Source: a virus. Taken from it: a stretch of DNA of 64,000 nt. This document shows positions 1 through 64,000 of this stretch, piece after piece. The notes beneath the pieces were generated by a model. That model made no database searches. It was not told where the DNA came from and was given only the letters and a program-made list of their open reading frames with translations. The stretch is from positions 1-64,000 of IMG/VR virus record IMGVR_UViG_3300001533_002564; one strand, given 5' to 3'. Made by a program: the position numbers and the translations under genes. Within the stretch, counting starts at the first letter, position 1. The number at the start of each line of letters is the position of its first letter.

Positions 1-71
1 CAAATCGCTGCAACGAAATAACTGTTTATAGCATTGTGCGAGAAACTTGTTGGATTGCAGTCCAACTCGTT

Positions 72-146
72 TGCGGAAGATGAAGGATTTGAACCCCCGA
101 CCTAATGGTTAACAGCCACTTGCTCTACCAACTGAGCTATCGGTGC
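72..146 (-). pseudogene. Chimeric/degenerate tRNA-Asn(GTT)
   Basis: Normal D arm, anticodon loop CTGTTAA and T arm. The 5' acceptor strand GCACCGA does not pair with the 3' strand ATCTTCC-G, which resembles a tRNA-Ser 3' end. Confidence 0.65.
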
Positions 147-156
147 ATAAAAAAAT

Positions 157-312
157 GGATTCTGGTGTAAGCCTTTTACTTACGACCCCCGAAAATATTT
201 CAAAATTCATAAATGTCTCTGAGAATGAGATGTGAGGTAGTGCGATTTTATCCGTCACTACTATGCCATTCCAACTGAACATTAGGGCAGTGCATTATCC
301 AAACCAGAACCC
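157..312 (-). ncRNA. Putative structured ncRNA (rod-like, possibly 6S-like)
   Basis: Terminal stem GGTTCTGGT...ACCAGAATCC followed by a T-run, nested internal stems (GCCCT/GGGGT, GTAGTG/CACTAC), no ORF. Confidence 0.35.
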
Positions 313-388
313 CATTCTAATATAGATTACTAGTATAAATATATTAGAATGATATGTAAATGAATCACTAGTACTTATTCATTTACTT

Positions 389-473
389 TGCGGAGAATAA
401 AGGAATCGAACCCTCGCCCCGAAGGACGGCACGGATTTCAAGTCCGCTTATCCACCATTGGATGCTACTCTCC
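389..473 (-). tRNA. tRNA-Ser(TGA)
   Basis: GGAGAGT/ATTCTCC-G acceptor, GCGGA-CTTGAAA-TCCGT anticodon arm, long variable arm, TTCGATT T loop. Confidence 0.9.
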
Positions 474-561
474 AGTGTCACTATGGAGAGGGTTTCACTC
501 CCAATTTCATATGTAGTGACATGTATATCATATGAACCCGAACCATTATTTATCGGCATTG

Positions 562-641
562 TGGTTGGGATGATGGGAATTGAACCCACATGTAACCAAT
601 TACTCTTTCTACACGTTATCAGCGTGAGGAGATACATCCCA
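562..641 (-). tRNA. Non-canonical tRNA-Ile(GAT)-like gene (no standard D arm)
   Basis: TGGGATG/CATCCCA-A-CCA acceptor, CACG-CTGATAA-CGTG anticodon hairpin, T arm; a GTAA-TTGG-TTAC hairpin lies 3' of the anticodon arm. Confidence 0.6.
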
Positions 642-1205
642 ATGTTCTTCATAATGTAATTCTCTATGACAATTTGAACATAATAAATCACATTTATCTA
701 ATTCAATCATAATCTTTAACCAACTCAAATTTTGATATTTTGAAACACTAAATTCTTTTTCATTTGGGTCTCGATGGTGAAAATCTAATGCTGCGATACA
801 TTTATTGTAACCACATTTCATACATTTACCTCCTAAATATTCAACACTCATTTCTTTTAATTTTTGTCGTCGGGATTTTACTCTTTCATAATTTCTTTTT
901 CGCCTTTCAATTTCATTTAACACAATTCTTTTATTTTCAGTATTTGCAATCACTGTTGTTCTTGACACATTAAATTTTTCTGCTGTTTCGAGAATAGTAT
1001 GTTTCTTATAATATTCATTTAATTCAATAATCTCTTTTTCATTTAATATTTTTCTACCATCAATTGGTTCATTTAATCCAGCACTAATGCAATGATATGA
1101 AACAGTAGGTTTTGATATACTTAATTGTTTACTTATTTCATTATAACTTTTCCCTAAAAGTCTTAATCTTATTACTTTATCTTTTGTTTTCATACTTTCG
1201 ACCAT
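609..1205 (-). CDS. HNH homing endonuclease with N-terminal HTH
   Basis: CMKCGY...LDFHHRDP...LLCSNCHRELH; stop overlaps the tRNA-Ile-like gene. Confidence 0.85.
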   Translation of the reverse strand: MVESMKTKDKVIRLRLLGKSYNEISKQLSISKPTVSYHCISAGLNEPIDGRKILNEKEIIELNEYYKKHTILETAEKFNVSRTTVIANTENKRIVLNEIERRKRNYERVKSRRQKLKEMSVEYLGGKCMKCGYNKCIAALDFHHRDPNEKEFSVSKYQNLSWLKIMIELDKCDLLCSNCHRELHYEEHWDVSPHADNV

Positions 1206-1296
1206 ATTATTATCTTATTATTTATAATAAATATTCGAAAGTTAGAAAATATTATTAATATTTGTCGCAAAAATAGTAAATATTTGAGACAAATTG

Positions 1297-1371
1297 AGCA
1301 CGTAGAGGGATTCGAACCCCCGATTGTACGCTTTTGCAGAGCGTTGCCTTTGACCACTCGACCATACGTGC
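1297..1371 (-). tRNA. tRNA-Cys(GCA)
   Basis: Canonical cloverleaf, ACGCT-CTGCAAA-AGCGT. Confidence 0.93.
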
Positions 1372-1448
1372 ATATTTGTAAAACTTTAGTCAATCCATAG
1401 ATTGTGCAGTAATCACCACGTGCAGGTAGTTTTACCTGATTACCTAAA

Positions 1449-1469
1449 CCAACATGTCAAAGAACTATA
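1449..1469 (-). promoter_or_regulatory. boxA-like antitermination element
   Basis: TATAGTTCTTTGACATGTTGG, identical 21-mer at 26817-26837; resembles rRNA-operon boxA. Confidence 0.65.
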
Positions 1470-1481
1470 ATAATTATTCAT

Positions 1482-1514
1482 AAAAAAACCCGAAACTTTT
1501 TAGGTTTCGGGTTT
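1482..1514 (-). terminator. Attenuator terminator 1
   Basis: AAACCCGAAAC / GTTTCGGGTTT stem plus U-tract. Confidence 0.85.
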
Positions 1515-1537
1515 GTGTTTTTATTGTGGTATTTTAT

Positions 1538-1666
1538 TTATATTCTAATATCCATTAAACCTTCACCCGAATCCATATTTCTGCCAAAATTTGAACAGAA
1601 TATACCATTCCCGTTACGACTAATAGTCGTTGTCGAAATAATAATATTTGTAATTCGTGTTTTCAT
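1538..1666 (-). CDS. Leader peptide 1, MKTRITNIIISTTTISRNGNGIFCSNFGRNMDSGEGLMDIRI (42 aa)
   Basis: Hand-translated; lies between promoter and terminator; contains TTCGGGT (1565-1571), complementary to the terminator 5' arm. Confidence 0.75.
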   Translation of the reverse strand: MKTRITNIIISTTTISRNGNGIFCSNFGRNMDSGEGLMDIRI

Positions 1667-1710
1667 TTTTATATGTTTATTAATTTAATTGTAAATATCT
1701 TTTATCTAAA

Positions 1711-1737
1711 TACGAGACAAAGATATAAAATGTTACA
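1711..1737 (-). promoter_or_regulatory. Composite promoter: TGTAAC-N17-CGTA with nested Bacteroidota -7 TATCTTTG
   Basis: Near-identical copy at 27079-27105. Confidence 0.65.
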
Positions 1738-1755
1738 ATATAAACAAATTATTTT

Positions 1756-2037
1756 TTATTTTTTTACTAATAAAATATCTTGTTTTTTTATAATCTCTAG
1801 ATTTTCAGGAGTATATGATATTAAATTAAATTTTAATTTTGTTGTATCTGATTGATGTTTTATTTCAAAATTACCATTAAAATCAGAATAAATGGTATCG
1901 CAATCGGAAATTATTCTTACACCAGCTAATTCTTCTCTGGTGTTTTTATCTAATATTTTACCACTAATTATATTTTTATTTGAAATTGTTGGATTTATAA
2001 ATATTAATAATAAATAAACTAATAAAATTTTTAACAT
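1756..2037 (-). CDS. Secreted carboxypeptidase-regulatory-like domain protein
   Basis: Signal peptide plus ISGKILDKNTREELAGVRI...SDFNGNFEI...ISY, typical of Bacteroidota CarboxypepD_reg domains. Confidence 0.7.
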   Translation of the reverse strand: MLKILLVYLLLIFINPTISNKNIISGKILDKNTREELAGVRIISDCDTIYSDFNGNFEIKHQSDTTKLKFNLISYTPENLEIIKKQDILLVKK

Positions 2038-2181
2038 AATCTTTTTTACATAATTACTGTTAAATGATGATATGTATATTATGTAAATATTATATATATG
2101 TTATTATTTTATGTTGTTTGTATTTACCATTTAAATGAATTATATATTCAACATTTTCCTTAAGATACGTTTATTATTTAA

Positions 2182-2745
2182 GTTGTAATTACCTTTCAAA
2201 TGAAGACCATACACAACAAATATGATAATGCCGAGGATATTGGCAGGGTTGTAATTACCTTTCAAATGAAGACCATACACAACTCCTTGTATAAAATTTA
2301 TACTCATATCATCGTTGTAATTACCTTTCAAATGAAGACCATACACAACTGCATACCATATTTATCTGATATACCTGTAGTTGTAATTACCTTTCAAATG
2401 AAGACCATACACAACTTTAATAAAGAATATAGTTTCATTTGGACTGTTGTAATTACCTTTCAAATGAAAACCATACACAACGTTGAGAGATGATATTATT
2501 TCAATTATCAAGTTGTAATTACCTTTCAAATGAAGACCATACACAACTTAGTAAGAAAGGTTTTAGCATTAATATCGGTTGTAATTACCTTTCAAATGAA
2601 GACCATACACAACAAGGTTTGTGAATAGTGGTTATTTCATCTAGTTGTAATTACCTTTCAAATGAAGACCATACACAACAAACTAATGCCAAATATATTA
2701 CTTGACCTTGTTGTAATTACCTTTCAAATGAAGACCATACACAAC
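2182..2745 (-). CRISPR. CRISPR array, 9 x 36-bp repeats and 8 x 30-bp spacers
   Basis: Repeat (minus) GTTGTGTATGGTCTTCATTTGAAAGGTAATTACAAC, starting on + at 2182, 2248, 2314, 2380, 2446 (1 SNP), 2512, 2578, 2644, 2710. Orientation inferred from boxA and the adjacent gene. Confidence 0.97.
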
Positions 2746-2940
2746 CTATATCGTATAATAATCTATTAATCATGTATTTCCTTTTATTTTTATTAAAAAA
2801 ATTTGAAAGATTCAATCCTATTATCGATGTTTCAGTTCAGATTTTAAAACCTAATTGGAATTAAGTCTGCTTCAGCATCTAAGAATTTTATTTTTTTAAA
2901 TCTCGGATGTTACATCACCCACATGATTTTATTTTAAATA

Positions 2941-2953
2941 TTTTCAAAGAACT
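2941..2953 (-). promoter_or_regulatory. boxA-like element upstream of the CRISPR array
   Basis: AGTTCTTTGAAAA, same core as the tRNA-operon copies. Confidence 0.5.
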
Positions 2954-3013
2954 TTTTATTTTAAATAATATTTTCAAATATAAACTAAATAATTTTAATT
3001 ATCAAATAAATTA

Positions 3014-4324
3014 TCATTTATTTTCAAAATATTTTTCTTTAATATTAATTGCTGCATTTAAATCAGCGTTCATTGTATGACCACATATAACACAAATAAA
3101 TTTTGATTGTGTTTGTCTATTTAATTTATTAGTATGACCACATTTTGAACATTTTTGTGATGTATGTTTAGGGTTAACAGTTACAACATTTTTACCGACA
3201 TATTCTGCTTTATATTGCATTTTAGTCCTCAATGAATATAAACCAACATCACTAAGAACCCGATTTAAATTACTTTTATTATTTGATTTACCTTTTCCAC
3301 TTCTTTTCATCATACCTTTTAAATTCAAATCTTCAAGAATATAAGTATCTACATCTTCTAATTCAATTAATGATTTTGAGATACAATGCTGTATATAATC
3401 ACGTTTTTCAGTTATTTTAAAATAAAGATTATTTATTTTTTTCTTAATTCTTTTATATGATGTAGTTTCCCAGAAATTAATGTCGGTTTTATTTTTTTTA
3501 TGATAATCTCTTTTTCTATTTAATATTTTTGATAATCGGTGTAATTCAGATTTATATTGTTTTAATAATGATATGGAATTTTTATAAATATCAATATTAA
3601 AATGTAATTCATCTGATGTTGTAATTGGTCTATGAACACCGAAATCAATACCAACACTAGTTTTTTTATCTATTGGTTTTTTTGTTTCAATAATTAATTT
3701 ATTTGGGTCATTTACATCACATTGTAATGATATAAAATATTTATCATTTTTTCTAGAAATCGTATATGAATTAATTTTAATAAATTTATTATTATCCCAA
3801 TTTTCAGAAAAAAAATGATTATGACATGATATTTTAATTTTTTTTATTTTAGGTATATCAATTAATCCAAATTTATTATTCAATAATTTTAAATTAAATG
3901 TTTTAGGTTTATTTTCATTATATTGTATTTGTCCTGTAAATGAATGTTTTGATTTTTGATTTTTAAATTTAGGAAATCCACTTCCCATTTTTTTTATATT
4001 AGCAAACGCTTTTTCAATAGCTTTTAAACTATATGTTTTACTTGTTGAGTCAATATTTTTTAAAAACCAAAATTCATCTGTATTTCCCATTTGAGTTAAA
4101 ATTTTACTCATTTCATATCTATTAAAATACAGGTTATTATCTTTCATATATTTATTACGTTCTTTTTTATCAACAATACCTATTTCAGTCATTTTATCTG
4201 AAATATCAATTTGTTGTCTTAAGCAATAATTATAAATAAATCTTGAAGTTCTAAATGAATCATCAAATGATTTAATTTGTTCGGGTGTTGGGTATATTCT
4301 AAACTTAAATGCTTTAGATATCAT
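3014..4324 (-). CDS. tnpB: TnpB/Cas12f-like RNA-guided nuclease (436 aa)
   Basis: AFKFRIYPT N-terminus, RuvC-I VGIDFG, RuvC-II LEDL, zinc ribbon CSKC/CVIC, RuvC-III NADLNAA; no tnpA nearby. Confidence 0.9.
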   Translation of the reverse strand: MISKAFKFRIYPTPEQIKSFDDSFRTSRFIYNYCLRQQIDISDKMTEIGIVDKKERNKYMKDNNLYFNRYEMSKILTQMGNTDEFWFLKNIDSTSKTYSLKAIEKAFANIKKMGSGFPKFKNQKSKHSFTGQIQYNENKPKTFNLKLLNNKFGLIDIPKIKKIKISCHNHFFSENWDNNKFIKINSYTISRKNDKYFISLQCDVNDPNKLIIETKKPIDKKTSVGIDFGVHRPITTSDELHFNIDIYKNSISLLKQYKSELHRLSKILNRKRDYHKKNKTDINFWETTSYKRIKKKINNLYFKITEKRDYIQHCISKSLIELEDVDTYILEDLNLKGMMKRSGKGKSNNKSNLNRVLSDVGLYSLRTKMQYKAEYVGKNVVTVNPKHTSQKCSKCGHTNKLNRQTQSKFICVICGHTMNADLNAAINIKEKYFENK

Positions 4325-4344
4325 ATGATTTTTTATTGAAGTAA

Positions 4345-4376
4345 AATAAAACGCATCGATTTCGATGCGTTTTATT
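4345..4376. terminator. Perfect hairpin (terminator or IS200/605-type end)
   Basis: AATAAAACGCATCGA-TT-TCGATGCGTTTTATT. Confidence 0.55.
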
Positions 4377-4381
4377 ATTAT

Positions 4382-6652
4382 TTAGATTTTTTCTTCTTTT
4401 TCGGCTAAATTAAAAGTAAAGTCTAAGTCTTTACCATCGAAATTTACAGATAAAGTATTTTCATCAAAACTCTTGAATTCAGTAAACCATTTTTTACTAA
4501 GAATCAACGAGAATTTAATTTCAGCAATTTCTTGCAATACTTTTCTCCTTTGTTTATTAAGGATTTTTGATTTAGTTTCAAGATATGTTTTTAAAACATT
4601 CTTTTGTTGTTCTTCGCTAAGTGATTTATACATATCAGAATCTAATTGAGAAAGATATTTCTTAATTGCATCTGCCATAACAAATTCATTAAGTTTTAAT
4701 GCAGCACCAGACTCAATTTTCTTAACAACGTCTTCAACTTTTGGAAGACTGGATAATCCTTTAATTTTTGTTTCAAGAACAACTGACATATAAAAATCTG
4801 TTGCTTCTGCGCTTGTAACTTTAGGTGAGAATCCATTGTAATCGGTAATTCCAATCTCTTTAAGCCAATCTGCTGCATCTTGTCCAACCAATTTAACAAA
4901 CGAATCACTTGTTTTTGGAAATAATGATTTCTTGTAGTAATCATAAACTTTCTTAGTACCTTGTAACTTCTTGAGTTCCCATTGTTGTTTAGCAAGTTGC
5001 ATTGCAGAAATACTTTTTACCATACTTTTATTAATAATTGGAATTGAAGTCAAGTCAATAACAATTTTTGTATCTTCACTTGGTGGTACTGGTACTGAAC
5101 TTCTCCATAAATCATATTTAATACCATTATTAAATAAATGTGCAACTAATTCATCGGAATAACTTACTGGAAGTTTTTCAATGTTTACAATACCATCTTT
5201 TATAATTGTAAAAGTATTATATTTAAAAGATGCAACATTATCAATACCGAATTTATTTTCTGGTAGAATCGCCTGACCTTCAATATAAATTCTTACACTA
5301 AGATTTGCTCTACTTTCATTCCATACTAAATCAGTTAATGGATAACCTCTATTGGGGTTGGTATTAATAAATTCAACATCGACTTTCTTTTCAGCAAGTT
5401 CGGCAGTTATTTTACTTAATTCTTCAACATTTTTTGCTTCACTAAGTCTTTTTTTATCGGCTTCAGTAATTGTTGACCCAACAATAACTTTTTTTCTACC
5501 TATTCTATTGTAATTAAATTCTTCATGATTTGGATAGAATAAACAGTTTTCAATATTACCTAAATCTTCAATAAGATTCATTAGACAATAAGCATCATCA
5601 GGCACTGGTTGAATGGTTGTTTGACCTTCAGGAAATCTTTTTGCTGTGTCTTCAACACATTCTTTAATTGCTGTTTTAAATGCATTTAGTTTTTGTTTAC
5701 CAAAAGCATTAACAAGCATTTTGTAATGATATTGATCACCTAATGCATAAAATATTTTTTCGGCATCTTCATTTAATAATTTATCTGAAAGAACGTAGAT
5801 TGCTGCATAAAGAGCACGTATAACACTATTAGTAAATTCAATAGTAATGCCAATTGCATTAAATGAAAAGAAATGTATTTCTTTAACATCAGAACCAACC
5901 ATTATTTTACCATCAGTAATATTATACAATAATACTGAACCATCACTCACACTAAATGCGAAATCATATAAATAACTATCGTTAATTTCAACAACATTTT
6001 TCTTTCCACCACGAGCACTATTTGATATTTTGGCATCGAACATTGGTTCGAAATCATCGAAACCATTACAACTAATTTTTTCACCACCAATAATACTTGC
6101 CATTTCAGTTAATCTACGTGAGTCAGCATAATAACCATATTCAACAAATGTTGAAGATGATATGTCATTCTCCATTCCTTTAAGTGTTGTAATGACTTCA
6201 TTCCAAGGACAGTCATTATTATAACCATCGGTAAGGAAAATCATTGAAAATACTGAGTCTGGTCTGTTATTTTGGATTCTTTTAATTAATCCATCGACTA
6301 ATTGGAGTGGTTTTAAGAATGCAGTTAATCCAACAGGACGAAGCCATTTATCAATAGCATCATTTAAATCGCTAAGTGTTTTTAAGGATTTAACTTCAAC
6401 TTCTTCTTTAAGAATTCCAGCATCTCTACTACCAGAAAACCATACTATAGAAATAGTATCACCTTCCATCATTAAGTTGGAAAGTTTGTTTTTTAATTGT
6501 GTTCGGATTAAAGGAAGTTCATAATACATTGAACCAGATACGTCAACTACGAAGATGTGATTTGTTTTTTTTGTAACCTCTACTGTTACATCGCTATTTA
6601 CTTCTTGAGTAGTGAGAAAATAGTTTTCACTAAATTTTACATTTGTTTTCAT
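4382..6652 (-). CDS. vWA (MIDAS) domain protein
   Basis: FVVDVSGSM ... IFLTDG. Confidence 0.8.
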   Translation of the reverse strand: MKTNVKFSENYFLTTQEVNSDVTVEVTKKTNHIFVVDVSGSMYYELPLIRTQLKNKLSNLMMEGDTISIVWFSGSRDAGILKEEVEVKSLKTLSDLNDAIDKWLRPVGLTAFLKPLQLVDGLIKRIQNNRPDSVFSMIFLTDGYNNDCPWNEVITTLKGMENDISSSTFVEYGYYADSRRLTEMASIIGGEKISCNGFDDFEPMFDAKISNSARGGKKNVVEINDSYLYDFAFSVSDGSVLLYNITDGKIMVGSDVKEIHFFSFNAIGITIEFTNSVIRALYAAIYVLSDKLLNEDAEKIFYALGDQYHYKMLVNAFGKQKLNAFKTAIKECVEDTAKRFPEGQTTIQPVPDDAYCLMNLIEDLGNIENCLFYPNHEEFNYNRIGRKKVIVGSTITEADKKRLSEAKNVEELSKITAELAEKKVDVEFINTNPNRGYPLTDLVWNESRANLSVRIYIEGQAILPENKFGIDNVASFKYNTFTIIKDGIVNIEKLPVSYSDELVAHLFNNGIKYDLWRSSVPVPPSEDTKIVIDLTSIPIINKSMVKSISAMQLAKQQWELKKLQGTKKVYDYYKKSLFPKTSDSFVKLVGQDAADWLKEIGITDYNGFSPKVTSAEATDFYMSVVLETKIKGLSSLPKVEDVVKKIESGAALKLNEFVMADAIKKYLSQLDSDMYKSLSEEQQKNVLKTYLETKSKILNKQRRKVLQEIAEIKFSLILSKKWFTEFKSFDENTLSVNFDGKDLDFTFNLAEKEEKI

Positions 6653-6729
6653 ACAATAATTTATTATTTACAGTTATTTATTTTTCAATTACTAATTAAA
6701 TTATACGAATATAATTTTAATTTGTTACA

Positions 6730-6918
6730 TTATTTCAGTTTTTTTACAATACGTTCATGGTTTTTCAACCAATTTTCAATATATGTTCTGTCATTACTTA
6801 CAAACCCATCATAACAATCAGCTTGGAAATCTCTCATAAGCAGTTCTAAATCACTAAGGGTTAAATAATATCCATCAACATATTCTTCATTAATAAGTTT
6901 ACTTTCCAAGACTATCAT
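6730..6918 (-). CDS. Hypothetical protein
   Basis: ORF preceded by AGTATTTA motif. Confidence 0.5.
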   Translation of the reverse strand: MIVLESKLINEEYVDGYYLTLSDLELLMRDFQADCYDGFVSNDRTYIENWLKNHERIVKKLK

Positions 6919-7031
6919 AATAAATGAAATTAGAAAGCAAATCTATGTATTTTATTTTTAATATCAAAGAACTTTTTATTAAATACTTTAAATAAAAAAA
7001 TGGTCTCGTGTTTAGAGACCATTTAATTATA

Positions 7032-10000
7032 TTATCCACATTTACTATTTCCACATCCCATACAAATAAGACATCCTTCTTTGTATTGTAGGTCATTACT
7101 GCCACATACAGGACAAGTGCCTTTACCTTTTTCACCGTCTTTAATATATCTTTTAATGACACGAGTAACACCATTTTTCCAAGTATTAATATAATCTTCT
7201 TTAAAATTTAATGAATCAATTAATTCAAAAACATATACTAATGGCATTTTATGTCTTAATACCCCAGAAATAAATTTAGCATAATTCCAGAATTCGGGAT
7301 TAAATGCGTGGTTTAGTCCAGTAAAAATATGTTTATCTCCTTGTGAATCAATATATTCAATATCATATCGTTTTCTTTTTACTTTAACTATTTTACCATC
7401 AATAAGTTCATCTATTTCAATAATATTTTTTACAACTTCACATTCAGTAATTAATGGAGGTAGTGAACTTAAACCATTTTCAAGACGACCAGTAAAAATT
7501 TCGTATGGATGACCATCTTTTAATCCAACAACAGCAATCCATTTTTCAAGTTTATTTTGAAAACGATGTATTTCTGCTTTTAATCTTTTTCCTCTTTTGG
7601 GTGCATGAACTTCTTCAATTGCCACTTCTTTTTTCTCATTATTAGATATTAGAACACCACTTCTACTACCTTCACGATAAACAGTCATTCCTTTACAACC
7701 AGCACTCCATCCAGTTTCATATACTTGACGAACTAAATCTTCAGTTGCTTCTTCGGGTAAATTAACTGTCACACTAATACTATGGTCAACATGTTTTTGT
7801 ATTCTACCTTGCATTTCAACTTTCTTAACCCAATCAACATCATTTGAAGTAGCTTTATAATAAGGTGATTTTTTTACTATTTCATCAACTTGTTCTTCTG
7901 TCATTGTTTTAACAATATCAACATCATAATCATTTGCTTTTAACCATGTTTTAAAGTTGTTATGGAAGACAAGATATTCTTTCCATGCAATTCCTTCTTC
8001 ATCAACAAAATCTATTTGAATATCTTTTTCTTGTGGATTAATTTTTCTTCTTCTTTTATAAACAGGTAAGAAAACAGGTTCAATTCCTGATGTTGTCTGT
8101 GTCATTAAACTTGCAGTACCTGTAGGTGCTATTGTTAATAATGCAATATTTCTACGACCATATTTAACCATGTCTGCATATAGTTCAGGATTTGCTTCTT
8201 TTATACGTAAAATAAATGGATTATTCTTTTCTCTTTTAGCGTCATAAATTGGAAATGCTCCACGTTCTTTTGCTAATATAACCGATGATTTATATGCATT
8301 TAATTTTAAATTTTCATGTACTTTTTCACTAAAATCATTTACACTATCAGTCCCATATGTAAGACTTAATGCTGCAAGCATGTCACCTTCAGCAGTAACA
8401 CCTAAACCAGTTCTTCTGCCTTCAATTGCTTTTTCTCTGATTTTAGTCCATAAATTAATTTCATATAATTTAATGAATTCATCTTCAGGGTCTAATTTAA
8501 TTTTAGCTAGAATATTATCAATTTTTTCTAATTCTAAATCAATAATATCATCCATATAACGCATAGCAATAATTACATCATTTTTAAATAAATCCCAATC
8601 AAAATAAGAATCAGAAGTAAATGGATTAACAACATATCCGTACAAATTAAGTGCAAGTAATCTACAACTATCATATGGACATAAAGGTATTTCACCACAA
8701 TTGTGCACACTAATTCCATTGCAATCAAATTCATGTGCAATATCAACATTACAATCATAAACATCTTCAACACCTACTAATTTTATTGATTTAATTGAAT
8801 CAGTGAAATATTCTTTATATAAACCACGCTTTAAATTATTTAATACATTATCTAATTTTGTTTGTTTATTAACGTCCTTAAAACCAATACGTTTATTAAA
8901 AACCAATAAATTTTCTTTAGATATTACTAACTCATGTTGTGCTTTTACATTATATTCTTTTTTACCACCATTACCATCAGGTAACATTTTTTTACTGTCT
9001 AATCTCCTATTTTTAAATATTGATGAGACGATACCTAACCTTAGTAACATTCTTTGAATAACTTCCAGATTATTAAGATTAGATGAAGATAGTCTAACAT
9101 TAATACCCTTTTTACTATTATTTAATACTGTACCATCAGCATCTAATATTCCTGAAATAAAACCACGATAAAAATCAGAACTTTGTGATTCAATTGCATA
9201 ACCTAAATTCTTACCGTCAAACAATCCTAAATCATTTGCTATTCTACCTAATGGATTTGATTTAACAGTAATTATTTCATTATTATCGTCACCACTACCA
9301 AGACTATCGTTATAATTCAATGATGTTTTAATTAAATCAACAGCAATTTTTTTCATTGTTGCTCGATTTTCACCCCAATATCTTAAATATGCAGTTTCAT
9401 TTACTAGAGAACCATCACCAACTAATGAACCAATTAACCAACCAATTTTATCATCGTAATTACTATCCCATGAAGATTTTAAATTTTGGTTTTTATTATA
9501 ATTTAAATTAAGTACGTCACCTTCAATCAAATCACCTAACTCAACCCATTCATATGATTTTTTTCCTCGATTTTGTTTAATAACCCTTTTAAACTTATGA
9601 TTATCAGTAGCTTTTATCTTTAAACCACGATTAGTTTCAACTTCATAAACCTTTTTATCTCCAGTATAGAAAAAACCGCCTTTTGATAAATATTGCTCGT
9701 TATCAACCAGTGCAGTAAAATCTTTACCAATTAATTCATTAACTTGTTTCGGTCCTTCATTTGTCATCACCCAAGAATCACTTGTAACACAAGGATTAGT
9801 ACTTGTTGTTTTAAATCCTAAGTCAGCATAACAATCAGGAATACTTTCAGAGATTACTTTATCCCAGAAAAGAATACCGGGTTCGCCTGATTTCCATGCA
9901 TTATGTATTATTTTTTTCCAAAGTTTTGTTGGGTCAATTTCTTTTATGATTTTAGGATTATCGCTATCAATTGGATATTTTTGTTCAAAAGCATACTCAT

Positions 10001-10688
10001 ATTTTGCAGCTTTCATAAATTCATCAGTTAATCTTACTGAAACGTTAGCACCAGTAACTTTACCTTCACTCATTTTTGCATCAATAAAATCTTCAGCATC
10101 AGGATGATTAATTGAAACACTTAACATTAATGCGCCTCTTCGACCATCTTGTGCTACTTCTTTTGTACTATTTGAATATCTTTCCATAAAAGGAACAATT
10201 CCAGTACTTGTTATCGCACTATTTTTTACTGGACTTCCTTTAGGACGAATAAATGACAGGTCTTGTCCTACTCCACCTCGTCTTTTTTGAAGTTGAACCA
10301 TATCTTGATCGAGTTTCATAATTCCACCATAACTATCACTGTCTTTATTATTTCCAATTACAAAACAATTAGATAGTGATATTATTTGAAAATTATTACC
10401 AATACCAGACATCGAACCACCTTGTGGAACAATTCTTTTAAAATTTTTAATTGTTTTATAAATTTCTTTTGCAGATAATGCATTAGGATATTTAGCTTCG
10501 ATTCTCGCAAATTCTTTTGCTAATCTCCTATGCATATTATCTGGGGATAATTCATAATAATTATTATCGTCTTTTAAACAATATTTTTTTATCCAGACAT
10601 CTGTAGCTAATTGGTCGTTATTAAAATAAGTTAATGTTGCTTCTTCAACTTGTTCTTTTGTATAAGTTTTTTTGGTTTTTTCTATCAT
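7032..10688 (-). CDS. nrdJ: Class II (B12-dependent) ribonucleotide reductase with intein
   Basis: SLSNCFV, RRGA, TNPC/GEIPL, APTGT, KGMTVYR, C-terminal zinc ribbon. Confidence 0.93.
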   Translation of the reverse strand: MIEKTKKTYTKEQVEEATLTYFNNDQLATDVWIKKYCLKDDNNYYELSPDNMHRRLAKEFARIEAKYPNALSAKEIYKTIKNFKRIVPQGGSMSGIGNNFQIISLSNCFVIGNNKDSDSYGGIMKLDQDMVQLQKRRGGVGQDLSFIRPKGSPVKNSAITSTGIVPFMERYSNSTKEVAQDGRRGALMLSVSINHPDAEDFIDAKMSEGKVTGANVSVRLTDEFMKAAKYEYAFEQKYPIDSDNPKIIKEIDPTKLWKKIIHNAWKSGEPGILFWDKVISESIPDCYADLGFKTTSTNPCVTSDSWVMTNEGPKQVNELIGKDFTALVDNEQYLSKGGFFYTGDKKVYEVETNRGLKIKATDNHKFKRVIKQNRGKKSYEWVELGDLIEGDVLNLNYNKNQNLKSSWDSNYDDKIGWLIGSLVGDGSLVNETAYLRYWGENRATMKKIAVDLIKTSLNYNDSLGSGDDNNEIITVKSNPLGRIANDLGLFDGKNLGYAIESQSSDFYRGFISGILDADGTVLNNSKKGINVRLSSSNLNNLEVIQRMLLRLGIVSSIFKNRRLDSKKMLPDGNGGKKEYNVKAQHELVISKENLLVFNKRIGFKDVNKQTKLDNVLNNLKRGLYKEYFTDSIKSIKLVGVEDVYDCNVDIAHEFDCNGISVHNCGEIPLCPYDSCRLLALNLYGYVVNPFTSDSYFDWDLFKNDVIIAMRYMDDIIDLELEKIDNILAKIKLDPEDEFIKLYEINLWTKIREKAIEGRRTGLGVTAEGDMLAALSLTYGTDSVNDFSEKVHENLKLNAYKSSVILAKERGAFPIYDAKREKNNPFILRIKEANPELYADMVKYGRRNIALLTIAPTGTASLMTQTTSGIEPVFLPVYKRRRKINPQEKDIQIDFVDEEGIAWKEYLVFHNNFKTWLKANDYDVDIVKTMTEEQVDEIVKKSPYYKATSNDVDWVKKVEMQGRIQKHVDHSISVTVNLPEEATEDLVRQVYETGWSAGCKGMTVYREGSRSGVLISNNEKKEVAIEEVHAPKRGKRLKAEIHRFQNKLEKWIAVVGLKDGHPYEIFTGRLENGLSSLPPLITECEVVKNIIEIDELIDGKIVKVKRKRYDIEYIDSQGDKHIFTGLNHAFNPEFWNYAKFISGVLRHKMPLVYVFELIDSLNFKEDYINTWKNGVTRVIKRYIKDGEKGKGTCPVCGSNDLQYKEGCLICMGCGNSKCG
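8700..9791 (-). mobile_element. LAGLIDADG intein in NrdJ (364 aa) at the active-site NPC
   Basis: TNP|CVTSDSW...ATDNH...GSLVGDG...GILDADG...SVHN|CGEIPL. Confidence 0.93.
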
Positions 10689-10922
10689 AATGTGTTATAA
10701 TTTTTTATAATTTTTGAGTGACAAATATATACATTAGTTTGAATAAATACAAGGGTTTCTTAAAAATATAAAAAAAATTATTAGTTATTTTTTATATTTT
10801 TTTTATTTGAGAATTTAACAATTTTATTGTCAGTATATTAAAGAAAAAGGAGTGCTAAAAGCACTCCCAAAAAAAACGGAAATTGATACAAAACAGAAAA
10901 AAACTATTATTAATTTCTTTTA

Positions 10923-11630
10923 TTAATCATCATTTTTATCATCAATTAATGATTTTGATATCGTTTTAAAATCATCATGACTTGAACTCATACTTCTATA
11001 ACTTACAGCAGCGTCATTTAATGTATTTGACATATTAAATACACCATCACTTGATGCTGTATAAGTATATGTATTACCAATACTTACACCAAAACTACTT
11101 CCAACAGAAAAAGCATCTTGATTTGCAGCAAGATAGATGAAATTCCAATCATCATTTTCACAATCTTTAATAAGTTTTTTTACATCATCTAAATCATATT
11201 CTTTACTTGTATTATTAAGTCCATCAGTTATAATACATACAAGTACTTTTGCTGATGCTTCAACTCCGAGTTTACGATGATTTGCTTTAACTTCATTAAT
11301 TGTTTTACCAATTGCATCATAAAGTGAAGTACTTCCTCTCGGATACCACTCTTTTTCAGTAATTTCTTTTACTTTTTTAATATCGACATCATCATAAAGT
11401 AATTCATATTTATCGTCAAAAAGTACAACAGTTAATGTTGCTTCGTCAGGTAATTCTTTTTGTTGCTTTATAAAGGTATTGAATCCACCAATACTATCGT
11501 CCATTATACTTGACATAGACCCACTACGGTCTAATATACAAATGATTTGTGTTTTTTCATTTGTATTAATGTTTTCTTCAACTACGGTTTTAGTGACAGT
11601 TGTAGTTACTTTCTTTTTATTTTTAGCCAT
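10923..11630 (-). CDS. vWA domain protein
   Basis: ILDRSGSM, TSLYDAIG, IITDG. Confidence 0.85.
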   Translation of the reverse strand: MAKNKKKVTTTVTKTVVEENINTNEKTQIICILDRSGSMSSIMDDSIGGFNTFIKQQKELPDEATLTVVLFDDKYELLYDDVDIKKVKEITEKEWYPRGSTSLYDAIGKTINEVKANHRKLGVEASAKVLVCIITDGLNNTSKEYDLDDVKKLIKDCENDDWNFIYLAANQDAFSVGSSFGVSIGNTYTYTASSDGVFNMSNTLNDAAVSYRSMSSSHDDFKTISKSLIDDKNDD

Positions 11631-11845
11631 TTTTATACATAAGCATTTATTTTAAAGTTATTTTCATCAAAGATAATTCAATTTCAATTAAAATGCAAGA
11701 TTATTTTTATTTAGATTAAATAAAAATTATAATTAATTGAAAATAAAAAAGTTATGTTTTATTGTATAAATCTTAAGTTTAACTTGATTTAAATACAATA
11801 AAGACATAAAATCTGAAAATAGTTTAATATTTAAAAATAAAATTT

Positions 11846-12535
11846 TTATTTAATCCATTTTCTAATAGCATTATCACTAACACCATATTTACGACCTGTT
11901 TCTGAATATCCTAATACATTAATTTCATTTAATAATTGTTCTTGTGGTGGTCTTTGAACTTTTCTTTGTTCCATATTATGACATTTCATACATAATTTAG
12001 AATTTCTTTTTATTTTTACACCACATATAGAACAATAATTCTTTGGTGTATATTTTTTAAATTTGAATGGTCTTTTGAATTTCTTTGCGTTTCGACCACA
12101 GTGTGTCGAAAGTGTTGCATTACAATTTGGACATAAAATTCTCAAATTTATTAAACGATGATCATTATTTATACCATTAATATGGTCAAGAATTAAACTC
12201 ATTTTTTCACCATACCACATTTCATCTTGTCCACATTTTTCACATATACGTTCTTTTAATCCTTCATCAAACAAACGTTTTTTTAATGAAGTTCGACTAT
12301 ATGTTGAACCAGAAACTAAAATTTCTTCAATAGGTATTTTTAATTGATTTAAATTTTGTGTTTGATTTTTTCTATTAAAATGCGAAATATCAATATTATA
12401 TATTCTTAAGTATCGATTTAATGTGTCATAATTTCCAGTAAATGATTTCAGTCCTAAACATATTAATGTTTCTGATTTATTTGTAGATTTATTAACGCAG
12501 TTTATTAAATTTTCTTCATCCCATCGATTTTTCAT
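11846..12535 (-). CDS. HNH homing endonuclease
   Basis: CEKCG...LDHINGINND...LRILCPNCNA plus C-terminal HTH GRKYGVSDNAIRKW. Confidence 0.88.
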   Translation of the reverse strand: MKNRWDEENLINCVNKSTNKSETLICLGLKSFTGNYDTLNRYLRIYNIDISHFNRKNQTQNLNQLKIPIEEILVSGSTYSRTSLKKRLFDEGLKERICEKCGQDEMWYGEKMSLILDHINGINNDHRLINLRILCPNCNATLSTHCGRNAKKFKRPFKFKKYTPKNYCSICGVKIKRNSKLCMKCHNMEQRKVQRPPQEQLLNEINVLGYSETGRKYGVSDNAIRKWIK

Positions 12536-12599
12536 AATTTTAAATTTAATATAAATACTCGAACTATGAAAATATTTATATTAAATTTAAAATTTGTTG

Positions 12600-12687
12600 T
12601 CGGAGCAAGGGGTTCGAACCCCCAATGTTTACCCTATGGGAACTGATTTATGGTCAGTCACAACATCACCATCATTGCCGTCTTCCC
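12600..12687 (-). pseudogene. Degenerate/chimeric tRNA-Tyr-like gene
   Basis: Tyr-type body with variable arm; anticodon loop CCATAAA instead of CTGTAAA; acceptor strands mismatched. Confidence 0.55.
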
Positions 12688-12701
12688 ATTATATTTATTA
12701 G

Positions 12702-12796
12702 TGAGATAAAGAGGATTTGAACCTTGTCTTAGTTAGACTTCATCTAACCCTATGTGCACAAATAGGACGGTTTCACCACAACCGAAAAGTTATCTC
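12702..12796 (-). ncRNA. tRNA-like element with 8-nt anticodon loop
   Basis: GAGATAA/TTATCTC acceptor, CGGTT/AACCG, CCTAT-TTGTGCAC-ATAGG, GTTAGA/TCTAAC arm, TTCAAAT loop. Confidence 0.5.
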
Positions 12797-12801
12797 ATTA
12801 G

Positions 12802-12880
12802 TGGGGATGGTAGGACTCGAACCTACATGCCGAAGCGGGACTTTTACAGAGTCTTGGGTATTCCAGCACCCAACATCCCC
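12802..12880 (-). tRNA. tRNA-Tyr(GTA)
   Basis: GGGGATG/CATCCCC-A acceptor, CTGTAAA loop, variable arm. Confidence 0.88.
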
Positions 12881-12951
12881 CAATTGAATTTTTTTACATG
12901 AATACCTTTCCTCAGTTCATCGAAAAATTCTAAAACGTTCTACCCTGTTTG

Positions 12952-13024
12952 TGCGCCCGAAGGGACTTGAACCCTTAACTCCCGATTTAAAGGACCGGTA
13001 CTCTACCAATTGAGTTACGAACGC
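12952..13024 (-). tRNA. tRNA-Lys(TTT), C33 variant
   Basis: Cloverleaf, loop CCTTTAA. Confidence 0.82.
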
Positions 13025-13029
13025 AATTG

Positions 13030-13102
13030 TGACCCCTGTGAGGCTCGAACTCACGACCCATGCCTTAAAAGGGCATTGCTCTACCAACTGAGCTAAGAGG
13101 TC
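13030..13102 (-). tRNA. tRNA-Lys(TTT)
   Basis: Canonical, ATGCC-CTTTTAA-GGCAT. Confidence 0.93.
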
Positions 13103-13121
13103 AATTTCACATTGGATGTTA

Positions 13122-13206
13122 TTCATTATACGGGACTCGAACCCGTGCGCAAGGATTAAGGATAGCATGTGCGTTTCCTTTGCTCTACCAACTGAGCTAC
13201 TAATGC
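13122..13206 (-). pseudogene. tRNA-like gene with expanded anticodon loop (possibly Lys-CTT-derived)
   Basis: Canonical D and T arms; AAGGA-(20 nt ending CCTTAA)-TCCTT. Confidence 0.5.
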
Positions 13207-13409
13207 AACCAATGTGTCTACTCACATAATTACTAATATTGATTACTTATTTAATTTACTAATATATTTCTAATTATCTTGCCTGTCAGCACCTTCCACT
13301 GCTCAAGTTTTTTTATCTCACGATTGCGATTGTTACATACCATCTTTTCACACATTTTACTTTAAGATTTTCATCTTCTCTTTCATATCACTTTCAATTT
13401 TATATTAAT

Positions 13410-13443
13410 AAAAAAACCCGACTCTTTCGAATCGGGTTTTTTT
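13410..13443 (-). terminator. Attenuator terminator 2
   Basis: AAACCCGATTC-GAAA-GAGTCGGGTTT plus U-tract. Confidence 0.85.
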
Positions 13444-13461
13444 ATTATAAAGTCATTACTT

Positions 13462-13554
13462 TTATATCATAACTTTAGACATAATTATCCCGATTCGTAT
13501 AAGATACTTCTTATAAGATTTTTTACAGTAATAATATTTTCTAAAAGTTGTCAT
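13462..13554 (-). CDS. Leader peptide 2, MTTFRKYYYCKKSYKKYLIRIGIIMSKVMI (30 aa)
   Basis: K/Y run; CGAATCGGG (13489-13497) complementary to the terminator 5' arm. Confidence 0.8.
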   Translation of the reverse strand: MTTFRKYYYCKKSYKKYLIRIGIIMSKVMI

Positions 13555-13597
13555 TTCTAATTATTTTAAATTTGATTTTACAAAACTATAACATAAA

Positions 13598-13623
13598 TAC
13601 GTAAAAAACAAGAAAATGTTACA
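13598..13623 (-). promoter_or_regulatory. TGTAAC-N16-CGTA promoter motif
   Basis: One of six copies in the window. Confidence 0.6.
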
Positions 13624-13686
13624 AAAATTTAAAATTATTTTTTATTTAATACATAAACTTACTATTCTTTAGATATTTTTTCATAA

Positions 13687-14769
13687 TTACACATCATCAT
13701 AACCATTACTAAATGGTTTACTATATTTTGGTCTAATCATTTTCCAAATAATATCTGCATATGGTCTTTTATCATATAATTTAAATAAAATTGCACGATA
13801 ATTTGATTGTTTTGCTTGTTCAGCAAACTCAGTACGGTTACTTATGTCATTAATATGATAAATTCTTACAAATTCCAATAATGATTGTCTTTCAGTTTCA
13901 TTATATTGATTTTGTAGTTTATTTATTGTTCTTTTTAACCAATCATAAAATTCATCAGGAACTCTATCAAATAACCCATCAAAATCATAATTATTTTTCA
14001 AATGTTCCCAAACAATTACATTAGAAACATTTGTTAATATACCATGCAATCTAACATATTCATTAAACTTAACTTTAACTCTAAATCCATTAAAAAATCT
14101 AATTACAAAACCTTCTTTATTTTCTTCTTCAAGTGCTTTAAGTTCAGTTAAATTTTCAATATTCTTAATTTTATGTCTTTTTACAATGGTAAATAATTTT
14201 GAATATTGTGCAACCATATCGTCATAATATTGTTCAAAACCTGTTTCCGTATTAATTACTGATAATAAAATTAAGTCATACATATCACCATAATCAACAA
14301 CAATCCTGTTTTCAGGATAAATTATTTCAAATAAATAAGTATTATTTTCGTCAAATTTATCATAAGTATTTACATTAAGCATCTTTTTTGCTTCGATTGC
14401 TTGTTCTGAAATAAATGAACCTCTTGATGCAATAATCCAAACCATACGTGGTTTATAGTAGAATAATATAATTAAAGAACCATCCATTTTTTCAAAAATA
14501 TCATAATCTTGTGATAAATCAATTTCTGTTGAATCATGTTCTTCAATATTCTTGAATTTCTGGAATGGACGAGCTAATATATTACCATCAATATCAACAA
14601 CCATTCCACGACAAGACATAGTATATTCATCCCAAAACTTCTTTGATTGTGCTTTAGGACTATAATTAAGTATCCACATATCGTATTCTAGATGTTTATT
14701 TGCTATAATTAAATTATTATCAATATAATGATTTAATTTTTCCCAATTTAATTTTTTTAACATTTTCAT
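13687..14769 (-). CDS. T4 Rnl1-like RNA ligase
   Basis: CRGMV, PFQKFKN, EKMDGS (motif I), ASRGSF, EGFVI, VKVK. Confidence 0.88.
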   Translation of the reverse strand: MKMLKKLNWEKLNHYIDNNLIIANKHLEYDMWILNYSPKAQSKKFWDEYTMSCRGMVVDIDGNILARPFQKFKNIEEHDSTEIDLSQDYDIFEKMDGSLIILFYYKPRMVWIIASRGSFISEQAIEAKKMLNVNTYDKFDENNTYLFEIIYPENRIVVDYGDMYDLILLSVINTETGFEQYYDDMVAQYSKLFTIVKRHKIKNIENLTELKALEEENKEGFVIRFFNGFRVKVKFNEYVRLHGILTNVSNVIVWEHLKNNYDFDGLFDRVPDEFYDWLKRTINKLQNQYNETERQSLLEFVRIYHINDISNRTEFAEQAKQSNYRAILFKLYDKRPYADIIWKMIRPKYSKPFSNGYDDV

Positions 14770-15763
14770 TTTACAAATAAATATATTGGTTCATACTTAA
14801 ATTTATTATCTTTTTTTCTTAAATTAACATTCGAAAGTGCTAATTTATATGCTGTTCTATACTTAAAACCGACCTTTTCAGCCGTTTTAATTAATTCTTG
14901 TCTTTTATGTCTGCAATATTAATAAGCATCACAGCACCCGATTTTAACCCATAATAACAATTTTTAAAAGTTTCTGTAAGATAACCTTCAATCCATTCTT
15001 CTTTAGTTGGATATTTTATATAACTTTGAGTTTTTTCATCACTATATTTTTCTAAATCAAAATATGGTGGTGAAGTAAAACATAAATTCAAACTATTTTT
15101 ATTTGGTTTATAATCTTCACTCCCCATATTATAAATCCATGTATCAATATTTTCACCATAATCTTCAACAATTTCCATTAATCCTTCGAATGTTTCTGTT
15201 GATGGTTCTGTTGCTATATATCTTTTAACACCACTTGCAATAGCACCAAACAATCTTCCACCCCAACCACCAGACATATCCCAAACAACTCCATCTTTTG
15301 CAAATACATCATAAATTGTTGCTGCTGCTGTTGGTCTGAAATTAGAAACTGCTTGAACACCTGAATATATTTTCAACATTTTTCTTATACCAGAGTCTGA
15401 CATATATGTTCCCATTTTCAATCTTTTTTGAATGACTTTCATAAATATTTCATCATCCATAAATGCTTCATATGGACTTATTTTATTTCCACATTTTACT
15501 TCAAAAGAATATGGAAAATATGACCAAGCAAGTCCTAATCCATGCATTGTTTGTTTAAAAACACCGTCTTGAAATAAATTACTTCTATCGTAATTCATTA
15601 ATTTTCTAAATTCTTTCAGTCTACTTTCATCATCGAAATAATAATATGGAAATCCATGTTCTCTATAATAATGGAATATGTCTCTAGCAAAATAATTTAA
15701 TTCAGTCTCGGACATATTTCTCCAATGCTTTTCATTTACAAAAACCTGTTCTTTATTTATCAT
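14766..15763 (-). pseudogene. Amino-DNA methyltransferase with frameshifted C-terminus
   Basis: DMSGGWGG and FTSPPY motifs. The main frame stops at 14891; an alternative frame continues QELIKTAEKVGF...KYEPIYLFVK to a TGA overlapping the ligase ATG. Confidence 0.7.
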
Positions 15764-15767
15764 ATTA

Positions 15768-16061
15768 TTAATACTTTAATATTTTAATTCGTTTAGCTAA
15801 ATACCATAATCCACCTTGATTTTCAGGTCTTTTTAATTCACTAAAATCTTCAATTAATACTTTTTTCCAAACTCTCATTTCACCATTTTTTAATTTCATT
15901 TTTAAATGAGATGCTTCAGGTTTAGCTGTGCAATGCCACCCTTCTCTAATAGCAAAACCATTAGTTGGGTGATTTTCACTTTCCATCCATTTATTAATAA
16001 ATAATGATGTTATTTCACCTGACTTTAGTTGTCTAAATAATTTATACGCAATTTTTACCAT
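15768..16061 (-). CDS. Hypothetical phage protein
   Basis: ORF with upstream TATCTTTG motif. Confidence 0.6.
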   Translation of the reverse strand: MVKIAYKLFRQLKSGEITSLFINKWMESENHPTNGFAIREGWHCTAKPEASHLKMKLKNGEMRVWKKVLIEDFSELKRPENQGGLWYLAKRIKILKY

Positions 16062-16145
16062 AATGTTATATTAAAAATATTAATATAGACAAAGATATAA
16101 AAATATTTTAGAAAACATATAGTATTTATATAAAATTGTAATCCA

Positions 16146-16604
16146 ATGAAAATTAAAGATATTATTAATGAAGAACTAAAAGAAGTTTTAAAAGAAGGAT
16201 ATGTGATGGAACACGATAATTTTAATTTCCGTCAACAAGTAGAACCAACAAAAATAGGTTTTTATAATTATGAAAATTTTTCAAATGATTTCGATGTAGA
16301 TATTAGTGAAAATAATATTGTTGTTAATTGGCGCATTGGTTTTTGGTTAAATGATATGGGTGTTGAGAACTTCTTAGTTCAAGCAGACAGTGTTGAAGGT
16401 ACATATAAAGTTGTCTTAAGAGATAAACAAAGTGATGAAATTACTCAAGAAAATGATAAAAATATTGCTGAAATACCTTGGAAATTTCAAATCTATGATG
16501 CAGAATTAAAACTAAGAGATAGTTTATATGTTGAATCGCTTGATTTTGACTTCAGTACAAAAATATGTACGGTTACATTCTTTGATTCAGATAATCAAGT
16601 ATAA
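16146..16604 (+). CDS. Hypothetical late protein (IINEE N-terminus)
   Basis: AGTATTTATA upstream. Confidence 0.7.
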   Translation: MKIKDIINEELKEVLKEGYVMEHDNFNFRQQVEPTKIGFYNYENFSNDFDVDISENNIVVNWRIGFWLNDMGVENFLVQADSVEGTYKVVLRDKQSDEITQENDKNIAEIPWKFQIYDAELKLRDSLYVESLDFDFSTKICTVTFFDSDNQV

Positions 16605-16618
16605 CATGTTGGAAATTG

Positions 16619-16692
16619 TAGCGAGAGAGGGATTCGAACCCTCGGTCTTCAGGTTATGACTCTGATGCTTTAGCCAACTAAGCTACCTCGCC
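16619..16692 (-). tRNA. tRNA-Met(CAT) (or Ile2)
   Basis: Cloverleaf, loop GTCATAA. Confidence 0.85.
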
Positions 16693-16707
16693 ATTAAATA
16701 TTTATTT

Positions 16708-17181
16708 TTAATATTTCAACACACAATTTAATGGTTCAACTATTAAAAATGGTGTTTGAAGTTCATCATTGCTATAATCTAATTCGCCAAAATTAATTGT
16801 TGGTACATTTTTAACATAAACAACCCATTCATCTATTGCCACCCCTGTTGGGTCTAAAGAGTTTATTTTGATTTCAAATAATATTTTACTATCATTTTCA
16901 TTGGTTTTAAGAAATTCTACTATTTTAAATAAACTTTGTGATGCTGATGGTGCTGCTATTGTATCAATAAATTCAATTTTAATATTTTCCCATTTATTAT
17001 TAGTATAATTTGGTTTATTTATTTTTTGAATAGTCCATGATTTTAGATTGAATTGTTTTGGAAATTCCACTAAAAACAAATTATTTCTTTTTGGTTCATA
17101 TTGTGTTAAATTAGAATCTACCATAGTTTTTATATTTTTTTTATAAATAGTAGATTTCAAAAAATATATCGACACTACCAA
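16708..17181 (-). CDS. T4 gp19-like tail tube family protein (start probably 17124)
   Basis: YEPKRNNLFLVEFP...LDPTGVAIDEW...NFGELDYS. Confidence 0.7.
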   Translation of the reverse strand: MVVSIYFLKSTIYKKNIKTMVDSNLTQYEPKRNNLFLVEFPKQFNLKSWTIQKINKPNYTNNKWENIKIEFIDTIAAPSASQSLFKIVEFLKTNENDSKILFEIKINSLDPTGVAIDEWVVYVKNVPTINFGELDYSNDELQTPFLIVEPLNCVLKY

Positions 17182-17477
17182 GTAATATCGATATAAATTC
17201 TTTTAGAATGTCTAGTTAGTTTTTCTTTGCTAACTTTAACCCCATTTTTCATCCATTGTTTTCTATTTTTACTAACAAGTTTCCAATTAGGATGTCTTAT
17301 ATTTTCATTTTTATCATCAATAAATCCACCATACCATTTAGTAGTTTTATTTTCACCACGATGATATTTACAATAACTACAATGAATGCCATTTTTTTTG
17401 TGTTCTAAATACCTTTTATAAACACGATTAAATTCACCACGATTTGTTGTGGTGTCTAAGATTTTTTTTACTTTCAT
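17175..17477 (-). CDS. Hypothetical basic protein (CxxC)
   Basis: ORF track. Confidence 0.6.
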   Translation of the reverse strand: MKVKKILDTTTNRGEFNRVYKRYLEHKKNGIHCSYCKYHRGENKTTKWYGGFIDDKNENIRHPNWKLVSKNRKQWMKNGVKVSKEKLTRHSKRIYIDITW

Positions 17478-17663
17478 GTTCTTATAAACGCACCATTAGA
17501 GTTGCGTTACAAGACTTTAAATTTTTCTTTCATAATAATAAATAGTTATTAATTTAAGTATATATTTTTATTAACTAATCTGGAATTAATTTCCATCCCG
17601 ATATTAAACCAGATTATTACTGTTTTCATTGTTTTAGCATTTTTTATTTTATTAACAATAAAA

Positions 17664-18452
17664 TCAGCCATCTTTTGTAATAATTTTCTTTTCATATTCT
17701 ATTAATAAATAGTTATTTATTTGATATTTTGTACCAATATTATTTTTTAAATAATTAACAACATCTCTTTTACGTAGTTGAGTTTCGTTCATTTTACTTG
17801 TTTTAGTATATGATAATCCAAGATTATTACAACAAGTTTGAAATATCTTATGTATGTCTAATGATTTATTTGAAAATGAATATGAATCATATTCATAACC
17901 ATTAACTTTATTTATATAATAACAACCATCAGAATGAAATAATCCCATTAATAAATATTTATAAGAAATAATTTCAGTTTGCCATTTAGTTAATATAATT
18001 TTTCTTTGATATTTTCTACCAATTCCATGCTGAGGAAATAATTTTTCTAATTTATTTGAATGTACATATATTTCCAAATAAGTATTTCTATTAACAAAAC
18101 CAACAACATTACTTGGAAATAATTTTTCTAATTCCAATTTAATTAACATATTTAATTTTGAATATTTCGCATCATTAACAATTCGTAGTTTATGTGTTCT
18201 TTTCATCTTATTAATGTAACCATCACCTAAATACAATCCTAATATATATGAATAAGTTTCATTTAAATTATTATCTTCAATATATTTTTTAGGATTAAAA
18301 TTTGTTTTTTGAAATTTATTGAAATTTGGTTTATTTTTTATCCAATCATTAATGGTTGTTCTCGGAATATTTAATATTTTTGATATCTCACAATTATTTA
18401 ATCCAATATTTTTAAAATTAATTACTTTTTGATATTCTTTTTCTGTTCTCAT
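17664..18452 (-). CDS. Free-standing LAGLIDADG homing endonuclease with HTH
   Basis: YILGLYLGDG and LMGLFHSDG. Confidence 0.82.
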   Translation of the reverse strand: MRTEKEYQKVINFKNIGLNNCEISKILNIPRTTINDWIKNKPNFNKFQKTNFNPKKYIEDNNLNETYSYILGLYLGDGYINKMKRTHKLRIVNDAKYSKLNMLIKLELEKLFPSNVVGFVNRNTYLEIYVHSNKLEKLFPQHGIGRKYQRKIILTKWQTEIISYKYLLMGLFHSDGCYYINKVNGYEYDSYSFSNKSLDIHKIFQTCCNNLGLSYTKTSKMNETQLRKRDVVNYLKNNIGTKYQINNYLLIEYEKKIITKDG

Positions 18453-18494
18453 ATTAATAAATACTTTAAAATACCAAAAGCGTCATATTTTTTG

Positions 18495-18581
18495 TGATAT
18501 AAGTGGGAGTCGAACCCACAAGATTATTTCTAATCGATAGATTTTGAATCTATTGCGTCTACCAAGTTTCACCATTATATT
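18495..18581 (-). tRNA. tRNA-Leu(CAA)
   Basis: ATAGA-TTCAAAA-TCTAT, long variable arm. Confidence 0.82.
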
Positions 18582-18711
18582 ATTAAATTATACCAGTTCC
18601 ATCATCTGGGGTTAACGTTTCTTAACTGTTTTTTTGTAAACAAGTTTTCTTTTTTCTGTTCTTTTTACACGTTTACCACAACAATTCTCATTTAGTTTGG
18701 GTTTAACTGCT

Positions 18712-19077
18712 TTAATCGTTTTTTTCATAACTTTTAGACATATTATTTATTTTATATCTATTTTTTAATTCCTTAGTTACTATCATATTATTATCACAAA
18801 AAACTTGAGTATCTTCATATACAATAGTAAAAGGAGCTAATATTAACCCAACATATAGTTTATATGCCTTACAAATATCTCTATTCCAAAATTTCCACCA
18901 TTTACAGATTTTAGACATTTCTTTAGCTATTAATCCATTATATATTCTATTGTTATCTGTTTTACTCTCAAAAACTGCTTTAGATATTCTTTTACCAAAC
19001 ATTTCTTGCATTTCAGAAATACTATATTCAGTAATTCTTTTAGTTTTAGTTTTGAGATTAATTTCAGGTGTTTTCAT
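18712..19077 (-). CDS. Hypothetical protein
   Basis: ORF track. Confidence 0.55.
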   Translation of the reverse strand: MKTPEINLKTKTKRITEYSISEMQEMFGKRISKAVFESKTDNNRIYNGLIAKEMSKICKWWKFWNRDICKAYKLYVGLILAPFTIVYEDTQVFCDNNMIVTKELKNRYKINNMSKSYEKND

Positions 19078-19417
19078 TTTTATTTCGTTTTAATGCTTTT
19101 TCATATATTTTGTCAGCCATATCTCTCCACATCTTATTTTCTTCAGTAAAAGGATTACCTGAATTACCCAAAAATTCTAATGGTGTTAATTTTGAAAATT
19201 TCATTCTGTCTTCCATTACTGATTCTTGATTATTTGCTCTTAATGTAATTGAAAAACCTTTAGCTTTACCTTTTTCATGTGCTTCAGTAATTGCCATTAA
19301 ATCACGATGATAAAAATGTAATTTACTTCTTAATGCCAATAATGTATAATAACATTCTTCATGTGAAGGAATTTTACCTTCTGCTGCATCTGATATTATT
19401 TGATTAATTGTTCTCAT
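19064..19417 (-). CDS. Hypothetical protein
   Basis: ORF track. Confidence 0.6.
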   Translation of the reverse strand: MRTINQIISDAAEGKIPSHEECYYTLLALRSKLHFYHRDLMAITEAHEKGKAKGFSITLRANNQESVMEDRMKFSKLTPLEFLGNSGNPFTEENKMWRDMADKIYEKALKRNKNENT

Positions 19418-19430
19418 AATTTAATTTTTG

Positions 19431-19514
19431 TAGCACAAGCGGGAGTCGAACCCGCACGAGCAATTGCTCACAGCATTTTAAGTGCTGCATGTATACCAAT
19501 TTCATCATTGTGCC
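19431..19514 (-). tRNA. tRNA-Leu(TAA)
   Basis: CAGCA-CTTAAAA-TGCTG, variable arm. Confidence 0.92.
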
Positions 19515-19516
19515 AT

Positions 19517-19972
19517 TTAATTTCTACATTTACTTCTAAATGTTTTTGTTTGTGAATGACAATTAGGACATAATATTCTTAAATTTTCTAACAAATGATT
19601 AGTTCTATCACCGTCAATATGGTCTAATTCCATGTTTAATAATTCTCCTTTCCATTTATTTTTTTGTCCACATTTTTCACATTCGTTTTTTTTATAACCT
19701 TCAGCAAATAATCTATTTTTTAATTTGAATGTTTGATATTCAGGATGTTTTCCTTCAAAAATAATTTCTTCTAAAGGTATTAAACGACCAGATTTTTTAT
19801 TGATTCCTTTACCTGATTGATTAGGTTCATAACAACCTAATTCAATTGCTCTTTTTTTAAAACTATTGAAATGTAGTTTTAATGTTGCTGCTGCTTTCGC
19901 CATTGTTAATGATTCTTCACATGTTTTAATAAAGAACTCATCATCAATTCTATCTTTTATTTTATTTCCCAT
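19517..19972 (-). CDS. HNH homing endonuclease
   Basis: CEKCG...ELDHIDGDRTN...LCPNCHSQT. Confidence 0.88.
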   Translation of the reverse strand: MGNKIKDRIDDEFFIKTCEESLTMAKAAATLKLHFNSFKKRAIELGCYEPNQSGKGINKKSGRLIPLEEIIFEGKHPEYQTFKLKNRLFAEGYKKNECEKCGQKNKWKGELLNMELDHIDGDRTNHLLENLRILCPNCHSQTKTFRSKCRN

Positions 19973-20027
19973 TTATTAGTATTTTAATATAAATACTAAA
20001 CACAATGGAAAAAGAATTTTTTAGTGT

Positions 20028-20348
20028 TTATTCTTCAGTGGTATCTAAAATTATTTTATTTTTAAATCCACCACGTTCTTTTTTCTTATTAATTTTAATT
20101 TTCTTTAATTCTTCAAGACTAATATTATGAAACATTCTTATTGCATCAATAACTTCCAATATATCAGCTAGTTTTTCGATACTAGGTTTAAGTATGAATT
20201 CTTCTAATTCTTCTTGTAATTTCAAATATAATTCACTTTCATATTCGTTATCATCGGCAATATGAAATTCATAATCAATACCTTTATTTTTTAAAATATC
20301 AGGAACATTATCCCTAACTAATTTATTATGTTTTTTATATTCTTTCAT
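20028..20348 (-). CDS. MazG/PRA-PH-like NTP pyrophosphohydrolase
   Basis: NKLVRDNVP...KLQEELEEF...LADILEVI...KKKERGGF. Confidence 0.8.
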   Translation of the reverse strand: MKEYKKHNKLVRDNVPDILKNKGIDYEFHIADDNEYESELYLKLQEELEEFILKPSIEKLADILEVIDAIRMFHNISLEELKKIKINKKKERGGFKNKIILDTTEE

Positions 20349-20773
20349 AACTCTAATAATAATCTCATATCATCTTTATTATATATTCTAATTAATGTTC
20401 CTTGACCATAAATAAATTGGAAATAATAACCTTTAAATTTCCAAATATCATTTGGGAAATCACATTTTAGTTTTTTTACATTAACTGGATGTGCAGCATC
20501 ATTCCTTGTCACATAGTTAATAATAAATATTAATTTATTATTTGGATATGGTTTACGTCCTTCATGATAACATTTCTCAATATATTCATCATTATATTCG
20601 TTAATTAAACGATACATCAATTTATCAAAATCATTTGTTTTTAACCATTCTTCAAAACGTTTATAACGTTGATTTATTATTTTTTGTTTTTTAGTTAAAT
20701 CTTCAAAATATTGTTGAACTGCTTCAGACTCAAAAAATTTATCAATTTTATCTTTTATATTATCTAATTTCAT
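20345..20773 (-). CDS. Hypothetical protein
   Basis: ORF track. Confidence 0.6.
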   Translation of the reverse strand: MKLDNIKDKIDKFFESEAVQQYFEDLTKKQKIINQRYKRFEEWLKTNDFDKLMYRLINEYNDEYIEKCYHEGRKPYPNNKLIFIINYVTRNDAAHPVNVKKLKCDFPNDIWKFKGYYFQFIYGQGTLIRIYNKDDMRLLLEL

Positions 20774-20788
20774 ATTTAATAATTTAAA

Positions 20789-20919
20789 AAAGGGACTTTC
20801 TTAAAGTAATCATTATCGGTCACGCTCCGAAACGGTCTAAGATAATTCTTTCATAACTTTCCCCATGAAATCCAGTTATGTATGTTTGCAAACTTTCTTT
20901 AAGTTTTATTCGTCCCTTT
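20789..20919 (-). ncRNA. Putative structured ncRNA directly 3' of tmRNA
   Basis: AAAGGGAC/GTCCCTTT closing stem; CTTAAAG/CTTTAAG, CATAACT/AGTTATG and ATTATC/GATAAT inner stems. Confidence 0.4.
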
Positions 20920-20921
20920 AG

Positions 20922-21285
20922 TGGAGTTGACGGGATTTGAACCCGTGTCCGCATGGTTGATTAATTAATTTTCTACAAGTTTAGGATAAAATTTTCTAAT
21001 TTTCCAAAAATAGTATGATTTAATTCTTAGTTTTTATTCTGGATTCATTACTTTTCTCATACAAACTCATTTCACCAGAAAGTTTTTGTTGATTTTTTTA
21101 CGACTTCCTATGCTGCAAATGCAAGTTCAACATTCTTTGCAAATACACTTTCTCCTCTCGTAAGAGAAGTCGGAATAGACATTATGTCTTCTGCGTTTAT
21201 TGTTTTGTACTTTTTTTAAGTAAATATTACAACTACTACTTGCTTATTAATCTCTCTACACCATCGTCAAAACCAAGACAACCCC
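20922..21285 (-). ncRNA. ssrA: tmRNA
   Basis: GGGGTTG/CAACTCC-A acceptor with G3.U70, GGTTTTGAC, T arm, tag ORF 21194-21108 AEDIMSIPTSLTRGESVFAKNVELAFAA*. Confidence 0.92.
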
Positions 21286-21288
21286 ATA

Positions 21289-21549
21289 TTATAATAAAAC
21301 ATTCCATTTTTCTTTAAATAATTCTTCGTAATCAATTCCATCACAAACATTTAATCCCATAACATTACCACCAGTCATAATACCAAGTAAAATATATTTT
21401 GGGTTTTCTATTCCTTCAAATAATATTGGTTCAAATGCTCTTATAGCAACTTCTTCACCTTGTAAACATTTTAACAATACATTACCATCTTCTCTATATT
21501 TAAGAAATATTGCTGGAATAATAATTATTTCATTTATTTTTTCACTCAT
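21289..21549 (-). CDS. Hypothetical protein
   Basis: ORF track. Confidence 0.55.
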   Translation of the reverse strand: MSEKINEIIIIPAIFLKYREDGNVLLKCLQGEEVAIRAFEPILFEGIENPKYILLGIMTGGNVMGLNVCDGIDYEELFKEKWNVLL

Positions 21550-21571
21550 ATTTAATTGTTAAACCATATAG

Positions 21572-22288
21572 TTATTTTTTTGTTGGTTTTTTTCTAAAAC
21601 TCCATTTATCAAAACCATGTTGTGGAATTTTATATTTATCATCGACTTCAATTATTTCTTTTTCACCAGCACCTAATACACCACTAATATACATTTGAAT
21701 TTCTTGAAAAGCAGTAAAACTATCAACTACTTTATAGAATTTATAATCTTTTAAATTAGGATTAATAATTAATGTACCTGTATTAGATGGTCTACCAGAA
21801 ATATGTTCATCATAAATAAATATTGGACTATTTAATTCTCTAAAAATATTAATTGGATTATAATTCAACACATAATCAACATCTTCTTGTATTGTATTTT
21901 TCCACCAATTACTTTTAAGATATTTTTTAGCATTATCATAACCATAAATAATATCTGTCTTAGTTACATCAACAATATTATCATAAATATCAACTTCTTT
22001 TGCATCATATTTAAATTTCCAACCTAAATAAAGTTTTCCACAAAAACCTACAATAAAAAAATCAACTTTTTTATATTTCTTTGAATCAGTACCCATTTGA
22101 CCTATATTCAAAAAATGATTAGTGCGTCTATAATTCCAACTTAAATTATTATCTAATTGAAATTCATTAGGCATATTTTTTACATCATCAATTTCAATAG
22201 TGTTTCTTTCATATACAATAGTTTTGTCAATACCCATTGTACCAACAACTCCATCGTAATAATCCTTATGTTTCGATATTATATGCAT
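21572..22288 (-). CDS. Hypothetical phage protein
   Basis: ORF preceded by TGTAAC-N16-CGTA (22324-22349). Confidence 0.7.
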   Translation of the reverse strand: MHIISKHKDYYDGVVGTMGIDKTIVYERNTIEIDDVKNMPNEFQLDNNLSWNYRRTNHFLNIGQMGTDSKKYKKVDFFIVGFCGKLYLGWKFKYDAKEVDIYDNIVDVTKTDIIYGYDNAKKYLKSNWWKNTIQEDVDYVLNYNPINIFRELNSPIFIYDEHISGRPSNTGTLIINPNLKDYKFYKVVDSFTAFQEIQMYISGVLGAGEKEIIEVDDKYKIPQHGFDKWSFRKKPTKK

Positions 22289-22391
22289 AATATAAAAATA
22301 TTGATTGCTAAATTAAATAAATATACGAAGAAATGCAAGGATTGTTACAAAAAAGAATTATAATAGTAAAAACTAAATTATAAAATTTTAG

Positions 22392-22463
22392 CACACCGAG
22401 GGCGATTCGAACACCCGACATTTGGTTTTGGAGACCAACGTTCTACCACTGAACTACCGATGT
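22392..22463 (-). tRNA. tRNA-Trp(CCA)
   Basis: TTGGT-CTCCAAA-ACCAA. Confidence 0.9.
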
Positions 22464-23218
22464 ATTTTAATTATATTTTCAATAATATTTAGATATTTTA
22501 ATGATGACTTTTCTTTAAAATATTTCTGTTGTGATGTATCAATAATACATAGTTCAATTCCTTGTTCTAAACATACTTGAAATTTACGATTATCGTTGTT
22601 TTGTATTTGCGAAAGTTTATCTTGACCATGTATTGGTTCATAATGATATATCCCGTTTAATTCAAATCCAAGTTTTAAACTTGGAATATAAATATCAAAC
22701 TCAGAATTTATTGCATCTTTACGATTAAAATGAAAATCTATATTAGGATATAATTTTGTTAATTTAAATTCTAACCATACTTCTAATTTAGATTTTCTTG
22801 TACCATACTTTTTATGTATATTATTATATGTTGCAGCACAAGATTTAGAACAAAAATGATTACCTGATTTAGACTTATTTATTTGAGATATTGTTTTACT
22901 GAATTCATTACCACAATTAGTGCAATTAACTATTTTCGATTTATTTTTTGATAATTGAATACATTTTTTTGAACAAAAATCACCAATATTTCTATCATAA
23001 TTATTAAATGTTCTTTTTATTACTCTTTTTAATTTATAGAAAGTATCACCACATTCTTTACATTTACATGGTAATTTATCATTTTCTCTGGCTAAAGAAA
23101 ATTCTAATTCTGTATATAATGGAATTATATCAATAAATACTCGAAAATAAAATTTCGAATCATAACACATGTGCAACATTCTCCAGACACTGACTGGAAA
23201 ATTAAAATATATTAACAC
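22454..23218 (-). CDS. Zinc-finger plus PD-(D/E)xK (Vsr-like) putative homing endonuclease; start uncertain
   Basis: Repeated CxxC...FCSKxC motifs, EFDIYIP...FELNGIYHY. Confidence 0.7.
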   Translation of the reverse strand: MLIYFNFPVSVWRMLHMCYDSKFYFRVFIDIIPLYTELEFSLARENDKLPCKCKECGDTFYKLKRVIKRTFNNYDRNIGDFCSKKCIQLSKNKSKIVNCTNCGNEFSKTISQINKSKSGNHFCSKSCAATYNNIHKKYGTRKSKLEVWLEFKLTKLYPNIDFHFNRKDAINSEFDIYIPSLKLGFELNGIYHYEPIHGQDKLSQIQNNDNRKFQVCLEQGIELCIIDTSQQKYFKEKSSLKYLNIIENIIKIHR

Positions 23219-23672
23219 CTAATGTGATTGTTATTGCAATAAAAACAGCTAATTCTGCCCACCACATAAAATGTTTTTTATCTACTAGATAAAGTATTGG
23301 TAGTGATGCTGCAACACCTGCTGTCATATACCACATATCGTATTGAAATATCATTGCTAATCCACCTAATATCATACCACCAATTGCTGCTACTAAATGA
23401 ATTGTTTTTGTAGGATTTTTATGCATAGCAGCATTTGCTCCAACCCAAACAATACCACCACCAGCAAAAAACATTAAAATACTATTCCCAATAAATATTA
23501 CTGGAAATGCAAATAACCAAGTAAATAATACAAATAAAAAGTTTCGTTTCTTTGGTAATACGTAATAACTTTTAGAAATACTTTTTTGAATACCGTATTT
23601 TATCCAGATATAAGATACATATGATATGAAATCTAATATCATTAATGTAAATAAAATTTTTATTAATGTCAT
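23202..23672 (-). CDS. Multi-pass membrane protein
   Basis: Several hydrophobic segments; start at MTLIKILF after GTATTTAT motif (the longer ORF call overlaps tRNA-Ala). Confidence 0.7.
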   Translation of the reverse strand: MTLIKILFTLMILDFISYVSYIWIKYGIQKSISKSYYVLPKKRNFLFVLFTWLFAFPVIFIGNSILMFFAGGGIVWVGANAAMHKNPTKTIHLVAAIGGMILGGLAMIFQYDMWYMTAGVAASLPILYLVDKKHFMWWAELAVFIAITITLGVNIF

Positions 23673-23741
23673 AATTTTTTTAATATAAATACAATATTGT
23701 TTTAAATGTGGAGTGTTTGGGTTTTGAACCCGATGTTGTTG

Positions 23742-23815
23742 TGGAGTCGAGGGAGTACGATTCCCCATTTATGCGGTGCAAGCGCATCGTGTTAGCCAGT
23801 TATCACTACGACCCC
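23742..23815 (-). tRNA. tRNA-Ala(TGC)
   Basis: GGGGTCG/CGACTCC-A (G3.U70), CTTGCAC loop. Confidence 0.88.
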
Positions 23816-23846
23816 AAATTTAAATATTAATATCAAACAATTTTTG

Positions 23847-23928
23847 TCCCTTTAGAGAGAATCGAACTCTCACACCTTTCGGCACATGTTTCTAAGACAT
23901 GCGTGTCTACCAATTCCACCATAAAGGG
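23847..23928 (-). tRNA. tRNA-Leu(TAG)
   Basis: CATGT-CTTAGAA-ACATG, variable arm. Confidence 0.92.
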
Positions 23929-24038
23929 GTTATTTATCGGTTGTAGATACGATAAAGATGATTTATCAATATATTTACGCATAAATAAATTTATTTGTTA
24001 TTTTACCTACATTGACAACTCTTCATCATATACAACTT

Positions 24039-24115
24039 TGGTACTCCCTGCTGGAATCAAACCAGCGACTTTCTGCATGTAAGGCAGACACTCTATCAAT
24101 CTGAATTAAAGGAGC
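24039..24115 (-). tRNA. tRNA-Val(TAC)
   Basis: TCTGC-CTTACAT-GCAGA, encoded CCA. Confidence 0.85.
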
Positions 24116-24206
24116 ATGAAGTGCTACGCCACCTTGCACCATCCCGTTTAAGAATCACCAGAAACGAGCAGGAATCGAACCAGTTAAGAACTATTGCAAT
24201 AAGTTG

Positions 24207-24293
24207 TACCCACAGATGGATTCGAACCACCGTTATACTACTCGCCTCTTCCTTGTAAGGGAAGTGCTCTTAACCTGACTGAGCTATGTGGGC
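24207..24293 (-). tRNA. tRNA-Val(TAC) with enlarged variable region
   Basis: CTTCC-CTTACAA-GGAAG. Confidence 0.8.
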
Positions 24294-24447
24294 ATTTAAT
24301 TATTTTTGATTTACCACCTTTTCTCACCTTTCTTATTTCATTAACAATAATTTCTAGGTCATAATTTTTCTTTTTAAAAAAAGAAGGTGGTGTATCAATA
24401 AATTCACGTATAATATTTATAATATTCATTATTTTCTATTTTTAAAT

Positions 24448-24561
24448 TTATATAAAGACATCATTATTGTTTTTGGATGGCGAAAGATAATTCCAACCAG
24501 TTTGTTTAATTAATTCAAAACCTAAAAGTCCATCACCTAATATTAATATTTTTTCTTTCAT
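24448..24561 (-). pseudogene. N-terminal remnant of a Rossmann-fold (RmlD-like) enzyme
   Basis: MKEKILILGDGLLGFELIKQTGWNYLS, then stop after 37 aa. Confidence 0.45.
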
Positions 24562-24591
24562 AATGTCTTTTTTTGACAAATATACTGAAAA

Positions 24592-25242
24592 TTATTTCAT
24601 ATTTCTACCTTTAATCCAGCCAAAATTAACATAATCATTTAATAAATCTTTTTTTATTTTTTTATTCACACCGTTTTTATTTACCCAACATCTACCATAC
24701 TGAGAATTATTTTCACCAAGACCCTTTCCTTTGCTAGATTCACTCATTTTTTGTTTAGTCTCAATTGAATGTCGTTTATTTTTAAAATTATTATATTTAA
24801 TTTTACCCTCTTGATGTCTTTTTTTCATTTTTATTGAAGATTGTGCTGAATGAATTTTAAAATATTCAGGGTCATTTTTTAATTTTTTTGCTGTTGCTTT
24901 TCCACCAGCACTAGTAATTTTAAATATTTTTTCTTTAGATAACCCAACTAAACCACCATCACCACCTGTTTTTAAATTCATACACATTGGGTCTTTTAAC
25001 ATTTCTTCATTTACCAAATTTTTTTCACGTTCTTTTAGTAAATTTCTATTTTCATAAAAATCAATTATTTCAATTTTATGATTTTCTTTACCATATTTAT
25101 TAATTGAATACCAAAGTCTTTTACCACTACCAATATAACCGTCATTTAAATTATTAGTACTATGCATTCCATAATAAAATTTTTCTGTAATAATACAAGT
25201 TGTTTTATAAATAAAATGATATTTTTTTTCTTTTCGTACCAT
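24592..25242 (-). CDS. GIY-YIG (Seg-like) homing endonuclease
   Basis: HFIYKTT...FYYGMHST...GYIGSG, NUMOD3-like HSIETKQKMS. Confidence 0.85.
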   Translation of the reverse strand: MVRKEKKYHFIYKTTCIITEKFYYGMHSTNNLNDGYIGSGKRLWYSINKYGKENHKIEIIDFYENRNLLKEREKNLVNEEMLKDPMCMNLKTGGDGGLVGLSKEKIFKITSAGGKATAKKLKNDPEYFKIHSAQSSIKMKKRHQEGKIKYNNFKNKRHSIETKQKMSESSKGKGLGENNSQYGRCWVNKNGVNKKIKKDLLNDYVNFGWIKGRNMK

Positions 25243-25288
25243 CTTAATATTTTATTATAAATACTAAGACGGTACAAAAAGTTCAAGG

Positions 25289-25361
25289 TAGCGTACAGGG
25301 GAATCGAACCCCTGTTTCTAGGATGAAAACCTAGCGTCCTAGTCCACTAGACGAGTGCGCC
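25289..25361 (-). tRNA. tRNA-Glu(TTC)
   Basis: CTAGG-TTTTCAT-CCTAG. Confidence 0.92.
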
Positions 25362-25371
25362 ATATGAATAA

Positions 25372-25584
25372 TTAAAATTCACCTTTAATTATTCTTACGA
25401 TATCTTTACTACTGACCACGTTACATTTTGTAGTAATTTCATCAATTCTTTTTTTAGGAATATCATAATGATTTTTATAAAACCAGTATTTCCTAATTTT
25501 CAATTTTTTTGCCATAAGATGCAAATTCTCAATGGAATATGGCATACAAACGACATGTCTACTTTTGTCACAGTAAAATTCCAT
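25372..25584 (-). CDS. DUF4031-like protein
   Basis: LHLMAKKLKIRKYWF...HYDI. Confidence 0.55.
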   Translation of the reverse strand: MEFYCDKSRHVVCMPYSIENLHLMAKKLKIRKYWFYKNHYDIPKKRIDEITTKCNVVSSKDIVRIIKGEF

Positions 25585-25610
25585 CTCAAATAGTTTTTAA
25601 TTAATATTAG

Positions 25611-25685
25611 TAGTGCCAACGGGACTCGAACCCGCATTTGCCAGTTTGAAGGACTGATTTCCTATTCCATTTAGAAGATAGCACC
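25611..25685 (-). tRNA. tRNA-Glu(TTC), C33 variant
   Basis: TCAGT-CCTTCAA-ACTGG. Confidence 0.82.
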
Positions 25686-25723
25686 ATTTTGAATTTTCCA
25701 GACAGTGTATGGAAAATTGAAAA

Positions 25724-25860
25724 TACTTTACATACTTTTTGGCAAGTGATGATTTTTTCATGTCACAGGCTTCTGCTTATTTAAGGCAGATATGCTTATT
25801 GCACCAACTTGCAGTATTCTCATAAATTATATCCACCTGATATAATCCGACAGTAAAGTA
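25724..25860 (-). ncRNA. Putative multi-branched structured ncRNA
   Basis: TACTTTAC/GTAAAGTA closing stem; ATTATATC/GATATAAT, GCAAGT/ACTTGC and TCTGC/GCAGA inner stems. Confidence 0.4.
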
Positions 25861-25865
25861 CTTAG

Positions 25866-25938
25866 CACCCCCGACAGGACTTGAACCTGCAACCTTGGCG
25901 CAGACAACGCCTTATTCTGCCAATTGAACTACGAGGGT
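25866..25938 (-). tRNA. tRNA-Asp(GTC)
   Basis: GGCG-TTGTCTG-CGCC, G73. Confidence 0.8.
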
Positions 25939-25940
25939 AT

Positions 25941-26609
25941 TTATTGTTTTTCATAATATTTTTTCCACTTCCTAATCGCATTATCACTAACACCATATTT
26001 ACGACCAGTACCAGAATAACCTAATTCATTAATCTCAATTAATAATTGTTCATATGAAGGTCGTTTAACTTTACGTTGTTTAACTGAACGTTTTTTTAAT
26101 GAGATTTCTTTTTCTTTATTATTTAATTCATTATAATATTTTTTTCTCTTAGAATTAGATTTAAACTTAATATTTTTACCTCCATGAGTAGGAAGTGTTG
26201 CATTACAATTTGGACATAATATTCTAAGATTAATTAATCTATTATCATCATGATTTCCATTGATATGGTCAAGAATTAGACTTATTTTTTCACCATACCA
26301 CCATTCATCTTGTCCACATTTTTCACATTTACGTTCTTTTAATCCCTCATCATATAATCTTTTTTTCAGATTTTTAGTGTTATATGTTGAGCCAGTAACC
26401 AAAATTTCATTTAATAATAATTTACCATTATAATTGTTTTTTGGTTTAAAATCAAAATGTGATATATCTATATCATATTCATTAATTCTTTTTTTTATTG
26501 TTTGTCTATTACCACAATAATTATTATCATATATTTTTTTTGATACATCACTAAATGATTTCGATTCACTTACAATTTGTTTAAATTTTTTTATGTCCAT
26601 AACTGTCAT
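25941..26609 (-). CDS. HNH homing endonuclease
   Basis: Paralog of 11846-12535. Confidence 0.88.
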   Translation of the reverse strand: MTVMDIKKFKQIVSESKSFSDVSKKIYDNNYCGNRQTIKKRINEYDIDISHFDFKPKNNYNGKLLLNEILVTGSTYNTKNLKKRLYDEGLKERKCEKCGQDEWWYGEKISLILDHINGNHDDNRLINLRILCPNCNATLPTHGGKNIKFKSNSKRKKYYNELNNKEKEISLKKRSVKQRKVKRPSYEQLLIEINELGYSGTGRKYGVSDNAIRKWKKYYEKQ

Positions 26610-26670
26610 TTAATATAAATACTGTCAGTTCGACAAATATAATAATAAATGACAATTAAAACAACTCAGC

Positions 26671-26740
26671 CGACCACGTGGGATTCGAACCCCGCCCCCT
26701 CATAGACAGTGAGGAATACTTGCCATTATACTACGCAGTC
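26671..26740 (-). tRNA. tRNA-Asp(GTC)
   Basis: CCTCA-CTGTCTA-TGAGG, G73. Confidence 0.85.
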
Positions 26741-26816
26741 GATATTTGGAATGGATTATATGATTTTTTCAATACTATATAATCCATTCCTATGAATTTA
26801 ATAATTTTTACTTTTT

Positions 26817-26837
26817 CCAACATGTCAAAGAACTATA
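26817..26837 (-). promoter_or_regulatory. boxA-like antitermination element
   Basis: Identical to 1449-1469. Confidence 0.65.
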
Positions 26838-26849
26838 CACACTAAAATC

Positions 26850-26882
26850 AAAAAACCCGACTCTTTTTAGTTAGTCGGGCTT
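26850..26882 (-). terminator. Attenuator terminator 3
   Basis: AAGCCCGACT / AGTCGGGTTT plus U-tract. Confidence 0.85.
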
Positions 26883-26913
26883 CTTTTTAAGAAAGGAGTG
26901 TGTAATATTATTA

Positions 26914-27000
26914 TTACCCGACTGAACATAATCTATCCTCATCTGCTGCCCATAAGACTGCATCCAGAACTACCATTAATATGTCGAGTAAATTTTTCAT
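26914..27000 (-). CDS. Leader peptide 3, MKNLLDILMVVLDAVLWAADEDRLCSVG (28 aa)
   Basis: L/D/M/V/A/W/E run; AGTCGGGT (26916-26923) complementary to the terminator 5' arm. Confidence 0.8.
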   Translation of the reverse strand: MKNLLDILMVVLDAVLWAADEDRLCSVG

Positions 27001-27078
27001 TTGTCTTGTTATTTTTTTATTAATACTATTTTTTCATCAATTTGTTTTTAAATAAACTTATTGTCTTGAGTTCATAAA

Positions 27079-27105
27079 TACGTAGCAAAGATATAAAATG
27101 TTACA
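27079..27105 (-). promoter_or_regulatory. Composite promoter: TGTAAC-N17-CGTA with nested TATCTTTG
   Basis: Near-identical to 1711-1737. Confidence 0.65.
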
Positions 27106-27198
27106 ATAATACCAAACTTTTTTTGATTTATTTTTTAATTATTTTCTATCGACAGCCAAAAGTACTTGATAATAAGGAGATTTGGCTAATAATAGATA

Positions 27199-27561
27199 TT
27201 AATATTCATCAGATAATGAGAAAAATCTTTGAAGTTCTAACATCTTTTGTTTATCTTCATTATAAACCTTATTATAAATTGTATCTAATATTATTTTTAA
27301 ATCTTCTCTAGTAAATGTTTCGTTATTTACTAAAGAAGCAAGATTATTCCATTCATTATAATTACCATTTTCATCTAAATCATCATCACGATATTCATCA
27401 GGATCTGGTTCATTATTTTCATCATCTTCATATGGTTCATTATATGGTGCAGTTGGGTCATATTCTGCTCCAGCAGGATAATTTTCATTTAAAGGCATAC
27501 CACCTACTTTATTCATCATTTCAAAAAGCATATCTTTGCTACTATCTTTTTGTTTTTTCAT
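27199..27561 (-). CDS. Acidic late protein
   Basis: AGTATTTAT upstream; SKDMLFEMM resembles SKERLFEVM of 35971. Confidence 0.7.
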   Translation of the reverse strand: MKKQKDSSKDMLFEMMNKVGGMPLNENYPAGAEYDPTAPYNEPYEDDENNEPDPDEYRDDDLDENGNYNEWNNLASLVNNETFTREDLKIILDTIYNKVYNEDKQKMLELQRFFSLSDEY

Positions 27562-27757
27562 AATATTCTAAATTTATAATAAATACTTTATAACTATAAA
27601 AAAGGTGATAATAGTAGCGAACTTCTTATCACCTTTATATGGTCGAAACCATAACAGTCCTAAAACCGTATATCGTTAAATTATCTTTTAACATAAATAC
27701 TTATTCAAAATATAATATTCTGGCACGTTTATTGTTTTTTAATTAAAAATTATTCAC

Positions 27758-28498
27758 ATGAAAAAATTATTACTTACATTATTATTATTTTTATTTACAA
27801 TTCCATTATTTTCACAAACAGCATACATTAATGATAACAACAGAGAACGTTTAATTAAACAATTTTTTTCTGTCGATACAATTCAGAAAGATACAACATA
27901 TACTATTCAATATACTTTATATGTAAATAGATTAGTTCATTATGTATATCCATTTGGTTATAGGTCATTCTATAATAGACATTATCCTTATTATAATAAT
28001 TATTGGTCATATGATTATACTTGGTGGTATAATAACGATTGGTATAATCCTTACTGGTTTTACTATGATAGTTGGTATTATAATAATTATAGATGTTATT
28101 ATAGATATTATTGGAACTATCACAAACCATATTATAAACCAATTAGACAAAGAACTGTTGTAACTAGAAATGCTAAATCTGTTAAGCATGATATTAAATC
28201 AACAAGAGTAAGCACTCAAAATCATACTAGACCTGCTACTAATAGAACAGAAAGATATAATAGACCAAGGAGTCATTATAATAGTGAATCAAGATATGTT
28301 CGACAAGCAAAAACTTATGAAAATACTAGACCAAATAATAATAGAAGAAGTTCATATACAAGAACAAATCCAAGAACACGTAGTTATAACACACCAACAA
28401 GGTCGAAGTCAACTACTGTAAGAAGTTCTAATTCAAGTGGAACAAGAAGTTCTGGTAGTAGAAGTTCTTCAGGAAGTAGAAGTGGTGGTAGAAGATAA
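27758..28498 (+). CDS. Secreted Y/W-rich protein with R/S-rich tail
   Basis: Signal peptide; low-complexity architecture common in Bacteroidota. Confidence 0.7.
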   Translation: MKKLLLTLLLFLFTIPLFSQTAYINDNNRERLIKQFFSVDTIQKDTTYTIQYTLYVNRLVHYVYPFGYRSFYNRHYPYYNNYWSYDYTWWYNNDWYNPYWFYYDSWYYNNYRCYYRYYWNYHKPYYKPIRQRTVVTRNAKSVKHDIKSTRVSTQNHTRPATNRTERYNRPRSHYNSESRYVRQAKTYENTRPNNNRRSSYTRTNPRTRSYNTPTRSKSTTVRSSNSSGTRSSGSRSSSGSRSGGRR

Positions 28499-28499
28499 T

Positions 28500-28922
28500 T
28501 TATTTTTTAAAATGTGGATTTAATTTAATTGGACTATATTCAATTTCATATATTTTAAAATAGGTTTCAAACAATGACTTAATATTTATACTTCCATATG
28601 AATTCATTGAATGTATAATGATTTCATGTGGAAGTTCTAATTTATTATCCATACAATAATTAATAAGCCATTTAGCACAATGATATCCAGTTTTTTCACT
28701 GTCTTCTTTACTATAATCGAAATTTTGTTGTTTATAATGTTCATAAGCAAGGTCATGGTCAAAAGCAATTACTTCTGGAATACCTTTCTTTTCAATAAGT
28801 GATATAAATTCATAGTAATTCCTAACAATAACTCAATCAGGTTCGTTAAATACTGGAAGTCCCATATAACTAAATGTTTCTTTCGGTATTCTCACATCAT
28901 CCAAAAATAATTTATAATCCAT
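28500..28922 (-). pseudogene. Cyclic-phosphate-processing receiver-domain protein with in-frame TGA at codon 30
   Basis: YKLFLDDVRIP...PD*VIVRNYYEF...AFDHDL...EKTGYHCAKWL...IHSMNSYG; missing from the ORF track. Confidence 0.75.
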
Positions 28923-29061
28923 TAATTTCTTTTCTTATTACTTTTTTATCTACATTTCTACGTATTTTAGCTGTCAATTTTTTTCCCCATTTTCTTACAT
29001 GACCTGCCCATTCTTTATTTAAGAATGAATTTTCTTTATGTCCAACTCTCAATTTACTCAT
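28912..29061 (-). CDS. Small basic protein (49 aa)
   Basis: MSKLRVGHKENSFLNKEWAGHVRKWGKK...; overlaps both neighbours in operon fashion. Confidence 0.5.
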   Translation of the reverse strand: MSKLRVGHKENSFLNKEWAGHVRKWGKKLTAKIRRNVDKKVIRKEINGL

Positions 29062-29282
29062 AAATCATTTTTTCTTAAATTTTGTATTCCAACTAAATCT
29101 TTTAGATTAATATTAAATCTCGGTATCATTCCACCTTCAACCTTTTTCATTACAATGAATGAAACATTATATTGTAAGTCTTTAGGGTCATACATAGTTG
29201 GTGTTATTATTGCTTCGTATTCAGAACCTAATTCTTCTTCAACGAATTCTTTTATTTTTTTTATCAATTTTTCTGCTTCCAT
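29058..29282 (-). CDS. Hypothetical protein
   Basis: ORF track. Confidence 0.55.
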   Translation of the reverse strand: MEAEKLIKKIKEFVEEELGSEYEAIITPTMYDPKDLQYNVSFIVMKKVEGGMIPRFNINLKDLVGIQNLRKNDL

Positions 29283-29344
29283 AATACAAAGATAATAATT
29301 TTACAATAATTAGCAAGAAATGTTATAAAATAGTATTTATTATC

Positions 29345-30028
29345 ATGAAAATAGTTGATATTATAAATGAAGAGATTAGTAGTTATTTGAATGAACAAAA
29401 TATATGGTATCATGGAACACCAGATAGTAAAGAATTAAAACAAAGTGGTGGATTTACACAGAGAACTAGTACAACTGATTATATTTCAGACCCTAAAAGA
29501 TGGCGAGAATTGCAGAATGAAATGCAAATAGCAAGAAATACTGGAAAAGAAGACCTGTACTTCGAATTATTAGACCAAGCAGGCGCATTAAGAAAACACA
29601 TGAAATATAAAAAACCAATATATTTTACTGATAAATCTAATGTTGCTAGTACATATACTGATGATAAAAGAGCATTTGATTATCAAAGTGCTGAACCAGC
29701 ATTATTAAAAGCAGAAATTAATGATAGTGGAAATGTTCTTAAAGTAAATGCACAAGGAGAAAATTTTCGTGGAATTAAAATAAATATTGTTAGAGATGCA
29801 TTAATAAAGGCAGGTATTAGTGAAAATGAAATTGAAAAATATTTCGATATGTTTCCAACTGATATAAGAAATGGTAAAATGTCAGCAGAAACTCTGGCAA
29901 TTATTGCACAATTATTAGGTTTTGATATTGTTGATGTACAGGGTGTTTTAGATAGTTATAATGTTGGTAATACTAAATCTACAATAAGAATGGTTTTCGA
30001 CCCACAGAGAATTAATATTATTAATTAA
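29345..30028 (+). CDS. Putative ADP-ribosyltransferase-fold late protein
   Basis: IINEE N-terminus; WYHGT...IYFTD...ASTY. Confidence 0.5.
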   Translation: MKIVDIINEEISSYLNEQNIWYHGTPDSKELKQSGGFTQRTSTTDYISDPKRWRELQNEMQIARNTGKEDLYFELLDQAGALRKHMKYKKPIYFTDKSNVASTYTDDKRAFDYQSAEPALLKAEINDSGNVLKVNAQGENFRGIKINIVRDALIKAGISENEIEKYFDMFPTDIRNGKMSAETLAIIAQLLGFDIVDVQGVLDSYNVGNTKSTIRMVFDPQRINIIN

Positions 30029-30031
30029 TTG

Positions 30032-30104
30032 CTGTCCTTGCAGGACTCGAACCTGCACTCTTCACAGCCAAAATGTGACGTGTTGCCAATTACACTAAAG
30101 GACA
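30032..30104 (-). tRNA. tRNA-Gln(TTG)
   Basis: TCACA-TTTTGGC-TGTGA, U1-A72, G73. Confidence 0.92.
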
Positions 30105-30163
30105 ATTTTTATGCACTCCAGAACTCATAAACATACTTTATGAGTCCCAGAACTCATATTTTG

Positions 30164-30247
30164 CTGACCCCGTGGGACTCGAACCCACAAACCTTTACGG
30201 CATCTGCTTCAAAGACAGACGTGTTTAGCCAATTCCACCAAAGGTCA
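30164..30247 (-). tRNA. tRNA with TTG (Gln) anticodon on a Leu-type class II body
   Basis: TCTGT-CTTTGAA-GCAGA, variable arm TGCCGTAAAGGT, U1-A72, G73. Confidence 0.8.
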
Positions 30248-30979
30248 ATTTCTATTTTGTTCGTATTTTTTTTGCCATTTTTTTATTGTAACATCACTAA
30301 CACCATATTTTCTACCCGTTGCAGAATAACCCAAATTATTAATATCACACATTAATTTTTCATAATCTGGTCGTTTTACTTTTCTTTGTTTTAAACTAAT
30401 TTCATTTTGACAATTTTCACAAAAAACTTTATTATTAACAGAAATACCACATTTTATACAATAATTAAGTTTTCTTTTTTTATTGTTTTTCTTTTTTTTA
30501 CCAGCATAATTTTCAGTTTGCGAATGACAATTTGGACATAATAATCTTAAATTAGTTATTCTATTATCATTATTCTTACCATTAATGTGATCTAATTGTA
30601 ATACCAATGGTTTATCTAACCAAGAATTAATTTGACAAATAGCGCATTCATTTTTTAATAATCCTAAATTCAATAATTTTTTCTTTAAATTTACTGAAGA
30701 AGTATATGTTGAATTTTTAACTAAAATATTTTCAATTGGTATTGGTTTAAATTTATTCCCTTGTGAAATATTTTCTTGTCTTCTTTTTTTCACATTATTA
30801 TTGAATTTTTCATGACTAATATTTTCAATTTTTGTTCTATATCGAAGCATTTTTATTAATGATTTCGAAACATTTAAATTTATTTTTTTGAAAAATTCAT
30901 CATATGATGATGAAGTATCTAAATTTTCTTGTATCAACTCTTTACTAAATTGCCATATAATATGTTTTCTCATACCCAC
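30245..30979 (-). CDS. HNH homing endonuclease
   Basis: LQLDHINGKNNDN...LCPNCHSQT plus HTH. Confidence 0.88.
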   Translation of the reverse strand: MGMRKHIIWQFSKELIQENLDTSSSYDEFFKKINLNVSKSLIKMLRYRTKIENISHEKFNNNVKKRRQENISQGNKFKPIPIENILVKNSTYTSSVNLKKKLLNLGLLKNECAICQINSWLDKPLVLQLDHINGKNNDNRITNLRLLCPNCHSQTENYAGKKKKNNKKRKLNYCIKCGISVNNKVFCENCQNEISLKQRKVKRPDYEKLMCDINNLGYSATGRKYGVSDVTIKKWQKKYEQNRN

Positions 30980-31015
30980 AAATTTAATATAAATACTGTG
31001 GGTTTGAGAAAAATG

Positions 31016-31088
31016 TCGAGAATGTCAGATTCGAACTGCAACTTATCATCCCAAATGATATATGATACCTGATTTCACCACATTCTCG
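31016..31088 (-). tRNA. tRNA-Pro(TGG)
   Basis: TATCA-TTTGGGA-TGATA. Confidence 0.8.
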
Positions 31089-31118
31089 TAATAATATTTC
31101 AAAGAACTTAAGTTTTTA

Positions 31119-31192
31119 GGGTGTAAGGACGGTACTGACCCGTCTTCTCCAAATTCACAGTTTGGCGCCATCACCTTAATGCTTCAAACACC
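31119..31192 (-). tRNA. tRNA-His(GTG)
   Basis: CCAAA-CTGTGAA-TTTGG, G-1/C73; two acceptor mismatches. Confidence 0.75.
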
Positions 31193-31208
31193 ATATAATA
31201 TTTTATTG

Positions 31209-31283
31209 TCTGAGTGGCAAGATTCGAACTTGCGAACACGTGCTTCCAAGGCACGCCCATATAGCCGTCTGTGGAACACCCAG
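31209..31283 (-). tRNA. tRNA-Pro(TGG)
   Basis: CGTGC-CTTGGAA-GCACG. Confidence 0.88.
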
Positions 31284-31317
31284 ATAAAATTTATAACTGT
31301 ACTATATCCCGATTGTC

Positions 31318-31446
31318 TTACTTCTTGCCTTTTAAAGCAGCCAGTCTACCCTGCATTCTACGTGCCTTTTCTGGATTGTCTTTAAATTGCAGAAGCTGTC
31401 TTTCCAATCTCTTTCTTCTGTTTTCAACACTTTTTTCCTTTGCCAT
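31318..31446 (-). CDS. Small basic protein (42 aa) at the head of the Pro/His/Gln operon
   Basis: MAKEKSVENRRKRLERQLLQFKDNPEKARRMQGRLAALKGKK. Confidence 0.55.
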   Translation of the reverse strand: MAKEKSVENRRKRLERQLLQFKDNPEKARRMQGRLAALKGKK

Positions 31447-31477
31447 GTCTTATACGATTTTATTTAAAAAAGGTTAT

Positions 31478-31508
31478 AAAAAAACCCCACTCTTTTCAGA
31501 ATGGGGTT
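31478..31508 (-). terminator. Attenuator terminator 4
   Basis: AACCCCATTC-TGAAAA-GAGTGGGGTT plus U-tract. Confidence 0.85.
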
Positions 31509-31539
31509 CGTGTTTAACCCAAAACTTCTTCTCGAAAAA

Positions 31540-31614
31540 TTAAGTGTAGCTTCCCCATTCACCATCCTGTGGATGTTGTTGCGGTTGGGGTTGTATGTTC
31601 ACTAAATTTTTCAT
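31540..31614 (-). CDS. Leader peptide 4, MKNLVNIQPQPQQHPQDGEWGSYT (24 aa)
   Basis: QPQPQQHPQ run; GAATGGGG (31553-31560) complementary to the terminator 5' arm. Confidence 0.82.
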   Translation of the reverse strand: MKNLVNIQPQPQQHPQDGEWGSYT

Positions 31615-31930
31615 CTTAAAAATATATTCAGTGCAAATATAGCACTTAAAATCATAAATACAAAGAAATCTGATAAAAAATCGATTTTTTATTAAAAAAA
31701 GATTGCACCACGAAATAAATGTGGTGCAATCAGAAAATTAGTCAAGTCTCAAATTTTACATAACCACTATCTGGCAATAAAATTAAAAAACCATTCCTGA
31801 TTTACTCAGACCTAACTTAATTTATAATTAAGCAATGACTTTCAAGAATAAATACTCATAAATCTATTTTTCAATATAAAAAAATAAAAAATTTTATAAT
31901 ATTTCTAACTATTTATTAATAAAATATGTC

Positions 31931-32512
31931 ATGATTAAAAGTAATGTAATTGAAATCATTAATGAAGAAATATCAGATTTTGATTTTCTTGGAAATGATG
32001 AGTTTCTTAAAGAACAAGAAGTTGTTGATTTATTAAAAAATGAAGAACTACAAAAACAGTTTATTTGTGATTCACTTTTAAATAAAGATGATAAAGTGAA
32101 AATAGTTAAAATTGCTGATTCAAGTATTACTGGAGATTGGAATGAGCTTAATACTGAAGAAACTAACCGATTAAGATTGGAATATTCAATTGATATGGCA
32201 TATGTTTATGATTCATCAAAAGAACCATTATTATTTAATTTATATTTTAATTCAGATGATATTGATATTAGTGTTGATGGATTGCAAGATGATGGTGATG
32301 CTTGGTATAATGGTTTTGATTGGAGTGATGTTAATGTTTCTTTATTTACTATGGACGGTGATGAAATTAAATTTACTGCTTTTGAAAATGCACCAGAAAA
32401 AATTCAAAGATTATTTATTCGACAATATATTCAAGATTTCATAGAAAATGAATCATTAAATATAAAAACACCAGAAATAAAAGATACGATAAAAGATACA
32501 TCATATTGTTAA
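31931..32512 (+). CDS. Hypothetical late protein (IINEE)
   Basis: ORF track. Confidence 0.7.
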   Translation: MIKSNVIEIINEEISDFDFLGNDEFLKEQEVVDLLKNEELQKQFICDSLLNKDDKVKIVKIADSSITGDWNELNTEETNRLRLEYSIDMAYVYDSSKEPLLFNLYFNSDDIDISVDGLQDDGDAWYNGFDWSDVNVSLFTMDGDEIKFTAFENAPEKIQRLFIRQYIQDFIENESLNIKTPEIKDTIKDTSYC

Positions 32513-32513
32513 A

Positions 32514-32975
32514 ATGAATGCTGAAAAAAAAATAATATTAGAAAAAATTGATTCACTTATAAGTAAAAGTAAAATTAAATTACTTAAAGAATTGCCATCA
32601 ATTCACGAAATTACTGATGGATTTATTGTTCGTTTTTTTACTGAATGGGATAATTGTGAAGATAATGTTGATATTAAATATAAAAAAATCATTAATAAAA
32701 ATAATCCTAATGAATCTAATGTGTTTTTCTTTATTCCACAAAATTCTTATTTTCAATTAAAACAACGTTTTTATGTTGGTTCTTTAATGTGTTTAAATGG
32801 GAAATTAGAAATTGATTTTGATGGTATGACATATATTCTTAATAATTATTCTAAGTTAGAAATTAATTCTGATGAACTTGAAGGAAAAGCATTAGAGAAC
32901 ACATATGTTGTTACGACAAGTAATAGATTAGATTGGTCTAATCATATCCATAAATATGCTAAAACCAATTATTAA
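32514..32975 (+). CDS. Hypothetical protein
   Basis: ORF track. Confidence 0.65.
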   Translation: MNAEKKIILEKIDSLISKSKIKLLKELPSIHEITDGFIVRFFTEWDNCEDNVDIKYKKIINKNNPNESNVFFFIPQNSYFQLKQRFYVGSLMCLNGKLEIDFDGMTYILNNYSKLEINSDELEGKALENTYVVTTSNRLDWSNHIHKYAKTNY

Positions 32976-33179
32976 TTACCATTTTTTTATTCTACAATGT
33001 GATTTAAGACTTCTTACTTTAGCTGGCATATAACAACCACATAGAACACAAAAATTCCTATTATTTAATTTATTACATTTAACACAGATTTCAATACGTT
33101 TTTTTGCTTCTTCTTCTATTTGAGAATTTTGAAATGTTAAATTTTTCCATCCATTATAAATTTCAGATAATTTACTCAT
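32976..33179 (-). CDS. Small Cys-rich zinc-binding protein
   Basis: RIEICVKC...CVLCGCYMPAK...CRIKKW. Confidence 0.65.
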   Translation of the reverse strand: MSKLSEIYNGWKNLTFQNSQIEEEAKKRIEICVKCNKLNNRNFCVLCGCYMPAKVRSLKSHCRIKKW

Positions 33180-33828
33180 TATCTTTATAATAATTTAAAA
33201 TTTCTTCATTTATTATTTTTAATATAGTTTCATCCATTCCTGAAATCCTATTTAATGATGCTTCACCACCTTCAATAAATAATTCAGATAAATCAGACCT
33301 TTGGTGTGATATATCTAATGCTTTATTTATTAAAACTAATATTTCATTAGGGTCGTTAGTATTAATTAAATCTTCAACAATTTTTCTCAGTGATTCTAAA
33401 CCATAATCACTAATTAAATCATGTCCGTTTGAAAATCTAGGTAAAATATTATCTAATATTTCATCATATCCCATTTTTTCAATATATTTCATTGCTTCAC
33501 CCCAATCATTTACTCTTTTTCCTGTTTCATCAGTATTAAGTACCATATCATTAAAAGCATCAACATCAAAATAACTAGTATGACCAAAAAACATTGTAAT
33601 AACATCTAAATATAAAAAATTTTGAATAATTATATTTTTCCAATCATAAATATATTTTGTAGGATAATGTGTTATTTTACCAAATTTCATGAAATCATTA
33701 AGTGCTTTTTGATACATATTTGGATTTATCTTTCGTAAAATATGTTTTTTTGAAGACTTATTGACCATATCCATCAATATTTCTCTGAATAAATTTTCAT
33801 ATTCTTCGTAATAATTATCAATCTCCAT
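33172..33828 (-). CDS. Hypothetical protein
   Basis: ORF track. Confidence 0.65.
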   Translation of the reverse strand: MEIDNYYEEYENLFREILMDMVNKSSKKHILRKINPNMYQKALNDFMKFGKITHYPTKYIYDWKNIIIQNFLYLDVITMFFGHTSYFDVDAFNDMVLNTDETGKRVNDWGEAMKYIEKMGYDEILDNILPRFSNGHDLISDYGLESLRKIVEDLINTNDPNEILVLINKALDISHQRSDLSELFIEGGEASLNRISGMDETILKIINEEILNYYKDNE

Positions 33829-33830
33829 AA

Positions 33831-35867
33831 CTATCTATATATTATTCTACCACCTTTATTTATCTTTAAATTATCAGTTAAGTCATTATTTGATTCAATC
33901 ATTGCATTATGTAATATTTCTGATGATGTTAAAGCATTATTATATATTCTTAATTTTTGAATTCCACCAATAAAACTATAATCAAAATTTTCTTCAATAG
34001 TTAAATTATTTTTTCTTTCATCTTTCACTAATATATCAGCAGCAGTATATTTAAAATCATTTACGAAGATAGTACCACCACTAATAAGTTCTTTAGTTGA
34101 TTCAATTAATAATCCAAGATAAACTGAATTTTGACCAGTATTATCCGAAGTTCTGAAAGTACTTTGTAAATCAAGCCAAGTTTCTTGACCAGTAACAGCA
34201 TAACCAATTTCACCAGTATCTAGACGACTATAACCAACTAAATTAATATTTTCTTTGGTTACTGGAAATCCAGTTTCACCATAATATACAATTTTATCAA
34301 CAGACCATTGATATTCTAATCTATCTGGAAATGGATGTAAATCCAGCGCATTATCTTGTAATAAAATAGTATTACTTAAAGGATATATATATTCAATATC
34401 ATTAACAATATTAACATCAACATCATCACTATACATTAAAATACTAATTTTATTTTTTGCATCACTATTAAAAATATTTTTAACAAACACAGATAAATCA
34501 ACAACATAATCTCTATTGGATAATACTGATATTGGTTGATTGAATTTAATAAAATAAGTATTACCTGTTCCACCAGTATATTCGATTTCCATTACAGTAA
34601 GAGGAAGTTCGATATCGGGTTCACAGGTATTTACATAAGTAAATGTTGTGCTGTTAGCACTTAATGATAATCCCGCTAAATATGTATCACCAGTTGGTGG
34701 TGTATAACAATCAGTAGGTATTGGGTCGGGTTCAACAATAAATTTATTATTAACATATGTACTATCTTGATTATTATAAATCATATATGTTTGATAATCA
34801 TAATGCCATGATTCTCCTAATCCAAAACTACCACCACCCCAGCTAATTGAATACGGAACACCTATCTGTTTTTCTTTTTCATTAATAAAACCTTTAAAAT
34901 AAAATTCAGAAAATTCTTTAATTATCCAAAATCTACGACCATTAACATAAAAGATTAGCTTACCTAATCTACGTTCAGCACATTCTAGTTCATCTGAACT
35001 AATAATATTATCTGGAACGAAAACTATATCAATTATTGTTCGACCACTTTTTGAATCAATTGTTGATGGTGATGTATTTGATATTATAATACCATCATCA
35101 TTAATATATTTATATCCTAATCTTTTATCTGGTGTTAATTCAAATGCAATAATATTATTTTTTATGTTATCAATAGGTTGGACTTCACGATATTTTGTAC
35201 GATACATATTTTCAGGTTCTCTAAAATTATCTTTTAATACTTTATATGATTCTAAAGCATCAAGAAAATTATTTAAACTAGTTGTTACACCACTAACTGT
35301 ACTTCCCGTAATAGTTTCGCCACTAAAATATGGATTATATTTATTTTCAGAACGAGCACCCATCATATAAAAAATACCTTGCGATTCTGTATTCAAAAAT
35401 AATATTGTTTCAATAGTAATTCCATTATCATATCGAGCAGGTAGTAATTCATAATTATAATCTTCTAATTTAAAAAAACCTTGTAAATAACCACCATCTA
35501 ACTCAAAATAATTTCCAGAAGTTCCAGATGTTATTCCTGTTATTGGTAGAAATTCCGTTGTTACAGTAACACCACTAGTTTCTTCTGTAGTTGGATTATT
35601 AACGATATTATAACCAACTCTATGCATTGAAAATAAATTATTGTTTGGTGTTAATGTAATACCATCCCACATTATATTTGTTCTACCGTTATCAAAACCA
35701 GTTAAACCAAAATCAATTAAGTTTAGATTATCTGAAATAGCATTAGACCATTTAGTTAAACTAAATGATGTTAAACCAGTATTTAAATCCCATGAATTAG
35801 GATTTGTGAGGTCAATATGTATTGCCAAATTACTGGTAATTATGTTGTTTTTACATTCTAAATTCAT
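33831..35867 (-). CDS. Virion structural protein with LamG/ConA-like motifs
   Basis: T/G-rich; C-terminal FIGGIQKLRIYNNALTSSEI. Confidence 0.6.
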   Translation of the reverse strand: MNLECKNNIITSNLAIHIDLTNPNSWDLNTGLTSFSLTKWSNAISDNLNLIDFGLTGFDNGRTNIMWDGITLTPNNNLFSMHRVGYNIVNNPTTEETSGVTVTTEFLPITGITSGTSGNYFELDGGYLQGFFKLEDYNYELLPARYDNGITIETILFLNTESQGIFYMMGARSENKYNPYFSGETITGSTVSGVTTSLNNFLDALESYKVLKDNFREPENMYRTKYREVQPIDNIKNNIIAFELTPDKRLGYKYINDDGIIISNTSPSTIDSKSGRTIIDIVFVPDNIISSDELECAERRLGKLIFYVNGRRFWIIKEFSEFYFKGFINEKEKQIGVPYSISWGGGSFGLGESWHYDYQTYMIYNNQDSTYVNNKFIVEPDPIPTDCYTPPTGDTYLAGLSLSANSTTFTYVNTCEPDIELPLTVMEIEYTGGTGNTYFIKFNQPISVLSNRDYVVDLSVFVKNIFNSDAKNKISILMYSDDVDVNIVNDIEYIYPLSNTILLQDNALDLHPFPDRLEYQWSVDKIVYYGETGFPVTKENINLVGYSRLDTGEIGYAVTGQETWLDLQSTFRTSDNTGQNSVYLGLLIESTKELISGGTIFVNDFKYTAADILVKDERKNNLTIEENFDYSFIGGIQKLRIYNNALTSSEILHNAMIESNNDLTDNLKINKGGRIIYR

Positions 35868-35970
35868 TTTATATAGGAATTTATAATAAATACTGAACCC
35901 AATTGAATATAATTGAGTATTTATAAAAAATGATTAATTAAATTAAGTATTTATATTAAAAATCAAGAAT

Positions 35971-36453
35971 ATGAAAAAAAATAGTAAGGAAAGATTGTTC
36001 GAAGTTATGGGTAGACTCGATAAAACATTTAAACCAACATTAAACGAAAATTTTGAAGAATTAGAAACTACTGATGATATCGAAATACCTGCTGAAACTG
36101 GTGAAGAAACTTCTGATGTTCCAGAAATAGAAGAAAAATCTCCAGAAGAAAAACTTCAAGAAATAACTGCAAAGGTTGATGAAATTTATGCATTAGTTCA
36201 TGGTGATACAGAAGAAATTTCTTCAGAAGAAATTTCTTCTGAGGAAATTGATGAACCAGAAATAAATGATAATGAAGTTGAAATTCAAGAAAATAATTTA
36301 AATGAACATCATTTAGATGACAGAAAATCTCAAGAAAATTTTATCTGTAAAAATGACAAAACTTGTAAGAAAGAAGATTTAAAAGACCTTTCAGATGATG
36401 AAGTTAAGAAAAAATACAATGCTCTTGAAAAGAAAATGGGAATTGTAGATTAA
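35971..36453 (+). CDS. Acidic late protein
   Basis: AGTATTTATA upstream. Confidence 0.7.
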   Translation: MKKNSKERLFEVMGRLDKTFKPTLNENFEELETTDDIEIPAETGEETSDVPEIEEKSPEEKLQEITAKVDEIYALVHGDTEEISSEEISSEEIDEPEINDNEVEIQENNLNEHHLDDRKSQENFICKNDKTCKKEDLKDLSDDEVKKKYNALEKKMGIVD

Positions 36454-36466
36454 TTATTTTATTATT

Positions 36467-37279
36467 ATGAGTGAAAATAAAAAAAATCCACGTTTTTGGG
36501 CTGCGAAGTATTGGAGAGGACATAATATTTCAGAAACACTGAAAGAAGTTGTTGAACCCGATAATGTTGATGTATCAACCATTCAAATGCATGATACATT
36601 AAATCCACTTATATGGGAATCTGATGAGAAAATTAAAAATGATGTTAGAAAAACATTATTAATGAATGCCAAGAGATTCATTGAATTTAGTAATGTTGAA
36701 AATCTTAAATTTGATGATATTATTTTAACAGGTAGTATGGCTAATTATAATTATAATGAAAATTCTGATTTGGATGTTCATATTGTAATGGATTTTACTC
36801 AAATTTCAGAAAATAAAGAATTTGTTGGCGATTTTTTAAAATTAAAAAAACAATTATGGTCTAATCAATTACCAATTAAAGTTAAAGGTCATGATGTTGA
36901 AATGTATTTTCAAGATAGTGCTGAGCCACATCATTCATCGGGTACTTATTCTTTAATAAAAAATGATTGGATTAGAAAACCTACAAAAAAAATTGTTAAT
37001 ATCGATAGTGCAAATGTTCAATTGAAAGCTGCTGATATAATGAATAATATTGATGATTTAGAAGATAATATGGATGAAGAAAACTTCATAAAAAAATATG
37101 AATCATTAAAAAATAAAATAAAAAGATATAGACAATCTGGACTTAATAAAAGTGGTGAATTTTCAACAGAAAATCTTGTATTTAAAATTTTAAGAAATAG
37201 TGAATACCTTGAAAAATTAATTAATATGAAAAAAGATTATCTTACTAAAACATTAAGTCTTGATGAAATAATTAAATAA
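36467..37279 (+). CDS. Pol-beta superfamily nucleotidyltransferase
   Basis: LTGSMANYNYNENSDLDVHIV. Confidence 0.78.
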   Translation: MSENKKNPRFWAAKYWRGHNISETLKEVVEPDNVDVSTIQMHDTLNPLIWESDEKIKNDVRKTLLMNAKRFIEFSNVENLKFDDIILTGSMANYNYNENSDLDVHIVMDFTQISENKEFVGDFLKLKKQLWSNQLPIKVKGHDVEMYFQDSAEPHHSSGTYSLIKNDWIRKPTKKIVNIDSANVQLKAADIMNNIDDLEDNMDEENFIKKYESLKNKIKRYRQSGLNKSGEFSTENLVFKILRNSEYLEKLINMKKDYLTKTLSLDEIIK

Positions 37280-37282
37280 TCT

Positions 37283-37531
37283 ATGAAACGATTTATTATT
37301 ACAAATGCACAACTAAATGAATATGTTGAAAGTAAAAGAGCAGAAAAAATTTTCTATGATATTGTAAAAAGTTTACATAATAATACAAAATTTTTAAATG
37401 AAAATGTTTCAAATAAAAAAGCAAATCAATCAATAATAAATAATTATAAACGTAAGAATCTCATAACTCCAAGAGTTTTTGAGATGCTTATTAAGAATAA
37501 AATTATTAATGAAAATAATGAAATAATATAA
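37283..37531 (+). CDS. Hypothetical protein
   Basis: ORF track. Confidence 0.6.
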   Translation: MKRFIITNAQLNEYVESKRAEKIFYDIVKSLHNNTKFLNENVSNKKANQSIINNYKRKNLITPRVFEMLIKNKIINENNEII

Positions 37532-37609
37532 GATACTTATATTTTTATACTTAATTAAGTATTTATAAAAAAATATAAGACAAATAATTCATATAAAAAA
37601 TTTATTCAA

Positions 37610-40225
37610 ATGAAAAAACATACATCAGAAGAAGCATATTACGAAAGAATGCGAAATTTAAGTAATATAAATGAAACTTCGATAAAAGAATCTAAAAATC
37701 GTACATTAGGTACTTTAATTGATTACAAAAGAGCACCAGATGGTGTTGCATATGGTATTGTTAAAGAACAACATAAATATTATATTAAAAAAGGTGGTCT
37801 TAATGAAAACTTAAGTATTGCAGATTTTGCTTATATTGGTGGACTACAAAATCTTACTGAATTTCAATATGGTAAATTAGCAGAAGCTGAAAAGCAAAGA
37901 AATATGTTGTTTAATACAATTAATGAAAGTATTTCAACTAAAGTAAGTAAAAACGGTAGTAGAGCAGAAGCAAAAAAAATGTTGACAGAAGATAAAGCTA
38001 GTCAAGAAATTGAAATGGCTACTCAAAAAGTTGATGATTTGGACGCTGCTACTGATGCTGCTCAAGTTCCTGCTGAACCAGAAATACCTCCTGCAGGTAA
38101 AGAAGGTGGTGAAGAAATGGATGCTGGAATTGATGCAATGCCAAATGCTGATGGTGGTGATATGCCTCCTGTTGATACATCTGCTGATGGTGGTGAAGAA
38201 GTTGATGTAGATGTTGATGGTGAAGAAGATAATGGTGAAGGTGAAGAAACTGATAATGGTGAGGGTGAAGAAGGTGAAGCTACAAGGGAAATTGAAAAAA
38301 ATCTTGGTAAATTAACTAACACTTTAAGAAAAACTGAATTAACTGATTCTCAAATTATTTCATATGTTAAAACATTTCTATCTGCATTTAAGGAAAAATT
38401 TCCAGATATCGATATTGAAGATAGAAAAGAAATGGCAGAAAAAATTACAAAAGTAGTTCCACCTGAAGATATTGAAGATTTAGGTCAAAATGTTGAAGAT
38501 ACTGATGGTAGTAAAACAGAACCTGAATTAGCTGAAGAAGAATGTTCAGAATGTGGAGGTTTTGCACAATATGCTGAGTCACGTGGATATGATGCCGATT
38601 CAATTAAAGAATGTGGTGAAGAAGAAATGACTAATTTAATTAGCGGTTATGCTAATGCAAATAGTGAAGGTCAAAATGATGGTGATTTTAAAGTAATTGC
38701 TTTATTTATAACACCTGAAATTATTGAAAAATTAAAAGGTGATTATGGTCATGAAGAATTTGCAAATCAAGTTGAACCGTTTTCAACTGAAATGAATGAA
38801 ACAACAACTGAAGACCGTGATGCTCAAATTAATGAATTATTTGGTGGTCTTAAAAATTTAGCTAAAGATGCTGGTCAAGGTATTAAACGTGGTGCTCAAG
38901 CAGTAGGACAAAAAGTAGGTGATGCTGCAACAGCAGTTAAACAAAGTTATCATACAGGTGAATTACCAAAAGAAGTAAAAAAACTTGAAGGTTTTGCAGC
39001 AAATCTTGGTAAACAAATTGATGCTTTAAATAAAAGAATGAAAAAGGCTGGTAAAGAACCAATTAATGTTCAAAGTATTTTAACAACAATAAAAAATCAA
39101 GTTGCTTCTGGTGGTAGTGCTGATTTAAGTAGATATACCAATGAAGAAGGACTTCCTATTGACCATACTGAAATTCAACCAAATATGGAACTTGAAGAAG
39201 AAAATAGTGAGATGAGTTCAGATAAAATTAATTCAGAAGAAGAATTTAGAGAATATGCTACTACTGTATTAAAAAAAGCACATGGTGATGATTATGATAC
39301 AGATAAAGCAGATTATATGATTAAGGGTTTAGTTAATATGACAAAAGCTAGTGATGAAGAAAATTGGGGAGATGCTATTGGTATCTTACAACAATCACTT
39401 GATGAATCATCACTTGATGAAGATGTTAATATTAAAATTATTGAAAAAGCAGGGAAAAAACTTAGTCCAGATAATACACCTGAAGTAGAAATGAAAGAAA
39501 GTGTTGAAGAGAAAGAAGATGATTTAGATATTGATAATCTTGATATCAGTACTGAAGAAACTCCTGCCAAAGAAACAGAAGATAATTTTTTAGATGTAAG
39601 TAAACATAAAGAACCTGAAATGGATATACATTCTGGATTTGATTCAATGGGTGGTGGTGTTGTAAAACCTGATGGTTCAGAAACAACAACAGTTGAAGTG
39701 ACTAAAGATAGTGTAAATGTTAGCTTAAATGAAAATAAAAAAGATGTTAGTAAAACTGAAAAAAAACTTAGAAAATATATTCGAAATAGACTTGAAGAAC
39801 ATGCTGGTATAAAAAAACCTAGTTTAAATGAGAGTGCAAAATCTAAGGCAATTCAAAAACTTGATAGAGTTATTGATAAACAATTCAAATTATATGAATC
39901 TGAAATTGTTAAAAAAAAAGATAATATAAATGAAATATTTGGTTTTAGTGTTAAAGAAAAATTTCAAAAACTAGACCCAAATGACGCAGAAAGTGTTGAG
40001 AAATTATTTAATTCTACATATAGTAGTGTATTAGGTAGTATGGGTGCAGTAAGAAATGTTGCAAAAAATACACCAACTAATGTTAAATATGATTTAATAA
40101 AAAAATATGTTGAAAATGATGGTGGTACAATAAGATTAAATAATGGACAACTTGCTTATCAACCACAATCACTAAAAGATAAATCAACAACATTTGCTGG
40201 TGGTGGTAGAAGTAGATTAGGATAA
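37610..40225 (+). CDS. Large acidic head-associated protein
   Basis: D/E-rich, late motif upstream, near head genes. Confidence 0.6.
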   Translation: MKKHTSEEAYYERMRNLSNINETSIKESKNRTLGTLIDYKRAPDGVAYGIVKEQHKYYIKKGGLNENLSIADFAYIGGLQNLTEFQYGKLAEAEKQRNMLFNTINESISTKVSKNGSRAEAKKMLTEDKASQEIEMATQKVDDLDAATDAAQVPAEPEIPPAGKEGGEEMDAGIDAMPNADGGDMPPVDTSADGGEEVDVDVDGEEDNGEGEETDNGEGEEGEATREIEKNLGKLTNTLRKTELTDSQIISYVKTFLSAFKEKFPDIDIEDRKEMAEKITKVVPPEDIEDLGQNVEDTDGSKTEPELAEEECSECGGFAQYAESRGYDADSIKECGEEEMTNLISGYANANSEGQNDGDFKVIALFITPEIIEKLKGDYGHEEFANQVEPFSTEMNETTTEDRDAQINELFGGLKNLAKDAGQGIKRGAQAVGQKVGDAATAVKQSYHTGELPKEVKKLEGFAANLGKQIDALNKRMKKAGKEPINVQSILTTIKNQVASGGSADLSRYTNEEGLPIDHTEIQPNMELEEENSEMSSDKINSEEEFREYATTVLKKAHGDDYDTDKADYMIKGLVNMTKASDEENWGDAIGILQQSLDESSLDEDVNIKIIEKAGKKLSPDNTPEVEMKESVEEKEDDLDIDNLDISTEETPAKETEDNFLDVSKHKEPEMDIHSGFDSMGGGVVKPDGSETTTVEVTKDSVNVSLNENKKDVSKTEKKLRKYIRNRLEEHAGIKKPSLNESAKSKAIQKLDRVIDKQFKLYESEIVKKKDNINEIFGFSVKEKFQKLDPNDAESVEKLFNSTYSSVLGSMGAVRNVAKNTPTNVKYDLIKKYVENDGGTIRLNNGQLAYQPQSLKDKSTTFAGGGRSRLG

Positions 40226-40245
40226 TAAAAATAATATTAAAATAT

Positions 40246-40278
40246 AAAAAAACCGAAAATTAATTTTCGGTTTTTTTT
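40246..40278 (+). terminator. Intrinsic terminator
   Basis: AAAAAACCGAAAAT/ATTTTCGGTTTTTTT. Confidence 0.75.
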
Positions 40279-40324
40279 GTAACATATAGTTTAATTAGTC
40301 GTATAATAATAAAAATGATTAATT

Positions 40325-40738
40325 ATGATACATAGAACATTTGAAGGTTTTAAGTTAACAAGAATTTATCTTGGTGGTTCTAAGAAAAAAGAAAAAGATA
40401 TATTTTCAACTGTCCAAGATGTTGAAAATGATTATCTTGCTTGTGATTGGTTAGAATTTAGAAGAATTATTGTAAAATATTGGGACGATATATTACATGT
40501 AATACATTCATGGGAAATTATATTAAAATTAATTACATTATTTTTATTGATATCATCAATATTATTATTTAAATATCAACATACTTCCTTGATATTGTTT
40601 AGTATTTCAATAATCTTTTTTTCTATTTATTCTTATATAAAACAAAGAAGAATTCATATATTAAAAATGTATGGTTTTACATTATCAATAACTAATGATA
40701 AAATAAAAGAATTATTTGGTTTTGATTCATTAGTTTAA
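40325..40738 (+). CDS. Membrane protein
   Basis: Two TM segments; TGTAAC-N16-CGTA upstream (40278-40303). Confidence 0.6.
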   Translation: MIHRTFEGFKLTRIYLGGSKKKEKDIFSTVQDVENDYLACDWLEFRRIIVKYWDDILHVIHSWEIILKLITLFLLISSILLFKYQHTSLILFSISIIFFSIYSYIKQRRIHILKMYGFTLSITNDKIKELFGFDSLV

Positions 40739-40760
40739 GTATTTATATTAAAATCATATT

Positions 40761-41246
40761 ATGGATTACGATGAAAAAAATTTAAAGCTAATTTATGTAT
40801 TAAAAATTGGTTATAATGCAAAAGATGAAGGATTATATGAATTTATTTTTTCATTAGACCCAGAAAATATTGAAGTTGAAGATTGGTGCTGGGATTTAAG
40901 TCCTGCGTGTGACAATGTGTTACCACCAACTGAAAATTATATTAATGGTATTTTTAATTTAAAAACAAGTTCATTTGATTTATTCTGTTTGCATGAAGCT
41001 GTTGATAGAGAATATATGCATGGTTATCATACAATTCATGCATTAGCTTATGAAATTGAGAAAGAAGATGATAGTCCAGCACCTTTTAGTGATTATGAAA
41101 GTATGTTCGAAAACAATAATGATGATATTCCATTATTAGTTTTTCATTATGGTATGACGCTTGAGAAAGTTAAGAATCTATTAATTTCAAGAAAGATGAT
41201 TTTAAAAAACAATAGTTTTGTTGAAACTTCATCAATTGAATTATAA
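40761..41246 (+). CDS. Hypothetical protein
   Basis: ORF track, late motif upstream. Confidence 0.65.
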   Translation: MDYDEKNLKLIYVLKIGYNAKDEGLYEFIFSLDPENIEVEDWCWDLSPACDNVLPPTENYINGIFNLKTSSFDLFCLHEAVDREYMHGYHTIHALAYEIEKEDDSPAPFSDYESMFENNNDDIPLLVFHYGMTLEKVKNLLISRKMILKNNSFVETSSIEL

Positions 41247-41388
41247 TTACTAATCTTATTATATAAAAAATTTAAATATTCAATAATTAAGTTCATCTTG
41301 CCGTTCAGAAGAAGGAAATCGAAACACGATATATTAAAATATATGTCGTGTTTTGCTATTTATAGTATTTATTTATAAATATTTATAA

Positions 41389-43809
41389 ATGACTGACGAA
41401 CTTGATATTAATTTAGATTCTTCTGAAAAAAATGATGTTAGTTTAAATCTTAATTTAAATGAACAATCTAAAAGTGATGATTCTAATTTTCCAGAACACA
41501 TTCCTTTAATACCTATTGATACACAAAGACAACAAGAAAAGGATGATGCAAGAAAATTAGCTAAAAAATTAAAAAAACAAGGAAAGATTCAACCAATTAT
41601 CATCACAAAAACTCGTGGTGTTAAAAAGGTTAGTGAATTAAATTTTACTGAACAAGAAGATGAAATTCTTCGTTGTGCAATGAATCCAATTTATTTCATT
41701 GAAACATATTTAACAATTTTTGACCAAACACAAGGTGTTTCTGGTACAATTGTACCATTTAAATTATTTGACTTTCAAAAAGATTTAATTAAATCATATC
41801 AAAACCATCGATTTGTTGTTGCTAATAAATATCGTCAGGCTGGTGTTAGTACAACAACATGTGCATATATTGCTTGGTATATAATGTTTAATCGAAATAG
41901 ACAAGTTGCAATTGTTGCTGATAAATTAGAAACAGCCACTGGTGAATTAATGAGTGATGTTGTTGATTTTATTGATAGTTGTCCTGCGTGGCTTAGACCT
42001 AAAACTGGTAGAAATACTGAAAAGAATTTAAAAGATACTCAAAAACTTAAAATATATGATAATGATTCAAAATTAGGTGCATTCGCATCTAAAAGTTTAC
42101 GTGGTTATACACCAACATTATTATTTTGGGATGAAACTGCATGGGCAGAAAAAGGAAATGAATTTTGGACAGCAGCTTTACCATCATTAGTTACTGGTGG
42201 TCGTGCAATAATGGTTAGTACGCCTTCAGGACTTGATGCTGTTTTCTACAAAACATTTGATGGTGCAAGAAAAAATGAAAATAATTTCCATGCAGTTGAA
42301 CTTTGGTGGTATAATGACCCAAGATATAATAAAGACTTGGTTTGGTTAAAAAATAAAGGTAAGAAAAATGAAATTACATTAGAAGATAATGGTAGGTCTC
42401 ATGAACAAAGAAAACAATTAGTTGAAGATGGTTGGGAAGCAAGTAACGCTTGGTTTGATATACAAGTGCGTAATGCTAATGGTGATATGCGTAAAGTTGC
42501 ACAAGAGTTATTGTGTGTTTATGGTAATGCATCATTAACTATTAGAAATAAAAAAACTGGTGAAATTGGAAAAATTAGTATTGAAAATTTATATAAAAAA
42601 TTAAAAGAGCAAAACAATTCTTCTGAGTATTTATATAAAAGTAAATTTATGAATAAAATAAAATTATTAAATAAGATATTATCGATTAATATTGAAAAAT
42701 ATAGAATAAAAGGTGGGTTATCAATGTTTAATAAAGATTTTCCAAATTTAATTAATGTAGTTAATGAATATACTAAAGACATGCAAATATGTTCCATGAA
42801 TAAAACATTATATGCAAAATTATTATTTTTAAAAAAATATTATTGTAATATTAACAATATCACAATAAATGATAAAATAATGGTTTTTGATAGAACCATA
42901 GGAGATTTTATTGAAAAATCAGATAACTCAGCAAAAAAATATTGGGATAATATAAATCAAACTATAAAAAACACCAATAAATTTTATACTAAAGAAGAAA
43001 CAATTGAACTCTTAAAAAATGATTATAAAAATTATTTAGGAAAATCAGGTAATAGAAAATTAATTTCCAAAGATATTAATTTATATTGTAGTGTTTATCA
43101 TCACACCAAACACATGGATAATTTAAATAAAAATTTAAATAAATTTTCATATAGATTATTAATTTTAATTAATAATGTTAATATTTATTGTGAAAAACAC
43201 AATAAATTAAAACATTGGAAGTTCAATGCAGATAATGAATTGGTTATCGGGTGTGCACAATGTGAGCCTAAATATCCATCAAAAAATTGGTTTAAATTAA
43301 AATTTGGTGATGATTGGAGAAAGCATTATGAATTTAGAAAAAATAAGGTTAAATTAAATAAAACAAATAGTTTAGAATGGCATATTAATAAATATGGTGA
43401 TGTAGGCATTGAAAAATATGAAAAATATGTTTTAAAAAAAATGAAGACATTAACTAAATTAAAAGCAAATCGATATAGTAAAATTTCTCAAGAATTATTT
43501 TGGGAGTTATATGATTCAATTCCAGATAAAGAAGACACATATTTCCATAATTTAAATCATGAATATGTTATCCGAATACCAAAGAAATATAATCACGAAA
43601 ATATAATAATGATGATAGATTTTAAACATAAAAATAAAATTATTGAATATAATGGAAATTATTGGCATAATAAAGAAAAGAATAATATTAGATATTCAAT
43701 TTTAAGAAAGATGGGTTATCAAATACTAATTATTACATCTGACGATTATAATCGAAATAAAAAACCTAAAGAAATTATCAATAAATGTCTTAAATTTTTA
43801 ACATGTTAA
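41389..43809 (+). CDS. terL: Terminase large subunit N-part (ATPase) plus N-intein plus in-frame Vsr-like endonuclease
   Basis: KYRQAGVST, FWDETA, VSTPSG, QELL|CVYG; later IDFK...IIEYNGNYWH. Confidence 0.88.
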   Translation: MTDELDINLDSSEKNDVSLNLNLNEQSKSDDSNFPEHIPLIPIDTQRQQEKDDARKLAKKLKKQGKIQPIIITKTRGVKKVSELNFTEQEDEILRCAMNPIYFIETYLTIFDQTQGVSGTIVPFKLFDFQKDLIKSYQNHRFVVANKYRQAGVSTTTCAYIAWYIMFNRNRQVAIVADKLETATGELMSDVVDFIDSCPAWLRPKTGRNTEKNLKDTQKLKIYDNDSKLGAFASKSLRGYTPTLLFWDETAWAEKGNEFWTAALPSLVTGGRAIMVSTPSGLDAVFYKTFDGARKNENNFHAVELWWYNDPRYNKDLVWLKNKGKKNEITLEDNGRSHEQRKQLVEDGWEASNAWFDIQVRNANGDMRKVAQELLCVYGNASLTIRNKKTGEIGKISIENLYKKLKEQNNSSEYLYKSKFMNKIKLLNKILSINIEKYRIKGGLSMFNKDFPNLINVVNEYTKDMQICSMNKTLYAKLLFLKKYYCNINNITINDKIMVFDRTIGDFIEKSDNSAKKYWDNINQTIKNTNKFYTKEETIELLKNDYKNYLGKSGNRKLISKDINLYCSVYHHTKHMDNLNKNLNKFSYRLLILINNVNIYCEKHNKLKHWKFNADNELVIGCAQCEPKYPSKNWFKLKFGDDWRKHYEFRKNKVKLNKTNSLEWHINKYGDVGIEKYEKYVLKKMKTLTKLKANRYSKISQELFWELYDSIPDKEDTYFHNLNHEYVIRIPKKYNHENIIMMIDFKHKNKIIEYNGNYWHNKEKNNIRYSILRKMGYQILIITSDDYNRNKKPKEIINKCLKFLTC

Positions 43810-44126
43810 TAAATACCGATTTTGAAATATTAAATTCGTCAGGTGAGTTCGTTGATTTTGCAGGTATTAGTAAAACAAAAAAAGATATCGCATATAAGAT
43901 TACTCTTGAAAATGATGATACAATTATTGTTAGTGAAGACCATGTATTTATTGCAGGTAATGTTAATGTTTTTGTTAAATCTATTGTACCTTACGTATCA
44001 TATTTAACTACAACTGATGGTGATTTTTTTGTTAAATCAATTGAGATTGTTGATGGGTGTGATTTTTATGATGTGATTGATACTGAAAATGCTGAATATT
44101 TTGCAAATAATATATTAAATCATAAT
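42514..44126 (+). mobile_element. Atypically split intein with intervening endonuclease
   Basis: IntN of about 31 aa from 42514; IntC of 108 aa at 43803-44126. Confidence 0.85.
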
Positions 44127-45104
44127 TGTTCTTTCCTTGGTTCAGGTGATAACTTTATTGCTAAAGAATATCTTAAAAGAATTCAAGATAATGAAATTTT
44201 ACCACCAATACGTCAAGAATATGTTGATAATAATATGTGGATTTGGGAAGAACCTGTTGTTGGAGAGAATTATATAATGGCAATGGATGCTTCACCGGGT
44301 CATGGAGAAGATTTTTCAACATTAAATATGTTAAAAACTGTTGAAATTATTGAAGAAAAAGTTATTAATAAAAATGGTAAAATAAAAAAAGTAAAAATTA
44401 AACGACATAAAGTAGAACAGGTCGCTGAATATTATGGTAAAATAAGTCCACAATTACTTGCAGAAATTGCATATCAATATGGTAAAAGATATAATAATGC
44501 ATATGCTGTTATTGATATTACTGGTGGTCATGGTGTCCATACTGTTGAAAAGTTGCTTGAAATTGGTTATGATAATGTGCATCATGCTGAAATAACACAT
44601 AAACCTACTAGAGATAGATTACAAGGTTATATCAAAAAAGGTCAAAAAACTATGTCTGATGGTGCTATATCGGCTGTTGATTTAATTCCCGGGTTTTACA
44701 TCGGTAATAATCGTCCATCAATTTTACTTGAGATGCAAAGAGCAATTCATTTAGAAGATGTTATTATTAGGTCAAGTAGATTATTATCTGAATTAAAAAC
44801 ATTTATTACTGTCCCCGGAAATCGTGTAGCTGATCATAAACGTACATTTCATGATGATAGTATAATGGGTTTGGCAATTGGTTTATTTGTATTAAATTTT
44901 GATATGGCTAAATTCAAACAAAATAGAGGTATTAATGAAAAAATGATTAAAGGCATTCTTACCTTAAATGATATTGATGAAATAGGGAAAAATATAAAAA
45001 ATTTAAAGAAACCAATGTTTGATAGAGATGAAGCAAATCCTCTAAATCCGTATGGTGCAAACTCATGGTTATTTAAAGAAATTAAAGAAACAAATAAAAG
45101 ATAA
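43803..45104 (+). CDS. terL: C-intein plus terminase large subunit C-part (nuclease)
   Basis: VSEDH...YDV...LNHN|CSFLGSG; MDASPGHGEDFS; HDDSIM. Confidence 0.88.
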   Translation: MLINTDFEILNSSGEFVDFAGISKTKKDIAYKITLENDDTIIVSEDHVFIAGNVNVFVKSIVPYVSYLTTTDGDFFVKSIEIVDGCDFYDVIDTENAEYFANNILNHNCSFLGSGDNFIAKEYLKRIQDNEILPPIRQEYVDNNMWIWEEPVVGENYIMAMDASPGHGEDFSTLNMLKTVEIIEEKVINKNGKIKKVKIKRHKVEQVAEYYGKISPQLLAEIAYQYGKRYNNAYAVIDITGGHGVHTVEKLLEIGYDNVHHAEITHKPTRDRLQGYIKKGQKTMSDGAISAVDLIPGFYIGNNRPSILLEMQRAIHLEDVIIRSSRLLSELKTFITVPGNRVADHKRTFHDDSIMGLAIGLFVLNFDMAKFKQNRGINEKMIKGILTLNDIDEIGKNIKNLKKPMFDRDEANPLNPYGANSWLFKEIKETNKR

Positions 45105-45175
45105 TTTGTATTTATATTTAACTGACTTTTCCAAAATATTAAAGTATTTATAAAAAACTATAAAAAATTATAAAA

Positions 45176-47161
45176 ATGGCTGCCGAAAAAGAAAATAAAG
45201 GAACAATATACCAACAATTAAATAAGATGTTAAATCTTGATGGTTTTGGTCATCAAGAAGCATCACCAATTGCACCTGTAGCAAGTCCTGATAAATCAAA
45301 GATTGTTATTAAAGGGAATAGTCCTGAAGAAATACATAGAAAAGGATTAGAATTAGAACAAAAACGTGAACTTCAAAGTAAATTTTTCCGTACAACAGAT
45401 AGGGGATTTCAAAAAGCACTTCAATATGAAGCAGCAAGACTTCCAGCATATATTGATTATGAAGGTATGGAGTATTATCCAATAATTAGTAGTGCATTGG
45501 ATTTATTTATGGAAGAAGCAACTAGTATTGGTTTGAACGGTAAAATGATGAATATTTATTGCAATAAAGAAAGAATAAAACTATTATTAGAAGAATTCTT
45601 TTATGATATTGTAAATGTTAATGTTAATTTACCTTTCTGGGTAAGAAATGTTTGTAAATATGGTGATAATTTTGTTTTATTATATGGTGAACGTAAAAAA
45701 GGTATTACTCACGTAAAACAGTTGGTTAATTACGAAATTGAACGATTTGAAAGAATTCAAGACGGTAAACCAATGGTTAAGTTTAAAGAAAGAATGACTG
45801 GTGACGAATTTAATGTATTTGAAATTGCTCATTTTAGACTATTAGGTGATGATAAATATTTACCCTATGGTTCATCATTATTGAATAAGGTGCGTAGAGT
45901 ATTTCGTCAATTAGTAATGGCTGAAGATGCTATGCTTACTTATCGTATTATTCGTGCAGGTGAGAAAAAAGTATTTAAAATTGATGTTGGAAATATTGAT
46001 GAAGACGATATTGAAGATTACATCTATAAAGTTGCAACAACTTTTAAGAAAAAAGCACAAGTACAGCCAAATGATGGTCAAATTGATTATCGTTTTAATA
46101 TATTAGGTAATGATGAAGATTACTTTTTGCCTGTAAGAAATGCCAATACCGAAACAGGTATTGAAACGCTTCCGGGTGCTTCGAATCTTGACCAAATACA
46201 CGATATTGAATATCTTAGAGATAATTTATTTATTGGTCTTGGTATCCCTAAACCATTTTTAAGTTTTCAAGATGCCACTGGTGGTGGAAAAAATATGGCA
46301 CAATACGATATTAGATTTGCAAAAAAAATTAATCGTATTCAACAAGCAATGATTCAGGAACTTAATAAAATGGCGATGGTTCATCTTTATTTATTAGGTT
46401 ATAGTGGTGAAGATTTAAGTAGTTTTTCAATAACATTAACAAATCCTAGTACACAACAAGAATTATTGAAATCAGAATTACTTCGTGATAAAGCACAAAC
46501 ATATACTGAATTAACTCGTGGTGAAGGAGGTATTGCAGCAATGTCACATACAACAGCAAAACGTATGATTTTCAATATGAGCGATAGAGAAATTGTTGAT
46601 GATTTGAAACAACAAAAAATGGAAAAAGTTGTTATGCAGGAATTACAAGATTCTCCAGTTACAATTAAGAAATCTGGTTTATTTACTGATATTGACAAGA
46701 GATTTGGTGAACCTATTGAAGATATGCCACTTACTGGTGATACTCAAGGTGGAATGCCACCAGAAGAAGGTGGTGAAGAAGGTGAAATGCCACCATTAGG
46801 TGGTGGTGCTCCTCCTGCTCCTGTAGGTGGTGAAGAAGGTGAAATGCCACCATTAGGTGGTGGTGCTCCTGTTGGTAGTGGTGCTCCACCTATGATGGAA
46901 AATATGAGCGAAGATGAATACATTAAACAAGTAGAGAAATTAGTTTATGGTAGTCCACAAGAACCTGAAAAAGATAAACAAGTTAAAGAAAAAGAAATAA
47001 TTCAAGAAAATAATAATATTAATGATAAATTAAATAAAGGTGCTGAAAATATGATTAATGAGATTGATATTTTATTAAAATCAACTGAAAGCATTAATAA
47101 AACAGAAAAAATAAACGAAACTCAAGATATTGATATTGAAAATATTGACTTAGAAGAATAA
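45176..47161 (+). CDS. Portal protein (T4 gp20-like)
   Basis: EDAMLTYRIIRA, FKIDVGN, EDYFLP, IETLPG. Confidence 0.92.
   Translation: MAAEKENKGTIYQQLNKMLNLDGFGHQEASPIAPVASPDKSKIVIKGNSPEEIHRKGLELEQKRELQSKFFRTTDRGFQKALQYEAARLPAYIDYEGMEYYPIISSALDLFMEEATSIGLNGKMMNIYCNKERIKLLLEEFFYDIVNVNVNLPFWVRNVCKYGDNFVLLYGERKKGITHVKQLVNYEIERFERIQDGKPMVKFKERMTGDEFNVFEIAHFRLLGDDKYLPYGSSLLNKVRRVFRQLVMAEDAMLTYRIIRAGEKKVFKIDVGNIDEDDIEDYIYKVATTFKKKAQVQPNDGQIDYRFNILGNDEDYFLPVRNANTETGIETLPGASNLDQIHDIEYLRDNLFIGLGIPKPFLSFQDATGGGKNMAQYDIRFAKKINRIQQAMIQELNKMAMVHLYLLGYSGEDLSSFSITLTNPSTQQELLKSELLRDKAQTYTELTRGEGGIAAMSHTTAKRMIFNMSDREIVDDLKQQKMEKVVMQELQDSPVTIKKSGLFTDIDKRFGEPIEDMPLTGDTQGGMPPEEGGEEGEMPPLGGGAPPAPVGGEEGEMPPLGGGAPVGSGAPPMMENMSEDEYIKQVEKLVYGSPQEPEKDKQVKEKEIIQENNNINDKLNKGAENMINEIDILLKSTESINKTEKINETQDIDIENIDLEE
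46769..46870 (+). repeat. 45-bp direct repeat x2 in the portal tail
   Basis: Encodes GGEEGEMPPLGGGAP twice. Confidence 0.8.
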
Positions 47162-47241
47162 TTCAAGTATTTATTAATAAATTACATGAAATAAATATTT
47201 GTAATTAATAATAGTATTTATATTAAATCAAATTATATAAT

Positions 47242-48021
47242 ATGAAAAACATCAACATAGGAATTGCTAATATAATAATTTCTAATAAATTAAATGAATC
47301 ATATCTAAATGATAAATTAATTGAAGAATCAAAAAAAATCGCATTTGATTTTTTTGATGTCATAAAAAAATCACCTGTTCTTCAATTAGAATTTAAAGTG
47401 TTTAATAATATTGAAAGTAAACACATAGATAATGATATTTTCGCTAAAGAATATATTGATAATAATATTAAATTATTTGAAGTTTATACTATTGATGAAA
47501 TTATTAAGGAACGTCAAAAATTAAATAAATTCATTAATGAAGATATTCTAAATGAAGATGATGAAAAGGTTCAATTATATAATGCAATTAATAATCTAAT
47601 TGATGAATCATTAAAAACTAATGATGATGTTGATGTTGATAAAATTCATGAATCATTTACATTCGTTTTTAATTATATTAAAACTCCAAAGAAAGCATTA
47701 CTTGAAAATGTTGATGTCGAAGAAATAAATGAAGATGTTATTGAAATTGCTGTTAGTAAATTTAACGAAAAATATGAAAGTCTTGATGAAGGTGATAAAG
47801 AATTATTAAAAACACTAATTAAAGCAAGTACTAAGGAAAAAAAATCATTACTTGAAACTTATAAGAAAGACACACTCAATATTTTAGAAGGAATTGATAA
47901 AGCTAATATTCAAGACAATATTCAGAAAGCAATTGAGAAAATAAAAGAAATGGTTTATAATCAAAAAAATGTTGATGATAATATTATTGGACTCCATGAT
48001 TTGAAGAAGGAATTATTATAA
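47242..48021 (+). CDS. Head-module hypothetical protein
   Basis: Position after portal. Confidence 0.65.
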   Translation: MKNINIGIANIIISNKLNESYLNDKLIEESKKIAFDFFDVIKKSPVLQLEFKVFNNIESKHIDNDIFAKEYIDNNIKLFEVYTIDEIIKERQKLNKFINEDILNEDDEKVQLYNAINNLIDESLKTNDDVDVDKIHESFTFVFNYIKTPKKALLENVDVEEINEDVIEIAVSKFNEKYESLDEGDKELLKTLIKASTKEKKSLLETYKKDTLNILEGIDKANIQDNIQKAIEKIKEMVYNQKNVDDNIIGLHDLKKELL

Positions 48022-48039
48022 ATTAATAAACGTTTTAAT

Positions 48040-48073
48040 AAAAAAGGTATGTATTATATTACATACCTTTTTT
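48040..48073. terminator. Bidirectional terminator
   Basis: AAAAAAGGTATGTA...TACATACCTTTTTT between convergent genes. Confidence 0.75.
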
Positions 48074-48075
48074 AT

Positions 48076-48915
48076 TTAACCAAGAGTACCAAAAAATTTA
48101 TCGAAATTTTTTGCTCCTTCTTCTGTTATATTAAGTTGTTTATAACCAAATCTATCATATAATAATTTAAATATTTTATATACATAGTTAATGCCTTCAA
48201 GCTCATAGTTTGGTTCATGTCTTTTTGCAGCATTTATCCAAATGGTATATGATGATGATGGTTCATTTAATAAATACGGTCCACGACTGTATCCAAATAA
48301 CGTACAACTTGCTAAATCATCACATTTTTTTGAAATCTCATCCATATATACACACTGTGCTTTAATCATAATTTCAGGATTATCGATAATGTTTTGAAAA
48401 ATTATTATTCTATTTTCTAATCCTTCAGAATTGTTTTGAATGAATGATTTTTTTGATGGAATTTCGTCTGGTTTATATGTGTAATCAATCATACCCTTTG
48501 TAATTGCTTTTATATCACTACCATTCATTCCTTTAAATTTGTTATCAATAATAACATCATAAATTGTTGGATATGTAAATTGACTAATTCCAGATGCGCT
48601 ACTAGGAAATGGAGCATAATTCCATACTTTATATCCTGATTCAATATATGCTTGTGCTGCTATAATATTTGCGTCAACATTATATAATGCAGCATACTTA
48701 TTATACCAATTAATTATTGCTTTAGCAAGTTCATCGTTGGTTTCAATACCACCATTAATATCTGGATTTGAAGTCCAATATCTATCTGGTGATATTGGTG
48801 TTGGAGTAAAAGGTAAAACATAATCATTTTTTCCTTTAAGATTTGAATTACCTTTCCCTTTACATTTTTCTTTAATATGTTCTTCACCTAATGTTGTTAA
48901 TCTTTTATATGGCAT
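48076..48915 (-). CDS. Lytic transglycosylase (SLT-like)
   Basis: IIAAQAYIESG, ASGISQF, GYSRG. Confidence 0.75.
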   Translation of the reverse strand: MPYKRLTTLGEEHIKEKCKGKGNSNLKGKNDYVLPFTPTPISPDRYWTSNPDINGGIETNDELAKAIINWYNKYAALYNVDANIIAAQAYIESGYKVWNYAPFPSSASGISQFTYPTIYDVIIDNKFKGMNGSDIKAITKGMIDYTYKPDEIPSKKSFIQNNSEGLENRIIIFQNIIDNPEIMIKAQCVYMDEISKKCDDLASCTLFGYSRGPYLLNEPSSSYTIWINAAKRHEPNYELEGINYVYKIFKLLYDRFGYKQLNITEEGAKNFDKFFGTLG

Positions 48916-48919
48916 ATTA

Positions 48920-51900
48920 TTAAATTTTTAATGTAATTTCATTTTTATCATCAAAATTATTTGGGTACATTGCCAAATAATGTGTCTGAACATTATTACT
49001 AACAGTAATTTGACTTTGTTCAAAAGCAAGAGTAGCTGCATCTGCTCCGCTTAATCCATTATATCTACTTAAAGCATTTGCTTCTAATACTCTTGGTATT
49101 GGATATTCTAATAATTTTGTACCACTAAAACTTGTTATCATTTTATTTGGAGTTATATCATGTTCAACATTTAAGATAATATATGCCCCATTAAATAATG
49201 GAATATTTTCTAATTGAAAATATTGTGTTGGTTGAATCATTACATTTCCTAATCCAGTAACTGTTGCTTTATATGACCTGTTCTCATATAAATTATAAAG
49301 ATTTTGTCCAATTGGAACTTTAGCATCTGGACTATTATCACTAGCCAATCTTGATAAAATTTGAATACTTTCATTAGTTTCTGGATATTCTTTACTATCA
49401 ATTTTTATATCAGTAAACATTGATTGGTTTTGTTCTCCAAATCTAACTCTAAATGCTCTTACTTGACTCCAAGGAAAATTATCATTTTTTTTAACTTGAT
49501 TAACATTTTCAGTATAACTTTCTTCATCAGTATTTCTTGAAAACCCACTAATATTTGGTTTACTAATATCGATAATCCCATCATTTTGAAAACCATTATT
49601 TGATATTGATGGATAACTTGATGACCCACCAACATACATACATACAAAATGTGTATTTTGAATATCATCATATCCACCATCATGTATTTTAAATGAATCA
49701 ACCCAACTATTTTTTGTTTCAAAATTTAAAAAATTTTGTAATGGAAAAAATTCAAAACCATTTAATGATAATAATTGTGATAACACTGAAAACAGACTAA
49801 TATTAGGGTCTTCTAACATTTCAGTTAAAATTTCACAATTAATGATTGTTTCACCAATTGGGTTCATTCCTCTATCAACAAATGCAAATGAATCAATTAA
49901 ATTTTTATTTTTATAATTAAATGGATATTTTTTATCACTATTTGATTGATTATACAACCATTTATCATTAATATTTTTAAATGAATAATATAATTGATTT
50001 ATAATGTGGTCATTTCCTTTTATTCTTTTTAATTCATCATTTTTATTATCAATCTCATCTTGAATTTCATTAAGATTTTTTTTTAAATTTAAAAAAAAGT
50101 TTTTAAAATATTTTTCATTATATTTTTCATAAACAGAATTTTCTTCATTTAATGATTTAATTGAAGAATAATTAGTTGGGTATGTTTCTACCATCTTAAA
50201 TGTTTGTTCTGAAAAATTAATTATATTTTTTCTTTCAATTAAATTACTTAAAATAGGATTAAAATATATTCCTTTATTACCAATATAATTATATTCATCA
50301 TATTTATTACCTATATTTGAGTCTAATAGATAAAGGTAAATCGAGATTTTACTATTATATTGAATTTCTTTCATTTTTGTTAAGCCTTCAATATCTTTAC
50401 TATCAATATATTTTCCTTTATTTGTAACATTAACAGCGTCATACATATCTTTAATACTTAACACAATACCATTATGAATATTATTTTTATATCTATTATA
50501 TATTAATTTAAATTGTTCTTTATCATAATCAGATAAATACTTATTAACGTCATGTAAATCAGCTAAAACATAGAATCCACGATTTTCAAATTTACTACCA
50601 GTTTTTGTTGTAAAATATTCAAAAATATCATCATCCCATCCATCTTCAATCGCAGTGAGAAGTGCACCAATATATGGTGAATAAAATGCTGGAACTTGAA
50701 ATACTGCTGCATTATTAAAAATTTGAGAATTTAATGAATTTTTATATACATTAAATGGACTAATTGTGTATCCAAAATTAGATAAAATTAATAATCGACT
50801 TAAATTTTGTGTTGTTGAACCAATAATTGTATCAATTATTTCATTATCTAATTTACCAAAAATAGTTGCCCATATTGTAATAATATTATTACCATAATCA
50901 AAAACATTATTTTCATCTAATTGTTTAAATGAAATATTACCAAGATCTCGTGCAATTGTTTGTCTTTCAGAATCAGTACCAGTTCCCGGGAAGTCGGTAT
51001 TTTTTGTTGAGAAATCAAATTTTGGGTCTGGATAAGCATATTTTTCTCTTTCACTATAATAACTTAAGTATTCACCCTCTGCTAAATACCTGCTATAAGT
51101 TTGTACACCACCAATAACGTTTTCATCTCTATCTTTACTCAAGAATGAGTCCGTAACAACATTAGTAACATCTAATATATATATTAAATTTTCTGTTGTA
51201 TATTTAAAATAATATTGAATATCATTTAATTTTAAATATTTAGTATACCAAGCATCAGTACCAAATGTATTTAACCAAGTATTGATTGATGTTTCAGAAG
51301 ATGTATCTCCTTGATAACTTATATTATTAACTTCCAAGTTTACACCCTTAAAATTGGGATTTTTTTTATCAACATAAACATCGCCATCACCAATTTGAAA
51401 ACTTTCTGGTTCATCTGAAAAATCATATATTGTACCATAATCAGTATTTATTTTACCCATTGCAGTATATAAATTATTAATTGATTTAGAATATTTATTA
51501 ACCATATCAGTAAAAAGACCAATGTTTTTTTCAGTAATAAATGACATTAAATTAATTGCTTCGGCTTCAGAATATAAATCAATATTTGCGCTAGCTAATG
51601 AAATATATTCATCATTTATTGGGTAAAATGATTCTGTAAGTGTTCCTTGACTTAAAACATAAAAACGTTCAACTAATTTTTTTAATACTTCATCATGAAT
51701 GTTATCTGTTATTTCTAAGTATGGACTTTTTGATGATGCACCACCAAGTGTTGAATCATATGGAGATATTGGTATCCAATTATTAACATTATCTTCATTT
51801 TTATCGTCTCTAGCAAAATATTGTTGAGTAAAAGTGATTTGGTCACTAAATGCATCAATAAATTTATCAACAAGATTAAGTTCAGGAAAAGGAACTTTTC

Positions 51901-53575
51901 TACTCAATTCTAGTGGTGCTACACGACTTTGTCTACCTGCTGTAGTGTTAACTATTAATGGAAATGGATAAATATGAGGATTATTTTCTTTATCTTCATT
52001 ATATGAACTATCAGCTAAAATTATTCTTTTATTTGAACTTATATTATGTGACTCATCAGCAGTAGTTACTGTTGAATTTAATGTAAAAAAGAATTTATCT
52101 ACATCATCTAATATTATTTTAAATATATTGTATATTGACGGGGTCATTCCCAATTTTTCTAGAGTTAATGCATTAATTTTTGTTGTTAACTCTATTGCAA
52201 TATTTCTATTTTTTATTTCTAATTTATCTTTTTGTTTATATAACTTAGTATAATATGTTGTAATATCAATACCATAATATTTTGTATTAGTTTTACTATT
52301 ATTATCTCTAAAATCTTTTATATTATAAAATGATTCTGGTTTACCAATATCACTATCACTAATATTATCTAATAATACATTTTGATTTAGTAAAATTTTT
52401 CTATATTCAAGCAATGGTGTTTCAAATAATGAATTGTCTTCAGTTGTAAATTCCCAAAAAGATTCTTTGGGTTTATTTTCACTAATTGTTTTATTTGTTC
52501 CAGCAACATAAAGAATAAATAATTTTGTTGATGATAATGTTTCAATACCATTTGATTCTTGATTTTTAATTCTATTATTAATTACTGATAAATCATTAAT
52601 TTCTGTTATATCATTATCACTTAGAATACTGTTTTGAGTGTTATCTTGATTTTTTACATGATTCGTATCAACCATAACTAAATATGATTCATTTTTATTT
52701 AATATTTCATTATTTTTAATATTTGAAGGATTTAACATTTCCATAACTGAATTAATTGATTTAATAATGTCAAGATTATTCTTTATATCATTATTTTCTT
52801 GTTCAGTTTTCAATAAATCAGAAGTCGCACTATAAAGACTTTTTAATTGTAATATTAATTGAAAAGTGTTCTTTGGTATTTCTTTTGGTTCAGGGTTCAT
52901 TGAGTTATTACCATCATCATTATTATCAATTAATGATGTATTAACAACATATCCAAATAAAATATCTGTTAATGGTGCAAATGTTAGTGCAACAAATTGT
53001 GCATCAATAACAAAATTACCATTAGCAGCATTAAATTCTGATGTATATTTAACTAAGTGTAAGTCATATGCTATTGGTTTTCCATAATATCCTTTAACTG
53101 TTAATTTAAATATTGGTGGTGGAAAATCAAATAGCATTTGATATGGTGAATCAGTTTGATTAAAAAATGCCAATCCTCTAATATCAATAAATTGAATATT
53201 GACTTGTGGAATAAACGATGAATTTATTGTAATTTTTATATTATTAATACCGAAACCTTCATAATGCTGTCCATCTGGATTACTTCCATCATAATAATTT
53301 GTAGTAAAATTTAAATGATTGGGGTCGTTCGTTTCATTATCTTGATTGTTACCAATAAAGTTAATTGGGGGTTTTGATTTAGTACTACTTACATTATTAT
53401 CAATGATAACAGTTCTTTCTTTACTTTTTGCAGTTAATTCAGCAAAAATATACATATTTTCATATTGAGGTATACCATTAACAATATTATTATTAATATT
53501 TATTGTATTTGGGTCAATTAATATTACGTTACCATTATCATCTACATTCTCTTCAGCCATTATTATATTTTTCAT
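48920..53575 (-). CDS. Large virion (baseplate hub/tail-like) protein
   Basis: 1551 aa; C-terminal GLGNVMIQPTQYF...FNGAYIILNVEHDI. Confidence 0.6.
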   Translation of the reverse strand: MKNIIMAEENVDDNGNVILIDPNTININNNIVNGIPQYENMYIFAELTAKSKERTVIIDNNVSSTKSKPPINFIGNNQDNETNDPNHLNFTTNYYDGSNPDGQHYEGFGINNIKITINSSFIPQVNIQFIDIRGLAFFNQTDSPYQMLFDFPPPIFKLTVKGYYGKPIAYDLHLVKYTSEFNAANGNFVIDAQFVALTFAPLTDILFGYVVNTSLIDNNDDGNNSMNPEPKEIPKNTFQLILQLKSLYSATSDLLKTEQENNDIKNNLDIIKSINSVMEMLNPSNIKNNEILNKNESYLVMVDTNHVKNQDNTQNSILSDNDITEINDLSVINNRIKNQESNGIETLSSTKLFILYVAGTNKTISENKPKESFWEFTTEDNSLFETPLLEYRKILLNQNVLLDNISDSDIGKPESFYNIKDFRDNNSKTNTKYYGIDITTYYTKLYKQKDKLEIKNRNIAIELTTKINALTLEKLGMTPSIYNIFKIILDDVDKFFFTLNSTVTTADESHNISSNKRIILADSSYNEDKENNPHIYPFPLIVNTTAGRQSRVAPLELSRKVPFPELNLVDKFIDAFSDQITFTQQYFARDDKNEDNVNNWIPISPYDSTLGGASSKSPYLEITDNIHDEVLKKLVERFYVLSQGTLTESFYPINDEYISLASANIDLYSEAEAINLMSFITEKNIGLFTDMVNKYSKSINNLYTAMGKINTDYGTIYDFSDEPESFQIGDGDVYVDKKNPNFKGVNLEVNNISYQGDTSSETSINTWLNTFGTDAWYTKYLKLNDIQYYFKYTTENLIYILDVTNVVTDSFLSKDRDENVIGGVQTYSRYLAEGEYLSYYSEREKYAYPDPKFDFSTKNTDFPGTGTDSERQTIARDLGNISFKQLDENNVFDYGNNIITIWATIFGKLDNEIIDTIIGSTTQNLSRLLILSNFGYTISPFNVYKNSLNSQIFNNAAVFQVPAFYSPYIGALLTAIEDGWDDDIFEYFTTKTGSKFENRGFYVLADLHDVNKYLSDYDKEQFKLIYNRYKNNIHNGIVLSIKDMYDAVNVTNKGKYIDSKDIEGLTKMKEIQYNSKISIYLYLLDSNIGNKYDEYNYIGNKGIYFNPILSNLIERKNIINFSEQTFKMVETYPTNYSSIKSLNEENSVYEKYNEKYFKNFFLNLKKNLNEIQDEIDNKNDELKRIKGNDHIINQLYYSFKNINDKWLYNQSNSDKKYPFNYKNKNLIDSFAFVDRGMNPIGETIINCEILTEMLEDPNISLFSVLSQLLSLNGFEFFPLQNFLNFETKNSWVDSFKIHDGGYDDIQNTHFVCMYVGGSSSYPSISNNGFQNDGIIDISKPNISGFSRNTDEESYTENVNQVKKNDNFPWSQVRAFRVRFGEQNQSMFTDIKIDSKEYPETNESIQILSRLASDNSPDAKVPIGQNLYNLYENRSYKATVTGLGNVMIQPTQYFQLENIPLFNGAYIILNVEHDITPNKMITSFSGTKLLEYPIPRVLEANALSRYNGLSGADAATLAFEQSQITVSNNVQTHYLAMYPNNFDDKNEITLKI

Positions 53576-53649
53576 ATAAATACCTTAGAATAAAAAATAT
53601 AATAATTACTACCAAATTGAATTATTTAAACTATTTATATTAAACGAAA

Positions 53650-54066
53650 ATGATGTTATTAAAAGCAACAGAGATATTAAATCAAAATATTCATTCAATT
53701 TGGGAAAATATATTCTTCTATTTATTTATTGTAATAATATTATTTTTTTTAATATCAATATTTTTCCATATAAAAATTTTTAGAAAGAAGAATAATGAAA
53801 TTAAATTATTACAACAACAAAATATAACACGAATAGATAATATTAGAAAAGAAAATTCAAGTGTTTTAGATAATCTTAGAGTTGAAATGTTAAAACATGA
53901 AAATGAGAGAATCCGTCAATGGATGGAAAGTGAAAAAGAAACCCTTCATGTTTTAAATGGTGTTTCAACATTATTAGAATTAAGTGATAAAGTTGATAAG
54001 GTTGAATTTAAAAATATTCGTGAAGCATTAAATGTAATTGAAAAATTAATAAAAGACCTTAAATAA
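53650..54066 (+). CDS. Single-TM coiled-coil protein (holin-like?)
   Basis: N-terminal TM. Confidence 0.5.
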   Translation: MMLLKATEILNQNIHSIWENIFFYLFIVIILFFLISIFFHIKIFRKKNNEIKLLQQQNITRIDNIRKENSSVLDNLRVEMLKHENERIRQWMESEKETLHVLNGVSTLLELSDKVDKVEFKNIREALNVIEKLIKDLK

Positions 54067-54260
54067 AATAGAATTCTGATGGGAAAAATTAATAAACTTA
54101 AGGAAATTAATAAGAAAATAAGTAGAATATTAAATGACTTAGAGACGGATATATTTATAAAAAATATTGATATTGAAAACAATAGAATCATTAAGAAATA
54201 TAATCAAACCCTTATTAACTCAAAATAAAATTATTAACTATTTATTAAAAACAAATTAAT

Positions 54261-54977
54261 ATGTTTAAAAAAAAATTAAGCAGAATATTAGAAGAAGGTG
54301 ATACTGGTTTCGGTATTTTAATTGAACATGATGCTGGATTTATTAATTCTGAAATTAACAAAAATATCCTTAATGAAAATTTTGAATTAAAACCTAATGA
54401 ACCCGTACTAGTTAATTGTATATTACAAAAATGGGGTGTAAAAAATAAAAATGGTAGGATTTATCCAAAGGAAGTATTATTACCACAAGTTAATATATAT
54501 CAAGAATTAGTTAATACAAATAGTGCTGTATCTGAAGCAGACCATCCTGATTCATCAATAATATCATTAAATAATATATCACATATGATAACTAAAATGT
54601 GGTGGGGTATTGGTGAACAAGAAAATGTATTATTTGGTCAATTAAAATTAATTGTATCACCGGGATACATTAATTTTGGTATTGTTTCAGTTATTGGTGA
54701 TAAAATTGTATTGTATTTACAAAATAAAATTAAATTAGGTATTTCAAGTCGTGGAGTAGGAACTTTAAAAGAAATTAATGGTGAAAATTTAGTTCAAGAT
54801 GATTTTGAATTAATTGGGTTTGATTTAGTGGCAACGCCAAGTACACCGGGAGCATTTCTTTTTCCTGAAAAAAATGGTGATATGAGTTTCGGAGAAAATT
54901 ATGTAAATAAAAACGGTATTTTATTAAAAGAAGATAACAATAAAATAATAACTGCAATAGATAAATTTTTATTATAA
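54261..54977 (+). CDS. Prohead protease (T4 gp21-like)
   Basis: NKNGRIYP, EADHP, LGISSRGVG, FDLVATPSTPGA. Confidence 0.92.
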   Translation: MFKKKLSRILEEGDTGFGILIEHDAGFINSEINKNILNENFELKPNEPVLVNCILQKWGVKNKNGRIYPKEVLLPQVNIYQELVNTNSAVSEADHPDSSIISLNNISHMITKMWWGIGEQENVLFGQLKLIVSPGYINFGIVSVIGDKIVLYLQNKIKLGISSRGVGTLKEINGENLVQDDFELIGFDLVATPSTPGAFLFPEKNGDMSFGENYVNKNGILLKEDNNKIITAIDKFLL

Positions 54978-55106
54978 AAGCGCATAATATAATGATAAAA
55001 AATTGTATATGCAAGAAAATTAGGTGTTTTTTATTAAAAATTACACTTTTTCATAATAAGAATGTATTTATATAAAAATTATAGTATTAGATATTACATA
55101 TAAATA

Positions 55107-56633
55107 ATGAAAAACGATAAAAAAAAATCGGTAATTAAAGAAGCACTTGTTGAATATACTGAGATTCAAGAAGCTGCTATTGCTAATGCTAAAAAAAATT
55201 TAGCTGAAAAATATCCTGAAAAGTTTAATGATTTATTAAAGGAAGAATTAAATAAAAATAAAAAGACAAAAGAGTCATATAAAAAAATAGACGAAAGTAA
55301 AGAATCTGAAAAAGATGATGTCGAAACTAATAAAGAAGATGATGTTATGAAAAAACAAACTAAAGAGACTAAAAAAGTTGTAAAAGAAGGTAAAGAAAAG
55401 AATCAACCATTTGATGAAAAAGCACCAGAAAACGGACCTGACGTTGTGAAAGAAGAACGTGAGAAAGATTTCATGGGAGATGTTGAAAAAGATACTCCTA
55501 ATAAAGCTGATGGTAAAACCGAAGACGGTGATACTTACAGTGAAAAAATTACTACAAAAAAAGAAACTCTTGCGAATAAGACTTCTGTAAAAGAAGAGTT
55601 TGATATGACAGACCTTGACCAACAAGCTGTTGGTTCTGCAATCGAAGAAGCAGAAGATGATGATGAAATTATCACAATGAATGAAATTGAAAATGAAATT
55701 CAAGGGATGGACTCTTTAGAAGAAGAACTTAGCGACATGAGTGGATTGCCTCGTCCAGAATTAGAACCACGTGGTTCTGCTCAAGGTCAAGAAGGTGATG
55801 CATTTACTAAATTAGTTAAGATGAGAGAACAACTTGACGAAATGATAAGTGGAATGAATGTTGCCGAACAAAAAAATAATGGTGGACAGGGTGCTAATAA
55901 AGTAAATGCTGGCGGACCGACTCAATCAATGATTGATGAAGAAGATATTACTGATGCTGATGTTGAAGCAGTTTTAGGTTCTGCTCCAGAAATGGATGAA
56001 CAAGAAATTGTTGATGAACAAGAAGTTGATGAAAATATGGAACATACTCAAACTCATCATAATGCAAGAAAAACAGGTTCTCATAACAATACCAATTATG
56101 GTAAAGAAAATAGATTGCGTGACGCAATGAAAGAAAATGAAAATAAAAAGATTAGTAGTTTAATTAGTGAAAACAAAGGTTTAACAAAGAAATTGAACGA
56201 AACTAAGAAATTCAAGCAGTCAGTGACTACATTAGTAGAACAATATAAGTCTGCACTTGAAAAATATCGTAATCAACTTAAAGAAATGGCTACATTTAAT
56301 ACCAATTTGGCACATGTAAATAACCTATTGGTTAATGAAAGTCTTGCTTTAACTCAACAAGATAAAATTAAGATTATCAACGAGTTTAAAAAAGTAGATA
56401 CAATTGCTGAATCACAGAAAAAGTATAAAACATTTTTATCAGAAATGAAAGAAAATAAACCTACTTTATCTGAAAGTATTGAAAAAAAGGTGAGTGCCTC
56501 TATCTCACCATCTTCAAAACAAAATATTGAGGAAGCAAAAGAAGTAACAGCATACGCAGATGATGAACACATCAATAAAATGAAAAGATTAATCGAGTAT
56601 GTTGAAAAAAGAGAGAATAAAAAAATAATTTAA
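55107..56633 (+). CDS. Prohead scaffold/core protein (gp22-like)
   Basis: Acidic coiled coil between protease and capsid. Confidence 0.75.
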   Translation: MKNDKKKSVIKEALVEYTEIQEAAIANAKKNLAEKYPEKFNDLLKEELNKNKKTKESYKKIDESKESEKDDVETNKEDDVMKKQTKETKKVVKEGKEKNQPFDEKAPENGPDVVKEEREKDFMGDVEKDTPNKADGKTEDGDTYSEKITTKKETLANKTSVKEEFDMTDLDQQAVGSAIEEAEDDDEIITMNEIENEIQGMDSLEEELSDMSGLPRPELEPRGSAQGQEGDAFTKLVKMREQLDEMISGMNVAEQKNNGGQGANKVNAGGPTQSMIDEEDITDADVEAVLGSAPEMDEQEIVDEQEVDENMEHTQTHHNARKTGSHNNTNYGKENRLRDAMKENENKKISSLISENKGLTKKLNETKKFKQSVTTLVEQYKSALEKYRNQLKEMATFNTNLAHVNNLLVNESLALTQQDKIKIINEFKKVDTIAESQKKYKTFLSEMKENKPTLSESIEKKVSASISPSSKQNIEEAKEVTAYADDEHINKMKRLIEYVEKRENKKII

Positions 56634-56655
56634 AAAACATAAAAAATATAAATAA

Positions 56656-58326
56656 ATGGGATTTTTAATGGAAAGTGCGGAAGTTGGTAATATTGGATTA
56701 AAACAACTCCGTGAACAAAGAGAAATAACATCTAATCGTTGGGAAAAGATTGGATTGTTAGAAGGATTAGAAGGAAATATAAAAGAAAACTGTGCTCAAT
56801 TATTTGAGAATCAGTTGTCACACATGATTAATGAATCATCAGATTCATCTAATAGTGGTCAATTTGAAACAGTTGCTTTTCCTGTAATTCGAAGAGTATT
56901 CGCTAAATTATTAGCAAATGATATCGTGTCAGTACAAGCACTTAACTTACCTATTGGTAAATTGTACTATATTAACCCTAAAACTAGTGTTAGATCAGAA
57001 CAAACTGCTGGCGTTCATACTTCACCTGATGGTGCTTATGGAAATGCTGCTGATAAAGCTGCTGATTCAAGAACTCAGTTCGAAACTCGTTCATTATATG
57101 ATGCATTCTATGCAAGTAAATATGATGAAGAAGGTACATCATTATTTGACCGTTCAAAAGGTGATATTACTGTTGTAACTGGTGCAACTACTGCTGAAAC
57201 ATTTACAATTGGTATTGATAAATATGTACAATTAACTGTTGGTGATATTTATAGTACTGCTGAAGGTAAATTGGTAGGACCTACTGGTGTTCCAATGGAC
57301 ACTGAATCATTCCTTGCTGGTTTAAGAGTTGTTGCTGACGTTGATTTAACTGCTCCAGCACCTTATACTGAAGAAGGTATTACTGCTGGTGATGCAATTC
57401 CTTTCAATGTAAAAGTACAGAAATACGGACAAGCTATTGTAAGTAAAGACGGTGAATTAATTTTACTTGTTGACCTTACTTATGCTGGTACTAATGGTTA
57501 TCAACCACTTAGTGGTGCAAGTACACTTAATTTCAGTGTAACTTACAGAACATATTCTGACCTTGAAGAAGACTCAAGAATGGCTGAAGTTTCCTTCCAA
57601 TTAGACCAAGTTCCTGTTTCTGTTGAAACACGTAAAATGCGTGCTATGTGGACACCTGAATTAGCCCAAGACGTTTCTGCATTCCATAATATCGATGCTG
57701 AAGCAGAATTAACTGCTTTATTATCTGAACAAATGGCTGCTGAAATAGACCGTGAAATTCTTCGTGACTTACGTAAAGGTGCTGCTTGGACTGCTCGTTG
57801 GGATTATAATGGACTACGTAAACAAGGTAGTACTAATCAATATTACGGTGTACAAAAAGACTGGAATCAAACATTGGTTACTAAAATCAATCAGATTTCT
57901 GCACAAATTCACAAAGCAACACTTCGTGGTGGTGCATCTTGGGTAGTTGTTTCTCCTGAAGTATCTGCTGTATTTGATGACCTTGAATATTTCCACGTAT
58001 CTAATGCTGCTCCAGAGCAGGATAAATACAACATGGGTATTGAGAAAATCGGTATTTTAAGTGGACGTTATTTAGTATATCGTGACCCATATTCTCCAGC
58101 TAACACTGTGCTTATTGGTCATAAAGGAACTAGTATTCTTGAGACCGGTTACATATATGCGCCATACGTTCCTATGCAGTTAACTCCTGTAATGTATAAT
58201 CCGTTTGATTTCACACCAATACGTGGTATCATGACTCGTTATGCTAAGAAAATGGTATTAAACCGTTACTATGGTAGAATCTATTGCGATGGTCTTCAGA
58301 CTTTCGGAATCGGTGACTTACAGTAA
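56656..58326 (+). CDS. Major capsid protein (T4 gp23-like)
   Basis: WTPELAQD, DAEAEL, EIDREI, YAPYVP, TPIRGIMTRY. Confidence 0.95.
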   Translation: MGFLMESAEVGNIGLKQLREQREITSNRWEKIGLLEGLEGNIKENCAQLFENQLSHMINESSDSSNSGQFETVAFPVIRRVFAKLLANDIVSVQALNLPIGKLYYINPKTSVRSEQTAGVHTSPDGAYGNAADKAADSRTQFETRSLYDAFYASKYDEEGTSLFDRSKGDITVVTGATTAETFTIGIDKYVQLTVGDIYSTAEGKLVGPTGVPMDTESFLAGLRVVADVDLTAPAPYTEEGITAGDAIPFNVKVQKYGQAIVSKDGELILLVDLTYAGTNGYQPLSGASTLNFSVTYRTYSDLEEDSRMAEVSFQLDQVPVSVETRKMRAMWTPELAQDVSAFHNIDAEAELTALLSEQMAAEIDREILRDLRKGAAWTARWDYNGLRKQGSTNQYYGVQKDWNQTLVTKINQISAQIHKATLRGGASWVVVSPEVSAVFDDLEYFHVSNAAPEQDKYNMGIEKIGILSGRYLVYRDPYSPANTVLIGHKGTSILETGYIYAPYVPMQLTPVMYNPFDFTPIRGIMTRYAKKMVLNRYYGRIYCDGLQTFGIGDLQ

Positions 58327-58348
58327 TCAATAAACTGAAATATTTTTA

Positions 58349-58379
58349 AAAAGAGTTGGAATGTTCCAACTCTTTTTTT
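58349..58379 (+). terminator. Intrinsic terminator after capsid gene
   Basis: AAAGAGTTGGAA-TG-TTCCAACTCTTTTTT. Confidence 0.8.
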
Positions 58380-58408
58380 ATTTTTGTATTGCATTAACAC
58401 ATATCTTT

Positions 58409-59866
58409 ATGGAAGCATATCAATTTAAAATAAGAAAACAAAAATCTCAATCAGAAAAAATTGATTTTGATTTAAATCAAATTACGCTTAAAAATTCTGA
58501 AATTAAATTAATTGATAAAGAAACAGCAAAAAAAATAATTATTGAATATGAATGGTTAGAATCAATGCCATTTATAGTTAAATATTGTTTTGGTATTTAT
58601 TTTAACGTTAATAATAAAAAACAAATTGGTGGTGTATTAGTTTTTAGTAATGATTATGCCGATAATACTGGTGTCTGGGATAAATATGGTTTTACTGATA
58701 AATTAATATTATTAAGTAGAGGAGTTTGTTTATGGTGGACACCAAAAAATACAGCATCATATTTTATATCAAAAGCTACTGATTGGTTAAAAAAGAATAC
58801 TAAATATAGAATAATAACAGCAACAGTAGACCCTGCTGCTGGTGAAGTTGGAACAATATATCAATCATTAAATTGGAAATATGTTGGTGTTATGAGTGGA
58901 AATTATTATCATAAAAAAGAATCTAAGAGATTTGGAGTCATAATTGATGGAAAATTGAGAGGTAGTAGGTGGTGTAGAAGTAATTTAGGTTGTATGAAGA
59001 AAGAAGTTATTTTATCGAAATACCCTGATGCTAAGTTTGTTCATCAATATAGAAAAAAACGATATTTTTATTTTATCGATACTAAAGCAAATAATAAAAA
59101 ACATCTAAATGCAATTAAACATCTTCTTTTACTCTATCCTAAAAGGAATCAAGATATAATTGGTATCATTTATTTAATTAGGAATAAAGTAAATGATAAA
59201 AAATATGTCGGTCAAACAATTCGTGCATTAAGTGATAGAATTAATGACTATAAAAGAGGTTTTGGTAATGATTATTTAAATAATTCATTTAATAAATATG
59301 GTTGGGATAATTTCGAATTTTCAGTTATTGATTCAGCACAAACTATTGAAGAACTAAATTCGAAAGAAATTAAATACATTTTAAAATATAATACAACTAA
59401 CAAAGAATTTGGATATAATATTGAAATAGGTGGTTGTAATTCAATTCCAAATATCGAAACTTTAGAAAAAATGTCCAAATCTCATTTAGGTATTAAACAA
59501 ACAGATGAATGGATTAATAAAAGAATAGCTAAAGCAGGAACTGATAATGCTAAAAAATATGGTAAAATAAAGACTGATGATGAAAAACAAGAACTTAGTC
59601 TAAAATCACCAAAATATTGGTTAGGTAAAAATCATGATATTGAGACAAGAGAAAAAATAAGTAAAACAAAAAAAGAAAGGGGTTTATCTGTTAAACAAAA
59701 AGAAGTGTTATGTAAGAAAGTATATAAAATAAATATTATTGATAATAATACAATTGATTATGATTCAACAAAACATGCTTCAATAATTGAAGGTGTAAAT
59801 CAATCAACAATATCAAGATGGTGTAAAAACAAAAAAACTATTAATGGATTTTTATGGAAATATTAA
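58409..59866 (+). CDS. Mom-like GNAT domain fused to GIY-YIG endonuclease
   Basis: LSRGVCL...KNTASYFIS...DPAAGEVGTIYQSLNWKYVG, then IIYLIRNKVNDKKYVGQT and NUMOD repeats. Confidence 0.72.
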   Translation: MEAYQFKIRKQKSQSEKIDFDLNQITLKNSEIKLIDKETAKKIIIEYEWLESMPFIVKYCFGIYFNVNNKKQIGGVLVFSNDYADNTGVWDKYGFTDKLILLSRGVCLWWTPKNTASYFISKATDWLKKNTKYRIITATVDPAAGEVGTIYQSLNWKYVGVMSGNYYHKKESKRFGVIIDGKLRGSRWCRSNLGCMKKEVILSKYPDAKFVHQYRKKRYFYFIDTKANNKKHLNAIKHLLLLYPKRNQDIIGIIYLIRNKVNDKKYVGQTIRALSDRINDYKRGFGNDYLNNSFNKYGWDNFEFSVIDSAQTIEELNSKEIKYILKYNTTNKEFGYNIEIGGCNSIPNIETLEKMSKSHLGIKQTDEWINKRIAKAGTDNAKKYGKIKTDDEKQELSLKSPKYWLGKNHDIETREKISKTKKERGLSVKQKEVLCKKVYKINIIDNNTIDYDSTKHASIIEGVNQSTISRWCKNKKTINGFLWKY

Positions 59867-59877
59867 TTTACTTATTT

Positions 59878-60159
59878 TTATTCTTCTAAAGCAATCCATT
59901 TTAATACACTAAATCCTTTATTTAAATTTTCAAATTCATCAACTCTTTTATTCAGAATAAAAAGAACTTGTTCCATATTTTCTTGAATATCTTCTAATGA
60001 AATATCTAATTTATCATGAATAATTTTACTAAAAATTTCCCAATTATTTTTAGCTTTATATTCACCATTAAAAATGATTTTTTCATCAATAGGATTAAAT
60101 ATTATTCGAATCCTTTTATTCTTGTTTTCTTCACCTTCTATTTTAACAATCCAATCCAT
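59878..60159 (-). CDS. Hypothetical protein
   Basis: ORF track. Confidence 0.6.
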   Translation of the reverse strand: MDWIVKIEGEENKNKRIRIIFNPIDEKIIFNGEYKAKNNWEIFSKIIHDKLDISLEDIQENMEQVLFILNKRVDEFENLNKGFSVLKWIALEE

Positions 60160-60961
60160 GATTAACTTTTTTTATCCATTTATAATTATTATATATCTGA
60201 CTTTTACTTATATTACATGCATATCTTAACGCATTATCAGAAGTTTTATTAATTCTTGCTGCTTCTTTGTATGAATCATAGGTTTCTACAATACGATTTG
60301 TTTTTATATCTATTTTATGAATCTTAATAGATTTTCTCTTATTAGACAAATGTTTTTCAGTTTCTTTAATTTTTCTTATTAAATTTTCAACATTAAATTC
60401 ATTTTCATACATCCATATATATTCACCAGATGAATATCTTTTTCCTCTTAAACAATTACTTATTGATGAAATTGAAATATTAGAATATATCGATGCCTTT
60501 TTTATGGAAGAAAAATGTTTAATAAATTGACCATCGATTGTAAACATAATAATTTCTTTTCTATTTACAGCATTTTTACCATAATTATAATGTTTTTCAC
60601 CACGACATGCATCACCAATTTTCTTTTTATGACTTTCAGTAAATTCTCTTTTTTTAATAAAATTAATTCCACTACCTCCCTTAGTCATATTTTTTAAATC
60701 ACTACCGTAGAATGATATCCAATATTTTTCTCTATTATTTAATAGTTCAATGTCAATTTCTTCAATTAATTCGATTATAGGTAATGAATTTTTATCTAAT
60801 AAACTATTAATCCATAAATATATATTTTGATTTTTAGTTTCTTCATACCTACAATTTCTAATGTGCTCATTAAGTCTCTTAATTAAACTAAATTTAGTTT
60901 GACCAACATATTTAATTTTATTAGTTATAGGGTCTTTTAATGAATATATTTTTCCTTTCAT
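60143..60961 (-). CDS. GIY-YIG homing endonuclease with NUMOD1-like repeats
   Basis: KIYSLKDP...KYVGQT...REKYWI...NMTKGG. Confidence 0.85.
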   Translation of the reverse strand: MKGKIYSLKDPITNKIKYVGQTKFSLIKRLNEHIRNCRYEETKNQNIYLWINSLLDKNSLPIIELIEEIDIELLNNREKYWISFYGSDLKNMTKGGSGINFIKKREFTESHKKKIGDACRGEKHYNYGKNAVNRKEIIMFTIDGQFIKHFSSIKKASIYSNISISSISNCLRGKRYSSGEYIWMYENEFNVENLIRKIKETEKHLSNKRKSIKIHKIDIKTNRIVETYDSYKEAARINKTSDNALRYACNISKSQIYNNYKWIKKVNHGLDC

Positions 60962-61025
60962 AACATCTTTTAATGTAAATACTAAGAAATTATAAAAAGT
61001 TTGCTCATGTAAAGTCTAAGTAAAA

Positions 61026-63536
61026 TTAATCTTCATCTGACCAATTATGGTCATAAATTAAGTCTAAACGACTTCTTGTTATTGCGACATATTCCAAGTT
61101 TTTTTCTTGAGCAAATTGCCAAGGTTTTGCTGTTTGCATTGGTAATAAATCTGGTCTGATAATAAAAACTCTATCTGTTTCTAATCCTTTAATTTTATGT
61201 ACTGTACTTAATACAATTCCCTGTATTTCATCAGTAAAAATTGTTTTTATTTTATATTTTAAATCCAATATGCTATCAGAAATTCTAGCAAGAAATAATA
61301 ATGTCATTACTTTATCTTCAAGTGCTGTATATCCACTATGGTCATTTGGGTTTAAAATGCCTTCTTTTTTTAAATCTTTTCTAAATGACTGAAGTTCTGT
61401 TTCCCAAAAACTTTTTAATTTTTCAATATTATTAATTTTACCAATTAATTCAATTAAATGAACTCCAATATCACTTCCCTTAATAATTGCTTTTTTACGT
61501 TGTGTAAGAAATTCAAAAAAGAGTTTTACTAGTGGCATTGTTGTTCTACAAAGTACAAAATCACCACTACGTGCTTCTTCTAAAACATTACCATCTCTAA
61601 CACTGCCTTCTGGAGCATCTGGAAGTGCTTTTATATTAGGAACAATCTCTTGCGCTTTTCTAATAACTGCTTGTGAACATCTAAATGATACTGAAAGTGG
61701 TAATATTTTAGTATTAGGAAATTTCTCAAACCACTGAAAACTTTTTTCATCAGCAGCATTAAAACCATAAATTCCTTGAAAGAAATCTCCGACACTAATT
61801 AATCTACCTTCAAGTTTTTTTGTTGTTCGATTACGTTTTAAAACCTTTTCAATTATTCTAATCTGACAACGATTTAAATCCTGTACTTCATCAACAAAAA
61901 CATAGTCTTGTGGAAAAAACCAAATACTATTATCAATTGCAGGTAGAAAAACCATATCTGTATAATCAAATGTTTTTCTATCTGTTGTCATAAAATCCAA
62001 TACTTTTAAGATACGTTTAATATCTTTTGGTTTATTAAGTGGAATATCATAGCGTTCTGATATATATGGAATAAATTCTGGTTTTATTGTTAAAGTCAAT
62101 CTACATAAATTACAGAGTTTCTTCATGTTATTGAGGTATATCGAAATTTCTTCTTCAGATTTTAATTCATCATCCAATCCCCATGATTTCGATTTTTTTA
62201 AAATAACCTTATCTGCCTTAAATTCATCAAATTGGATTTTATCACCATATTTTCTTTTAATTGCACCCATACCCAAACCATATGTAGTATAACATCTAAC
62301 GTGTTTAGGTAATTTTGTACCAAGTTCTTCTTTAATATGTTTATTAAACGCCAAAAACATTATTGATTTATCAACAGGTAATAATTTAACTGCTTCAACA
62401 ATTGTACTAGTATTGTGTGTTATTGTGAAATCACCTAATAAAAATCTTCCATTACCGTCTAATGTAAAACCATAATATTTTCCAATACCAATATTTTTAA
62501 CCTTAAATCCTGTTCTTAAAACAGATTTTATTTGTTTTCTTGCTTCACATTTCTTTCTAACTAATAAACAAGGTAGATTTTCAAATGAACCTGTTATTAT
62601 TATTCTCCAATAATTACCAATAAAGTTTAGTAATTTAATTCTCCCCTTTTTAGGTATGATATATGCACCAAAACCCAAACTTCTTGCAAGAAATAATAAA
62701 TCTTTTGCAAATTCAGTATGTTTTGTTGTAATCTCATAATATTTATTATTTGAATGTCCATCACTATCAATGATTCCAGCCAATAGTTTTAATCTATTCT
62801 CTTTTGAATTAATTAAATAATTTTTAGGTATTGAAAAACTACCATTAGTATTTAAGCATTTCTTAAACTCATCTCTTACTATATTATTTACTTTTCTCCC
62901 GTTAAAATTAGGTGTGGTTAATGAGACAGTTATTAATTTTTTTTGATATTCATTGAATTTTGGTGTAATATTTTTATATTTAATATTACCTAAATATTCT
63001 AAGATGGGTTTTTCATTAACATTTACTGAAATTGTCGGTGACCCATTTTTTTTTGTTCCATCACCTAACCATAAACCCATTAAATATGGGTCAATTTTTA
63101 TTGTCTGTGTCTTAAAATCAACCCCAACTCTTTGTAGTCTTGCATACTTGAAATTACCGTTTGGGTATTTAGGGTAATTTAATTCATTTAATGGAATATC
63201 CAATAATTTCTTTTTTTGTTCATGATGGTGAGTTAAAACATGAACATCATTACATACCCATTCATCCCCTTTTGTTGGTATCACCTTAAATAAATCACCA
63301 AAACCATTATTAGTTTTTAATACTTTTCTCGGTGTTGAATCATCACCAATTAATAAATCACCAATTTTAATATCTTGAACAAATTTAATTGTACCATCAT
63401 ACATTAATATTGGAGTATTAATTCCTAGACATTTTCCTGTACCTGCGTATGCCTTAATCAAAATATTTTCAGGTCTTTTTCTCGTGAACATGAATATTCT
63501 TTCCTGTTCTGGTGTTGCTATAATCATACTATCCAA
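61026..63536 (-). CDS. UvrD/Rep-like SF1 helicase with intein
   Basis: AYAGTGK|T, LAFN, VDEVQD, VGDFFQGIYGF, SFRC, STVHKIKGLE, YVAITR. Confidence 0.9.
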   Translation of the reverse strand: MDSMIIATPEQERIFMFTRKRPENILIKAYAGTGKCLGINTPILMYDGTIKFVQDIKIGDLLIGDDSTPRKVLKTNNGFGDLFKVIPTKGDEWVCNDVHVLTHHHEQKKKLLDIPLNELNYPKYPNGNFKYARLQRVGVDFKTQTIKIDPYLMGLWLGDGTKKNGSPTISVNVNEKPILEYLGNIKYKNITPKFNEYQKKLITVSLTTPNFNGRKVNNIVRDEFKKCLNTNGSFSIPKNYLINSKENRLKLLAGIIDSDGHSNNKYYEITTKHTEFAKDLLFLARSLGFGAYIIPKKGRIKLLNFIGNYWRIIITGSFENLPCLLVRKKCEARKQIKSVLRTGFKVKNIGIGKYYGFTLDGNGRFLLGDFTITHNTSTIVEAVKLLPVDKSIMFLAFNKHIKEELGTKLPKHVRCYTTYGLGMGAIKRKYGDKIQFDEFKADKVILKKSKSWGLDDELKSEEEISIYLNNMKKLCNLCRLTLTIKPEFIPYISERYDIPLNKPKDIKRILKVLDFMTTDRKTFDYTDMVFLPAIDNSIWFFPQDYVFVDEVQDLNRCQIRIIEKVLKRNRTTKKLEGRLISVGDFFQGIYGFNAADEKSFQWFEKFPNTKILPLSVSFRCSQAVIRKAQEIVPNIKALPDAPEGSVRDGNVLEEARSGDFVLCRTTMPLVKLFFEFLTQRKKAIIKGSDIGVHLIELIGKINNIEKLKSFWETELQSFRKDLKKEGILNPNDHSGYTALEDKVMTLLFLARISDSILDLKYKIKTIFTDEIQGIVLSTVHKIKGLETDRVFIIRPDLLPMQTAKPWQFAQEKNLEYVAITRSRLDLIYDHNWSDED
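62412..63431 (-). mobile_element. LAGLIDADG intein (340 aa) in helicase Walker A
   Basis: GK|CLGINTP...GLWLGDG...AGIIDSDG...ITHN|TST. Confidence 0.92.
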
Positions 63537-63780
63537 TTATTTCAATATTTGTTTCACGTATATCTAATTCATCATGTGTCATTTTGGGGTATTCAATACT
63601 TTTAGTTAAGAATCTTCTACTACTTAAATGCAATATATTATCTAATTCTATTAAAGATATTGTATTATTTAAATCACATTCATAAATATTTTTTGTAAAT
63701 AATTCTAAAATTAAAGAATATTCTTTTCGTGATAATCCCTGCACATCCAATTGGATATTAAATTTAATATTATTTATCAT
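63529..63780 (-). CDS. Hypothetical protein
   Basis: ORF track. Confidence 0.5.
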   Translation of the reverse strand: MINNIKFNIQLDVQGLSRKEYSLILELFTKNIYECDLNNTISLIELDNILHLSSRRFLTKSIEYPKMTHDELDIRETNIEIIG

Positions 63781-64000
63781 TTCTATCTAATTTTTCATTA
63801 ATTTCTTCAGTACTTAATTTAACCCAATGGTCATTAGTTATTCCATCAACTAATTCATATATTTCAATAATTGGTGAGAAATCATGTTGTCTATAAAAAT
63901 ATTTATTTTCACCACGTGGGTCACTATTAAGTTGAACACGTAATCCTTCTACCCTATCAAATAGTTTACCATTAAAAAAAATTTCTTTATTAGGTAATGC
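63770..64000 (-). CDS. Partial CDS (runs off window)
   Basis: Open frame ALPNKEIFFNGK...DRNDK*. Confidence 0.5.
   Translation of the reverse strand, partial: ALPNKEIFFNGKLFDRVEGLRVQLNSDPRGENKYFYRQHDFSPIIEIYELVDGITNDHWVKLSTEEINEKLDRNDK

Follow-up and report, generated by a model that had tools for sequence, protein, structure and literature searches.

The window analysed here comprises 64,000 nucleotides of DNA of a large uncultured phage (positions 1 to 64,000 of IMG/VR record IMGVR_UViG_3300001533_002564). The promoter motif, leader open reading frame (ORF), antiterminator and terminator of the unit described below all lie on its minus strand, within 13624..13410. A conserved promoter-like motif, TTGTAACATTT-N12-CGTATTTA (core TGTAAC-N16-CGTA), is located at 13594..13624, between an RNA ligase gene and the leader ORF, and is invariant in all 12 aligned units of this Lys/Tyr type. 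The TGTAAC-N16-CGTA motif is also found 5' of two sister leaders of the window, at 27106 and 1738, and a pattern search with it yielded 77 viral and 120 metagenome stretches. An overlapping arrangement, TTG-N20-TAnnTTTG (13581..13612, minus strand), has a TTG and an octamer that are nearly invariant in the alignment of the Lys/Tyr family; it may be a second promoter, of the Bacteroidota sigma-A type. A consensus promoter scan returned 50 matches against 42 expected and was set aside as uninformative.

The leader ORF (13554..13462, minus strand) consists of 30 codons and a stop. Ten of the twelve codons 6-17 (KYYYCKKSYKKY, 13504..13539) specify Lys or Tyr, and the run uses AAA three times, AAG twice, TAT four times and TAC once. 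This count agrees with the initial annotation, which had described a Lys/Tyr sensor using both codons of each amino acid. In a scan of all six frames of the 104-kb contig, the run ranks first for Lys/Tyr content among 94,568 stop-free 12-residue windows, with a binomial P of 2.4e-7 at the contig's own Lys plus Tyr frequency of 0.147. The pN/pS ratio of the leader is 0.70 in frame versus 1.34 and 1.07 off frame, homologous leaders carry in-frame indels, and one aligned position is occupied solely by Lys (17 leaders) or Tyr (11 leaders). The ORF lacks a Shine-Dalgarno sequence, which is unremarkable because only 2 of the 68 long ORFs of the contig have one.

An intrinsic terminator is located at 13410..13436 on the minus strand. 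Its 8-bp G+C-rich stem is formed by the 5' arm CCCGATTC (13436..13429) and the 3' arm GAGTCGGG (13424..13417), which enclose a GAAA loop and are followed by a tract of seven U residues (13416..13410). The hairpin was detected by folding and by our own scan, and is absent from the output of a consensus terminator scan. The antiterminator CGAATCGGG (13497..13489) coincides with codons 20-22 of the leader and forms nine perfect pairs with 13436..13428. The stem of the terminator contains one U.G pair, so that both the perfect 9-bp pairing and the imperfect terminator reported at first inspection were found again. The pairing is not random; a 9-nt complement to the 5' arm arose in 0.05% of shuffled upstream sequences (p = 0.0005), and the shuffle p was below 0.05 in 31 of 33 related units. 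Eight of the nine antiterminator pairs are kept in 27-29 of 29 homologues, and the terminator stem is paired in 93.5% of cells in the same number of sequences. The U.G position of the terminator is a wobble in 22 of the 29 homologues and unpaired in the other 7, whereas the same base is Watson-Crick paired with the antiterminator in all 29. Throughout the family the antiterminator is consistently a better partner of the 5' arm than the 3' arm is; in the window, the core terminator hairpin has a predicted energy of -12.5 kcal/mol compared with -16.3 kcal/mol for the antiterminator duplex. In two homologues the antiterminator segment lies in another reading frame, and it is therefore an RNA element. 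Conservation is accompanied by partial covariation. In the divergent homologue L009/L325 and in the sister families (L073, L066 and L089) the antiterminator changes jointly with the terminator.

In a bacterial genome scan, the 20-nt hairpin matched more than 120 genomes from many phyla, including Pseudoalteromonas, Colwellia, Deefgea, Algoriphagus and Bacteroidales. The G.U-bearing hairpin is generic and therefore uninformative on the host or on a special role of the G.U pair, and inference of a host from it was dismissed.

A further hairpin, P1 (UCUUAUAAG with CUUAUACGA, 13495..13518, minus strand), was found in the RNAalifold consensus and might serve as a pause stem or as an anti-antiterminator. 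It is formed by codons 13-15 and 18-20 and overlaps just the first 2-3 nt of the antiterminator. It is paired in 94.8% of cells across 29 sequences, and one compensatory change, from G-C to A-U in 2 sequences, costs a Leu to Phe substitution in the peptide. A longer outer helix, which joins codons 7-10 to the antiterminator in the window's own fold, is not conserved and was left out of the model.

The tRNA block lies downstream on the same strand. The first gene past the terminator is a tRNA-like element (13122..13206; Rfam tRNA 39.3 bits) in which a 20-nt loop replaces the anticodon loop. ARAGORN made no call for it, even with introns allowed; L002 and L020 have conserved the element, and a stem of it covaries. 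It is followed by tRNA-Lys(UUU) (13029..13102; ARAGORN, Rfam 69.5 bits), a second copy of tRNA-Lys(UUU) with C at loop position 33 (12951..13024; ARAGORN, Rfam 62.1 bits) and tRNA-Tyr(GUA) (12801..12880; ARAGORN, Rfam 40.7 bits). At 12599..12687 there is a remnant or variant of a Tyr-like tRNA whose anticodon loop carries 4 additional nucleotides; neither ARAGORN nor Rfam called it, and it can be aligned over its full length with the second tRNA-Tyr of L002. The initial annotation had listed two tRNA-Lys, one tRNA-Tyr, a tRNA-like element and degenerate Lys/Tyr-like copies. All of the former were recovered and the degenerate copy at 12687..12599 was upheld, whereas the other possible copy, at 12796..12701 on the minus strand, is tRNA-like by eye only. 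In the window, a spacer of approximately 210 nt with a conserved small ORF separates the terminator from the first tRNA-like gene, and this spacer may contain an internal promoter. In 13 of 29 Lys/Tyr units the first tRNA begins 7-43 nt past the hairpin, which leaves no space for an additional promoter in those 13 units.

Thirty distinct Lys/Tyr units were found in public viral and metagenome contigs. All 30 keep 6-10 Lys or Tyr residues within 12 residues, and the homologues keep the terminator and the competing pairing. Their leaders precede Lys (28) and Tyr (22) tRNA genes and almost nothing else. Public contigs hold 80 distinct leaders in four families, and the other three families are equally exclusive to their own tRNA sets; the 80 leaders represent four orthologous cassette families from one phage clade and not 80 independent events. 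A tRNA gene lies within 700 nt downstream in 61 of the 62 units with sufficient flank. Among isolated phages, a blastn search with 2.3 kb matched only tRNA and ligase fragments, and no cultured relative was found.

The window itself contains three sister cassettes, whose leaders mirror their own tRNA blocks (Asp/Glu/Val/Leu/Ala/Trp, Thr/Ile/Ser/Cys/Asn and Gln/Pro/His). When the four leaders are each compared with all four tRNA blocks, every leader is enriched for the isotypes of its own block and for those of no other. In the Lys/Tyr leader 10 of 18 residues match the isotypes of the block (P = 7e-5), and P ranges from 2.5e-3 to 6e-7 for the other three. The sister leaders have compositions entirely different from that of the Lys/Tyr leader, and these compositions track their tRNA sets; the link between leader family and tRNA set is exclusive. 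A divergent homologue (L009/L325) has a different Lys/Tyr-rich peptide and a different terminator, together with a matching 9-bp antiterminator that includes one G.U pair. These comparisons indicate that leader composition, rather than leader sequence, is conserved. Words resembling boxA were observed 3' of the terminators of the sister cassettes.

Every expected part of an attenuator is present in the Lys/Tyr unit, and the parts are in the correct order. We consider it likely that the unit is a ribosome-mediated leader-peptide attenuator, which would raise the output of tRNA-Lys and tRNA-Tyr when the corresponding codons are read slowly. The phage probably makes these tRNAs only when ribosomes are short of them. 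From the arrangement of the elements we infer that the leader is translated, that ribosomes stall in it, in which direction the switch works, and that an unstalled ribosome blocks formation of the antiterminator. Transcription would start at the conserved promoter motif, with immediate translation of the short leader. When charged tRNA-Lys and tRNA-Tyr are ample, the ribosome would cross the Lys/Tyr codons and the antiterminator, the terminator would form and most transcripts would stop at 13416..13410. When either tRNA is scarce, the ribosome would stall on the early Lys/Tyr codons (approximately 6-14), P1 would be opened and the antiterminator would be freed. The freed antiterminator would take the 5' arm upon its emergence, and RNA polymerase would continue into the tRNA genes. 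The tRNA products of the operon would then relieve the stall, a negative feedback on tRNA supply. A stall at the last three Lys/Tyr codons (15-17) would itself cover the antiterminator.

The gene upstream of the unit (13687..14769, minus strand) encodes an Rnl1-type RNA ligase and ends 62 nt ahead of the promoter motif. The protein matches Pfam RNA_lig_T4_1 (PF09511) with E = 1.5e-20 and 74.4 bits, compared with a cut-off of 28.3, which bears out the earlier identification of an Rnl1-like gene directly upstream. The ligase is treated here as a neighbour rather than as a part of the unit. Its relatives in the same neighbourhood are 64-73% identical, and the best relatives from isolated phages, annotated as RNA ligase, are approximately 35% identical. 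In most of 14 related loci the ligase gene lies upstream either of the Lys/Tyr unit or of tRNA genes for Lys and Tyr, but synteny extends over the entire region, so that this neighbourhood says little by itself. The ligase genes of relatives have a terminator of their own and are set apart from the unit by inserted genes. A tblastn search of the 104-kb contig for a Pnkp partner, in which the query was the Pnkp-like protein encoded after the ligase in L014, gave no match; since relatives reach 200-350 kb, the contig is probably incomplete, and the full genome is expected to exceed 200 kb. The tRNA blocks are flanked by the Rnl1-type ligase gene and by HNH genes.

Rescue by phage tRNA-Tyr against retron-Eco7 and by phage tRNA-Lys against PrrC has been shown experimentally; among phage tRNAs, these two are the ones for which rescue of infection from defences that target tRNAs has been demonstrated, and promoter strength mattered for this effect (PMC11555353). 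The tRNA-Lys cut by PrrC is repaired by T4 ligase (PMC10264068). In the phage studied here, Lys and Tyr tRNAs form their own, putatively regulated block beside an Rnl1-type ligase. The phages of these two studies differ in that their tRNAs are expressed from strong promoters, and no sensing step was reported (PMC11555353; PMC10264068). The Lys/Tyr cassette might be a counter-defence sensor, an idea that we put forward tentatively and regard as doubtful. Depletion of tRNA-Lys or tRNA-Tyr by host anticodon nucleases or similar effectors would stall the leader ribosome and call up replacement tRNAs, and the adjacent ligase would repair the cuts. The tRNA-Lys with C33 and the tRNA-like elements with enlarged loops might then resist or soak up the nuclease. 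If this is true, effects on translation alert the phage to an immune attack, which it answers in kind. The initial annotation had connected the attenuator with the ligase and with PrrC-type cleavage of tRNA-Lys. Its Lys/Tyr leader-peptide attenuator has gained strong comparative support, whereas the functional tie to the ligase and PrrC is circumstantial (synteny, and no Pnkp in the contig).

The geometry of the leader differs from that of the trp model. Between the antiterminator and the leader stop lie 24 nt (12-40 nt across the Lys/Tyr family); a terminating ribosome would therefore not cover the antiterminator, and a stop placed for such masking was not found in the Lys/Tyr unit. In the Asp/Glu cassette the stop overlaps the antiterminator, and the masking geometry is present. 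The OFF state of the Lys/Tyr unit therefore needs another cause, for example steric separation by the ribosome or refolding of P1. When the transcript is truncated ahead of the 3' arm, its minimum free energy (MFE) structure contains the antiterminator duplex, which thus forms without any ribosome. In equilibrium folds of the complete leader the terminator always wins, also when the ribosome footprint is masked, and its A/U extension makes it the MFE state of every full-length fold. Folding at equilibrium with a masked footprint was rejected as a model, since thermodynamics alone is unable to represent a kinetic choice.

These features bear on a switch that is coupled to translation but senses general translation capacity (ribosome shortage, host shut-off or antibiotics) and not Lys/Tyr tRNA specifically, which we judge unlikely. 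In such a switch, read-through would follow whenever the first ribosome lags behind RNA polymerase, whatever the cause. With the antiterminator forming spontaneously on the nascent transcript, no ribosome being modelled, any lapse in prompt translation could turn the unit on. The stop-codon geometry, unlike that of the classical model, also fits such a switch. So does the nearest published case, the tRNA array of Anabaena, which responds to general translational stress (PMC8421152). In Anabaena sp. PCC 7120, the trn operon is a long tRNA array induced by translational stress (PMC8421152; PMC10272220). As proposed for our unit, this extra array is kept low and comes on when translation is impaired, an RNA ligase gene (rtcB) is co-regulated with it, and homing endonuclease genes are near. 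The array differs in its control, which is exerted at the promoter by the repressor TrcR on direct repeats, and in responding to general stress and not to particular tRNAs; neither paper mentions attenuation, a leader or a terminator (PMC8421152; PMC10272220). A sensor of general capacity would not require a leader whose codons reflect the tRNAs encoded downstream, but the four families match their own blocks only, and the Lys/Tyr richness persists in the otherwise diverged homologue.

It is very unlikely that the hairpin is an ordinary, constitutively leaky terminator and that the small ORF and the 9-mer have no regulatory role and reflect AT-richness and shared ancestry. Lys/Tyr codons are common in this genome because its G+C content is 27%, the hairpin is generic and all homologues come from one clade. 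Nevertheless, the Lys/Tyr run is the extreme of all windows of the contig and the 9-mer is rare among shuffled sequences. A dedicated conserved promoter lies between the ligase gene and the ORF, and the design recurs in three paralogous cassettes of different sequence and in the divergent homologue.

We give an equally small chance to the leader RNA being the target of a protein or RNA factor (a phage antiterminator, Nus/boxA-type factors or T-box-like tRNA binding), with an incidental ORF. The sensor region has strong nucleotide conservation at all three codon positions, and the pN/pS of the leader is just moderately below 1; both observations also count against the attenuator reading. P1 is conserved and its compensatory change was made at the cost of an amino acid. 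A subgroup of homologues has a conserved motif after the leader stop codon, and the boxA-like words of the sister cassettes would also suit a factor. On the other hand, no T-box or other Rfam family was matched at E <= 1 besides sub-threshold matches driven by the terminator, and a factor leaves the tracking of tRNA identity by peptide composition in four families unexplained. That the basic, Tyr-rich peptide of 30 residues is itself functional, e.g. as an RNA-binding micropeptide, is scarcely credible, as the ORF and its N-terminal half are conserved but the C-terminal third varies in length and frame (26-31 residues, with frame changes in several homologues) and the sister leaders differ wholly in composition, following their tRNA sets.

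Leader-peptide attenuation is a textbook mechanism, known for genes that make or charge amino acids. In the enterobacterial attenuators (trpL, hisL, pheL, leuL, thrL and the ilv leaders), a run of the sensed codons is followed by a terminator whose 5' arm has an alternative pairing. The Lys/Tyr unit shares with them a short ORF with a codon run, a terminator 5' arm with an upstream alternative partner and a choice presumably made by ribosome position, and its sensing of two amino acids resembles the thr and ilv leaders. It differs in being in a phage and in preceding tRNA genes and not biosynthetic enzymes, so that the sensed molecule and the product belong to the same class. Its antiterminator also lies inside the ORF, ahead of the stop, and not at or after the stop. 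The Rfam Thr_leader model (RF00506) gave 30.4 bits, below its gathering score of 55, with an alignment to the terminator only, and no other Rfam leader family matched at E <= 1.

In E. coli, the pheST attenuator has a Phe-codon leader ahead of the phenylalanyl-tRNA synthetase genes. This is likewise leader-peptide attenuation of a translation component for the same amino acid, but pheST is an operon of a bacterial chromosome, controls a synthetase and not the tRNA itself, and responds to a single amino acid. T-box elements are similar to the Lys/Tyr unit in that genes of the translation apparatus are controlled through a choice between terminator and antiterminator, which reports the state of one particular tRNA. 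They differ in that neither a ribosome nor an ORF is involved and the T-box RNA itself binds the uncharged tRNA; the T-box covariance model had no match at E <= 1 within 12450-13700.

The genes 3' of the Lys/Tyr attenuator neither make nor charge amino acids but are tRNA-Lys and tRNA-Tyr genes. What appears to be new here, as read from the sequences, is that attenuation controls tRNA genes themselves, and in a virus. Among open-access papers and preprints, we found none on attenuation or leader-peptide control of phage, viral or operon tRNA genes. If our interpretation is true, the phage gauges decoding codon by codon and tops up exactly the tRNAs that are short. The leader sequence would then state which tRNAs the phage expects to become limiting. 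This would bear on the question, now approximately fifty years old, of why phages carry tRNA genes, and would make it testable. Of the four cassettes, the Lys/Tyr unit has the simplest make-up (two amino acids and two tRNA species), and it is a natural first test case because phage tRNAs for Lys and Tyr have been shown to defeat host defences (PMC11555353). Cassettes of this kind could also be useful as small, naturally occurring reporters of how much of a given tRNA is available. A study of a new lineage of large aquatic phages that infect Bacteroidota makes no mention of leaders or attenuation (PMC12619734). The sequencing runs containing the stretch, among which no RNA run is listed, are DNA metagenomes only and come from aquatic and freshwater-sediment samples.

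Our analysis suggests that a minus-strand unit in the window, lying before tRNA-Lys and tRNA-Tyr genes (the K/Y unit), is probably a leader-peptide transcription attenuator that gates these phage tRNA genes. The window is AT-rich (G+C about 27%) and carries more than 21 tRNA genes and one tmRNA gene, with nearly all of them encoded by the minus strand. It spans the first 64 kb of a contig of 104 kb; the relatives of this contig, which reach 200-350 kb, are viral contigs recovered from environmental metagenomes. Read on the minus strand from 13690 downward, an Rnl1-type RNA ligase gene (3' end at 13687) is followed by a conserved promoter-like motif (13624..13594), a leader ORF of 30 codons (13554..13462) with KYYYCKKSYKKY as codons 6-17, an antiterminator segment CGAATCGGG within that ORF (13497..13489), and a terminator hairpin, CCCGATTC-GAAA-GAGTCGGG (13436..13417), with seven U directly after it. 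A spacer of about 210 nt lies between the U-tract and a tRNA-like element, after which come two tRNA-Lys(UUU), one tRNA-Tyr(GUA) and two tRNA-like remnants, all on the same strand. Everything the initial annotation had stated about the sequence of the K/Y unit was borne out. The spacer is present in one subgroup of K/Y units only, and elsewhere the tRNAs lie directly 3' of the terminator. It contains a 34-codon ORF (13251-13355, minus strand) that has no Pfam match and whose open frame is kept in the related public loci L002, L015 and L020. Directly 3' of the leader stop codon, the motif AAGTAATGACTTTAT (13446-13461, minus strand) is kept in a subgroup of K/Y units despite variable surrounding spacer.

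Six-frame translation of the whole contig gave 94,568 stop-free 12-residue windows, and ten Lys/Tyr residues occur in just one of them, leader codons 6-17; four others hold nine. Taking K+Y = 0.147 from the proteins of the contig itself, a binomial model gives a probability of 2.4e-7 for 10 or more of 12. A perfect 9-nt complement to the terminator 5' arm was found in 0.05% of shuffled upstream sequences. None of 200 dinucleotide shuffles folds as well as the leader region (z = -5.6), an effect due mainly to the terminator. The comparison of homologues gives moderate indirect evidence that the leader ORF is translated. pN/pS over codons 1-22 was 0.70 in frame compared with 1.34 and 1.07 in the other frames, and the sensor part carries in-frame indels only. 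One aligned position is Lys (AAA/AAG) in 17 sequences and Tyr (TAT) in 11, with no third residue, and the peptide of the divergent homologue L009/L325 is different yet likewise K/Y-rich. That the leader ORF has no Shine-Dalgarno sequence is no objection, because just 2 of the 68 long ORFs of the contig have one (A+T is 88% in the 20 nt before starts). Downstream of the antiterminator, the length and frame of the ORF vary freely among homologues, which fits a sensor rather than a functional peptide.

The antiterminator had been described as a better partner for the terminator 5' arm than the terminator's own 3' arm, and this held family-wide. The octamer GAATCGGG is invariant across 29 K/Y-family sequences, and 27-29 of them keep its pairing with the 5' arm; a ninth pair (C-G) exists in four, the window among them. 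The terminator stem is paired in 93.5% of cells, and at its sixth position 22 sequences have a U.G wobble and seven have no pair, whereas the same U is Watson-Crick paired with the antiterminator in 29/29. The estimated energies (-16.3 kcal/mol for the antiterminator duplex, -12.5 kcal/mol for the core hairpin) indicate the same preference. Where the terminator differs, the antiterminator co-varies with it, in L009/L325 (a 9-bp match including one G.U) and in three loci of the other families described below (L073, L066 and L089). Two homologues read the antiterminator in another frame. The conserved hairpin P1, codons 13-15 with codons 18-20, shows one compensatory change, AAG to AAA with CTT to TTT, the latter at the cost of Leu to Phe. 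The terminator hairpin sequence as such is common in bacteria (more than 120 genomes of several phyla). The identical 20-nt hairpin, wobble included, occurs in IMG/VR contigs L016, L017, L021, L022 and L024, where it lies directly 3' of what looks like the 5S rRNA 3' end.

For a transcript ending immediately upstream of the 3' arm, the minimum-energy structure paired the antiterminator with the 5' arm, which indicates that a free antiterminator captures this arm ahead of terminator formation. If a ribosome stalled with the A site at about codons 6-14, P1 would be opened and the antiterminator left exposed, resulting in read-through, and an unstalled ribosome would pass over this segment. The stop codon of the K/Y unit lies 24 nt beyond the antiterminator, and therefore a terminating ribosome does not cover it. 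Such a ribosome may instead act as a wedge between the antiterminator and the 5' arm (separation, 52 nt), or P1 may fold again in its wake. The Asp/Glu cassette of the window has a stop codon that overlaps the antiterminator, as in the geometry of classical attenuators. Full-length equilibrium folds contained the terminator in every case; this is expected of a kinetic switch and does not settle the basal state of the untranslated RNA.

With the ligase protein as query, 14 related viral loci were retrieved, most with Lys and Tyr tRNA genes 1-3 kb downstream. L002 has the same promoter, ORF, terminator and tRNA arrangement as the window, with a one-codon in-frame deletion in the ORF. Exact-pattern scans of viral and metagenome contigs for the hairpin and for the promoter motif yielded many further units. 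After de-duplication there were 130 promoter sites, of which 85 precede a short ORF and then a terminator, giving 80 distinct leader peptides in four families, each with its own downstream tRNA set. The Lys/Tyr-rich family (30 leaders) precedes tRNA-Lys (28 units), tRNA-Tyr (22) and three odd ARAGORN calls, which coincide with the tRNA-like element. The Asp/Glu/Val/Leu/Ala/Trp-rich family (19) precedes tRNAs for these same six residues, the Thr/Ile/Ser/Asn/Cys/Phe/Gly/Arg-rich family (28) those for Thr, Cys, Ile, Ser, Asn, Phe, Gly, Met and Arg, and the Gln/Pro/His-rich family (3) those for Pro, His and Gln. Downstream sequence of 700 nt or more was available for 62 units, and in 61 of these a tRNA gene lies within the first 700 nt (median distance about 45 nt). 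The first tRNA begins 7-43 nt past the hairpin in 13 of 29 K/Y units, leaving the leader promoter as the sole plausible entry to the tRNAs there.

The other three families, each kept in public contigs, are represented in the window by minus-strand cassettes at about 27106..26850 (before Asp, Glu, Val, Leu, Ala and Trp genes), 1738..1484 (Thr/Ile/Ser/Asn/Cys leader; before Cys, Ile-like, Ser and Asn genes) and 31613..31480 (Gln/Pro/His leader; before Pro, a His-like element, Pro, Gln and Gln). When leader residues were tabulated against the isotypes of each tRNA block (4 x 4), enrichment was confined to the diagonal. The Lys/Tyr leader matches its own block at 10 of 18 residues (P = 7e-5), and the three sister leaders gave P = 2.5e-3, 6.6e-6 and 5.9e-7. 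In the Gln/Pro/His cassette, as in the K/Y unit, the antiterminator (GAATGGGG) pairs perfectly with the 5' arm and the 3' arm (GAGTGGGG) leaves a wobble; this cassette and the K/Y unit look like duplicates with rewritten sensor codons. A boxA-like word, GTTCTTTGA, lies 3' of the terminators of two sister cassettes (26821-26834 and 1453-1466, minus strand) and of the K/Y terminator in some relatives, such as L020; it is absent 3' of the window's own K/Y terminator.

A putative promoter class, TGTAAC-N16/17-CGTA, drives three of the four leaders (13581-13624 for the K/Y unit; also at 27106, 22350 and 1738, all minus strand), and it resembles ECF-sigma promoters. K/Y family promoters have a second, overlapping arrangement, TTG-N20-TAnnTTTG, possibly a match to the Bacteroidota promoter consensus. 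Together with starts lacking a Shine-Dalgarno sequence and aquatic sources, this hints at a Bacteroidota host, which we infer only. Upstream of many protein genes, on either strand, lies a different short motif, GTATTTAT.

The upstream gene is Rnl1-like as proposed (Pfam RNA_lig_T4_1, 74.4 bits), and most of the 14 related loci have a ligase gene ahead of the K/Y unit or of Lys/Tyr tRNA genes. This adjacency is weak evidence, because gene order is kept across the whole region; in relatives a terminator of its own follows the ligase gene, and as much as about 3.9 kb of other genes separate it from the unit. Pnkp was not found in the 104-kb contig, which is probably incomplete. In L014, where the ligase is most distantly related (42% identity), its gene overlaps the 5' end of a Pnkp-like gene (3591-4436, plus strand) that encodes a P-loop kinase at the N terminus and a DxDGT-type phosphatase motif at the C terminus, similar to the tRNA repair pair of T4. 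PrrC-cut tRNA-Lys is repaired in T4 by the phage ligase (PMC10264068). A phage tRNA-Lys restores infection against PrrC, whose target is tRNA-Lys, and a phage tRNA-Tyr neutralises retron-Eco7, a rescue that depends on promoter strength (PMC11555353). The tRNA species of the K/Y block are therefore the very two for which a counter-defence role is proven. The second tRNA-Lys(UUU) of the block (12951-13024, minus strand) has C in place of the near-universal U at anticodon-loop position 33 (loop c-c-ttt-a-a), and it has been proposed that phage tRNAs with altered anticodon loops are insensitive to anticodon nucleases (PMC10264068). As signs of counter-defence, we consider the tRNA pair and C33 suggestive coincidences, no more.

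Full-text literature searches found no paper on tRNA genes, of phages or of bacteria, that are controlled by leader-peptide attenuation. The closest case in print is the tRNA array of Anabaena, which is switched on under translational stress and shares its regulation with the ligase rtcB (PMC8421152); it is controlled by the promoter-binding repressor TrcR (PMC10272220). We class the proposed mechanism as classical attenuation, and its target (tRNA genes) and setting (a phage) as new.

The tRNA-like gene after the spacer (13122-13206, minus strand; Rfam tRNA, 39.3 bits) has normal acceptor, D and T arms and a 20-nt loop in place of the 7-nt anticodon loop. ARAGORN did not call it, even with introns allowed, and it is kept in L002 and L020 with a covarying stem; it could be a decoy, a processed precursor or something else. 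One remnant (12599-12687, minus strand) aligns end to end with a relative's tRNA-Tyr and has four extra bases (ACCA) in its anticodon loop. In the other (12701-12796, minus strand) the acceptor stem is 7 bp, a T arm is present and the variable arm is long, and the anticodon loop seems to be 8 nt. The phage tmRNA gene (20921-21285, minus strand; 28-residue tag) lies within the Asp-to-Met tRNA region and has related genes in L009, L011 and L012.

Follow-up and report, generated by a model that had tools for sequence, protein, structure and literature searches.

A 28-codon leader open reading frame (ORF) preceding one block of tRNA genes in a giant phage encodes almost exclusively the amino acids carried by those tRNAs, and is embedded in a predicted terminator/antiterminator RNA switch. 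We infer from sequence alone that the phage probably makes these tRNAs, and perhaps its transfer-messenger RNA (tmRNA), only when ribosomes read those codons slowly. Literature searches on phage or tRNA-operon attenuation found no description of leader-peptide attenuation of tRNA genes.

The window analyzed comprises the first 64,000 nucleotides of a 104,188-base IMG/VR viral contig with a G+C content of 26% and a CheckV completeness of 32%, and is therefore a fragment of a giant phage. ARAGORN identified 20 tRNAs and one tmRNA, and Rfam added five more tRNA-like hits, among them tRNA-His at 31191-31119, Ile(GAU) at 641-565 and Asn(GUU) at 139-82. All tRNA genes lie on the minus strand, as do all features described below. 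A megablast search of 20000-28000 against phage records found nothing, and a protein search with a 238-aa ORF resident in the tRNA block found only distant jumbo phages, the best hit of which (LR756500.1) has no tRNAs within 20 kb of the match. The region 25800-27600 was found only in DNA runs from aquatic and sediment metagenomes, with no RNA run listed for it.

A promoter-like motif (TTGTAACATTTT, 12 bases, CGTATTTA) at 27106-27075 precedes the leader ORF at 27000-26914, which is followed by two more in-frame TAA codons down to 26908. Eighteen of the 19 residues at codons 4-22 (26991-26935) are L, D, M, V, A, W or E, the exception being Ile7 (ATA). Between 26741 and 16618, a stretch we refer to as block B, ARAGORN and Rfam find exactly Asp x2, Glu x2, Val x2, Leu(tag), Ala, Trp, tmRNA, Leu(taa), Leu(caa) and a CAU-anticodon tRNA. 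Sequence comparison could not decide between Met and Ile2 for the last of these (16692-16618), which we take as Met by parsimony because relatives also carry a UAU-anticodon Ile tRNA in the fourth tRNA block (block D). On this basis the amino acid set of the leader is identical to that of its block. The proximal genes (Asp to Trp, 26741-22391) are interspersed with homing-endonuclease ORFs, the tmRNA lies at 21285-20921 (Rfam RF00023, 98.4 bits), and the distal Leu(taa), Leu(caa) and CAU-anticodon tRNAs lie at 19514-16618. Overall, 20 of 27 leader residues fall in the set against a background of 33.5% in the genome's own proteins, a 2.2-fold enrichment (binomial p = 2e-5), and no other of 463 short ORFs in the genome reaches that fraction.

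The sequence AGTCGGGT occurs twice, at 26923-26916, where its last base is the first base of the stop codon, and at 26862-26855, where it forms the 3' arm of an intrinsic terminator. Both copies are complementary to GCCCGACT at 26880-26873, the terminator 5' arm. The terminator (26880-26850) consists of an 8-bp GC-rich stem with a 10-base loop and a run of six T at 26855-26850, and its hairpin is -11.7 kcal/mol. The duplex between the upstream arm and the terminator 5' arm beat all 200 shuffles. A conserved 21-base element at 26837-26817 follows the terminator and contains a boxA-like core, GTTCTTTGACA, at 26833-26823. The initial annotation of this locus, which had described the restricted leader codons, the matching tRNA set, the arm overlapping the stop codon and the boxA after the terminator, is thus confirmed in its observations.

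Three further units of the same design lie in the window. A leader with QPQPQQHPQ precedes Pro, His, Pro, Gln and Gln tRNAs, a leader with KYYYCKKSYKKY precedes Lys, Lys and Tyr, and a 42-codon leader rich in T, I, S, N, R, G, F and C precedes Cys, Ile, Ser and Asn, after which the contig ends. In a 4x4 table of leaders against tRNA sets, only the matching cells are enriched. The four amino acids with no tRNA on the contig (Thr, Arg, Gly and Phe) are all frequent in the fourth leader, predicting that their genes lie beyond the contig end. The promoter-like motif lies upstream of three of the window's four leaders, and an exact-pattern scan of IMG/VR for it returned 52 loci, most of them followed by a leader ORF of one of the four types; its promoter function is inferred. 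We examined the tRNA regions of five complete relatives with genomes of 325-357 kb (about 330 kb), all of which carry the four blocks in the same order, each behind a leader and terminator. The fourth block of these genomes contains Thr, Arg, Gly and Phe tRNAs, so the prediction held.

Two additional scans raised the number of distinct homologues of the block B leader to 28. These vary in sequence and in length (27-37 codons), but the frame stays open across indels from a conserved ATGAAAA start, 91% of pooled sensor residues fall in the set, every leader has one Trp, and only Met is ever missing (in 4 of the 28). Conservation of composition rather than sequence is what a codon sensor predicts and what a functional peptide does not. 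The one regular outsider is Ile7, nearly always ATA, which is conserved although the block has no obvious Ile tRNA and for which we have no explanation. Sporadic extra tRNAs in some relatives, for example a Cys tRNA in block B of locus L040, are also not mirrored in the leader. The ORF has no Shine-Dalgarno motif, but neither do 79 of the 81 long ORFs of this genome, whose start regions are simply A-rich, so this absence is no argument against translation. It hints instead at a Bacteroidota-like host, in which attenuation of this type is little studied.

The pairings of the proposed switch were assessed in a 12-sequence alignment of homologues (A1). The terminator is 96.9% paired by cell with four compensatory pairs, and none of 500 shuffles was as high, whereas the antiterminator pairing of 26923-26916 with 26880-26873, which excludes the terminator, is 95.8% paired with two compensatory pairs. 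In an alignment-free test, each leader binds its own terminator arm better than the arms of other homologues (0 of 20000 permutations with 29 units). The same test gave p = 0.008 and 0.013 for the Pro/His/Gln and Thr...Arg types, but was not significant for the Lys/Tyr leaders (p = 0.43), whose terminator arm hardly varies. In one case (L044), three positions change together in all three arms. Codons 4-6 (TTACTCGAC, 26991-26983) can also pair with the antiterminator arm, and do so in the minimum-free-energy fold of the free RNA, which would serve the role of the trp 1:2 hairpin in the absence of translation. In A1, 88.6% of cells of this helix are paired, but it shows no covariation because the sequences are too conserved, being nearly invariant even at synonymous sites.

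Folds of the transcript up to the terminator loop, that is before the 3' arm exists, form the antiterminator when a ribosome is modeled at codon 8, 16 or 20, but not with the ribosome at the stop codon, where the pairing is blocked; the other three units behave alike. With the ribosome at codon 12, however, the minimum-free-energy fold does not show the antiterminator. This geometry assumes a ribosome footprint of about 13-15 bases 3' of the A site, and on the same assumption we infer that the sensor run ends, at codon 22, about where the leading edge of a stalled ribosome would begin to cover the arm. In 3 of the 12 aligned homologues the stop codon lies about 20 bases beyond the arm rather than on it, and in one complete relative (G005) the arm is weakened and the U-tract interrupted. 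The terminator loop is long and the hairpin only moderate, so that basal read-through could be high.

The 21-base element follows the block B terminator in all six genomes (this contig and the five complete relatives), and the same motif precedes tRNA-Cys in the fourth block. Its core matches the published boxA consensus GYTCTTTAANA at 10 of 11 positions (PMC5725501), and a relaxed pattern has seven hits in the window, all on the minus strand, against 1.2 expected. We considered the motif as a second promoter, with TTGACA as a -35 box, but rejected this because in compact relatives it ends about 10 bases before tRNA-Asp, the tRNA starting about 13 bases after it, and because the block D copy has no -10 element. 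A Nus-factor site protecting a long, largely untranslated transcript from Rho is a sensible reading, although NusB/NusE binding and Rho resistance are inferred from sequence similarity to the rrn and suhB boxA only. Unlike those sites, the putative boxA lies in a phage tRNA operon directly after an attenuator. No match to PF00562 (RNA polymerase beta) was found in the five complete relatives, which is weak evidence but fits transcription by host polymerase, intrinsic termination and boxA. A PF00940 search was uninformative, its controls also being silent.

We interpret the element as a ribosome-mediated (leader-peptide) transcription attenuator gating a phage operon of tRNA genes, a reading that is well supported by its anatomy, statistics, conservation, covariation and a fulfilled prediction. 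In this view, transcription starts at the promoter-like motif and the leader is translated. A ribosome running smoothly to the stop codon would cover AGTCGGGT, allowing the terminator hairpin to form and polymerase to stop at the U-tract. A ribosome stalled at any of codons 4-22, because a tRNA for Leu, Asp, Met, Val, Ala, Trp or Glu is scarce or uncharged, would leave that arm free to pair with the terminator 5' arm before the 3' arm is made, and polymerase would read on past the boxA-like motif into the tRNA genes. The new tRNAs would relieve the stall, giving negative feedback, and with no translation at all the pairing of codons 4-6 with the arm would allow the terminator to form. The sequence elements, their conservation and covariation, and the match between codons and tRNA set are demonstrated by the present analysis, whereas translation of the leader, coupling of ribosome and polymerase, the response of read-through to charged tRNA supply, the identity of the signal and the extent of read-through are inferred. 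A stall reports a shortage of decodable aminoacyl-tRNA. As the output is tRNA, extra transcription would help only if tRNA itself rather than the amino acid were limiting, and we infer that the signal is more likely tRNA supply, for example after host tRNA cleavage or shut-off.

The interpretation in the initial annotation, of a multi-amino-acid sensor controlling a block of about 10 kb including a tmRNA co-induced by ribosome stalling if the transcript is continuous, is partly supported. It is possible that in this genome the attenuator is real but controls only the proximal tRNAs (Asp to Ala or Trp), the tmRNA and distal Leu and Met tRNAs being driven mainly by internal promoters that arrived with homing-endonuclease genes, in which case tmRNA would not be co-induced by stalling. 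Block B is stretched to 10 kb by HNH (25941-26609, 22454-23218 and 19517-19972), GIY-YIG/NUMOD-like (24592-25242) and LAGLIDADG (17664-18452) endonuclease genes, which separate the duplicated Asp, Glu and Val tRNAs. Four promoter-like motifs resembling GTATTTAT(A/G)TTAAA lie inside it beside such genes, at about 26622, 25264, 23692 and 19996, and several of the endonuclease genes are preceded by the GTATTTAT motif, which precedes 21 of 81 long ORFs genome-wide and hints at a phage-specific promoter class. A terminator-like hairpin at 17195-17165 also precedes the last tRNA. On the other hand, relatives G005 and G002 carry the same gene order, including tmRNA, in about 7 kb with no intrinsic terminator in between and with no such motif (G005) or one far downstream (G002). 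The leader also uses TTA and ATG codons, read by tRNAs that lie beyond the tmRNA, and internal promoters would add to read-through rather than exclude it. The tmRNA lies in this block in 4 of 6 genomes, holding the same position in relatives G001, G002 and G005. A single gated operon that includes tmRNA is thus plausible as the ancestral arrangement, and co-regulation of the full 10 kb and of the tmRNA in this contig is plausible but unproven.

A translation-independent switch, in which the leader RNA binds a tRNA or another ligand directly or a phage protein controls the terminator, is unlikely. Sensing tRNA and gating a terminator is the logic of T-box leaders, and nucleotides in codons 4-8 are conserved at synonymous sites. 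However, no T-box hit was obtained at the gathering threshold in the window or at E up to 10 in 26700-27200, no Rfam family reached even E = 0.1 here, the element is only about 150 bases long, and the frame is kept open across indels in 28 homologues with composition rather than sequence conserved. It is still less likely that the ORF encodes a functional small hydrophobic and acidic peptide, or is untranslated, with the hairpin an ordinary terminator or insulator of the upstream gene and the tRNA match a coincidence: the peptide could form an amphipathic helix, its N-terminal residues are well conserved and a Shine-Dalgarno motif is lacking, but all four leader types match their own block and not the others, composition is conserved while sequence and length vary, the upstream arm covaries with the terminator, a promoter-like motif separates the upstream gene from the leader, and the lack of Shine-Dalgarno motifs is the genome's norm.

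The proposed mechanism is that of the classical attenuators and is closest to the multivalent attenuators of enterobacterial amino acid operons, such as the ilvGMEDA leader for Leu/Val/Ile and the thr leader for Thr/Ile, and also resembles trp, his, leu and pheA. It shares with these a short leader rich in regulatory codons, mutually exclusive antiterminator and terminator hairpins, masking of the antiterminator arm by a ribosome at the stop codon, a possible 1:2 pairing without translation, and sensing of more than one amino acid by one leader. It differs in that the downstream genes are tRNAs, a tmRNA, homing endonucleases and small ORFs of unknown function rather than biosynthetic enzymes or synthetases, so that the product would act directly on the sensor. 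In addition, seven amino acids are sampled in one leader and four leaders together cover all 20, the element is in a phage and is followed by a boxA-like motif, it lacks a Shine-Dalgarno motif, and it has no sequence similarity to any Rfam leader family. The pheM leader of Escherichia coli pheST likewise applies attenuation to a component of the translation apparatus, but gates an aminoacyl-tRNA synthetase and senses a single amino acid. T-box riboswitches also read the state of a specific tRNA and gate an intrinsic terminator through an antiterminator, but bind the tRNA directly without a ribosome and have a specifier loop and conserved T-box sequence, none of which was found here. The nearest published functional analogue that we found is the trn L-array operon of Anabaena sp. 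PCC 7120, a supernumerary tRNA array silent until translation is impaired and with an RNA ligase in the same regulon or neighborhood (PMC8421152; PMC10272220), a feature shared with the present window, where a T4 Rnl1-type ligase lies at 13687-14769. Its published control is a protein repressor, TrcR, binding direct repeats over the promoter, not attenuation, and the words attenuat-, leader and terminator do not occur in PMC8421152.

Phage tRNA genes are usually discussed as constitutive codon-usage helpers or as replacements for tRNAs destroyed by host defenses, and how their expression is controlled is largely unknown. An attenuator whose output is the very tRNAs that read its leader would be a direct feedback loop on decoding speed, extending a classic mechanism to a new class of genes and to viruses in a compact, testable sensor of about 150 bases, with clear predictions for start-codon, sensor-codon and arm mutants and for tRNA depletion by anticodon nucleases. 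The partition of the 20 amino acids into four sensed groups may also reveal which tRNAs the phage treats as jointly limiting. More tentatively, a clade of giant phages may run a demand-driven supply of translation components, each of four leaders opening its own tRNA operon only when decoding of its codons slows, with the block B unit also switching on tmRNA so that stalled ribosomes induce both the missing tRNAs and their own rescue. Such a circuit would let the phage replace tRNAs lost to host anticodon nucleases or host shut-off without making them constitutively.

Four conserved ORFs of unknown function (238, 86, 142 and 106 aa) flank the tmRNA at 20028-22288, and at the same positions in G001, G002 and G005; they have no Pfam match, although one matches phrog_4243. 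A perfect 14-bp inverted repeat at 26748-26790, directly upstream of the first tRNA-Asp, is absent at this position in the five relatives, where the tRNA follows the boxA-like motif within about 10 bases, and could be a processing site or a small insertion. A 42-codon, very basic ORF with no family match (31318-31446) sits between the Pro/His/Gln terminator and the first tRNA-Pro. Each complete relative ends the fourth block with a CUA-anticodon (amber suppressor) tRNA (L060, L062, L063 and L067, in G001, G002, G003 and G005), but ORFs of the present contig show no gain in length when TAG is read through. The first gene after the Lys/Tyr terminator is a tRNA-like gene (13122-13206, Rfam 39.3 bits) with a 20-base anticodon loop, which carries a short insertion or is degenerate. 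Directly upstream of the Lys/Tyr leader, at 13687-14769, lies a T4 Rnl1-type RNA ligase (PF09511, E = 1.5e-20; phrog_562), suggesting a link between tRNA repair and the tRNAs best known as targets of anticodon nucleases.

Follow-up and report, generated by a model that had tools for sequence, protein, structure and literature searches.

On the minus strand of an uncultured freshwater phage genome, we found a compact unit, about 190 nt from promoter to terminator end, that is likely to be a ribosome-mediated leader-peptide transcription attenuator of the trp/his type controlling tRNA genes. Its parts, their geometry, the coding-type conservation of the leader across relatives and the match between the leader codons and the tRNA content of the block behind it are read directly from the sequence and its computational analysis. 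Three sister units in the analyzed window share its layout (leaders at 27000-26914, 13554-13462 and 1666-1538), and we hereinafter refer to the unit preceding the Gln/Pro/His tRNAs as unit 4. To our knowledge, the control of phage tRNA genes is largely unknown, the usual view being that tRNA arrays are co-transcribed early, for codon usage or for replacing cleaved host tRNAs. If the attenuator reading is true, unit 4 would sense the tRNA pool directly and receive feedback from its own products, its codons spelling the operon's own tRNA content, and the trp/his paradigm would reach beyond metabolism, into both the translation apparatus and viruses.

Genomic context of the tRNA array

The contig is 104,188 bp long with a G+C content of 26%, and the window is its first 64 kb. 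Its phage genes include those for an Rnl1-type RNA ligase, an intein-bearing ribonucleotide reductase and many homing endonucleases, and its minus strand carries an array of 25 tRNA matches and a tmRNA. Contig DNA is present in aquatic and freshwater-sediment metagenome DNA runs. In a database comparison, the closest RNA ligase is 35% identical, and the leader and terminator of unit 4 have no counterpart in GenBank phage records, where matches are restricted to the HNH gene and a tRNA; hence, the phage has no close cultured relative. The host type is inferred from the promoter type alone. We rejected a host assignment via three GTDB MAG matches (Anaerolinea, Paceibacterota and Comamonadaceae), as one of the contigs equals an IMG/VR phage contig in length and these are thus probably mis-binned phage DNA.

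Architecture of unit 4

Read in the direction of transcription, unit 4 and the block behind it comprise the following features:

31701..31731, minus strand: intrinsic terminator of the upstream transcription unit (terminator scan: 11-pair hairpin, then T run)
31634..31664, minus strand: promoter of the Bacteroidota sigma-A type (TTTG, 19 nt, TAnnTTTG), conserved in relatives
31540..31614, minus strand: leader ORF of 24 codons plus TAA (ATG at 31614, TAA at 31542-31540)
31567..31593, minus strand: putative sensor run, leader codons 8-16, QPQPQQHPQ; doubles as segment 1, the 5' strand of the 1:2 hairpin
31553..31560, minus strand: segment 2, GAATGGGG, which can pair with segment 1 or with the terminator 5' arm
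31499-31506, minus strand: core of the terminator 5' arm, CCCCATTC, complement of segment 2
31478..31509, minus strand: intrinsic terminator, i.e., segments 3 and 4 plus the U tract (12 pairs, hairpin 31509-31482, GAAA loop, seven T)
31318..31446, minus strand: 42-aa basic ORF between the terminator and the first tRNA
31208..31283, minus strand: tRNA-Pro (tgg)
31120..31191, minus strand: tRNA-His (gtg), weak (Rfam 29.3 bits)
31015..31088, minus strand: tRNA-Pro (tgg)
30245..30979, minus strand: HNH homing-endonuclease ORF inserted in the tRNA block (weak Pfam HNH matches)
30163..30247, minus strand: tRNA-Gln (ttg), 85 nt, with an extra variable stem-loop
30031..30104, minus strand: tRNA-Gln (ttg)

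The original prediction, made from the sequence alone, had described an attenuator with nine consecutive Gln, Pro or His codons ahead of tRNAs for Pro, His, Pro, Gln and Gln. The run is present as codons 8-16 (31593-31567), and all five tRNA genes were located, the His gene being weak. Support for the attenuator reading itself now comes from the four-segment geometry, folds with a ribosome mask, coding conservation in about 50 contigs, tRNA co-occurrence and the sister units. The range then assigned to it, 31478-31645, covers the leader and the terminator but misses the promoter (31664-31634).

The terminator at 31701..31731, whose own 5' arm lacks an upstream complement, insulates unit 4 against upstream read-through. 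The promoter follows the arrangement TTTG, 19 nt, TAnnTTTG, which we take to be the Bacteroidota promoter consensus. The motif occurs in eight copies in the genome, three of which precede leaders 1, 3 and 4.

The peptide QPQPQQHPQ is the longest Pro/His/Gln run in all six frames of the 104-kb genome, the runner-up having six residues, and Pro, His and Gln together make up 7.6% of the residues of the genome's long ORFs. Two of the leader's three Pro codons are CCC and CCG, which account for 4% and 5%, respectively, of the Pro codons in the phage genes. The choice of such rare codons might make the sensor sharper or might favour the 1:2 pairing, two roles that cannot be separated here. A 33-codon ORF in another frame (31565-31464) was dismissed, as it is not conserved in relatives. 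The tRNA-His gene scores 29.3 bits against the Rfam cutoff of 29, is called by ARAGORN at a relaxed threshold only and has two U.U pairs in its acceptor stem; judging by these features, it is weak and possibly decaying. The HNH ORF at 30245..30979 shows DNA similarity to HNH genes of T4-like phages.

Alternative pairings and the predicted switch

The pairing between a leader segment and a terminator arm, which had been claimed to be perfect, is so: GAATGGGG (31560-31553) is an uninterrupted 8-bp complement of CCCCATTC (31506-31499). The resulting 2:3 helix has an energy of about -10.5 kcal/mol and the terminator (3:4) helix one of -18.9 kcal/mol. Because the antiterminator is the less stable of the two helices, kinetics rather than equilibrium stability must decide between them, as in trp, where the 2:3 and 3:4 helix energies are close to those of unit 4. 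In a shuffle test confined to the 130 nt upstream of the terminator 5' arm, an 8-nt G+C-rich complement of that arm arose in 179 of 20,000 shuffles (0.9%) for unit 4, and in 204, 5 and 363 per 20,000 for the three sister units.

We then folded the RNA under the constraint of a ribosome footprint reaching from 15 nt upstream to 13 nt downstream of the first base of the A-site codon. When the A site was placed on any of codons 7-13, the nascent RNA adopted the complete 2:3 helix of eight pairs. Moving the A site to codon 15 or any later codon, including the stop, buried segment 2 under the ribosome; the antiterminator was then absent and the full RNA folded into the terminator. Without a ribosome, the minimum-energy structure combines a 1:2 hairpin, made of the codon run and the GAATGGGG segment, with the terminator.

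These folds can be arranged into the following scheme. Host RNA polymerase would initiate at the Bacteroidota-type promoter and transcribe the 24-codon leader. Were the nine Gln, Pro and His codons decoded rapidly, the ribosome would reach the stop, 10 nt past segment 2, and cover that segment, whereupon the terminator hairpin would form and transcription would cease ahead of the tRNA genes. Were charged tRNA-Gln, tRNA-Pro or tRNA-His in short supply, the ribosome would stall in the run, melting the 1:2 hairpin and leaving segment 2 free to pair with the emerging terminator 5' arm, thereby letting the polymerase continue through the 42-aa ORF to the Pro, His, Pro, Gln and Gln tRNAs. The tRNAs so produced would relieve the stall, resulting in a negative-feedback control of supply for exactly the tRNAs encoded. 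In the absence of translation, both 1:2 and 3:4 would form, predicting termination. Thus, in this scheme the Gln, Pro and His tRNAs are probably made only upon slow decoding of their codons. Translation of the leader, function of the terminator in the host and a response of read-through to tRNA supply are each inferred, there being no RNA or bench data.

Relatives of unit 4

The same unit recurs in about 50 IMG/VR contigs, recovered by a structure or a promoter search and all retaining the Gln/Pro/His run. Related contigs in general were reached by three independent routes, namely via the RNA ligase protein (14 loci), via a structure pattern and via the promoter alone. The structure pattern specified segments 2, 3 and 4 and the T run only, leaving the codon run unspecified; it matched 45 IMG/VR contigs, in 44 of which the reading frame spanning segment 2 encodes this leader, Gln/Pro/His run included. 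All 31 IMG/VR matches of the promoter-only search lie upstream of a unit-4 leader, with three of the contigs being new. Across 33 distinct upstream regions, the promoter is nearly identical base for base. A search for more divergent units via the gene upstream of unit 4 in L003, L009 and L011 returned the same three contigs only. In L009, a G+C-rich insert of about 270 nt (L009:460-730) separates the conserved promoter from the unit-4 leader; a permissive Rfam scan of this insert found no family.

The terminator is paired in 98.9% of cells across 36 sequences. G.U pairs or mismatches are frequent in its 3' arm, whereas the complementarity of segment 2 to the 5' arm is perfect in 34 of the 36, a disparity that would fit a balanced competition between the two helices. 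Every relative possesses the 2:3 pairing. In two of the three contigs new to the promoter-only search (L063 and L064), segment 2 reads GAATGGGA and retains 7 bp to the 5' arm. The near-invariance of the core of segments 2, 3 and 4 in this sample is partly due to the first search having demanded that core. As the 2:3 core is near-invariant, direct compensatory evidence rests on the three paralogous units and on a divergent type recovered by the promoter-only search (L011 and L066), in which the terminator arms have changed and segment 2 with them, 9 of 10 positions being complementary. The 1:2 hairpin is only partly conserved across the relatives, its outer helix being paired in 87% of cells and its inner helix in 56%. 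The bases in this pairing are also those of conserved codons; hence, it does not count as independent evidence.

Leader composition and the four tRNA blocks

In the relatives, the tRNAs following the unit-4 leader are Pro, His and Gln only, until the next block, with one Arg exception; this comparison is limited to contigs with available downstream sequence. The leader of L052 is the sole one with an Arg codon (CGC) inside the run and also the sole one whose first downstream tRNA is Arg(acg). A further claim of covariation, that L054 and L003 lack both the His codon and tRNA-His, was dropped, since relaxed ARAGORN finds a weak tRNA-His and codon 6 is His. The first tRNA begins no more than 30 nt past the U tract in 30 of the 44 contigs, and 11-30 nt past it in most. 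This leaves little room for a second promoter, implying that expression from the conserved promoter needs read-through.

The four blocks comprise Gln/Pro/His; Asp/Glu/Val/Leu/Ala/Trp/Met plus tmRNA; Lys/Tyr, beside the Rnl1-type ligase; and Cys/Ile/Ser/Phe/Gly/Arg/Asn/Thr, and jointly cover all 20 amino acids. The array order is kept in relatives: Pro/His/Gln; Asp/Glu/Val/Leu/Ala/Trp/tmRNA/Leu/Met; the ligase; Lys/Tyr; and later Cys/Ile/Ser/Phe/Arg/Gly/Asn/Thr. In a 4 x 4 table of leader composition against the tRNA set of each block, enrichment appears on the diagonal only (p values of 2e-5, 2e-5, 2e-3 and 4e-7). Leader composition also predicts tRNAs that lie out of sight: the unit-1 leader is rich in Thr, Arg, Gly, Phe and Asn, the tRNAs for which are missing from the contig, and so foretold Thr, Arg, Gly and Phe tRNAs beyond the contig end; exactly the Thr, Arg, Gly, Phe and Asn tRNAs stand behind the homologous unit-1 leader in the relatives.

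All four leader classes recur in the relatives reached via the RNA ligase, with co-variation of segment 2 and the terminator arm, and the four terminators are sequence variants of one another. As had been observed earlier, the leaders of units 3 and 4 both open with ATGAAAAATTTA, and the corresponding MKNL start is kept by both classes in the relatives. The suggestion made from this shared start, that the two units are a duplicated cassette, remains plausible on such sequence grounds.

A less specific function might also be considered, in which the attenuator senses general translation capacity, amino-acid starvation or EF-P-dependent pausing at proline, with the block being switched by global translational stress. 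Proline is intrinsically slow in peptide-bond formation and its pausing is EF-P-dependent. Three Pro codons, specifying this slowly incorporated residue, lie in the run, and to a ribosome the absence of a tRNA looks no different from its lack of charging; a sensor of this kind responds to charged tRNA, and scarcity of the tRNA and scarcity of the amino acid are therefore indistinguishable to it. There is also a precedent in the trn tRNA array of Anabaena, which is induced by general translational stress (PMC8421152, PMC10272220). Nevertheless, the partition of amino acids among the four leaders is exactly that among the four tRNA blocks, which a general sensor would not need; the Gln and His codons are as strictly conserved as the Pro codons; and the Arg codon and Arg tRNA co-occur in L052. 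We therefore regard global-stress sensing as unlikely.

Returning to attenuators with codon-specific leaders, we tentatively posit that the four together might form an on-demand tRNA replacement system, with each leader watching the codons of its own block, and that they might serve counter-defence and homeostasis rather than simple codon-usage compensation. Under such a scheme, a block would be on only when the host pool fails, for example, upon anticodon-nuclease cleavage or phage-induced decay of host tRNAs. This functional proposal is possible, but we hold it with considerably less confidence than the attenuator mechanism itself.

Conservation of the leader as a coding sequence

The leader behaves as a coding sequence. 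Across 36 distinct sequences, it retains its ATG, its reading frame and its stop, with indels within the ORF being of 3 or 6 nt only, whereas gaps in the spacer after the stop are of any length; that spacer, between the leader stop and the terminator, varies in both length and sequence. In each of the 36, exactly three codons separate segment 2 from the stop that follows. Codons 9-15 (Pro-Gln-Pro-Gln-Gln-His-Pro) keep their amino acid in 24-25 of the 25 ungapped distinct leaders, and the third base varies at codons 9-13 (CCC/CCT/CCA/CCG and CAA/CAG). Codons 14 (CAT) and 15 (CCA) are near-invariant across the same 25. The amino acid is free to change at codons 5, 6, 8, 16-18 and 22-24. Outside the codon run, the MKNL start and the EWG.Y tail of the peptide are conserved.

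This conservation beyond the run, at both the MKNL start and the EWG.Y tail, raises the prospect that the leader specifies an independently functioning micro-protein. The hairpin would then be an ordinary terminator that leaks, or an element governing RNA stability, and the correspondence between peptide and tRNAs would be incidental; the genome does contain other conserved small ORFs, such as the 42-aa ORF. We consider this very improbable. EWG is encoded by segment 2 itself, so that RNA pairing explains its conservation, and a micro-protein leaves unexplained the perfect complement to the terminator arm, the fixed distance of three codons to the stop, the placement of a terminator 11-30 nt before otherwise promoterless tRNA genes and a like correspondence at three further units whose peptides are very different. 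Least credible of all is an untranslated RNA switch whose C/A-rich tract and G-rich segment bind a protein or tRNA (T-box or PyrR/TRAP-like) with the frame a by-product: although the tract participates in the predicted 1:2 hairpin and Bacteroidota mRNAs lack a Shine-Dalgarno sequence, making translation unreadable from sequence, this is contradicted by the synonymous third-base variation, the in-frame-only indels and the conserved ATG and stop, by codon 9 variants that break the 1:2 pairing yet retain proline, and by the absence of any T-box, riboswitch or leader match in Rfam scans of the window at the gathering threshold and of the homologous unit in L009 at a permissive one.

The 42-aa ORF behind the terminator

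The 42-aa ORF (31446-31318, minus strand), with a net charge of about +10, had been proposed as the first gene under the control of unit 4 and as a possible ribosome- or RNA-binding effector. It is indeed the first gene behind the terminator here, but is absent in most relatives, being missing where tRNA-Pro begins 11-30 nt past the terminator. Homologues occupy the same place, between the terminator and the first tRNA-Pro, in four of the fetched contigs (L018, L032, L051 and L030), and eight database proteins, all unnamed, are 71-93% identical to it. The ORF is thus present in only a minority of relatives, which points to an optional passenger; on this sequence evidence, we take it to be a real gene of unknown role and no core part of the unit.

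As for the binding role, the homology and structure searches neither support nor refute it. Pfam yielded only sub-threshold matches and the PDB profile matches were spurious; the best score in the protein atlas was 0.76, to an unnamed viral cluster. AlphaFold predicts a plain helix-turn-helix hairpin (mean pLDDT 81.6), for which Foldseek found no significant fold match (best E-value 3.8). Helical-hairpin look-alikes at E > 3, including 70S ribosome chains and a WHEP-TRS domain, were rejected as evidence.

Comparison with known systems

An Rfam scan of the whole window at gathering thresholds recovered tRNA and tmRNA only, with no leader family or T-box, and the homologous unit of L009, scanned permissively, yielded nothing beyond two sub-threshold chance matches. 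A full-text literature search did not find leader-peptide attenuation of tRNA genes. Unit 4 shares with the classical attenuators trpL, hisL, pheL and leuL a promoter, a short ORF of regulatory codons, an intrinsic terminator and predicted competing 1:2/3:4 and 2:3 pairings, of which the 1:2 hairpin is only partly kept in relatives. The stop codon again lies near segment 2, an untranslated leader is predicted to lead to termination, and the 2:3 and 3:4 helix energies are of the same order as in trp. Unit 4 differs from the trpL type in that it would control tRNA genes rather than enzymes, so that its product acts directly on the sensor, and in being phage-borne, with a Bacteroidota-type promoter and a sensor for three amino acids together; neither sequence nor Rfam relates the two. 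Comparison of sequences gives the attenuator reading good support; the predicted mechanism is of a known kind with a new target, tRNA genes.

Mixed codons within one leader have their counterpart in thrL (Thr, Ile) and ilvL (Ile, Val, Leu), where any shortage leads to read-through. However, the mixture in those leaders reflects a shared biosynthetic pathway, whereas that of unit 4 mirrors the operon's list of tRNA genes, and the sister units mix as many as 7-8 amino acids. In pheM, which regulates phenylalanyl-tRNA synthetase (pheST), leader-peptide attenuation likewise acts on a translation component that serves the sensed codon; unlike unit 4, it regulates a synthetase rather than tRNA, is cellular and senses a single amino acid. 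T-boxes share the logic of a terminator/antiterminator switch that reports the state of a specific tRNA and controls genes serving that tRNA. They do so by binding uncharged tRNA via a specifier codon and the T-box sequence, without translation, as opposed to the conserved ORF of unit 4, for which translation is inferred. Finally, the trn array of Anabaena, the closest published example of conditional tRNA array expression, is also an accessory tRNA array switched on under impaired translation (PMC8421152). It is chromosomal or borne on a megaplasmid rather than phage-encoded, and its control lies with the repressor protein TrcR (PMC10272220) rather than a leader. The words leader, attenuation and terminator are all absent from the main text of the 2021 study (PMC8421152).

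Additional elements in and around the array

The motif GTATTTAT occurs in 55 copies in the 104 kb, often just upstream of ORFs, including homing-endonuclease genes of the array (for example, at 30996, 26622, 25264, 19996 and 13600 on the minus strand), and is, going by this distribution, probably a phage-specific promoter motif. A copy overlaps the -33 element of the unit-4 promoter, at 31661. The copy at 30996 stands upstream of the HNH gene inside the unit-4 block, and because of it both Gln tRNAs may also arise by a route that bypasses the attenuator.

A conserved box, AGTTCTTTGA[C/A]AT, is found on the minus strand at 1454-1466, 26822-26834 and 31096-31108, and also in L003 (~925-945) and L009 (~885-905). 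After the terminators of units 1 and 3, it lies within 21 identical nucleotides (1449-1469 and 26817-26837); in unit 4, it is placed between tRNA-His and the second tRNA-Pro. It resembles the boxA antitermination site of rRNA operons and contains TTGACA. From this resemblance, it could be a loading site for NusB/E on the long untranslated array, or a promoter element.

The tmRNA (20919-21285, minus strand; Rfam 98 bits) sits inside the unit-3 tRNA block, a place kept in relatives, and would hence be co-regulated with the Asp, Glu, Val, Leu, Ala, Trp and Met tRNAs. In all relatives, the gene for the Rnl1-type RNA ligase (13687-14769, minus strand) immediately precedes the Lys/Tyr unit, with its attenuator and tRNA block (13554-12801). 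Several host anticodon nucleases are known to act on Lys and Tyr tRNAs. A tRNA-like element at 13122-13206 (minus strand) scores 39 bits in Rfam, the sole ARAGORN reading being Ala(tgc) with 6 additional nucleotides inserted into the anticodon loop. Long extra variable arms or loops are seen in tRNAs that are normally of class I, namely Gln (85 nt, 30163-30247) and Val (88 nt, 24206-24293), and likewise in a 96-nt Pro tRNA of the relative L063 (L063:993-1088). Elsewhere on the minus strand, the window encodes a TnpB/IS605 OrfB-like gene (3014-4324) and the large subunit of ribonucleotide reductase (7032-10688), the latter interrupted by an intein with a LAGLIDADG domain.
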